A stretch of DNA of 32,000 bases from Wallemia ichthyophaga EXF-994 (lineage: Eukaryota > Fungi > Basidiomycota): the NCBI RefSeq assembly GCF_000400465.1, contig NW_008806286.1, forward strand, positions 23,865 through 55,864. Direction: 5' to 3'. Numbering within the stretch: the stretch's first letter is position 1; each line of letters opens with the position of its first letter. The translations under genes were made by a program, and so were the position numbers. Under the pieces are notes generated by a model, which made no database searches, was not told the DNA's origin, and was given only the letters and a program-made list of their open reading frames with translations. Shown piece after piece: positions 1-32,000 of this stretch.

Positions 1-39
1 CGCGGGACAAGCGGGCGTACTAACCGATATACTAACAAG

Positions 40-64
40 GATTGATGAGCACTTGCCCCTCTAA
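40..64 (+). CDS. Possible terminal exon of an upstream gene (xIDEHLPL*), partial
   Basis: TACTAAC branch-like motifs at 18-24 and 30-36, AG at 38-39, then a short frame ending in TAA at 62-64. Product not recognised. Confidence 0.3.
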
Positions 65-129
65 TCCAAACCAAATCCGTTTGCCAAAATCACTCATCCG
101 CTGTACGAGTATTATCATAGCCAAATGAT

Positions 130-879
130 ATGGACGGTAATCATCGAAAATCGGCTGATTTGCTGGAAGGACATCAAAGTCCTCCCAGTGAATCCTCAAG
201 CGCCGCATTTTATGGGAAGTACCTTTTAACCGATAAATCCTTTGATTTCAGTGCTCAAGACCCACGTGAAAACCTCACCGAGTCGCAAGACGGGAGGACA
301 GAGCTAAAGGCTCAACGATAATTTAAATAAAAGGCTTAGAGCCAGTACTGACGCTTATATAAGTCGTTCCCCTACACCTGCGGTAAAGGAGCAAATCTCC
401 AAGGCTATGGAGCAAGCCCTCGAAAAGTTCAAAGTAGAGGCAAGAGACACATTGAGAGAGTGTCTACACGAGCAACAACACAATTTAGCCAAATATCTCA
501 AGGAGACGACCCTGGCACTCGAGCAGCAAATACAAGAATTAAAAGAGCAAAACGTAGAGCCACAAATTATGCCTGCAGCACCATCGTACGCACAGAAAGC
601 AGCTGCAGAAACCCCAACGGTACCGTCAAAAAAAAGGCGATCACGCTCACACTTCATCAAGCCGACCCAGCCAAGCCAGTTCTGAGTGACAATTATATAA
701 AGCCGGCCGATACCAAGAGAATAATGGACGAACACATAGCAAAGACGTTCGACGATCGACTTCATATCACGGAGAACTTCATTAGCACCGCCAAACGTCT
801 CCCCACAAAGTCCTTCAAACTACAAGCGCAAGACTCTAAGATAGCTATGGAGCTCAGAAAATTAATGGACGCGGTTTAA
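130..879 (+). mobile_element. Decayed non-LTR (LINE/Tad-like) ORF1 gag-like fragment
   Basis: Three overlapping frames (130-~315, ~316-~630, ~630-879) join into about 250 codons via a +1 shift near 310 and a -1 shift at the A8 run 628-635. Predicted coiled coil (LALEQQIQELKE), an SYAQKAA motif and an AKRLPTKSFKLQAQDSKIAMELR segment resemble fungal LINE ORF1 proteins (recognition from memory). No ORF2/RT in the window. Confidence 0.5.
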
Positions 880-942
880 AAATGTATTGTTTTAACATAA
901 TTAAATACGATTATAATATAGCTGAGCCTCCCGCCAAGAAGA

Positions 943-1030
943 GGCAGGATGGCCGAGTGGTCTAAGGCGCACGGTTAAGGCGACAGCATCCGTGTTCGAA
1001 AGAGCGAGGGTTCGAATCCCTCTCCTGTCA
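943..1030 (+). tRNA. tRNA-Leu(AAG) with 8-nt intron (981-988)
   Basis: Acceptor GGCAGGA/TCCTGTC, D arm with TGG, anticodon stem CACGG/CCGTG, anticodon AAG at 977-979, intron after G37, variable arm TTC-GAAA-GAG, T arm GAGGG-TTCGAAT-CCCTC, discriminator A1030. Confidence 0.95.
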
Positions 1031-1034
1031 AATA

Positions 1035-1039
1035 TTTTT
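1035..1039 (+). terminator. Pol III oligo-T terminator of the tRNA
   Basis: TTTTT 4 nt after the tRNA 3' end. Confidence 0.7.
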
Positions 1040-1323
1040 GTCCCTGGTTCCTAGGTAACCCTAGCTGACGTGGTCCAGGATGTTGTTTCACCGCGAGTCT
1101 GTGTGTTCTTGGCCTATTAAATGGTAGCTCTGAAAATCATGCTATGTGGCTCCAGTCATTCAATCGTTGCACCACAATTTCCGTAACACATGCTCACCAA
1201 AAGCACACCATACCACATTACAAACGCGTTCATTTGACCAGTAACTATGCATAGAAGTACAAATGCGATATTCAATAAAGTAGTCGAGTTCGCTGGACAG
1301 CCAGCGCGAGACAGCACCCAAGC

Positions 1324-1795
1324 TTAGATGATAGGGAGAGGGGTGCAGCCTGGAGTGCAACGTTAGCAACGCAAAGGTACCATGGCAACATATCAACGCA
1401 CCCAAACCAATGAGACCGTCTGATTCCATGCCCTCGCAACACACTGGGGTGTTCTTACACTCATCTGGCGCTTTGTCAGCAATGTTTGCGGTGCGGCGCA
1501 GAAAGTACTAACCTTGAAGGGCAACGCCGATTAAGAGTGGGACTTGGTCACACTGGACACCGACTTGGGATGCAATGTCGCCGGTGGAGATAAGCGAGTC
1601 ATCCTTGCCAGTGCTGGATTGGGCCTTCTTGTTAAGGTCGCCTTGGCAGTGTGAGATGGTGTCAGGCTATATATGGCTTTCATCCTTACAGCATGAAACT
1701 TTGCCGGTGTTGCATGAGCCAGTCTCGCTCTTGTCCTCCCAGCCAGCAGAGGCAGCAGCGATAATACCAACGGTGAAGAGAGTTTGAGCGATCAT
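1324..1795 (-). CDS. Class I hydrophobin (4 exons)
   Basis: Spliced product MIAQTLFTVGIIAAASAGWEDKSETGSCNTGKVSCCDLNKKAQSSTGKDDSLISTGDIASQVGVQCDQVPLLIGVALQDECKNTPVCCEGMESDGLIGLGCTPLPII. Signal peptide plus 8-Cys pattern C-X6-CC-X29-C-X14-C-X5-CC-X12-C. Three GT-AG introns. Confidence 0.93.
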
Positions 1796-1859
1796 TGTGG
1801 AGAGATTGGAGATTTTGATGTAGAGAGAGAGCAAGAGCACCTCAGCTATTTATGAAACC

Positions 1860-1876
1860 GGCATGCCCACGCTAAA
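1860..1876 (-). promoter_or_regulatory. Conserved upstream element of hydrophobin 1
   Basis: GGCATGCCCACGCTAAA (+ strand), 15/17 identical to 3861-3877. Lies just upstream of a TATA-like ATAAATAG on the coding strand. Confidence 0.55.
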
Positions 1877-2640
1877 TTCGCATCTAGGACTTATGGTGAG
1901 TTTAGCAGAGAGATTCGCGCTAATTCGTCACTCGGCACGAGTATGTAATTACATATCAAACGCGGAAGAAATTAGGCATTACCTAGTGCTATTATAGATC
2001 ATTATATCTACTGCAAATTCATCAGGGAGATCTGCTAACTGCTTCGCCTTTGCTGAGCTGAGATCTGCTACAGAAAGCGATGACAAGATTAGCGGTACAG
2101 CTAACTATGAATGACGCTCGCAATCTGCATCCATTTGAAGATTATGGCGTCAAATGATCCAAGGAGTTTGAAAGGCTGGCAAGTAGTAAAGAGATACCCT
2201 TATGATTGTAAACATTGCTTGCAACAAAACATAGACCACCCATCCATTCAATGGTTTTGATCGTGCGTTTGAGATATCTTTGTTTGCTTAGTGGTGTTAA
2301 TCGACCTGCTTGCAATCAATTTGGGTACCTCACTCGAGGCATCATCATGAGAAATCAATCCAACATCTCAGCAATTTCCCACAACTCACAATTGCGACAT
2401 CTCCTATCAACCTGAAGTCTTGCACAAGGAAGCAATATTAAAGCGAATAAATACAATAGAAGAGCTGAAGAAAGACTCCTAATTTATGCAAATTTTCCCA
2501 TCACCCTTTGTCTCAGACCACTGATCACTAAATCTAATGAGCTCAAGACAAGTTTTCGAATGTTGTGTTGTGTATTTATATATTAATCAGGTTTATGCTA
2601 CTATCCAAATTATATAGGCTCATTTCATCTTGGCAACCAC

Positions 2641-3051
2641 AGGGACTCTGAAAATGGGGTAATTAACACAGTCAAGTCGTAAAGCGACAAATTATGCAAT
2701 GTGGATAGGTCCAAGTACTTCATAGACTTTCTAGCATTCCATTTGTCTGCTGAAGAACCCCATCTACGCAATATCCACCGATTTATATTGTCCTTCTCAT
2801 AGCAGATAACAATATTAAAGCTTCAGAGATATCTCAATGATATGGATTCTCATCTCGATCACTACTTGAATATTCCAGATACTGCCAGAACATTTTAGCG
2901 TAACCAATATTGGCCTGCAAGATTTTCGGAAGTTGTAATTCGGCATGACTCAGGATCATTCAGTGTAGCAGATAAGCAGGCAATTGGTTCATTCATGAAT
3001 TCAAATCAACTAAAAAAGCCAAAGTGGACTACAAGTACCAAATACTCCTAG
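2641..3051 (+). pseudogene. Possible decayed ORF between the hydrophobins
   Basis: 137-codon frame (RDSENGVINTVKS*SDKLCNVDRSKYFIDFLAFHLSAEEPHLRNIHRFILSFS*QITILKLQRYLNDMDSHLDHYLNIPDTARTF*RNQYWPARF...) with only three internal stops in AT-rich DNA. No family recognised. Confidence 0.25.
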
Positions 3052-3339
3052 TAAACATTCTTCTAGACGCGTCTTAGTGAGAAAGACGCGTATCCAAAAC
3101 AGTAAAAGTTAGGGCCGGTGTACTTCCTGTATCTTTTGTAATACGCTTTAACAAGGTACGTTTGCCAATATTCAACGCTAACCTAATCATCAGTTGTGAA
3201 AGAGGTGACAACGCCTTCAAACCAAACGAAACCATTAATGACTCGACATGTATTCATAAAATTACAGATGCAAAATGAGTTAGTGGGGTTCTAGATTGGA
3301 CCGAGTAGACTGCCAAAGTTAGCAGTAATATCTCAAAGT

Positions 3340-3798
3340 CTAGACGATTGGGAGAGCGTCACAGCCTGTAGCGTCACGTTAGTATTGAGAAAGCACAATA
3401 AAAACATTACAACCCACCCAAACCGATGGCGGACTCATCGTCGAAGCCCTCGCAGCAGACTGGGGTGTTCTTGCACTCGTCTGTAAAGTGTTAGATTTGA
3501 TAAGGTATGAAACCTTTACGAACCCTCAACTGCAATTCCGATTAAGAGTGGAACCTGATCACATTGAACACCGACTTGGGATGCAATGTCACCGGTGGAG
3601 ATGAGGGCGTCGTTCTTGCCGGTGCTGGATTGAGCCTTCTTGTTGAGGTCGCCTTGGCAATGTGAGATAGTGTCAGGCTACACTTGTCTGATACCTACAG
3701 CACTGGATAGAGCCAGTGTTACAGGAGCCGGTCTTGGATTCCCAGCCGGCTGAAACAGAGGCGATGAGGGCGGTGGCGAAGACAGTTTGAGCGATCAT
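3340..3798 (-). CDS. Class I hydrophobin, paralog of 1324-1795 (4 exons)
   Basis: Spliced product MIAQTVFATALIASVSAGWESKTGSCNTGSIQCCDLNKKAQSSTGKNDALISTGDIASQVGVQCDQVPLLIGIAVEDECKNTPVCCEGFDDESAIGLGCDALPIV. Same 8-Cys spacing and same three intron positions. Confidence 0.93.
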
Positions 3799-3860
3799 TG
3801 TCAAGTGGCTGGGATTGTGTTGTAGAGAAGAGGGAACACACCGCAGTACTTTATAGTATT

Positions 3861-3877
3861 GGCATGCCTATGCTAAA
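3861..3877 (-). promoter_or_regulatory. Conserved upstream element of hydrophobin 2
   Basis: GGCATGCCTATGCTAAA (+ strand), just upstream of TATAAAG on the coding strand. Matches 1860-1876. Confidence 0.55.
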
Positions 3878-4210
3878 GACGAGCAATACGTGCTAATAGG
3901 TGATGAAGATGTGAAGATATCAAGTAGTTTATATAAGGATTTGGCTCTGATTATAGCTGAGGAAGAAAGTATTACTGTGTTTGGAATATTCCCACTCAGT
4001 TCAGGATAGCACATGGTTGAAACCGAGAAAATTGGAAAAAGAAGGGAGGAGAAAGGGGAAGAGAGGGATAGTATTATAGGAGGCGTTGGAAGTGTTGAAT
4101 TGATATAAACAACCAAAATAATCAAATAAAATTGAATTTTTTCCTGACGATATCTACAAATCTGAGATGGCGAGGGCTTCTCTCTTGCCAGATAATTTAC
4201 TCGGGATAAA

Positions 4211-4504
4211 ATGGTAAAAAGGAAAAGAATAGCGACAGGACATAAAAGCTGACGGATACTTTAGAGCGCCCACAAGACGTTCCGTCTCAAGAGAACTCTT
4301 GGTGAGTTGCAAGTGTATCAATAGCCATTCTAACTTTGAATAGCCAAGAAGCAAAGACAAAACAGACCAATCCCACAATGGTTCCGTCTCAAGTCTGACA
4401 CCAACATCCAATACAACGCTGTGAGTTGATGTGCTTGAGCCCGGTTCGCATCTAACTCCACCTAGAAACGTCGTCACTGGCGCCGTACTAAGCTCCACAT
4501 TTAA
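4211..4504 (+). CDS. RPL39: 60S ribosomal protein L39 (4 exons, ATG-only first exon)
   Basis: Spliced [51 protein letters not shown]. Intron 4214-4264 plus two GTGAGT...CTAAC...TAG introns. Confidence 0.96.
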
Positions 4505-4690
4505 ATTGTATTGGTGTTGACACATTCACTGCCAAATATTTTAATTTGAATTTATTTTCATTTTAGTTTGGTCATTTGGAGGTGATTGCTTATAAATTTT
4601 ATTGAGATTGATCCCAGCAAGAGGAGTTGGCCGAGACTAATTATTTTATTTAAATTGCTCCTTGTTCTCACTCGTCCATCTTCTATTTAA

Positions 4691-6382
<1,692 letters not shown>

Positions 6383-6392
6383 TAATGACCAA

Positions 6393-8135
6393 TCACTGTA
6401 TACCCAGCCTATCGCGCAACATCTTCTCAACGCGGCTTCCATCCGCCTTACCGCGTGCGACTTTCATAGCATGCCCGATGAGCTTACGTACTACTTTAGT
6501 GTTACCTTGGCTAGCTTTCGTAGATTCATCGGGGAGGTCTTCAATAGTGCGCTGAACGACGTCGTCAAGTACATGTACCGGCAGCATGCGCAAGTCCAAC
6601 TCGTCTACTATCGTAGCTGGTGTTTTGTCACTGTCGAACATGTGCGCGAGCACTTTCTTGGCGGCGGTGGAAGTGACCTGGCTGGTCTGTATAAGAGCAA
6701 GTAGGGCGTGTAAGCGGTGTGCAGGAATGGTGGTCTCGTCGAACGGCGACGCGCGTGCGGCAAATTGCGCGAGGAGCTCGTGTATAGTCCAATTCACAGC
6801 CAGTTGCGGGTCAGCGGAGAGGTGAGCGAGGTGTTCGAAGAACCGGACGATGGACGGTGGTTTTGGTGTTTGTGTGTTGACGTGAGCGTGATCGTGACTG
6901 GCACTGCCACCGCCACTGCCTAGACTCCTGCGACTATCGCCCGCCCACAGATCCTCATTCACGGCAAGGAGGACGTTAACATCGCGTGCGCTGAGTGCGT
7001 AAGTCTGCATGAGACGGTCGCGGAGAGCATCCGGCAGGAATGGGGCGCACTGCTGCAGGTATTCCTGCACGCTAGCCATCTGCTCATCGCCCACAATCAC
7101 CTCGCGCAGGTTAGGGTCGGGCATATAACGGTAGTCGACTGCTTCTTCCTTGCTACGCAGTTTGTACGTCGCACCACGCTGCACATCCCACCCCAATGTA
7201 TCCTGTTGTATAGCGTCCCCGCGACCGTCCTCCAGCGCGCGCGCGTGGCGCTCGTACTCATACTGTATCGCCCCCGCCATGCTGCGCAGTGAGTTGAGGT
7301 TCTTTACCTCCACCCGCGCCGTCCTAATTGTGGGTGTGGCTGCATACTCCACATTCACATTCACATCCGCGCGCAGATTGCCCGCTTCCATGTGGCCGCT
7401 ACACACGCCAGCTGCGCGCAGGGTAGAGCGGAGTTTCTTCACGAACGCCACGGCTTCCTCGGCGGAATGCATGTCTGGCCGCGTTACAATCTCGACGAGT
7501 GCGACGCCGCAGCGGTTGAGATCGACGAGAGGCGTAAGCGTCGGTGTGCGGGTGTGCAGGTGCGCCTTGCCTGTGTCCTGCTCGAGCTGTATGCGGGGGA
7601 GGGCAACGGCGAAATCGCGGGTGACGTCGTCGCGGTGGGCGTGCAGGGCTAGGTGGCCGGAGTGGGCTAGAGGATCTGAGTTGGGAGTGGTTAGTTGGAA
7701 GCAGATTGACGCTCCTCACTCAACTGTACTGCTGCGTTATCTGATAGCCCTGTGGCAGGTCGTAGTACAAGTAGTGTTTGCGGTCGAAACTGGACGTGCG
7801 GCTTATCGTAAAGTTCAGTGCTGCTGCCGCGCTCAGTGCTTTCGATAAGGGCTCTTGGTTCAGTTTCTGGCAAGTGTGAGTGTCGTGTGTACACCACAAC
7901 TCACACAACTCACAGGCAAAGTACCCGGGATTGCTGCATCGAATGGCGTCACATGTGTGTTGGGCTCAGATTGCTCACTCCCAACTGAGGAATTGGAGAA
8001 TAACTTTACGGATGCGTTGAGCTGGGCGTGGATCTCCAGGCCAATGATTAGCCTGTATTCATTTAGACGCGTGGTTTGTTTGTTTTCAGGCTTCAATTTC
8101 TTTGCTACATTTCCTAGCACCCGTGATAGCTGCAT
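6393..8135 (-). CDS. PET112: Mitochondrial Glu-tRNA(Gln) amidotransferase subunit B (3 exons)
   Basis: [67 protein letters not shown] and [10 protein letters not shown] GatB motifs, plus a C-terminal Yqey-like domain. Confidence 0.95.
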
Positions 8136-8171
8136 CTGTTCGAGTGCCACAGTCACGGCGCTTTTTCAACG

Positions 8172-8580
8172 ATGGCTTCACAGATATTGCCTTTGGAATT
8201 GATTGATAAGTGCATTGGGAGTAGAATCTGGGTTATCATGAAGAATGAGAGGGAATTCGTTGGTACTTTACAAGGATTCGATGACTTCGTTAGTGGGTTC
8301 TGGTCTTTCGAGGCAGCAACACTTCTAATATTCCAAACAGACATGGTCATGGAGGATGTAACTGAGTAGTGAGGTTTGCCGTGTGTTTTGGTGGAGTTGC
8401 TTACGTTCAACAGCCATATCACCCCCGATGGAAGACAGAACAAGACCAAACTGAGGCAGACGTTGCTGAACGGTAATAACGTATGTATGGTGGGTGTAAT
8501 AAGTTATAAGCTAAGTTGGTAACGCGATTAACGTGTTTGCACAGCTATTGCCAGGTGGAGAAGGACCAGAGAGTGTGTAA
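8172..8580 (+). CDS. LSM5: Sm-like protein Lsm5 (4 exons)
   Basis: [50 protein letters not shown]...[20 protein letters not shown]. Three GT-AG introns. Confidence 0.96.
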
Positions 8581-8589
8581 TTTACTAGT

Positions 8590-9324
8590 CTAATCACTAT
8601 CAGAAGATAAATCTATTGTTTCGTTGTGTTTTGCGGTGTTTTTGGTGTGTTCGTGGGGGTGTTCCTCGTGTTTCTCGTACTCCTGCTCCTGCTCCTGCTC
8701 ATTGTCACTATCGCTATACACTCTGTCGCTATCACTATTGCTGTCATCATCTACCTCTCCAACAACTTGCTCACCAAAGTTGTCTTGATCGTTTTCGAGC
8801 TGCTTGACATGGTCAACGTGAGTGAGATTGATATTGCTATTGCTATTGCTATTGCTATTACTATCGACTTGATCATCCTCTGAAATGTAATCCAGGTTGT
8901 CTACCTCGTCTTGCTCGTCTTGATCACTCTGCGCACTCACCTCACTATCGTCATCATAGCCCTTATCAAACTCGTGTTTGGGGAGAACGTTGTCGTCTCT
9001 GTCATCTGCAGGGTCCTCGCCAATCCAGTAATCATCATTAGCCTTGTTATCGTCGTCGTCATTGTCGATAAGATTGTTATCAGGATAAACAATCTCATCA
9101 TCGTCATCGTTCAGTTTGGTGGAGTGTAAATGCAAGTGATCGTCGTGTCTAACGCCATTGGAATCGAAGACGTCATCTACTTTTTGGTGTTTTGAATTGC
9201 CACCGATAACATTATCATCACTCCTCCGTCTCTTTAGAGAATTGTTTATCTTATTTATTAGCGAAGTACTCCAAACATTCATATCAAATTTATTGAATGG
9301 ATTTCTCATTTCGTTTAATTTCAT
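8590..9324 (-). CDS. Acidic low-complexity hypothetical protein
   Basis: 244-aa intronless ORF, D/E/N-rich, with a basic KRRRS...KHQK patch. No domain recognised. Confidence 0.6.
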   Translation of the reverse strand: MKLNEMRNPFNKFDMNVWSTSLINKINNSLKRRRSDDNVIGGNSKHQKVDDVFDSNGVRHDDHLHLHSTKLNDDDDEIVYPDNNLIDNDDDDNKANDDYWIGEDPADDRDDNVLPKHEFDKGYDDDSEVSAQSDQDEQDEVDNLDYISEDDQVDSNSNSNSNSNINLTHVDHVKQLENDQDNFGEQVVGEVDDDSNSDSDRVYSDSDNEQEQEQEYEKHEEHPHEHTKNTAKHNETIDLSSDSD

Positions 9325-9371
9325 TCAAGCGGTTTTGAAGCTTGGTGGTTGAAACCTAACAACCACCACCG

Positions 9372-10691
9372 ATGAAACCTTGTCAAGTAATTCACTTGAA
9401 CAAACATGAGAAACTAATCAAGAAATCAATCCTAGCAAAGACTAATAAATCTCAAGCACCCACCCACTCCCCTCAACAACAAGAGAAAATTAAACACAGT
9501 AGAATTATTAAAGCTGAAAGGGACGAGCGGCTGGATATTGGTCAATCTCTATCCCCTCCAAAGCACTATATGGGTGGATTTACAGTCCCAAAGGCTCTAC
9601 GCTCTTACAATCACCAGCCAGGTGGTTCTTACGAGTTCAAATCACCCTACGAACCCCCAAGAGAAGACTCCTTTGTTCCCCATGAAGTCGTCCTCTTCCG
9701 CACACGCTGGAATATCGATAAAGGCATTGGTATCCCTAATGCTCCTGATCACTTTGTCGGCGTTTATCCACTCTCCCACATTCCATCTACTATCCTCAAT
9801 TTGCACAAATTTAGTCTCGGTGTTGATCAATCGGAGGCTAAAGATAGGAAATTCTGGAAACTTTGGCAGAATACCTACCCAGATAAATCACAGAAGGATG
9901 TTATTGATGTTTCAGACAATATTTCATCTGATGATGACTTCTACGTCGGCTTCAGAACACTTCCACTCCAAACCAACGACAGAATCAGCGGGAGTTTGTT
10001 CAAAGAAGAAGAAATCGGTGGTTCAAGATCTACAAAGCAAGCAGATGGCTCCTACCTACCATCAACCATACCCCCAACGCCCTATTTTGCACCACTCGAC
10101 ATTTTACCTAAGGCTGACAACGCTGACAACCCTCTTTCACTCCCTCTTGCAACCATCATCTACCCACTTATTCGCATAATACTCCCAACTCGTTCACTTG
10201 CACGCGTTTTCGGCCGACTGAGCAGATCGCTCGTTACAGGTATGCCCTATATCGGAGTGATACCACTAGCAGATCGCAAAGATGGCAAGAGCGTATTCCG
10301 GAGAGTTACACGACTGCGATTGTCACGAATGCGCGCTCTGCTCAGAGACACAACCAGCAGATTGGAGGGTTTCCACGGTGGTTTTCCAGGCCTCAGAGTG
10401 ACGCACAAGGATAGAGGGAGAGGGTGGAGAGGGGAGAGATTGGATGAGGGCTTTCCTAACGAATTTAAGCAGGTAAAGGTACTCATGCGTCCTGGTCTCC
10501 TCCCCTTGAATGAAGTGGCCGATTGGGAGCTCCTCCCTAATGTCACTGTCCGATCGATGGACGATCTCGGTCGTGAGCTGAGTGACGATTTGAGCGAGGT
10601 CGTCGAGAGCTCTCAGATGCTCGCTCAGGATGCCAATCAAGAGGGTTTCGATGAGCAGCATGAAAATGATCATGATGAGGAGCATGAGTAG
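9372..10691 (+). CDS. Hypothetical protein (439 aa)
   Basis: Long intronless ORF with globular-looking segments (PHEVVLFRTRW..., FGRLSRSLVTG...GFHGGFPGL...GRGW...VKVLMRPG) and an acidic tail. Function not recognised. Confidence 0.8.
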   Translation: MKPCQVIHLNKHEKLIKKSILAKTNKSQAPTHSPQQQEKIKHSRIIKAERDERLDIGQSLSPPKHYMGGFTVPKALRSYNHQPGGSYEFKSPYEPPREDSFVPHEVVLFRTRWNIDKGIGIPNAPDHFVGVYPLSHIPSTILNLHKFSLGVDQSEAKDRKFWKLWQNTYPDKSQKDVIDVSDNISSDDDFYVGFRTLPLQTNDRISGSLFKEEEIGGSRSTKQADGSYLPSTIPPTPYFAPLDILPKADNADNPLSLPLATIIYPLIRIILPTRSLARVFGRLSRSLVTGMPYIGVIPLADRKDGKSVFRRVTRLRLSRMRALLRDTTSRLEGFHGGFPGLRVTHKDRGRGWRGERLDEGFPNEFKQVKVLMRPGLLPLNEVADWELLPNVTVRSMDDLGRELSDDLSEVVESSQMLAQDANQEGFDEQHENDHDEEHE

Positions 10692-10971
10692 GTTAGGATA
10701 GCCATCCGGATCAAAATTTTCTGCATATATCAAATACACCACCTTACACACATGTATAGAAATAGAAACAGATTTATTAATTGTATCCACTAGCTAATTA
10801 GCTTATTAATTATTCCTTCTCGATAAGGAAATTGCATTCCATTCTTGGTAAAATTTGTCATGTGAATCATCAGATGAAAATATTCATATCCATATCCATA
10901 TTCATACCCTAGAGGGAAGCCATTAAAAATATCTCTTATAAAACCGCACTCACAATCTTTATTTACACCAG

Positions 10972-11707
10972 ATGATTGGAAAATTAGCAGCAGCCAGTGC
11001 ACTCCTCATAAGTGTCGTCAACGCGCATGCATTCCTCGAGACTGTCAATGTCGGTGGGACAACGTATGCTAAGACAGACGACAACACTCCGATCTGGGCG
11101 TGGTCACCAAACAACGGGCCAGCAGCGACAGTAGAGGATCTATCAACAAACGACATAGCCTGTCATGCGAATGCAGAGAAAGCTACCAACGCCGCATCTG
11201 TACCAGCAGGCGGTAATGTAGGTTTCGGCTGGGGTAAAGGGCTTCATAAGTGGGGTCCATTCCTCACATATGCTGCCAAATGCGATGTAGGCTGCGACCC
11301 TAATGCTGCGGAATGGTACAAGATCGGTCAGATCAATATCGATGAAAGCGGTACGTGGCCAGTGCCTAAGTATGTAGATGCTGGTGATGATGTACCTGTA
11401 ACTCTCCCATCAAGCATGGAGGTGGGTTTGTTTGTGTAGTAGATAGTGAGACATCTGCTAATACTCCCTATAGTCCGGCACATGGTTGCTCAGAACTGAA
11501 AACATCAACCTCGGCGCCATCCCAGCGGAGATTTACGCCGGTTGCGTCTCGGTTGAGGTTACTGGCGGCGGCTCAGGCTTGCAAGGTGAAACTGTCTCCT
11601 TCCCGGGCGCTTACACGGGCGAAGAGCCAGGACTCACCAAGCAGCCTTACAGCGTCGAGGGTCCTGCAGACTACAACAACCTCCCTGGTCCAGCTGTTGC
11701 GCAATAA
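10972..11707 (+). CDS. AA9 (GH61)-family lytic polysaccharide monooxygenase-like protein, atypical (2 exons)
   Basis: Signal peptide ending VNA followed by His1. DIACH, HKWGP, YAAKC, WYKI, LLRTE, E-I-Y-A-G-C and VSFPGAY motifs follow the AA9 layout. Intron 11422-11473. Confidence 0.85.
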
Positions 11708-11807
11708 GCAATAAGCAATAAAATAAAATCACTAAATATCGCGGATACTGTGTCGTATAACTGTAAACAATATACAATGAAAAGAATATCTATAATACAT
11801 AACGTAT

Positions 11808-13010
11808 TCAGAAACTCCCCAGTATTTCGTCTTCCGCCCATACACTATCGTGTCGCTTGGGGAAACAGCTGAGGAGCGCGGCAATGCGCCCCTTATTGGC
11901 CTGCTGCCGCGCGCGCACATCGCGGTCGAGATACCGAAAGATCATCGCAAATCTGATTATTGCGTCGCGCGTGTCCATGAGGAGGTGGTGAGCGTGAGTG
12001 TGAGTAGGTGTATGAGAGGGGGCATTATTGTTTGCGTCATTCGGTCTGTCTGTGTAGTCTGCTTTCACCTCCTGACTACTATGCACATTAGTGTGCCCAC
12101 TGCCACTCTCACCTTTCATGCGTTTGCTGTTGTTAGCTGTAGCATCACCGTCACCGCTCACACTCCTGCTTCTCTTGCCCGGCTGCAGCGCCTGATCGCC
12201 ATTGTCATGTCCATCACTCACATCGGCACTGACATCCACGCCAAACGCGCCAAGCCATCGTTGATCCTGCCAGTTGATGTCTCTATAAGTCCCACTGAGA
12301 TAGGCCTCGTCAGCAACAGCGCTAGGGAGGGTAAAAGCGACGAGAGCTACGACGAGGGGAGGGTAAGAGAGGGCAATATTAGAGCGCATGCTATCATTTA
12401 GCACGGCATGCATCATGACCACATCGAAGCGTTTGAGCTGTAAGGAGCGAGCAGCGTCTACGATTAGCGGGAAAGGCTGCCGCACCGCGAGGTCGAACGT
12501 AAGAGTGCGCAAGAGGGTAATTTCGCAACTCAGCATGTTTTCCTGTAACCGCACTACATCAGGCTCGTCCTTGATATGCATTGGCTCCTTATCGCGCATA
12601 GCCCTTCCTTGGGCCTTAGCGGTGTCTGAGCGGTGTTTGAAGACGGCGAGTGCAGCCAACTGCGTGACGTGCTTCATGGCGTCTTGCGCTTTGCATGCGA
12701 GGAAAAGACACGTGAGTGCGGTTTGCTGCTTTCGTGTGAGCTGATGCATACGCTTACTCGGATGTATCTAAGTGTAGCCCACCTCCACATCGTGCTGCTG
12801 GAGCGATTTGCGCATATAGAATCTGTGGAAATATAAACACGCATTGTAGAGACTGTCGCTGCGTACGCGCGCCGTTACCCCGATTCGCAGAAGCCAGTTC
12901 ACGCCGCGGATTCGGTCGCGGAGTTCGTCGGATGCGCTCAGCCCAGCAGCCACGCTCGGCGTGTGGAGCACCTCCTCATCGCTGAATATCCACTGGTCGC
13001 GGCGTGCCAT
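11808..13010 (-). CDS. Cyclin K/T-like transcriptional cyclin (2 exons)
   Basis: QWIFSDEEVLHTPS, YFHRFYMRKSL, TALTCLFLACK and EITLLRTLTFDLAVRQP cyclin-box motifs. One ~57-nt intron near 12735-12791. Confidence 0.88.
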
Positions 13011-13035
13011 TTGAGTGATTTGAGTGATTTGAGTG
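13011..13035. repeat. 9-bp tandem repeat (TTGAGTGAT) x ~2.7 between cyclin and PNKP start codons
   Basis: ttgagtgatttgagtgatttgagtg, read directly from the sequence. Confidence 0.9.
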
Positions 13036-13056
13036 GACGTCGATGTGCAAGAGGTT

Positions 13057-13789
13057 ATGGCCAGGCAGAGTACTTTAAATTTCGCACGTAGTGGTGCGCA
13101 TGGCGCTGGACGCAGTCGCGTTTCTTGGAAGCATCACCAGCTCGCCAACGATATCAGCAGTCGCTTCCACACCGTTCTCTTTGGCGTGGCGGGCGAATTC
13201 ACTGCAAGCACTCAAATAGCGGCTTTTGATCTCGATGGTACCCTCATTAGACCCAAGAGCGGTTTGAAATTTCCTAGAAACGCGGCTGATTGGTCGCTGT
13301 TGCGCAGAGATACCAAAGAGCGCCTGAATACACTTATACAGACTGGATATGCTATTGTCATTATAAGCAACCAGAATTATTCTGGCAGACCAGCCAAATT
13401 GGAGGAGTGGCAGGTTAAAATGGGTGCAATTGCAGAGAGGGTGGGTGAGCGTGGAGGGCGCAACGGAGGCATTTAACACATCTCACACCTCTCAGCTCCA
13501 CGATGTCCCATTCATTTGCATCGCAGCTACAACTAAAGACGAGAATAGGAAACCAGATACGGGAATGTGGGGGTGTTTACAGGCTTATTTCGAGAGCTTG
13601 GGATGTGTTAGACCAGGTGGGCTGAATTTTCTTGCAGTAGCTTTCTAACAAACCATCTAAGACACAAAAGAAAGCTTCTTTGTTGGCGATGCTGCTGGTA
13701 GACGCGGAGATCACTCTGCTGACGACAAGAACTTTGCAAAGAACGCTGAATTGCGTTTCTACACGCCTGAGGAGTATTTTGACGCGTAA
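13057..13789 (+). CDS. DNA 3'-phosphatase (PNKP HAD phosphatase domain only, Tpp1-like; 3 exons)
   Basis: HAD motifs FDLDGTL, ISNQ, RKPDTGMW and FVGDAAGR...SADDKNFA. Ends FYTPEEYFDA* with no kinase P-loop downstream. Confidence 0.88.
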
Positions 13790-14143
13790 ATATGTGGTAA
13801 CGAGACGTGAATAAAGGGTAGACAAATGCTTAAATATAGGGCAAACATACGCGTAAATATAGGACGAACATTAAATATAACATACCTTTATTAAGATTGC
13901 TAAGGACTACAAGCGTGATCAAAAGCGGAATATTTTAAAAGCAATTCTGAACGAGTTGGCAATAAACGTCGACTCTTGAAGCGGGTGCGACTTGACTGAG
14001 AAATTCTAGGCGTTTGAGTGATAATTTCGCTGCAATCTCACTTGATGCACATTTGAGACATACCCACGACCACACCTGCTAGGCGGAACCCGAGTATAAA
14101 GGCTACATATACTCAGCTATCTCATCATTATTACTCCTATCTA

Positions 14144-14974
14144 TTGATATTCTTTTTGTACAATATCACAGATGAAAGCCGGTATGACACAGGTTATTCA
14201 GATACCATCGTCAAAACAAAATACCTAAGGGCAAACAAGTCAAATGACTACAAACATCAAGAACATGGTCCAAGATACCAGTCTGGGCCCCGTTCTGTGA
14301 CTCTTGCCGAATTCAACAAACATAAACACAAAGTTGAAAAAGTACATGAAGAGAATAATAATCCAAAATGAGAAGACTGCTCAATATTCTATGTTTAACC
14401 TACATCAACTCAGCCAGTTGGAGTAGATCAGCCAATCAACTTAGGATTGCAAGCATCAAACTACATTGTCGATTTCAGTGGAAAAGAGAAACATAGTAGT
14501 AAGCTTGTCTTTTACGGGAAAAACAGTGCAATTGAAGCATGTAGTACTTCGAGTATGTTGTCCACTTGTCAAGACAGTCAGGACGGTAAAGAAGCCAATG
14601 GCAAGCTACTTCTGCTTGTTTGATTACGTCGATAAAGCAGTTTGTGCTATAGAACACAGAAATACATGACTCAATAAAAGAGCTTTTGAACATGGAAATT
14701 TAACTCACCTCTACTGAAATTATCCAGTCTAATCAAAGAGCACAGCTCACCGATTCGTTCAGCCACCTATAAGGCTACAGAAGGCATCAGTACTTTTGAG
14801 GAGGCTTTTCAATCAGAAACCCCAATGCAAAATATCTCGTTAGATTTGATTCAAAGGAATGAAGCCGCTGTTTCGGAGGGCATTCACCAAGACAGTCGTA
14901 CAGTGTCAAAAGCCATGGCTATAGTCGCTAACGCGAGGGCACTCCAACAAGTTAAAAAAAATAATCATTTATAA
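14144..14974 (+). pseudogene. Orphan spliced gene or decayed gene
   Basis: One frame over ~277 codons with stops confined to two patches (14369-~14398 and ~14621-14689). The first patch is removed by an in-frame candidate intron 14342-14413 (GTACAT...TTTAAC...CAG). No convincing ATG. Confidence 0.3.
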
Positions 14975-15026
14975 GACAATACAGATGCAGTATCTACTAG
15001 TACAGAGTTTAAGCGTGGTGATAGGT

Positions 15027-15449
15027 TTAAAGGTCTTGAGAATCGATGCCTTCGCCCTTCTTGGTCTTTGATGGAAGAAGTTCGGTGTGGATGTTTGGAA
15101 TGACACCACCTTGTGAGATGGTTACGTGGCCAAGGAGCTTGTTGAGCTCATCGTCGTTTCTGATGGCCAATTGCAAGTGACGAGGGATGATACGCGACTT
15201 CTTGTTATCACGTGCAGCGTTACCAGCTAATTCGAGGATCTCTGCAGCGAGGTATTCCAATACAGCAGCCAAGTAGACTGGGGCACCAGCACCGATACGT
15301 TGGGCGTAGTTACCATTCTTCAAGTGTCTGTGGATACGTCCGACTGGGAATTGAAGACCAGCCTTTGAGGAACGAGAGCGACCTGCGTCAATTGCGCCTG
15401 CCTTTCCACCTGATTTACCGCCTGATTTGCCACCGACTTGTTGAGACAT
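15027..15449 (-). CDS. HTA1: Histone H2A
   Basis: [20 protein letters not shown]...[21 protein letters not shown]-terminal SQDL phospho-motif. Intronless. Confidence 0.98.
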
Positions 15450-15810
15450 TGTAGTTTTTTTGAAGTAGTTGTCGTGTTGATGAACAAGCCGTGAAATTGG
15501 TTTAATTTTTATAGGCGCGTAAATTCTGGCGCGTCATCGTTGTCGACAGAAACTGATCTCGGTGATCTGAGCAAGAAGTGGGCGGAGGAGCGTGCGAAAA
15601 ACATATTCTTGAGGGCTGCAATTAGCTCGATTTATTGGTGTAAAGCAATTGTTTATTTTCGGAATTTAGGTATTTGATTTTACACCAAGATCATTCTGAT
15701 GAGCGATCAATTGATTTCAATTATGATACGTCGCCAAACGCGCGTGGTATAAATAATTTGGGTGCGCGCTCTTAACTGCCTACAACAAAACAAATACATC
15801 AAACTAGATC
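15450..15810. promoter_or_regulatory. Divergent H2A-H2B promoter
   Basis: TATA-like TTTATA (H2A side, ~15508) and TATAAATA (~15748), with several CGCG/ACGCG MCB-like cores including ACGCGCGT at 15739-15746. Confidence 0.6.
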
Positions 15811-16242
15811 ATGGCACCAAAATCAGCAGAAAAGAAGCCAGTCTCCACCGCTGGCAAGGCCCCAGCCTCTGCCACCAAGCAACCTCAAGAGGGTGGTAAG
15901 AAGACAGCTAAGGCTCCAAAGGCTGACGGCGGCGACAAGAAAAAGTCGAACAAGTCCCGCAAGGAAACATACTCGTCGTACATCTACAAGGTCCTTAAGC
16001 AGGTCCACCCAGACACTGGTATTTCCAACAAGGCTATGAGTGTCCTCAACTCGTTTGTCAACGACCTCTTCGAAAGAGTTGCTTCAGAAGCCTCCAAACT
16101 CGCATCTTACAACAAGAAGTCCACTATCTCATCCAGAGAAATTCAAACCTCTGTCCGTCTCATTCTCCCTGGTGAACTTTCAAAGCACGCCATTTCCGAA
16201 GGTACCAAGTCCGTTACCAAGTTCTCCTCATCCAAGGCTTAA
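15811..16242 (+). CDS. HTB1: Histone H2B
   Basis: [36 protein letters not shown]...[15 protein letters not shown]. Intronless. Confidence 0.98.
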
Positions 16243-16858
16243 TTTCCACATTTCTGTAATTTCTATATATGTATTATTATTGCATCTATTTAAGCGTTTG
16301 TGTTGGTTTGTGTTGGTTGGAGTATATTCTACACGCAACTTTAAATGTGAGATCATATTCTAAGAATGTGATAGAGTATAATATGCCATCTAAATAAGTG
16401 ATATACACGCGTTTAACAGGCGTTTACTCGCGTTTGAACAATCCACGCTTTTGGATGTACTCAAATGGACGCATTGTCTCGGTATTTGAGAGGATTTGGA
16501 GCGTTTAGTACTCAAGTAACACTCGCTCAATGCACCCACGCTTTCCGTCCTCCCCCCCCGCCGCACTCCAACAAGCACAACGCAACTCTGTGGATATTCA
16601 AGCTGAGGAGGTAGGAAAAGCGTGAGCATATCAAGGCACATGAGATAATTATGTTAGATGTATTTTTGTATGCAAATTGACATCACAATCTGCCTCATAC
16701 AGCACACACAACACTCCATATATCAATTGAGATGATTGAATAAATAAGCAAAAATCTTTGAGCTGCCTTGAATACACACAGCGATTTAAAGATCATACCA
16801 ATCCCCATATTCCTTCCAAATCCCCCTCACACCTCCTCAAACTGTCTTCCACACCGTC

Positions 16859-19460
16859 ATGAGCGGATTCGACGGATTAGGCGCATCAGACGCATCAGAC
16901 GCATCAGTATTGGCCCAGTTGCATGCACTCAGCCTCCACGACAAGCCAATAGTGCGTCAAACTGAGCACACACTTGCACACGCATCCGGCACACCCAGCG
17001 TACCCAGCACCATAACATCATGGAAGATGAATGAGCACCAATACGCCAAATCCCCTAGTCCCTTCCCGACGCTAGCTCGGGGGCTATTCACGCAAGGCGA
17101 GCGTATAATCGTGCGTGGCTACGACAAATTCTTCAACGTCGACGAGGTGCCCTGGACGAGTTGGGGTGCGATAGAGAGCACAACAGCGCCGCCATACGTC
17201 CTGACGTTTAAAGAGAACGGTTGCATAATCTTTATAGCCGCGTTGACGCGCTCGAAAGTGGTAGTGACGAGCAAGCACGCGCTGGGTGGGCCGAGTGAGC
17301 AAGCGGCTGCAGCGGGAGTGGAAGAGTCGCATGCACAGGTGGGAGAGCGGTGGCTGGCAGCGCATCTGCAGCGTGCACACAAGAGAGAGGCGCAGCTAGC
17401 GGAGGTGCTGTACGACCACAGCTGGACAGCCGTTGCGGAGCTGTGCGACGACTCCTTCGAGGAGCATGTGCTGGGCTATGCGCAGGAGCGCTCTGGGTTG
17501 CATCTCCACGGGCTTAATAGCAACACGGCTGCTTTCTCAACTGCGCCTTTCGACGTCGTGCAGAGCGTGGCGGAGACGTTTGGCTTCCTTCCCACTCGCG
17601 CTCGCTCCTTTTCCTCCCTCGAGCGTGTGCGCGCTTTTGTGGGGAGCGTGCAGTCAGAAGGCGGGGTCGACGGCGAACCTATTGAGGGATTCGTCGTGCG
17701 GTGCCAGAATAAGAACAACGTACAGCTTAACAACACCCATCACTCTACAAACTCCTACTCCCACTCTCCTTTCTTCTTCAAAATCAAATTCGACGAGCCT
17801 TACCTGATGTACAGGGAGTGGCGGGAGATCACGCGCGGCCTGCTCGCCAAGCACGCAGAAGGCAAACTGGGGAGCGATGAAGGGGGCGTGCGCAAATCAA
17901 GTTACCCCGACTCAGTCGTGTATCGGGACTGGGTGCGCGGGCTAATCAGGGAGCAGCCGGCTCTATTCGCGCATTTCGGTCGCAGTAAGGGGGTAATAGC
18001 ACTGCGCGAGCGATTCCTCGCCGACGTTCAGACAGGCGAGCTCCATACCAAGCTTGCCAATGTACGCGAGACATGGGGCCGGAAGCAGAAGAGCAACGCG
18101 CAAAAAGTGAAACCGACTAAACCGAACAAGGATGAAAGGGAATTCGAGAGGACAATGATCGTCCCTATTGCGGTACCTGGCTGTGGTGGGTGTATACGAG
18201 TTGGGCGCTGCCCTTCTCTATCTCTCTCGCACACACACACTCACACTTGCTTCCCACTCTCCAGGAAAGACTGCTGTCAGTATGGCGCTCGCTAGGCTGT
18301 ACGGCTTCGGGCACACGCAGTCGGATGATGTCCAGACAAGAAAGACTGGTCCGACGTTCGAGAAGAATGTGGCGGAGCTGCTCAAGGTGCAGACACACCC
18401 AGACACACAATCGCAATCACATGCACACTCGGTCGTCATAGCCGACCGCAACAACCACATGAAGCAGCACCGCGCGCGCTTGAACAACCTCCCCTTCGAG
18501 CAGAAACCGCCGCTGGGGCGCGTGCGCATGATAGCGCTCTACTGGCCCATGGACTCATACACGCTCAACACGGTGTTGCGCGTGTGCAGCGAGCGCGTTC
18601 AGCACCGCGGTGCGCGCCACCAATCCCTCCGACCAGATGCAGATGGCGGGCAAACGCACGAGGACGTCATTGTCAACTTCATCAACCAGTTCGAGGCGCT
18701 CGATGGGAGTGCTGAGCTGTTCGATCATGTGGTAGAGCTCGGGCTGGAAGATGACCTCGGGACGGCGACGCGAAAGGCTATCGCTGGTCTGCGAGACGCC
18801 GGCGTCGATCTCAAGACAGTCACGCAGGATAGATTCATAGAGGTGCTCGACGACGTCGCCGTGTACGACCCGCAGTACAAACGACCTGACGAGCAGAATG
18901 GACTCAAGAAAAAGGTGAGGTCGACCTCACCCCGGTATTTCGCCGTGGGGGTAGAGTGTAGACTTGCGGAGCTTTGTCGGGGTATTTTGCAAGGCGAAGG
19001 ACAGCAGCAGGAGAGGCAGAAAGCGTTCCTCAACCACCTCGTGTCGCACGATAGAATAGCTAATGTCCCGCATATCACTCTCCTTCACCACAAGGAGATG
19101 GAGGGCGTGAATGAGACCGTAAAAGAGGAATACGAGGAGTGCTGGAACATGTTTAGCTCCTCTGCAAACCCCATAGACTTCAAATTCAGGGTGGATGCGC
19201 TCGTCTACAATGAGCGCGTTATGGCTTTGTCACTGTCGAGCGTCAGCGTAGAGAACCCCGCTGACACGCGCGTAAAGAGCATGGTTGAGCGTGTTATGGA
19301 GAAGAAGGTGCTGCATATCACCGTAGGCACACGCGATGCCACCGTCAATCCATTCGAGAGCAAAGCGGCGGTGGAGGAGTGGAGGCGGGGGAGTGAGCAG
19401 GTGTACGCCAGTGCGGTGCAAGGTGTCGAGCTAGGTGGCAGGCTGAGAGGAATGTTTTGA
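16859..19460 (+). CDS. TRL1: Fungal tRNA ligase (ligase-kinase-cyclic phosphodiesterase; 2 exons)
   Basis: LARGLF, RGYDKFFN, motif I FKENG, HGLN, EGFVVR and FFKIKF in the ligase domain. Intron 18186-18264 restores the P-loop AVPGCGKT. Two HxT motifs (PHITL, LHITVG) mark the CPDase domain. Confidence 0.96.
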
Positions 19461-19509
19461 GAAAATACATGTGGATGCTCTATAGAATACATAAAACGTG
19501 TTACACAAT

Positions 19510-19721
19510 CTATTTGGTCGTTCGTTAGCGGGCTCACAGCTACAGCATCCACACCGCCACCACAACAGTCAGCATTACAGACATTCAACTCGCACTCCCA
19601 CCCAATCAAGTTTGTACACGGGATTGTTAGCGGTGGGAGTATTATGTCCGCCCGTCTGTGTATTATCATCGTGTGTGCGCGTGTGCGTGTGCGTGTGTGC
19701 TGTTTAGCGTGCAGTACTCAC
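19510..19721 (-). other. 212-nt intron hosting the snoRNA (host apparently non-coding or Sec61-beta 3' UTR)
   Basis: Donor GTGAGT at 19721-19716, branch GCTAAC at 19529-19524, acceptor TAG at 19512-19510. About four times longer than most introns here. Confidence 0.7.
19569..19670 (-). ncRNA. snR70: Box C/D snoRNA, snR70/SNORD43-like (guide for SSU rRNA Cm, yeast C1639 equivalent)
   Basis: C box ATGATAA (19669-19663), guide GACGGGCGG (19656-19648), degenerate D' CATA, 8-bp stem CTCCCACC/GGTGGGAG enclosing a second rRNA-complementary element GTGTACAAA (19619-19611), D box CTGA (19572-19569). Both 9-mers are antisense to the universal SSU sequence UUUGUACAC-A-CCGCCCGUC. Confidence 0.82.
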
Positions 19722-19820
19722 TCATGGCTGTTCGGGAGCAAGAGAGAAGAATTGCACGCAGAAAGGGATAAACGCGTGAAAAACTTCAAAATAGAAAAGC
19801 AGACGAGTACAAAAGGGATT

Positions 19821-20230
19821 CTACTTTGCGAATGCTGTTGGCGTTGCAATGAGTACACGTCACCGCTCGATATACCTACTCACCCTTTACAACCTTAGCG
19901 GAGATATGTAAGAAGAATATTGAGCCAATGAACGACAAGGACAGCACGACGATGACGAACGGGTCTACCTTGAGACCGGGCGAGTCGTCGGTGTAGAGCT
20001 TGAGCATCGTCGAGGAAGAGCCACCAGCGCCAGCGGCTCTGGCTGAGTTTGGCTTGTCGAGCTGAGCTTGCTTATCGGTTCTGCGGCTGTGAGTGGCATG
20101 AGAAGGAGTGATTGTGCGTGCTAACAGCGCACAGACCGGATAGCTGCACCGTGAGGACGAGGAGGCTGAGTGGAGGACTGTGATTGGTCGGGTGAGTCGC
20201 TAGTGCTGTCTGCGTATCGTGAATTACCAT
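19821..20230 (-). CDS. SBH1: Sec61 translocon beta subunit (4 exons, ATG-only first exon)
   Basis: Spliced MSSTQPPRPHGAAIRRRTDKQAQLDKPNSARAAGAGGSSSTMLKLYTDDSPGLKVDPFVIVVLSLSFIGSIFFLHISAKVVKAFAK. First intron 20178-20227. Confidence 0.94.
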
Positions 20231-20275
20231 TTCGAGGTTTGTTCGAGTCGTATTGGCAGTTCAAAGGGAACAGCG

Positions 20276-20900
20276 ATGACGACCATCAATCGAGTCCTCA
20301 TTTTTGACAGCAACAAAGCGGAGCTGATTGTGGACTACAACAAGGACAGCGTGGATGTGGATGTACACAAAATAATTCACAAAATACCTCCAAATAACTC
20401 GAAATTGAGTTACTTGTATGGGGATTATTTGGTGAATTATGAGTCTGTGGACGGGATCATATATCTGGTTATAACGCACAAAGACTTTGATAGACAGAAA
20501 TCATTCGGTTTTATAAGCAAATTACAGCATTTGGATGACTTGAGTGATGATAGCGTTGCGAGCCTTCTAAACACTCCAACGCATCAGCTACACTCGAATA
20601 TAAATCAAGTAAAGCAAGTCATGATCGACAACGTCGACCAGATCATCAGTCGTGGTGACAGAATCGATAATCTCGTCGACAGGACTAATGACATGTCTTC
20701 TCAAGCTTTTGCGTTTAGAAAGAGGTCCACGATGCTGAGGAGACAGATGTGGTATAAGAACAAGCGTATCCAGCTGCTTACTGGGTTTGTTGGTGTTGTA
20801 AGTGGATTTTTCACATCTGAGTCAACTCTAATCAAACACCAAGCTGATGCTCTATTTATTCACGTCCACGTTCTGTGGGCTTTCATTGACACACTGCTAG
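20276..20900 (+). CDS. VAMP7: Longin R-SNARE, VAMP7-like (2 exons)
   Basis: Compact longin domain, synaptobrevin core (VKQVMIDNVDQIISRGDRIDNLVDRTNDM...RRQMWYKN), and a C-terminal TM completed after a GTAAGT...CTAAT...AAG intron. Confidence 0.88.
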
Positions 20901-21022
20901 CGTTGCTGGTGTTTATACTTGCACCTAATTGTACAATACCTTCCTTCAACTTGAACATCATTTCGACGTATAAGTTGGCTAAATTGACTGGTTCGTGTTT
21001 GTTGAGAGGATCGCAGCTGAGA

Positions 21023-22149
21023 ATGAATTTCATTACTTGTGAGCGCAGTGTGTAGCCCCCGAAACCCAACTCACTCCACAGCTCCCTCACAAACGACTCC
21101 AAAGAGACTTAATCCGCTCAGGCTACACACCTCACTCCCAACGCTCTCTCCTACCGAACAGGGCAAGCGTATAGCTGCATATGCCGCTGTGGATGCCAAC
21201 GTCAGCTTGGATTCGAGGGTGTGTTCTGTGCTACCCGCGAGAGTGCACCTACTAACAGCTCCCACTCAGGTAATAGGCATAGGCTCTGGCAGCACTGTCC
21301 CGTATGTCATAGAGAGGATCGTCCAGCAAGGAGAAGCCAACGTGCAGCGGGTGTTTATTCCAACCGGTAAGTGGCTGTGCTGGGCTTAACACAGTATTAC
21401 AACAAGACACACGCAGGCTTCCAATCGAAACAACTTATCGTGCAAAACGACCTCGTTCTCGGCGACGTCGACCAATACCCCGCGATAGACGTGACACTCG
21501 ACGGTGCCGATGAGGTGGACGGCAACCTCAACGCTTTGAAGGGCGGCGGTGCTTGTCACCTGCGGGAGAAGGTACTGGCGGAGGCCGCCAATATGTGGGA
21601 TTGCACGCACACACACACACACTCACACTCACACTCACACACTCTCAGCTTCGTCATCGTCGCCGACGAGCGCAAGAACAGCAAACTGCTCGGAACGACT
21701 TGGACGCAAGGTGTGCCTATCGAAGTAGCCCCGTTCGCGTATGCGAAAGTGCTGCAGAATGTGCAAAAACTAGGCGCTATGCGGCCCACTCTGCGGATGG
21801 GGGTGAGAAAGGCAGGACCCGTGGTAACTGATAATGGTGGGCTCAGCTTAGCGTAGTGGTTTCTGACGCTGACACACTCCACTCCCAGCAAACTTTGTCA
21901 TAGATGCGCCGTTCAGCGAGAGCTACTACCGCGATCCCAAGGAACTGCTTATGCGGATCAAGATGCTGACAGGTGTGGTGGAAGTGGGGTTGTTTTGCGG
22001 GGTGAGTTGAAGCGCATCGTCGTGCTCTTTGGTCTGACTCGCATACTTGATAGATGGCTAAAGCTGCTTACTTCGGCTACTCGAATGGCTCAGTACTCAT
22101 CCGCTCCGCTGATGGCACCGTTTGCGAGCAGGCCAGTACGCGCGAGTGA
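21023..22149 (+). CDS. RKI1: Ribose-5-phosphate isomerase A (multi-exon)
   Basis: VIGIGSGSTV, DVTLDGADEVD, KGGGACHLREK, FVIVADERK, GVPIEV, GPVVTDNG and GVVEVGLFCG motifs. Confidence 0.95.
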
Positions 22150-22415
22150 GTGGTGCTTGGGGCGCTGCTGCATGGTTACGGGGACTATTTGCTTTGTTAT
22201 TCCTATTTATTCATCTTACAACTTAGAGCTTACAATGAAAATTTTACCTCGAGTGTACCTATTTCGATGGAATTGCCACGTGTGGCCTAGTGAGCTCATA
22301 AAGATAACCTTCTTACCCTCAGTTCCGTCAGTTGAGAAGAACGGTGGAATGAAAATTTTGATCATGTGCAAATGACATCATCCTCCAAGTCATCACACAC
22401 ACGTTCTTATCGACC

Positions 22416-23034
22416 ATGACGAGGTGGGTTGGGAGCCGCTGATGCTAGCTTCGCTAGTCTCGCGACGTTGCTGCCATTGGACAAGGATAACACCGCTGCA
22501 GAACCACACACAACGTCTACCCGAGAGCACTTGGTTTGTTGAGCTTGAGCACTGCACCATCCCCTTCTCACAGTTTGCAGAGAAAGACCGCCACGAGAGT
22601 CGCAATGGACTGCAGAACGTTACCAAGAAGCAGGGCGCTGGTCCGCATGCCTGGGTGAGCAGCAGCAGGAGTAGGCGCACGCACTTGCATTCCTGAAACG
22701 CAAAACACAGGGCACCTACGACGAAGAAATCAATCACTATGAGCTGGGCGTGAAAGACACGCTGGTTGGGCTGCGCATGCGCAATCCACACGCTGCAGAG
22801 AACTCAGATACGCGTCACCAACGCCGCACTTCCAATGTCTCAGTTGAAGATCGCGATAATGCAAGAAAGGAGCGTTTGTCGTTGGGTGCGTATGAGTCGA
22901 CTTGTTCACGCCCCCACTTATCCGCTCCAGGTAACGATATCACTGACCTCTCCGCTATCGCTCGTTCATCTGCTGCTGGGAGCGTGAATGCGAATGCGAA
23001 TGGAGACGCTCTTGTCGATGCTCATGTGGAGTGA
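22416..23034 (+). CDS. STF2/TMA10-like (HABP4/PAI-RBP1-type) small protein (5 exons)
   Basis: Spliced MTRTTHNVYPRALEKDRHESRNGLQNVTKKQGAGPHAWGTYDEEINHYELG...DLSAIARSS.... The KxGAGxxxWG motif is typical of this family. Exon 3 needs the downstream acceptor at 22580. Confidence 0.72.
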
Positions 23035-23193
23035 GACTTGAGTGAAATCAAAGTGAAAAACTTGCAAACGAACTTATGAAGAAATGTAAATGTAAATGTA
23101 AATGAATCAAACTTGAATCAAATAAAAAGCAACTAAACATCCCATTTAATATACTGTTTTACTCGATGCTTTGAAAATTCTCTTTTAATCGCA

Positions 23194-24925
23194 TTAGAAA
23201 AGAGGCATGTTAGCAGTGAGGAGACTGTCGAGAACCAGACAGTCACCGTCTATTTCCAACTCAGAAATGGTTTTTACCCCCGCCTCATGACCCTCGCAGC
23301 CGAAACAGGCCATGTCATTGATGTGGAGATGATTGATTGTGTTCCATTGAGACATATTGTATGGATCCTTTGCAAAGCTAGCCCAGTAGCTCTGCATCAC
23401 TGCACTCAAAGCCTTTTCATTTTCAGTAGATGATGCGACCTCGTATGTACCGAACACAAGAGTAATCTCGCTTGTGTGATACGCACCAATATCCTCAATA
23501 CCAATCTGTGGAAGGGATTTCCTTGTGTCTGGGAAAGTCCCGCTGAATTGGTATCTATAGACGGGTGCATCGCTTGGGTAGATATGAGCATGAGCAGTTT
23601 CCATAGCGGGACATTTGAAGACAACCGCGGTGACCAAATCTGAGAGGGTATTAAACAGTGTTTCCGGTGAGACAAGAAGCAGACTGTCCAAGTATGGTTT
23701 GACGAGGCCACTGAGAGTGTCAGGCAATATACCGAAGCTATTGATGGTTTCTGCGAGCATAGTAGTGTTGATATTACCATCTCCATCAATCGAGCTCTGG
23801 ATGTAAGGGCCTACGTAAAGACTGCCTTCTTTCTCATTAGTGCCGATTATAAGGGGAATTTGAGCACCCATGCCTCCCTTGACGGAATCTTGGAGTGGAG
23901 TAGCGCTCTGGGTGATATCGTCGTTGACGGGATAGAAGCTCAGTCCGAGCTGCTGAACGGCCTGTTTGAGCGCTGTAACGTCTTTGTTCTGCATGCACGA
24001 GTATTCGGCAGCTTGGTCGGCATCATTGGCACAACCCACAGATGCGGCTACCTGCGCCCACTTTTCGGCACCGTTGTTGTGTGCCGCGGGCGACAATGTC
24101 GCTTGGCCAGACTGCATGATCGCTGCGCGGATAGGCACAGAAGGTGGGTTGAGCACGAGTCGGTCGACAGCTGCAGCGCCACTGCTCTCGCCCATCAGCG
24201 TAATGCGCTCAGGATCACCACCGAATGACGCGATATGGGCGTGTATCCACTCCAGAGCTAGGCGTTGGTCGTAAAAGCCTACATTCACATCTGCGCGGTC
24301 GAGGGTGGGGGCGTTTGAGAAGCCGAAGACTGTGCAGGACGAGTGAGTGAGTGAGCGCTGTGTATATGCCGTGCCCACCATTCAAGCGGTAGTTGAAGGA
24401 TACCAGGATAACGTCTTGGTTTGCAGCGAAAGAAGTACCGTCCAAGTCGCTGTATATGGATTAGAATCGCCATACTATACTGCACGCTAAACAACCCTAG
24501 ACTCACGCTTTGCCCGCATTTCCAGTCTGTAAGCCACCGCCGTAGATCCACACTAGCACCGCTTTGCCGCCCTGTGATTGGGCGTTTCTAGGGGCGTACA
24601 CATTCGCATACAAACAATCCTCCCCATCTTCCATATCGTTGTCGGGCATGGCTGCGAGACCTGTGTCTGTTTGAATACACTTGTTCTTCCAGTGCGTGGC
24701 ATCTATCTGAGTTTGTTGCGACTGCGACTGAATCGGCGCGGCTTTCTCGAAACGCGCGGTCTGTTGCGCGTACGGAATACCTAAATACTTGTGTACGCTG
24801 TCGTCAGAGCTGCTTGTGCCCACCACAACACCCTGAGGGAGCGTGACGCTTGGCTGCGACGTATTGCTAGTGGGGGATGCTCTAGCAGCTACCAATAGCG
24901 CTGCGAATAAACCGATTAGCTTCAT
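23194..24925 (-). CDS. Secreted type-B carboxylesterase/lipase (3 exons)
   Basis: Signal peptide, YLGIPYA, EDCLYANVY, VWIYGGG oxyanion motif, GESSG nucleophile, GTNEKEG acid and AYHTSEI His of the catalytic triad. Confidence 0.93.
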
Positions 24926-25335
24926 CCTGGTAGCAAGTGTGTAGTTTTAGTTGTAGTTGTAGTTGTAGTACACTCGCACGCTTATTAATTTCGGCTGATT
25001 ACCCCCGCTCCATCGATCAGGAACGTGTCTTAAATGCTTGGTATACTGGTATCGCGCACGTGTGGGCGTTGAGCATTCGGCGTGGCTGTTCACCCTTTTG
25101 AATCCCTCGCTGATTTCACTATCGGGCCTCTTCTGGTTCCTGACTTTCTAGGCAGGAACACATCACGTATCACGCGATTTGGTTTGATAAATGAGTGACA
25201 ATCAATAGACACCCTTAAACGCGTCAAGTGGGCAGCCGACGCGTAAATCTCAGTAGTCAGTAGTCAGCACACGCAGAACACGCTTAATCAACAATCAAAT
25301 CAATTCATTCAATTCATAACTCATTATAACTCCTT

Positions 25336-27580
25336 TCAATTCATCGTCACATAGTTGGCTGGGAACAGTCCGCGTCTGCCATCCTTGCTTAAACCCTCAT
25401 ACCAATCCTCACTGACTGGATCGATGTGGGTGATAGTGTCGCCCTCTGCGAACGTAATCTCGTTATCCTCGCCCGCTTCGTAGTCGTATTCGGCGGTAGC
25501 CGTCTTGCCGTTGTCCTGACGTGTTGGCATTGGTGGAGGAGGTGGGGGTGCTTGAGATGCTTGAGATGCTTGAGAGACTTGAGCAGGTGGAGCAGGTGGA
25601 GCAGGAGGCGCAGGAGGCGCAGGAGGCGCTGCTGGTGCTTCCACTTCCGCCTTGACTCCCACTCCATCCTCAATCAACTCCACATAATTTGCAGGGAACA
25701 GCCCCTCTCTGCCATTGCGAGCTTTGCCACTCCACCAGCCATCGTCAATCTGTTCGATATCGTGTATGACTTCATCCTCCTCGAGATCCATCTCGTTGTC
25801 CTCAGTAGCCTCATACTCGTATACTACCTTTGCCTTGAGGGTATTTTGGGTGGCTGAGCGGGCAGGCATGGGTGGGATTGGCGGGGCAGCTGGTGCTGGT
25901 GCTGGTGCTGGTGGAGCAGCTGCTCTATCCTCCGCTTCCTGCTCATCTTCCATGTTCATCTTGTCCATTTCACTCTGTATCAAGGCCTCTTGCGAGGGTG
26001 ATTGGCCAAGACCCGCGTGAGCTTCGTAGGAGCTCTGAGCAGGTGGAGCTGGGGGAGCTGGGGGAGGAGGTGGTGGTGTTGCTGCTACTGTCTCGGATGG
26101 CATAGGAGGGGCAGGTGGGGCAGGTGGAGGAGGTGGAGGGGCAAATGTCTCTTCCTCTCCCTTCACATCCGCTTCTGGTTCAGGTCGAGATGCCATTGGA
26201 GGAGGAGGAGGAGCAACTGGAGCGCTAATAGCGTCTGGAGCCACAGGAGGACGAGTGGACGTGGGCATTGGTGGGGGTGGAGGTGCGCTATTGTCGTTGA
26301 TATTACTATCATTATTGAATGCATTTGCACTTGCGCTTGCATTCGTCGCCTGGCTCATTGCAGCGTCAGATCTTGCATCTTCCTCTTCAGCCTCCTTGCG
26401 CGCCTGTGCTTGGCGTTCACTCCAAGTGAGCTTCTTGGGAGGGTTTGATGGAGCATTTGAAGAGGGTATCGTACCTACACCGCTTGAGACACCTGCACTC
26501 TCGCTGCTCTGAGCGAATGGAAAGCGATTGCCGAGTTTTTTCGGCGTAGGCAGCTTCACTGGCTCGTACGCAGTGCCTACCTTACCTGGACGCTCGTCTT
26601 GCTCTGTTTTTGCGGGTGCTGCAGTGGGGGTGGGTGGAGCAGGAACAGGAGCAGGTGTAGGAGCAGGAGCCGGGGATGGAGCAGGGACCGGTGTTCCCAC
26701 TGGAGCAGTTTTGGGCACCGACCAATCACCGGCTTTACCGACAATACCGCCGTAAGCACCAGTAGCAGCTGGTTTTGGAGGCTGTGCTGGAGCTGGAGCT
26801 GGAGCTGGTGTTGGAGGTGCGGCAGCTGGGACTGGAGTTGGTATGGATGGCGCAGTCTTTTCTTGCTGTTGCTGTTGCGTCTGTTGTCTCAGATTTGCAA
26901 GTTCGTTTCTAGGTGGGGTATATGCAGTTCCCTGAGGTGTTGTGAGTGATAATTCCAAGTGCGCCATATAGTGAACTCACAACAGGTGCTGGAGCTTCAG
27001 GTTTAGCGTTTGCGCTGTTTGCGCGAATGGCAGCGATATCAGGAGTTCCAATGGGTTGGTAAGCAGTACCAACGGGGGTGGAAGAAGGAGGAGGGTGACT
27101 AGGACCAGCAGAGTCGAATCTGGAGCCAGAAGAGCCAGAAACCTTATCGAGGATGACATCAGGGTCCAAGTCATCTTGAGCTCTAGCGTTAATAGAAACG
27201 TGAGCGCCGGAGAGTAGCTGGGAGAGCTGGTTGAGCTGTATGTGGAAGCTGCCCTTCTTAAACTCTGGCACGGATTCACCGCACCAGTTGATTTGAACCA
27301 ATTTCGGGAGTTTGGTGTTAGGATCGGTGACTCGTACGAAAGCAAATTGGATACGGCCATCGTGAAACTCTTCTTCGATTTCCTCAAGGCCGCCTGCACC
27401 TTCAGATTGTAACTTCAAGCCACCATCCTGTGCAGGACCCAATAAAATCCAATTTGAGCGTGTATTTGGTTGCCTAACTTTATCATAGGCTTCAGAAACT
27501 TCTTGGTGAATAGTCAATGGCCTTGTAAATTTCAAGTTAATTTCTTAATTTTTGCTTCAGATTACTATATCTCACATCAT
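25336..27580 (-). CDS. ABP1: Actin-binding protein 1 / drebrin-like (ADF-H, Pro-rich, two SH3; 3 exons)
   Basis: ADF-H (FHDGRIQFAFVRVTDPNTKLPKLVQINWCGESVP) and two SH3 domains (YEYEATEDNEM...WWSG...GLFPANYV; YDYEAGEDNEI...GLFPANYV). 5-nt first exon ATGAT with GTGAGA donor at 27575. Confidence 0.93.
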
Positions 27581-27605
27581 GGTTGTATAGGTGATAGCGA
27601 CGTCG

Positions 27606-28123
27606 ATGAGTTTATTCAAGGAAAATAGCTGCGAGTGGGGTATTCAACGGGTTTTTTCTGTGGCTGACTTGGATTCACAGCTTTTGGTTTTGGTTTCGGG
27701 GGTTTGGATGTGGATGATTCGAGTACTCATACTCAACACCGGGAGATCATTCCACCTGCTGTACAATTGGATAATCAGCCACAGAGATACACTTCTCATC
27801 ACCCTCACTTCAACTTATCCCACTCTGCCGCTCCCACTGACTCTGGTCCACGCAGGCTTGAGCCAGCGAGCAGCGTCGAAGGCGCACATTACCTTTTACC
27901 CTACTTGAACCTCAAAGAGGGCGATCATCCTACACGTATCAGAGATCCTCATAGCTGGCTCGAATTGAGCGCTGAAAATCGTTTTACTCAAAACGAGGAA
28001 AATTTTCAATCTGAACAACGGTGGGATCAGAATAAGGCAGATCTCACTTTCAACTATAAGAGACGCGCAAGAGAAGCTCAGAAGAGTAAAAGGCGGAGGA
28101 ATAACAATGCTGATGACATGTAA
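27606..28123 (+). CDS. Hypothetical protein (2 exons)
   Basis: ATG 27606, phase-1 intron (GT or GC donor) ending CAG at 27680, then an open frame to WDQNKADLTFNYKRRAREAQKSKRRR.... Start assignment is inferred. Confidence 0.65.
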
Positions 28124-28136
28124 TTTGATATATACA

Positions 28137-28850
28137 TCAAATTGGCTTACACATATTTACAGGATAGGGATGGTAATGTTGATATGTCTCTGGTGAGGAA
28201 TAACTCGAAATGCTGGCACTCCTACTGGTACTCCTGCTAGCACTAGCACTGGCACTGCACGCACTCGCTGAACTAGGTGAACTGAACTTGCTTTTCAGCT
28301 CCAACGACACTGGTTTGCTCGTTTTTCGTATGGATAAACGATCCATTTCTCTATCCATGCTCTGCTGATAAGAGGGTGGATCTCCAAACAAACTTTGAGT
28401 TCTATGTGATGTTAGAAGAGATCTGCAAGCAGTCCACACAACCCACTGAGCCAGTTCGTAGTCGTTGAAATGCACCTGCCAATCGAGCAACCCAAGCAGC
28501 TCTTTCTCCATGGCATTGATCTGAGACAATCCAAAGACTCCATTACAGAGAGATACTATGGAGCTATTACTGAAGCTGTCATCTATGCAAGTCTTGAATG
28601 ATATCATGAATGCGGCTAAAAACAGTCTGTGACCGGCTGCCTCAGACGAGCGACAAGCGTTTGGGTAATTGGATTTCAATCGAACTAAAAGCGCGACAAT
28701 GAGCACCACGAGTTGTGGCGGTAAGCGAGTTTTCTTGAAGGATGCATAAATAAATGTGTGTAGACGATGCAAGCCTCGGAATGGATCATCTTTGATATGA
28801 AACATGGTGTTTATCAGCCAGCTAGCGCGATTAGCGTAGTATTCGAGCAT
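28137..28850 (-). CDS. Pho85-type (Pcl/Clg1-like) cyclin
   Basis: LLVRLKSNYP, GHRLFLAAFMISFKTCIDDSFSN and INAMEKELLGLLDWQV cyclin-box motifs, followed by a Ser-rich tail. Confidence 0.85.
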   Translation of the reverse strand: MLEYYANRASWLINTMFHIKDDPFRGLHRLHTFIYASFKKTRLPPQLVVLIVALLVRLKSNYPNACRSSEAAGHRLFLAAFMISFKTCIDDSFSNSSIVSLCNGVFGLSQINAMEKELLGLLDWQVHFNDYELAQWVVWTACRSLLTSHRTQSLFGDPPSYQQSMDREMDRLSIRKTSKPVSLELKSKFSSPSSASACSASASASRSTSRSASISSYSSPETYQHYHPYPVNMCKPI

Positions 28851-29312
28851 GTCGATGTGTGAGATGGGTGTTGAAGATCATATCAGATTAAAGGATAAAC
28901 TTTAATTTTACTCAGGAACACCTTGCTGTCAGATGGCGTCCTCAATATGAAAATCACACTACGTGCATAATGTGATCTGGGATGGAACAGGGGCTAGTGA
29001 ATGGCTATTGTGCGGATGAATTTTTATAAGCTAAAGACTACAATAAACAAAAAGTAAAATTTTACACATACCGGGTATTAAACGGGCGAACAGGAGTGAA
29101 CTTTGGGAGATATGTGGGAGTACTGAGAGCTGTTCCGCTGGAAAATGCATAAATCAAAACCGTTCTGCCACGTTCCCGTGGATATTCGGCAACTCGTGTA
29201 TAGAGGAAGAGGGGAAAAGAACATATTTAAGAATACAAGGGTATATCAGTTAGAATGTATTATCCACCAATGCAAACCCAAATCCCCCTAAACCCCCTAA
29301 ACCACCTCAATC

Positions 29313-29957
29313 ATGCCAGACTGGTCGAAACTAGCATCCAAAGGGAAGGAATATTCGAATAAAGGGCTGGATAGGGGAAAGAAGGCGTACAATAACTCGC
29401 GCTCAGCGCCCACGGACAAATCAGATCCAATGAGAGGGCCGAGGGAGCCGCCAGCGGAGGAGGTGGCACAAGGACCCACGCCAGCGCAGATGAATCGGCC
29501 TGTGAGTGGGATGCGTGGTGTGTTGTACGTTCTAAAAGTCTACAGGTCAGACAGGATATTGCACCGCCACCATTGCGTGCAGATTCAAGCAGACCTAGCC
29601 CTAGCTCTGGGTATACAGCGCCACCACGTGTGGAATCGCAGGCAAGGCCAATGCAGAGCAGAGGGAGTGCTTATGCAGCGCCTAGAGGGGGAGTGCCCCC
29701 GGCGGCGCCTGCACGTACACCTGCCCGTGGTAGAGCGCCACCGCAGGCGAATCCGCGACTCCCAACGCGTGAAGACCTCCCACAGTACCCAGGGAATCCA
29801 TCCAACATGCTGAGGGAGAACAAGGACCAGCTGTTTGGATTCCTGGATGAATATTTTGGCAGAGACAGCGGGAACGAGCCGGTGAGTAGGCGTCAAGACG
29901 GGGAAGCAGACTAACAATCAAACACAGGCTATCCCAACACACTCCCGACCTACTTGA
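29313..29957 (+). CDS. Proline-rich hypothetical protein (3 exons)
   Basis: Two GTGAGT introns join 29313 (MPDWSKLASKGKEY...) to a Pro/Arg/Ala-rich exon with QLFGFLDEYFG and a short last exon ending TGA 29955-29957. Confidence 0.7.
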
Positions 29958-30003
29958 GTATTTGTACGCTCACTCCAAATTTGATGTCTTCTCCTTAACC
30001 ATC

Positions 30004-31657
30004 ATGACTGCTGCTGTGATTGGATTAAACTTTGGGACTGGATACAGCTCGATTGGCGTTGTCAACAAGGTGGATAGAGCGTGTCGATAACCCTATTCCC
30101 CACTCACTCCCTCCCCAGAAAGGTTTCGCTGATTGCATCGCCAACGAAGACGGTCAGCGCCAAATCGCGTCTGCATTGGCATTCAACGGCGAGGAGGAGT
30201 ACGTCGGCAACCAAGCAAAGCCACAGCTCGTGCGGAACTACAAGAACACCTTCACCGGCTTTAGGAATCTTCTCGGCGAGGAGTTTACAGAGAACATCCC
30301 CCAGCCACTCCTCAGCGCACCCGTCACCAACATCAACGGCATCCCTTCCTACTCCTTCCACGCCCACGGCAAAGATTCCTCCCTCTCCGTCAAAGACGTT
30401 TCCGTGAAGTTTTTACAATCCCTAGCTAAATCCGCCGAGGAGTACATGGGCAAGCCTATTGACGGTGCTGTTATGTCTGTGCCACACTCCTGGTCCCAGC
30501 ACAAACGCAATGCCCTCTCCGAGGCTGCCAAGGCCGCCAACATCCCCCTCCTCGACCTCATCGACGACTGGGCGGCTGGTATGTCAGCGTACAATGAGGT
30601 TCTTGGCGCTGCCGACTCCAATGTGTTAGTTGTCGATATGGGTGAGTACTCCACCGCCGTCACCACCGTCGCCGCCCGCCAAGGTCTTTTCACTCCATTG
30701 TCTCACCTCAGCGACGCCTCCACCGGTGGCCAGCAGCTCGACCACGCGCTCGTCGCACACTTTGCCAAGGAGTTCACCAAGCAGACCAAGATCGCCGTGC
30801 CTACGCAGTTCTCCGCAGACCTCAGCGAGAACGACAGAAGGGCGCTTGTGAAGCTCTCCCTCGCGTGCGAGCAGACTAAGCGCTCGCTCACGGCGTCCAA
30901 CTCGGCCGGCATAGCCATTGAGTCGCTCAAAGACGGTGCTGATCTCAGCTCGCAAGTGAACAGACTGCGTTTCGGAATTCTCGCAAGCAAGACATTCCAC
31001 GCCGTCGGTGCACTTGCGGAGAAGGCAGTGAAAGCGGCGGAGCTGGAGAGTGAGCATATTGACAAGATTGTGCTCATCGGTGGCTCCTCGTCTCTGCCTT
31101 CCCTCACCAATGTCCTCGCTGGCATCTTCCAAAATGCTGAGATTCTCTCGTCGGTCGATCCCGACCAGGCTATCGCTAAGGGCGCTGCTATACAGGCGCA
31201 GCTGCTGGCTGCTAGAGACGTCCCAGACCTGCCCTCAGCCACGACGGAGATGACCGTCAATGTCACACCCCACCCTATTGTGCTTGCTGGAGAGGGCGAC
31301 GAGAACGCTGTCGTCGTCGCTAAAGACACGCCTTTGCCTGCGCGCAGAATTGTCGCCATCAACCCCCCTCATGGTAAGGACAGCGCCGTGCTCGAGCTCT
31401 ACCAAGCCAAGAATGAGATTAAGGTGGTCGCTCCTCCCCCACGCGAGAAGACGGACGATAGCGAGGATGAAGAGGACGACGAGCCTGAGCGCATCCCCGT
31501 CGTCGTGCGCTCTAACAAGATCGCCAGCCTTCAAGTGGCTGTCAAGGGAGACGCCCCTATCATTCTCACCGTCGTCGTCCTCGATAATGCCAGCGTCGAG
31601 ATCAAGGCTGCCCAAGATGGTCAGTCGCCCGTTACGGCCACTGTGCAGGCGCCATAA
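30004..31657 (+). CDS. SSZ1: Ribosome-associated complex atypical Hsp70 (2 exons)
   Basis: VIGLNFGTGYSSI, CIANEDGQRQIAS, NQAKPQLVRN, ACEQTKRSLTAS, IESLKDGADL and DPDQAIAKGAAIQA motifs. Short substrate-binding region without a lid. Confidence 0.93.
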
Positions 31658-31760
31658 GGAGGTTGTAAACAAGGCATAAAGAAGGCGTGAAAGGGCATAA
31701 CGTGTATTGTTTTACTGTTTAGATAAATCTATTTACCTGTCTCGTCTAACGCGCGGATCA

Positions 31761-31780
31761 GTGCACCGTGCACGGTGCAC
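31761..31780. repeat. Perfect 20-bp palindrome
   Basis: GTGCACCGTGCACGGTGCAC equals its own reverse complement and contains three GTGCAC units. Confidence 0.95.
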
Positions 31781-32000
31781 CTAGCTATCCTCCATCTCAA
31801 ACAGTATCTTCTTCCCGCCGTTAGCTTGAGCAGCGAGGGCGTCGCGGAGGGTTTGCGTGGCCTGCTGGTCAGTTTGGTGGCCGCCGATGGAGACGATCTG
31901 GTGGGGAGGTTCTGTGAGCTGTGAGCGGTGTGAGTTAGTGATTGAGCTGGATAAGCGCATACCCACGCTACCACTCTCAATGAGTTGGATTATTTCCCCC
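31781..32000 (-). CDS. 3' end of a gene, possibly mitochondrial trans-2-enoyl reductase (Etr1/MECR-like), partial
   Basis: Spliced GEIIQLIESGSVEPPHQIVSIGGHQTDQQATQTLRDALAAQANGGKKILFEMEDS*, via a GTATGC...CTAAC...CAG intron. The GKK-x-LF ending resembles the MDR/Etr1 C-terminus. Confidence 0.45.
   Translation of the reverse strand, partial: GEIIQLIESGSVGMRLSSSITNSHRSQLTEPPHQIVSIGGHQTDQQATQTLRDALAAQANGGKKILFEMEDS

Follow-up and report, generated by a model that had tools for sequence, protein, structure and literature searches.

The cytosine with which this study is concerned sits at the P-site codon, in the decoding center of the ribosome. In yeast 18S rRNA its 2′-O-methylation (Cm1639) is guided by the box C/D snoRNA snR70; the equivalent residues are Cm1703 in human and Cm1402 in Escherichia coli, and methylation of this site is conserved from bacteria to plants, including yeast and humans (PMC2794176, PMC11542601). 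Loss of snR70 from yeast raises frameshifting and stop codon read-through (PMC2794176). The guide of yeast snR70 is among the shortest, and its D′ box, though conserved, departs strongly from consensus; the loop of a stem between D′ and C′ stimulates methylation and pairs with the rRNA directly upstream of the target, Nop1 cross-links to the D′/stem region, and methylation rose five-fold when the loop was matched to a new target (van Nues et al. 2011, EMBO J 30:2420, PMC3116282). In most fungi, snR70 lies within an snR41-snR70-snR51 cluster (PMC3596301). An earlier survey of the fungal snoRNAome described a snoRNA repertoire with heavy apparent losses in the Wallemia lineage.

The element described here lies on the minus strand at 19672-19569 of the window, i.e., the whole 32,000-nucleotide stretch of Wallemia ichthyophaga DNA that was analyzed, and is very probably the Wallemia ortholog of yeast snR70 and of SNORD43/U43 of humans and plants. 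Its sequence features, their conservation, the covariation of three helices, the intron signals and the host gene are direct results, and it is from these that the assignment is drawn. The full minus-strand RNA of 104 nt reads ACGAUGA-UAAUAC-ACAGACGGGCGG-A-CAUA-AUA-CUCCCACC-GCUAA-CAAUC-CC-GUGUACAAA-CUU-GAUUG-GGUGGGAG-UGCGAGU-UGAAUG-UCUGU-AAUG-CUGA. A first-pass annotation of this DNA had proposed an snR70 ortholog of about 100 nt, and all the motifs that it listed are present on the minus strand where it placed them; the register of guide and D′, the conserved hairpin, the equivalence of the target site and the alignment with SNORD43 support its proposal. The guide and the second 9-mer, in the hairpin loop, each occur once in the window, for which dinucleotide shuffles predict 0.11 and 0.16 copies, and the expectation for both on the same strand within 60 nt is ∼1.7e-5 per window. 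From C to D box, the Wallemia RNA measures 104 nt, compared to ∼160 nt for yeast snR70. Both have a short D′-linked guide to the same decoding-site cytosine, a nonconsensus D′ box and an extra base-pairing loop, and in both the conserved sequence supports internal secondary structure. As exactly this design has been described for yeast snR70 (PMC3116282), the split guide is known biology rather than a new architecture, and the element is an unannotated addition to a well-known snoRNA family that leaves the known mechanism unchanged.

The C box, ACGAUGA (19666-19672), agrees with the consensus RUGAUGA at six of seven positions. Position 2 is C, A or G in Wallemia, not U: W. hederae has AAGAUGA, and AGGAUGA occurs in both W. 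mellicola and the Wallemia lineage L002. All five Wallemia lineages keep the GAUGA core without change, and it is present in most metagenome relatives, two of which have GAUGC. The first-pass annotation had placed the C box 3 nt further downstream, at ATGATAA (19669-19663); the last two bases of that motif are not conserved, and relatives have AUGAUAU or AUGAAAU.

The methylation guide GACGGGCGG (19648-19656) is complementary, by Watson-Crick pairs throughout, to 18S CCGCCCGUC. It is followed by a single spacer A (19647) and the D′ box CAUA (19643-19646), a nonconsensus motif without GA that aligns with CAGA of SNORD43 and is replaced at the same place in relatives by CAAA, CACG, CAUG or CAGA. 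Across 16 relatives, the guide is invariant except for C or U at position 3 (the 11 complete metagenome relatives and L084 have GAUGGGCGG), and its register relative to D′ is fixed and matches that of SNORD43. The 18S target UUUGUACACACCGCCCGUC is not drawn from a Wallemia 18S record but is the sequence generally known for this universally conserved part of the small-subunit rRNA; the region contains the fungal primer ITS9mun TGTACACACCGCCCGTCG, and the target cytosine is presumably the C following G in 18S ACACCGCCCGUC. Under the D′+5 rule, which the first-pass annotation applied correctly, the C following G in CCGCCCGUC lies opposite the guide base five positions upstream of D′ and corresponds to yeast C1639, human C1703 and E. 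coli C1402.

The C′ box, UGAAUG (19582-19587), is degenerate, with a conserved UGA core, and relatives have UUGAAU, UUGAUU, UUGAUA, UUGAGC or CUGAAA at the same place. Both putative internal boxes, CAUA and UGAAUG, are degenerate in sequence and conserved in position, and they stand where internal boxes are expected. The D box, CUGA (19569-19572), is invariant in all relatives. The segment preceding it was considered as a guide to a second site and rejected: its distance from the D box varies between 2 and 7 nt and it covaries with the 5′ spacer, and it is therefore read as a helix strand rather than a methylation guide. Short sense-strand resemblances also occur, between GCUAC..CGAU and UUGAAUG of the snoRNA and rRNA downstream of the target.

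SNORD43/U43 (RF00221; human Cm1703, Arabidopsis Cm1645) has the same guide, spacer A and D′ position as the Wallemia RNA, and over these its consensus GACGGGCGgACAGA lines up with GACGGGCGGACAUA of the window position by position. Both have C at guide position 3 and both are intronic (the Wallemia intron by prediction), but the SNORD43 model, at 64 nt, has no room for the D′-C′ hairpin of the Wallemia RNA. Rfam, proposed by the first-pass annotation as a check, did not recognize the element at curated thresholds: SNORD43 scored 13.5 bits against a threshold of 45. At gathering thresholds, the window and 14 related loci returned nothing but a tRNA; with E values up to 10 there was no snR70 match, and SNORD43 was the only family returned, below threshold. 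A search of the whole window with E values up to 1 gave only the tRNA and no other snoRNA, and a SNORD39 match at relaxed thresholds was discarded as spurious, being shifted off the element. The 11 other fungal relatives likewise had no Rfam match, which indicates that the models are too narrow for this test of family membership to be informative.

Between D′ and C′, the RNA forms a two-part hairpin, of which the perfect 8-bp stem in the first-pass annotation (CTCCCACC, 19639-19632, with GGTGGGAG, 19602-19595) is a part. Helix H1 pairs the 5′ arm ACUCCCACC (19632-19640) with the 3′ arm GGUGGGAGU (19594-19602) and covaries, becoming UGAACACC/GGUGUUCA in W. mellicola and, in other fungi, CUUUGCCC/GGGCAAAG. 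Helix H2 pairs CAAUC (19622-19626) with GAUUG (19603-19607) and has a compensatory change to CCGAUC/GAUCGG in W. hederae. Between the two helices, on the 5′ side, is an internal loop, GCUAA (19627-19631), which in Wallemia is GCUAA, ACUAA, GUUAA or GCUA and in other fungi is longer (AUACCAAAG). With the next C it makes GCUAAC, which resembles a splicing branch-point motif and is conserved in Wallemia.

The terminal loop, of 14 nt, holds the extra base-pairing element GUGUACAAA (DNA GTGTACAAA; 19611-19619), which is complementary to 18S UUUGUACAC, immediately 5′ of the guide target; its core, GUGUACAA, is kept in all Wallemia lineages. The two 9-mers do address contiguous rRNA, as had been claimed: the loop pairs with UUUGUACAC, the guide with CCGCCCGUC, and one A is left unpaired between them. 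The stem-loop by which membership of the snR70 family was assessed, H1 and H2 with this loop, is present and covaries across 16 sequences. That extra pairing between D′ and C′ aids methylation, also part of the earlier proposal, has been described and tested for yeast snR70 (PMC3116282).

A third helix, H3, was absent from the first description of the element. Its 5′ strand, ACAGAC (19654-19659), consists of spacer and guide bases 1 to 3 and pairs with GUCUGU (19577-19582), directly after C′. L002 has the compensatory version GUAGAU/AUCUAC and other fungi have UCGAUG/CAUCGA, and H3 occurs as a 6- to 8-bp helix over the first three or four guide bases in the window, L002, L029, L033, L034, L061, L076, L078, L114, L120, L122 and L123. 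H3 would compete with full pairing of guide and rRNA. It is unlikely, though worth stating, that H3 serves throughout the snR70 family as a functional preorganizing or autoinhibitory element, which compensatory changes have maintained from Wallemia to distant fungi. Such a role fits with the U at guide position 3 of L002 and the non-Wallemia fungi sampled, which can only wobble with rRNA but forms a Watson-Crick pair within H3. If H3 does act in this way, the free snoRNP would expose only GGGCGG and the GUGUACAA loop, the loop would dock first and the guide would then invade, and the effective guide, at ∼6 nt, would be the shortest known. Masking of the first guide bases by H3 is possibly the only point here that is both new and of general interest; a description of H3 was not found in the main text of the snR70 literature examined, and supplementary alignments may show it.

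The first-pass annotation had named a lack of conservation of boxes and guides in related genomes as part of what would refute it, and both are kept in five Wallemia lineages and in other fungi. In W. ichthyophaga, W. hederae, W. mellicola, L001 (a syntenic Logan contig) and L002 (an AT-rich metagenome contig), the element occupies the same place downstream of SBH1. The RNA is identical in four W. ichthyophaga assemblies, with polymorphisms confined to the flanks, and its body is the same in six W. mellicola assemblies, although in one of these (L012) the flank directly behind the D box is different. Identity between the window and the four relatives is 98, 82, 80 and 67% for the RNA body and 49 to 71% for the intron flanks, to be read against a baseline of ∼50% for unrelated sequence, which is our own estimate for this alignment scheme, made without a control. 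Metagenomes were scanned with a pattern of two motifs taken from the window, GGGCGGACA-N15-45-GUGUACAA. Among the matches listed, at least 12 contigs carry clear fungal relatives (11 complete, with L084 cut off by the contig end), while ∼105 of at least 118 stretches had no GAC/GAT prefix or C box and were treated as chance matches. Common to these relatives are the C box, the guide GAUGGGCGG with a single spacer A behind it, a CAnn-type D′, a two-part hairpin with the GUGUACAA loop, the UGA core of C′ and the D box, and in many of them a 5′ splice site lies just upstream.

RNAalifold, applied to seven non-Wallemia sequences, independently predicted H1, H2 and H3. A covariance model (R1) built from these seven, without any Wallemia sequence, gave a single full-length match in the window, beginning at 19672 and ending at 19569 (40.2 bits; E value of 2.5e-7), and 35 to 43 bits for the other Wallemia copies, scores that are partly circular because the relatives had been retrieved with two motifs from the window. 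In the model-based alignment of 16 sequences (A7), 97.0% of cells were paired, compared to 36 to 45% with slid partners, and 17 of 22 pairs had changes on both sides, values reached by none of 500 shuffles; as A7 is fitted to the model structure, its pairing counts are favored. A7 was used because MAFFT alignments (A2 to A4) were out of register in the helices.

Unlike snR70 in most fungi, the Wallemia element stands alone, outside an snR41-snR70-snR51 cluster, a context that typifies the family without defining it. The host is SBH1, encoding Sec61-beta (19821-20230, minus strand; several short introns; stop codon 19823-19821), which lies between the genes for tRNA ligase Trl1 (16859-19460, plus strand, one intron) and a longin SNARE (from near 20219, plus strand); histone H2B (15811-16242, plus strand), ribose-5-phosphate isomerase and a carboxylesterase are also neighbors. 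The spliced 86-amino-acid SBH1 model is 87 to 99% identical to Wallemia Sec61-beta (99% over 79% of its length for W. ichthyophaga; 87 to 88% for W. hederae and W. mellicola) and ∼70 to 76% identical to Agaricomycete proteins. Its spliced C terminus is ...HISAKVVKAFAK, and the AFAK with which the frame ends (...AKVVKAFAK) matches the Agaricomycete endings AFTK and AFSK. Public Wallemia Sec61-beta models (L003 to L013; gene at 3001-3359, 3001-3355 or 3001-3466; equivalent to about 19821-19875 on the minus strand of the window) end in ...KGE, ...KGVSNV or ...HKGHQSIIYSLFLY and seem to continue into the last coding intron; removal of this intron by splicing gives the ...AKVVKAFAK ending.

Downstream of the SBH1 stop codon, a 3′ untranslated region (3′UTR) exon of 99 nt (19722-19820) would be followed by an intron of 212 nt (19510-19721), both on the minus strand; the exon is placed by the stop and the conserved 5′ splice site. 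The intron signals are GTGAGT (19721-19716), 99 bases after the stop and 49 nt before the element, the branch motif CTAAC (19528-19524), 44 nt after the D box, and TAG (19512-19510). Across the five Wallemia lineages, GTRNGT is found 39 to 49 nt before the C box and CTAAC, then YAG, 34 to 63 nt after the D box, giving intron lengths of 191 to 229 nt. The position of the stop codon and these signals together place the element within a predicted SBH1 3′UTR intron, splicing of which is suggested by the conserved signals, and not in a free-standing gene, as the first-pass annotation had treated it. The exon junction would thus fall well after the SBH1 stop codon (19510-19823, minus strand), and the last SBH1 exon would run antisense to the 3′ end of the tRNA ligase gene. 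In many eukaryotes, an exon junction well 3′ of the stop codon marks a transcript for nonsense-mediated decay. The 3′UTR layout would couple snoRNA output to SBH1 transcription and possibly to such decay, and it suggests that a core modification guide can shift from an ancestral noncoding cluster to the 3′UTR intron of a protein-coding gene.

SBH1 was also considered as the host across Basidiomycota, and this was rejected: the SBH1 loci of Coprinopsis, Serendipita and Exidia lack the guide-plus-loop pair, and a covariance model search of these three Agaricomycete loci found no match within 10 kb. The head-to-head pair of longin SNARE and SBH1 genes is common to Wallemia and to the Agaricomycetes Serendipita and Exidia (L015, 8990-10578; L016, 8180-10643; about 19821-21055 in the window), and within this conserved pair the snoRNA intron was found only in Wallemia.

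Some intron-encoded box C/D snoRNAs, known from vertebrate and yeast work, rely on external stems formed by the flanking intron. In the Wallemia element, too, the flanks are complementary and would bring the C and D boxes together in the place of a terminal stem next to the boxes. A CA-rich 5′ flank (19673-19702) and a GU-rich 3′ flank (19542-19568) form a duplex of −27.1 kcal/mol, the external stem that had been predicted from the first inspection. The stem is unusually long (∼10 to 20 bp) in comparison with those of other such snoRNAs, is CA/GT low-complexity sequence in W. ichthyophaga and differs in sequence in each species. Flank complementarity is nonetheless kept in the five Wallemia lineages, with duplexes of −11 to −27 kcal/mol that beat 95 to 100% of shuffles; most non-Wallemia relatives have no external stem, and a long one occurs only in Wallemia. 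Low-complexity runs of CA/CG type (CACACGCACAC...) are frequent in the introns of this genome and are read as THTHTH or SHSHSH in mechanical open reading frames (ORFs), e.g., at about 18250-18300 and 21590-21640 (plus strand) and at 19673-19702 (minus strand); one CA-type run, with its GT-rich partner, is the external stem of the snoRNA.

For the expression, processing route, snoRNP assembly and activity of the element, we propose the following on the basis of sequence and of the yeast precedent. Transcription of SBH1 pre-mRNA would yield the snoRNA within the 212-nt 3′UTR intron, which would be spliced out, debranched and trimmed by exonucleases back to the snoRNP. The external stem would juxtapose the C box ACGAUGA and the D box CUGA, and the resulting C/D kink-turn would bind Snu13, Nop58, Nop56 and Nop1/fibrillarin. 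In the free RNA, H3 (ACAGAC/GUCUGU) would close guide bases 1 to 3 and would have to open for full guide pairing. At the base of helix 44, the guide GACGGGCGG would then pair with 18S CCGCCCGUC. In this register, the base five positions upstream of the D′ box CAUA would face the cytosine equivalent to yeast C1639 and E. coli C1402, which could receive the 2′-O-methyl group. The two-part D′-C′ hairpin would present its loop GUGUACAAA to the nine rRNA bases just 5′ of the guide site, with a single A remaining unpaired between the guide and loop duplexes, and the loop duplex may lend stability to the guide duplex, which is very short; such stabilization has been shown for yeast snR70.

Three other explanations of the locus can be weighed against a methylating snR70 ortholog. 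The element could be a genuine snR70-family snoRNA that does not methylate the C1639 equivalent and acts instead as a chaperone of rRNA folding or at another site, either because a D′ box without GA (CAUA) is too degenerate or because H3 keeps the guide partly closed. Neither D′ nor C′ conforms to consensus, H3, which covaries, overlaps guide bases 1 to 3 or 1 to 4, and in the fungal snoRNAome paper the D′ guide of snR70 has five possible targets by prediction. Yeast snR70, however, binds core proteins and directs methylation with a divergent D′ box (PMC3116282), the register of guide and D′ is fixed in the 16 relatives and shared with SNORD43, and methylation of the site itself is conserved from bacteria to plants (PMC2794176, PMC11542601). 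We consider this variant improbable.

Still less probable is a structured cis-element of the SBH1 3′UTR intron, acting in splicing or mRNA stability, that makes no stable RNA and resembles rRNA by accident. An intron 99 nt downstream of the stop codon could indeed control SBH1 mRNA through nonsense-mediated decay, but at least 12 other fungal contigs carry this RNA layout in unrelated contexts, three Agaricomycete SBH1 loci lack the element, and a cis role leaves two exact 9-mers to adjacent rRNA and the C, D, C′ and D′ boxes unexplained. As for a protein-coding gene, there is a mechanical ORF of 154 amino acids (19205-19669, minus strand) that begins at the ATG inside the box, and the likelihood that it marks a coding start is negligible. 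A Pfam search of the ORF gave no match, and its frame is broken by stop codons within 8 to 21 codons in W. hederae, W. mellicola and L002, which refutes this explanation; the first-pass claim that the element is absent from any real ORF therefore holds. Most of the ORF is, moreover, antisense to tRNA ligase coding sequence, and the substitution pattern fits paired RNA helices rather than codons. An snR70 ortholog that guides methylation of the decoding-site cytosine is thus the favored reading.

The presence of this guide in Wallemia, a xerophilic and halophilic basidiomycete lineage in which the Rfam models fail, fills an annotation gap, and the 16-sequence alignment offers a broader model for locating the snR70 family in fungi. 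The tRNA recovered by Rfam (943-1030, plus strand; 48.3 bits, 88 nt) was missed by ARAGORN; from its sequence it resembles a tRNA-Leu of class II (anticodon AAG), with a short intron following the anticodon loop and a terminator formed by a T run. Public Wallemia models also join the longin SNARE and ribose-5-phosphate isomerase in one protein of 473 to 559 amino acids (L003, 972-2948; L004, 1082-2955; L008, 782-2940; about 20219-21856 on the plus strand of the window). The Coprinopsis SNARE is a separate protein of 225 amino acids, and the joining in Wallemia may reflect either a genuine fusion or two genes merged in annotation.
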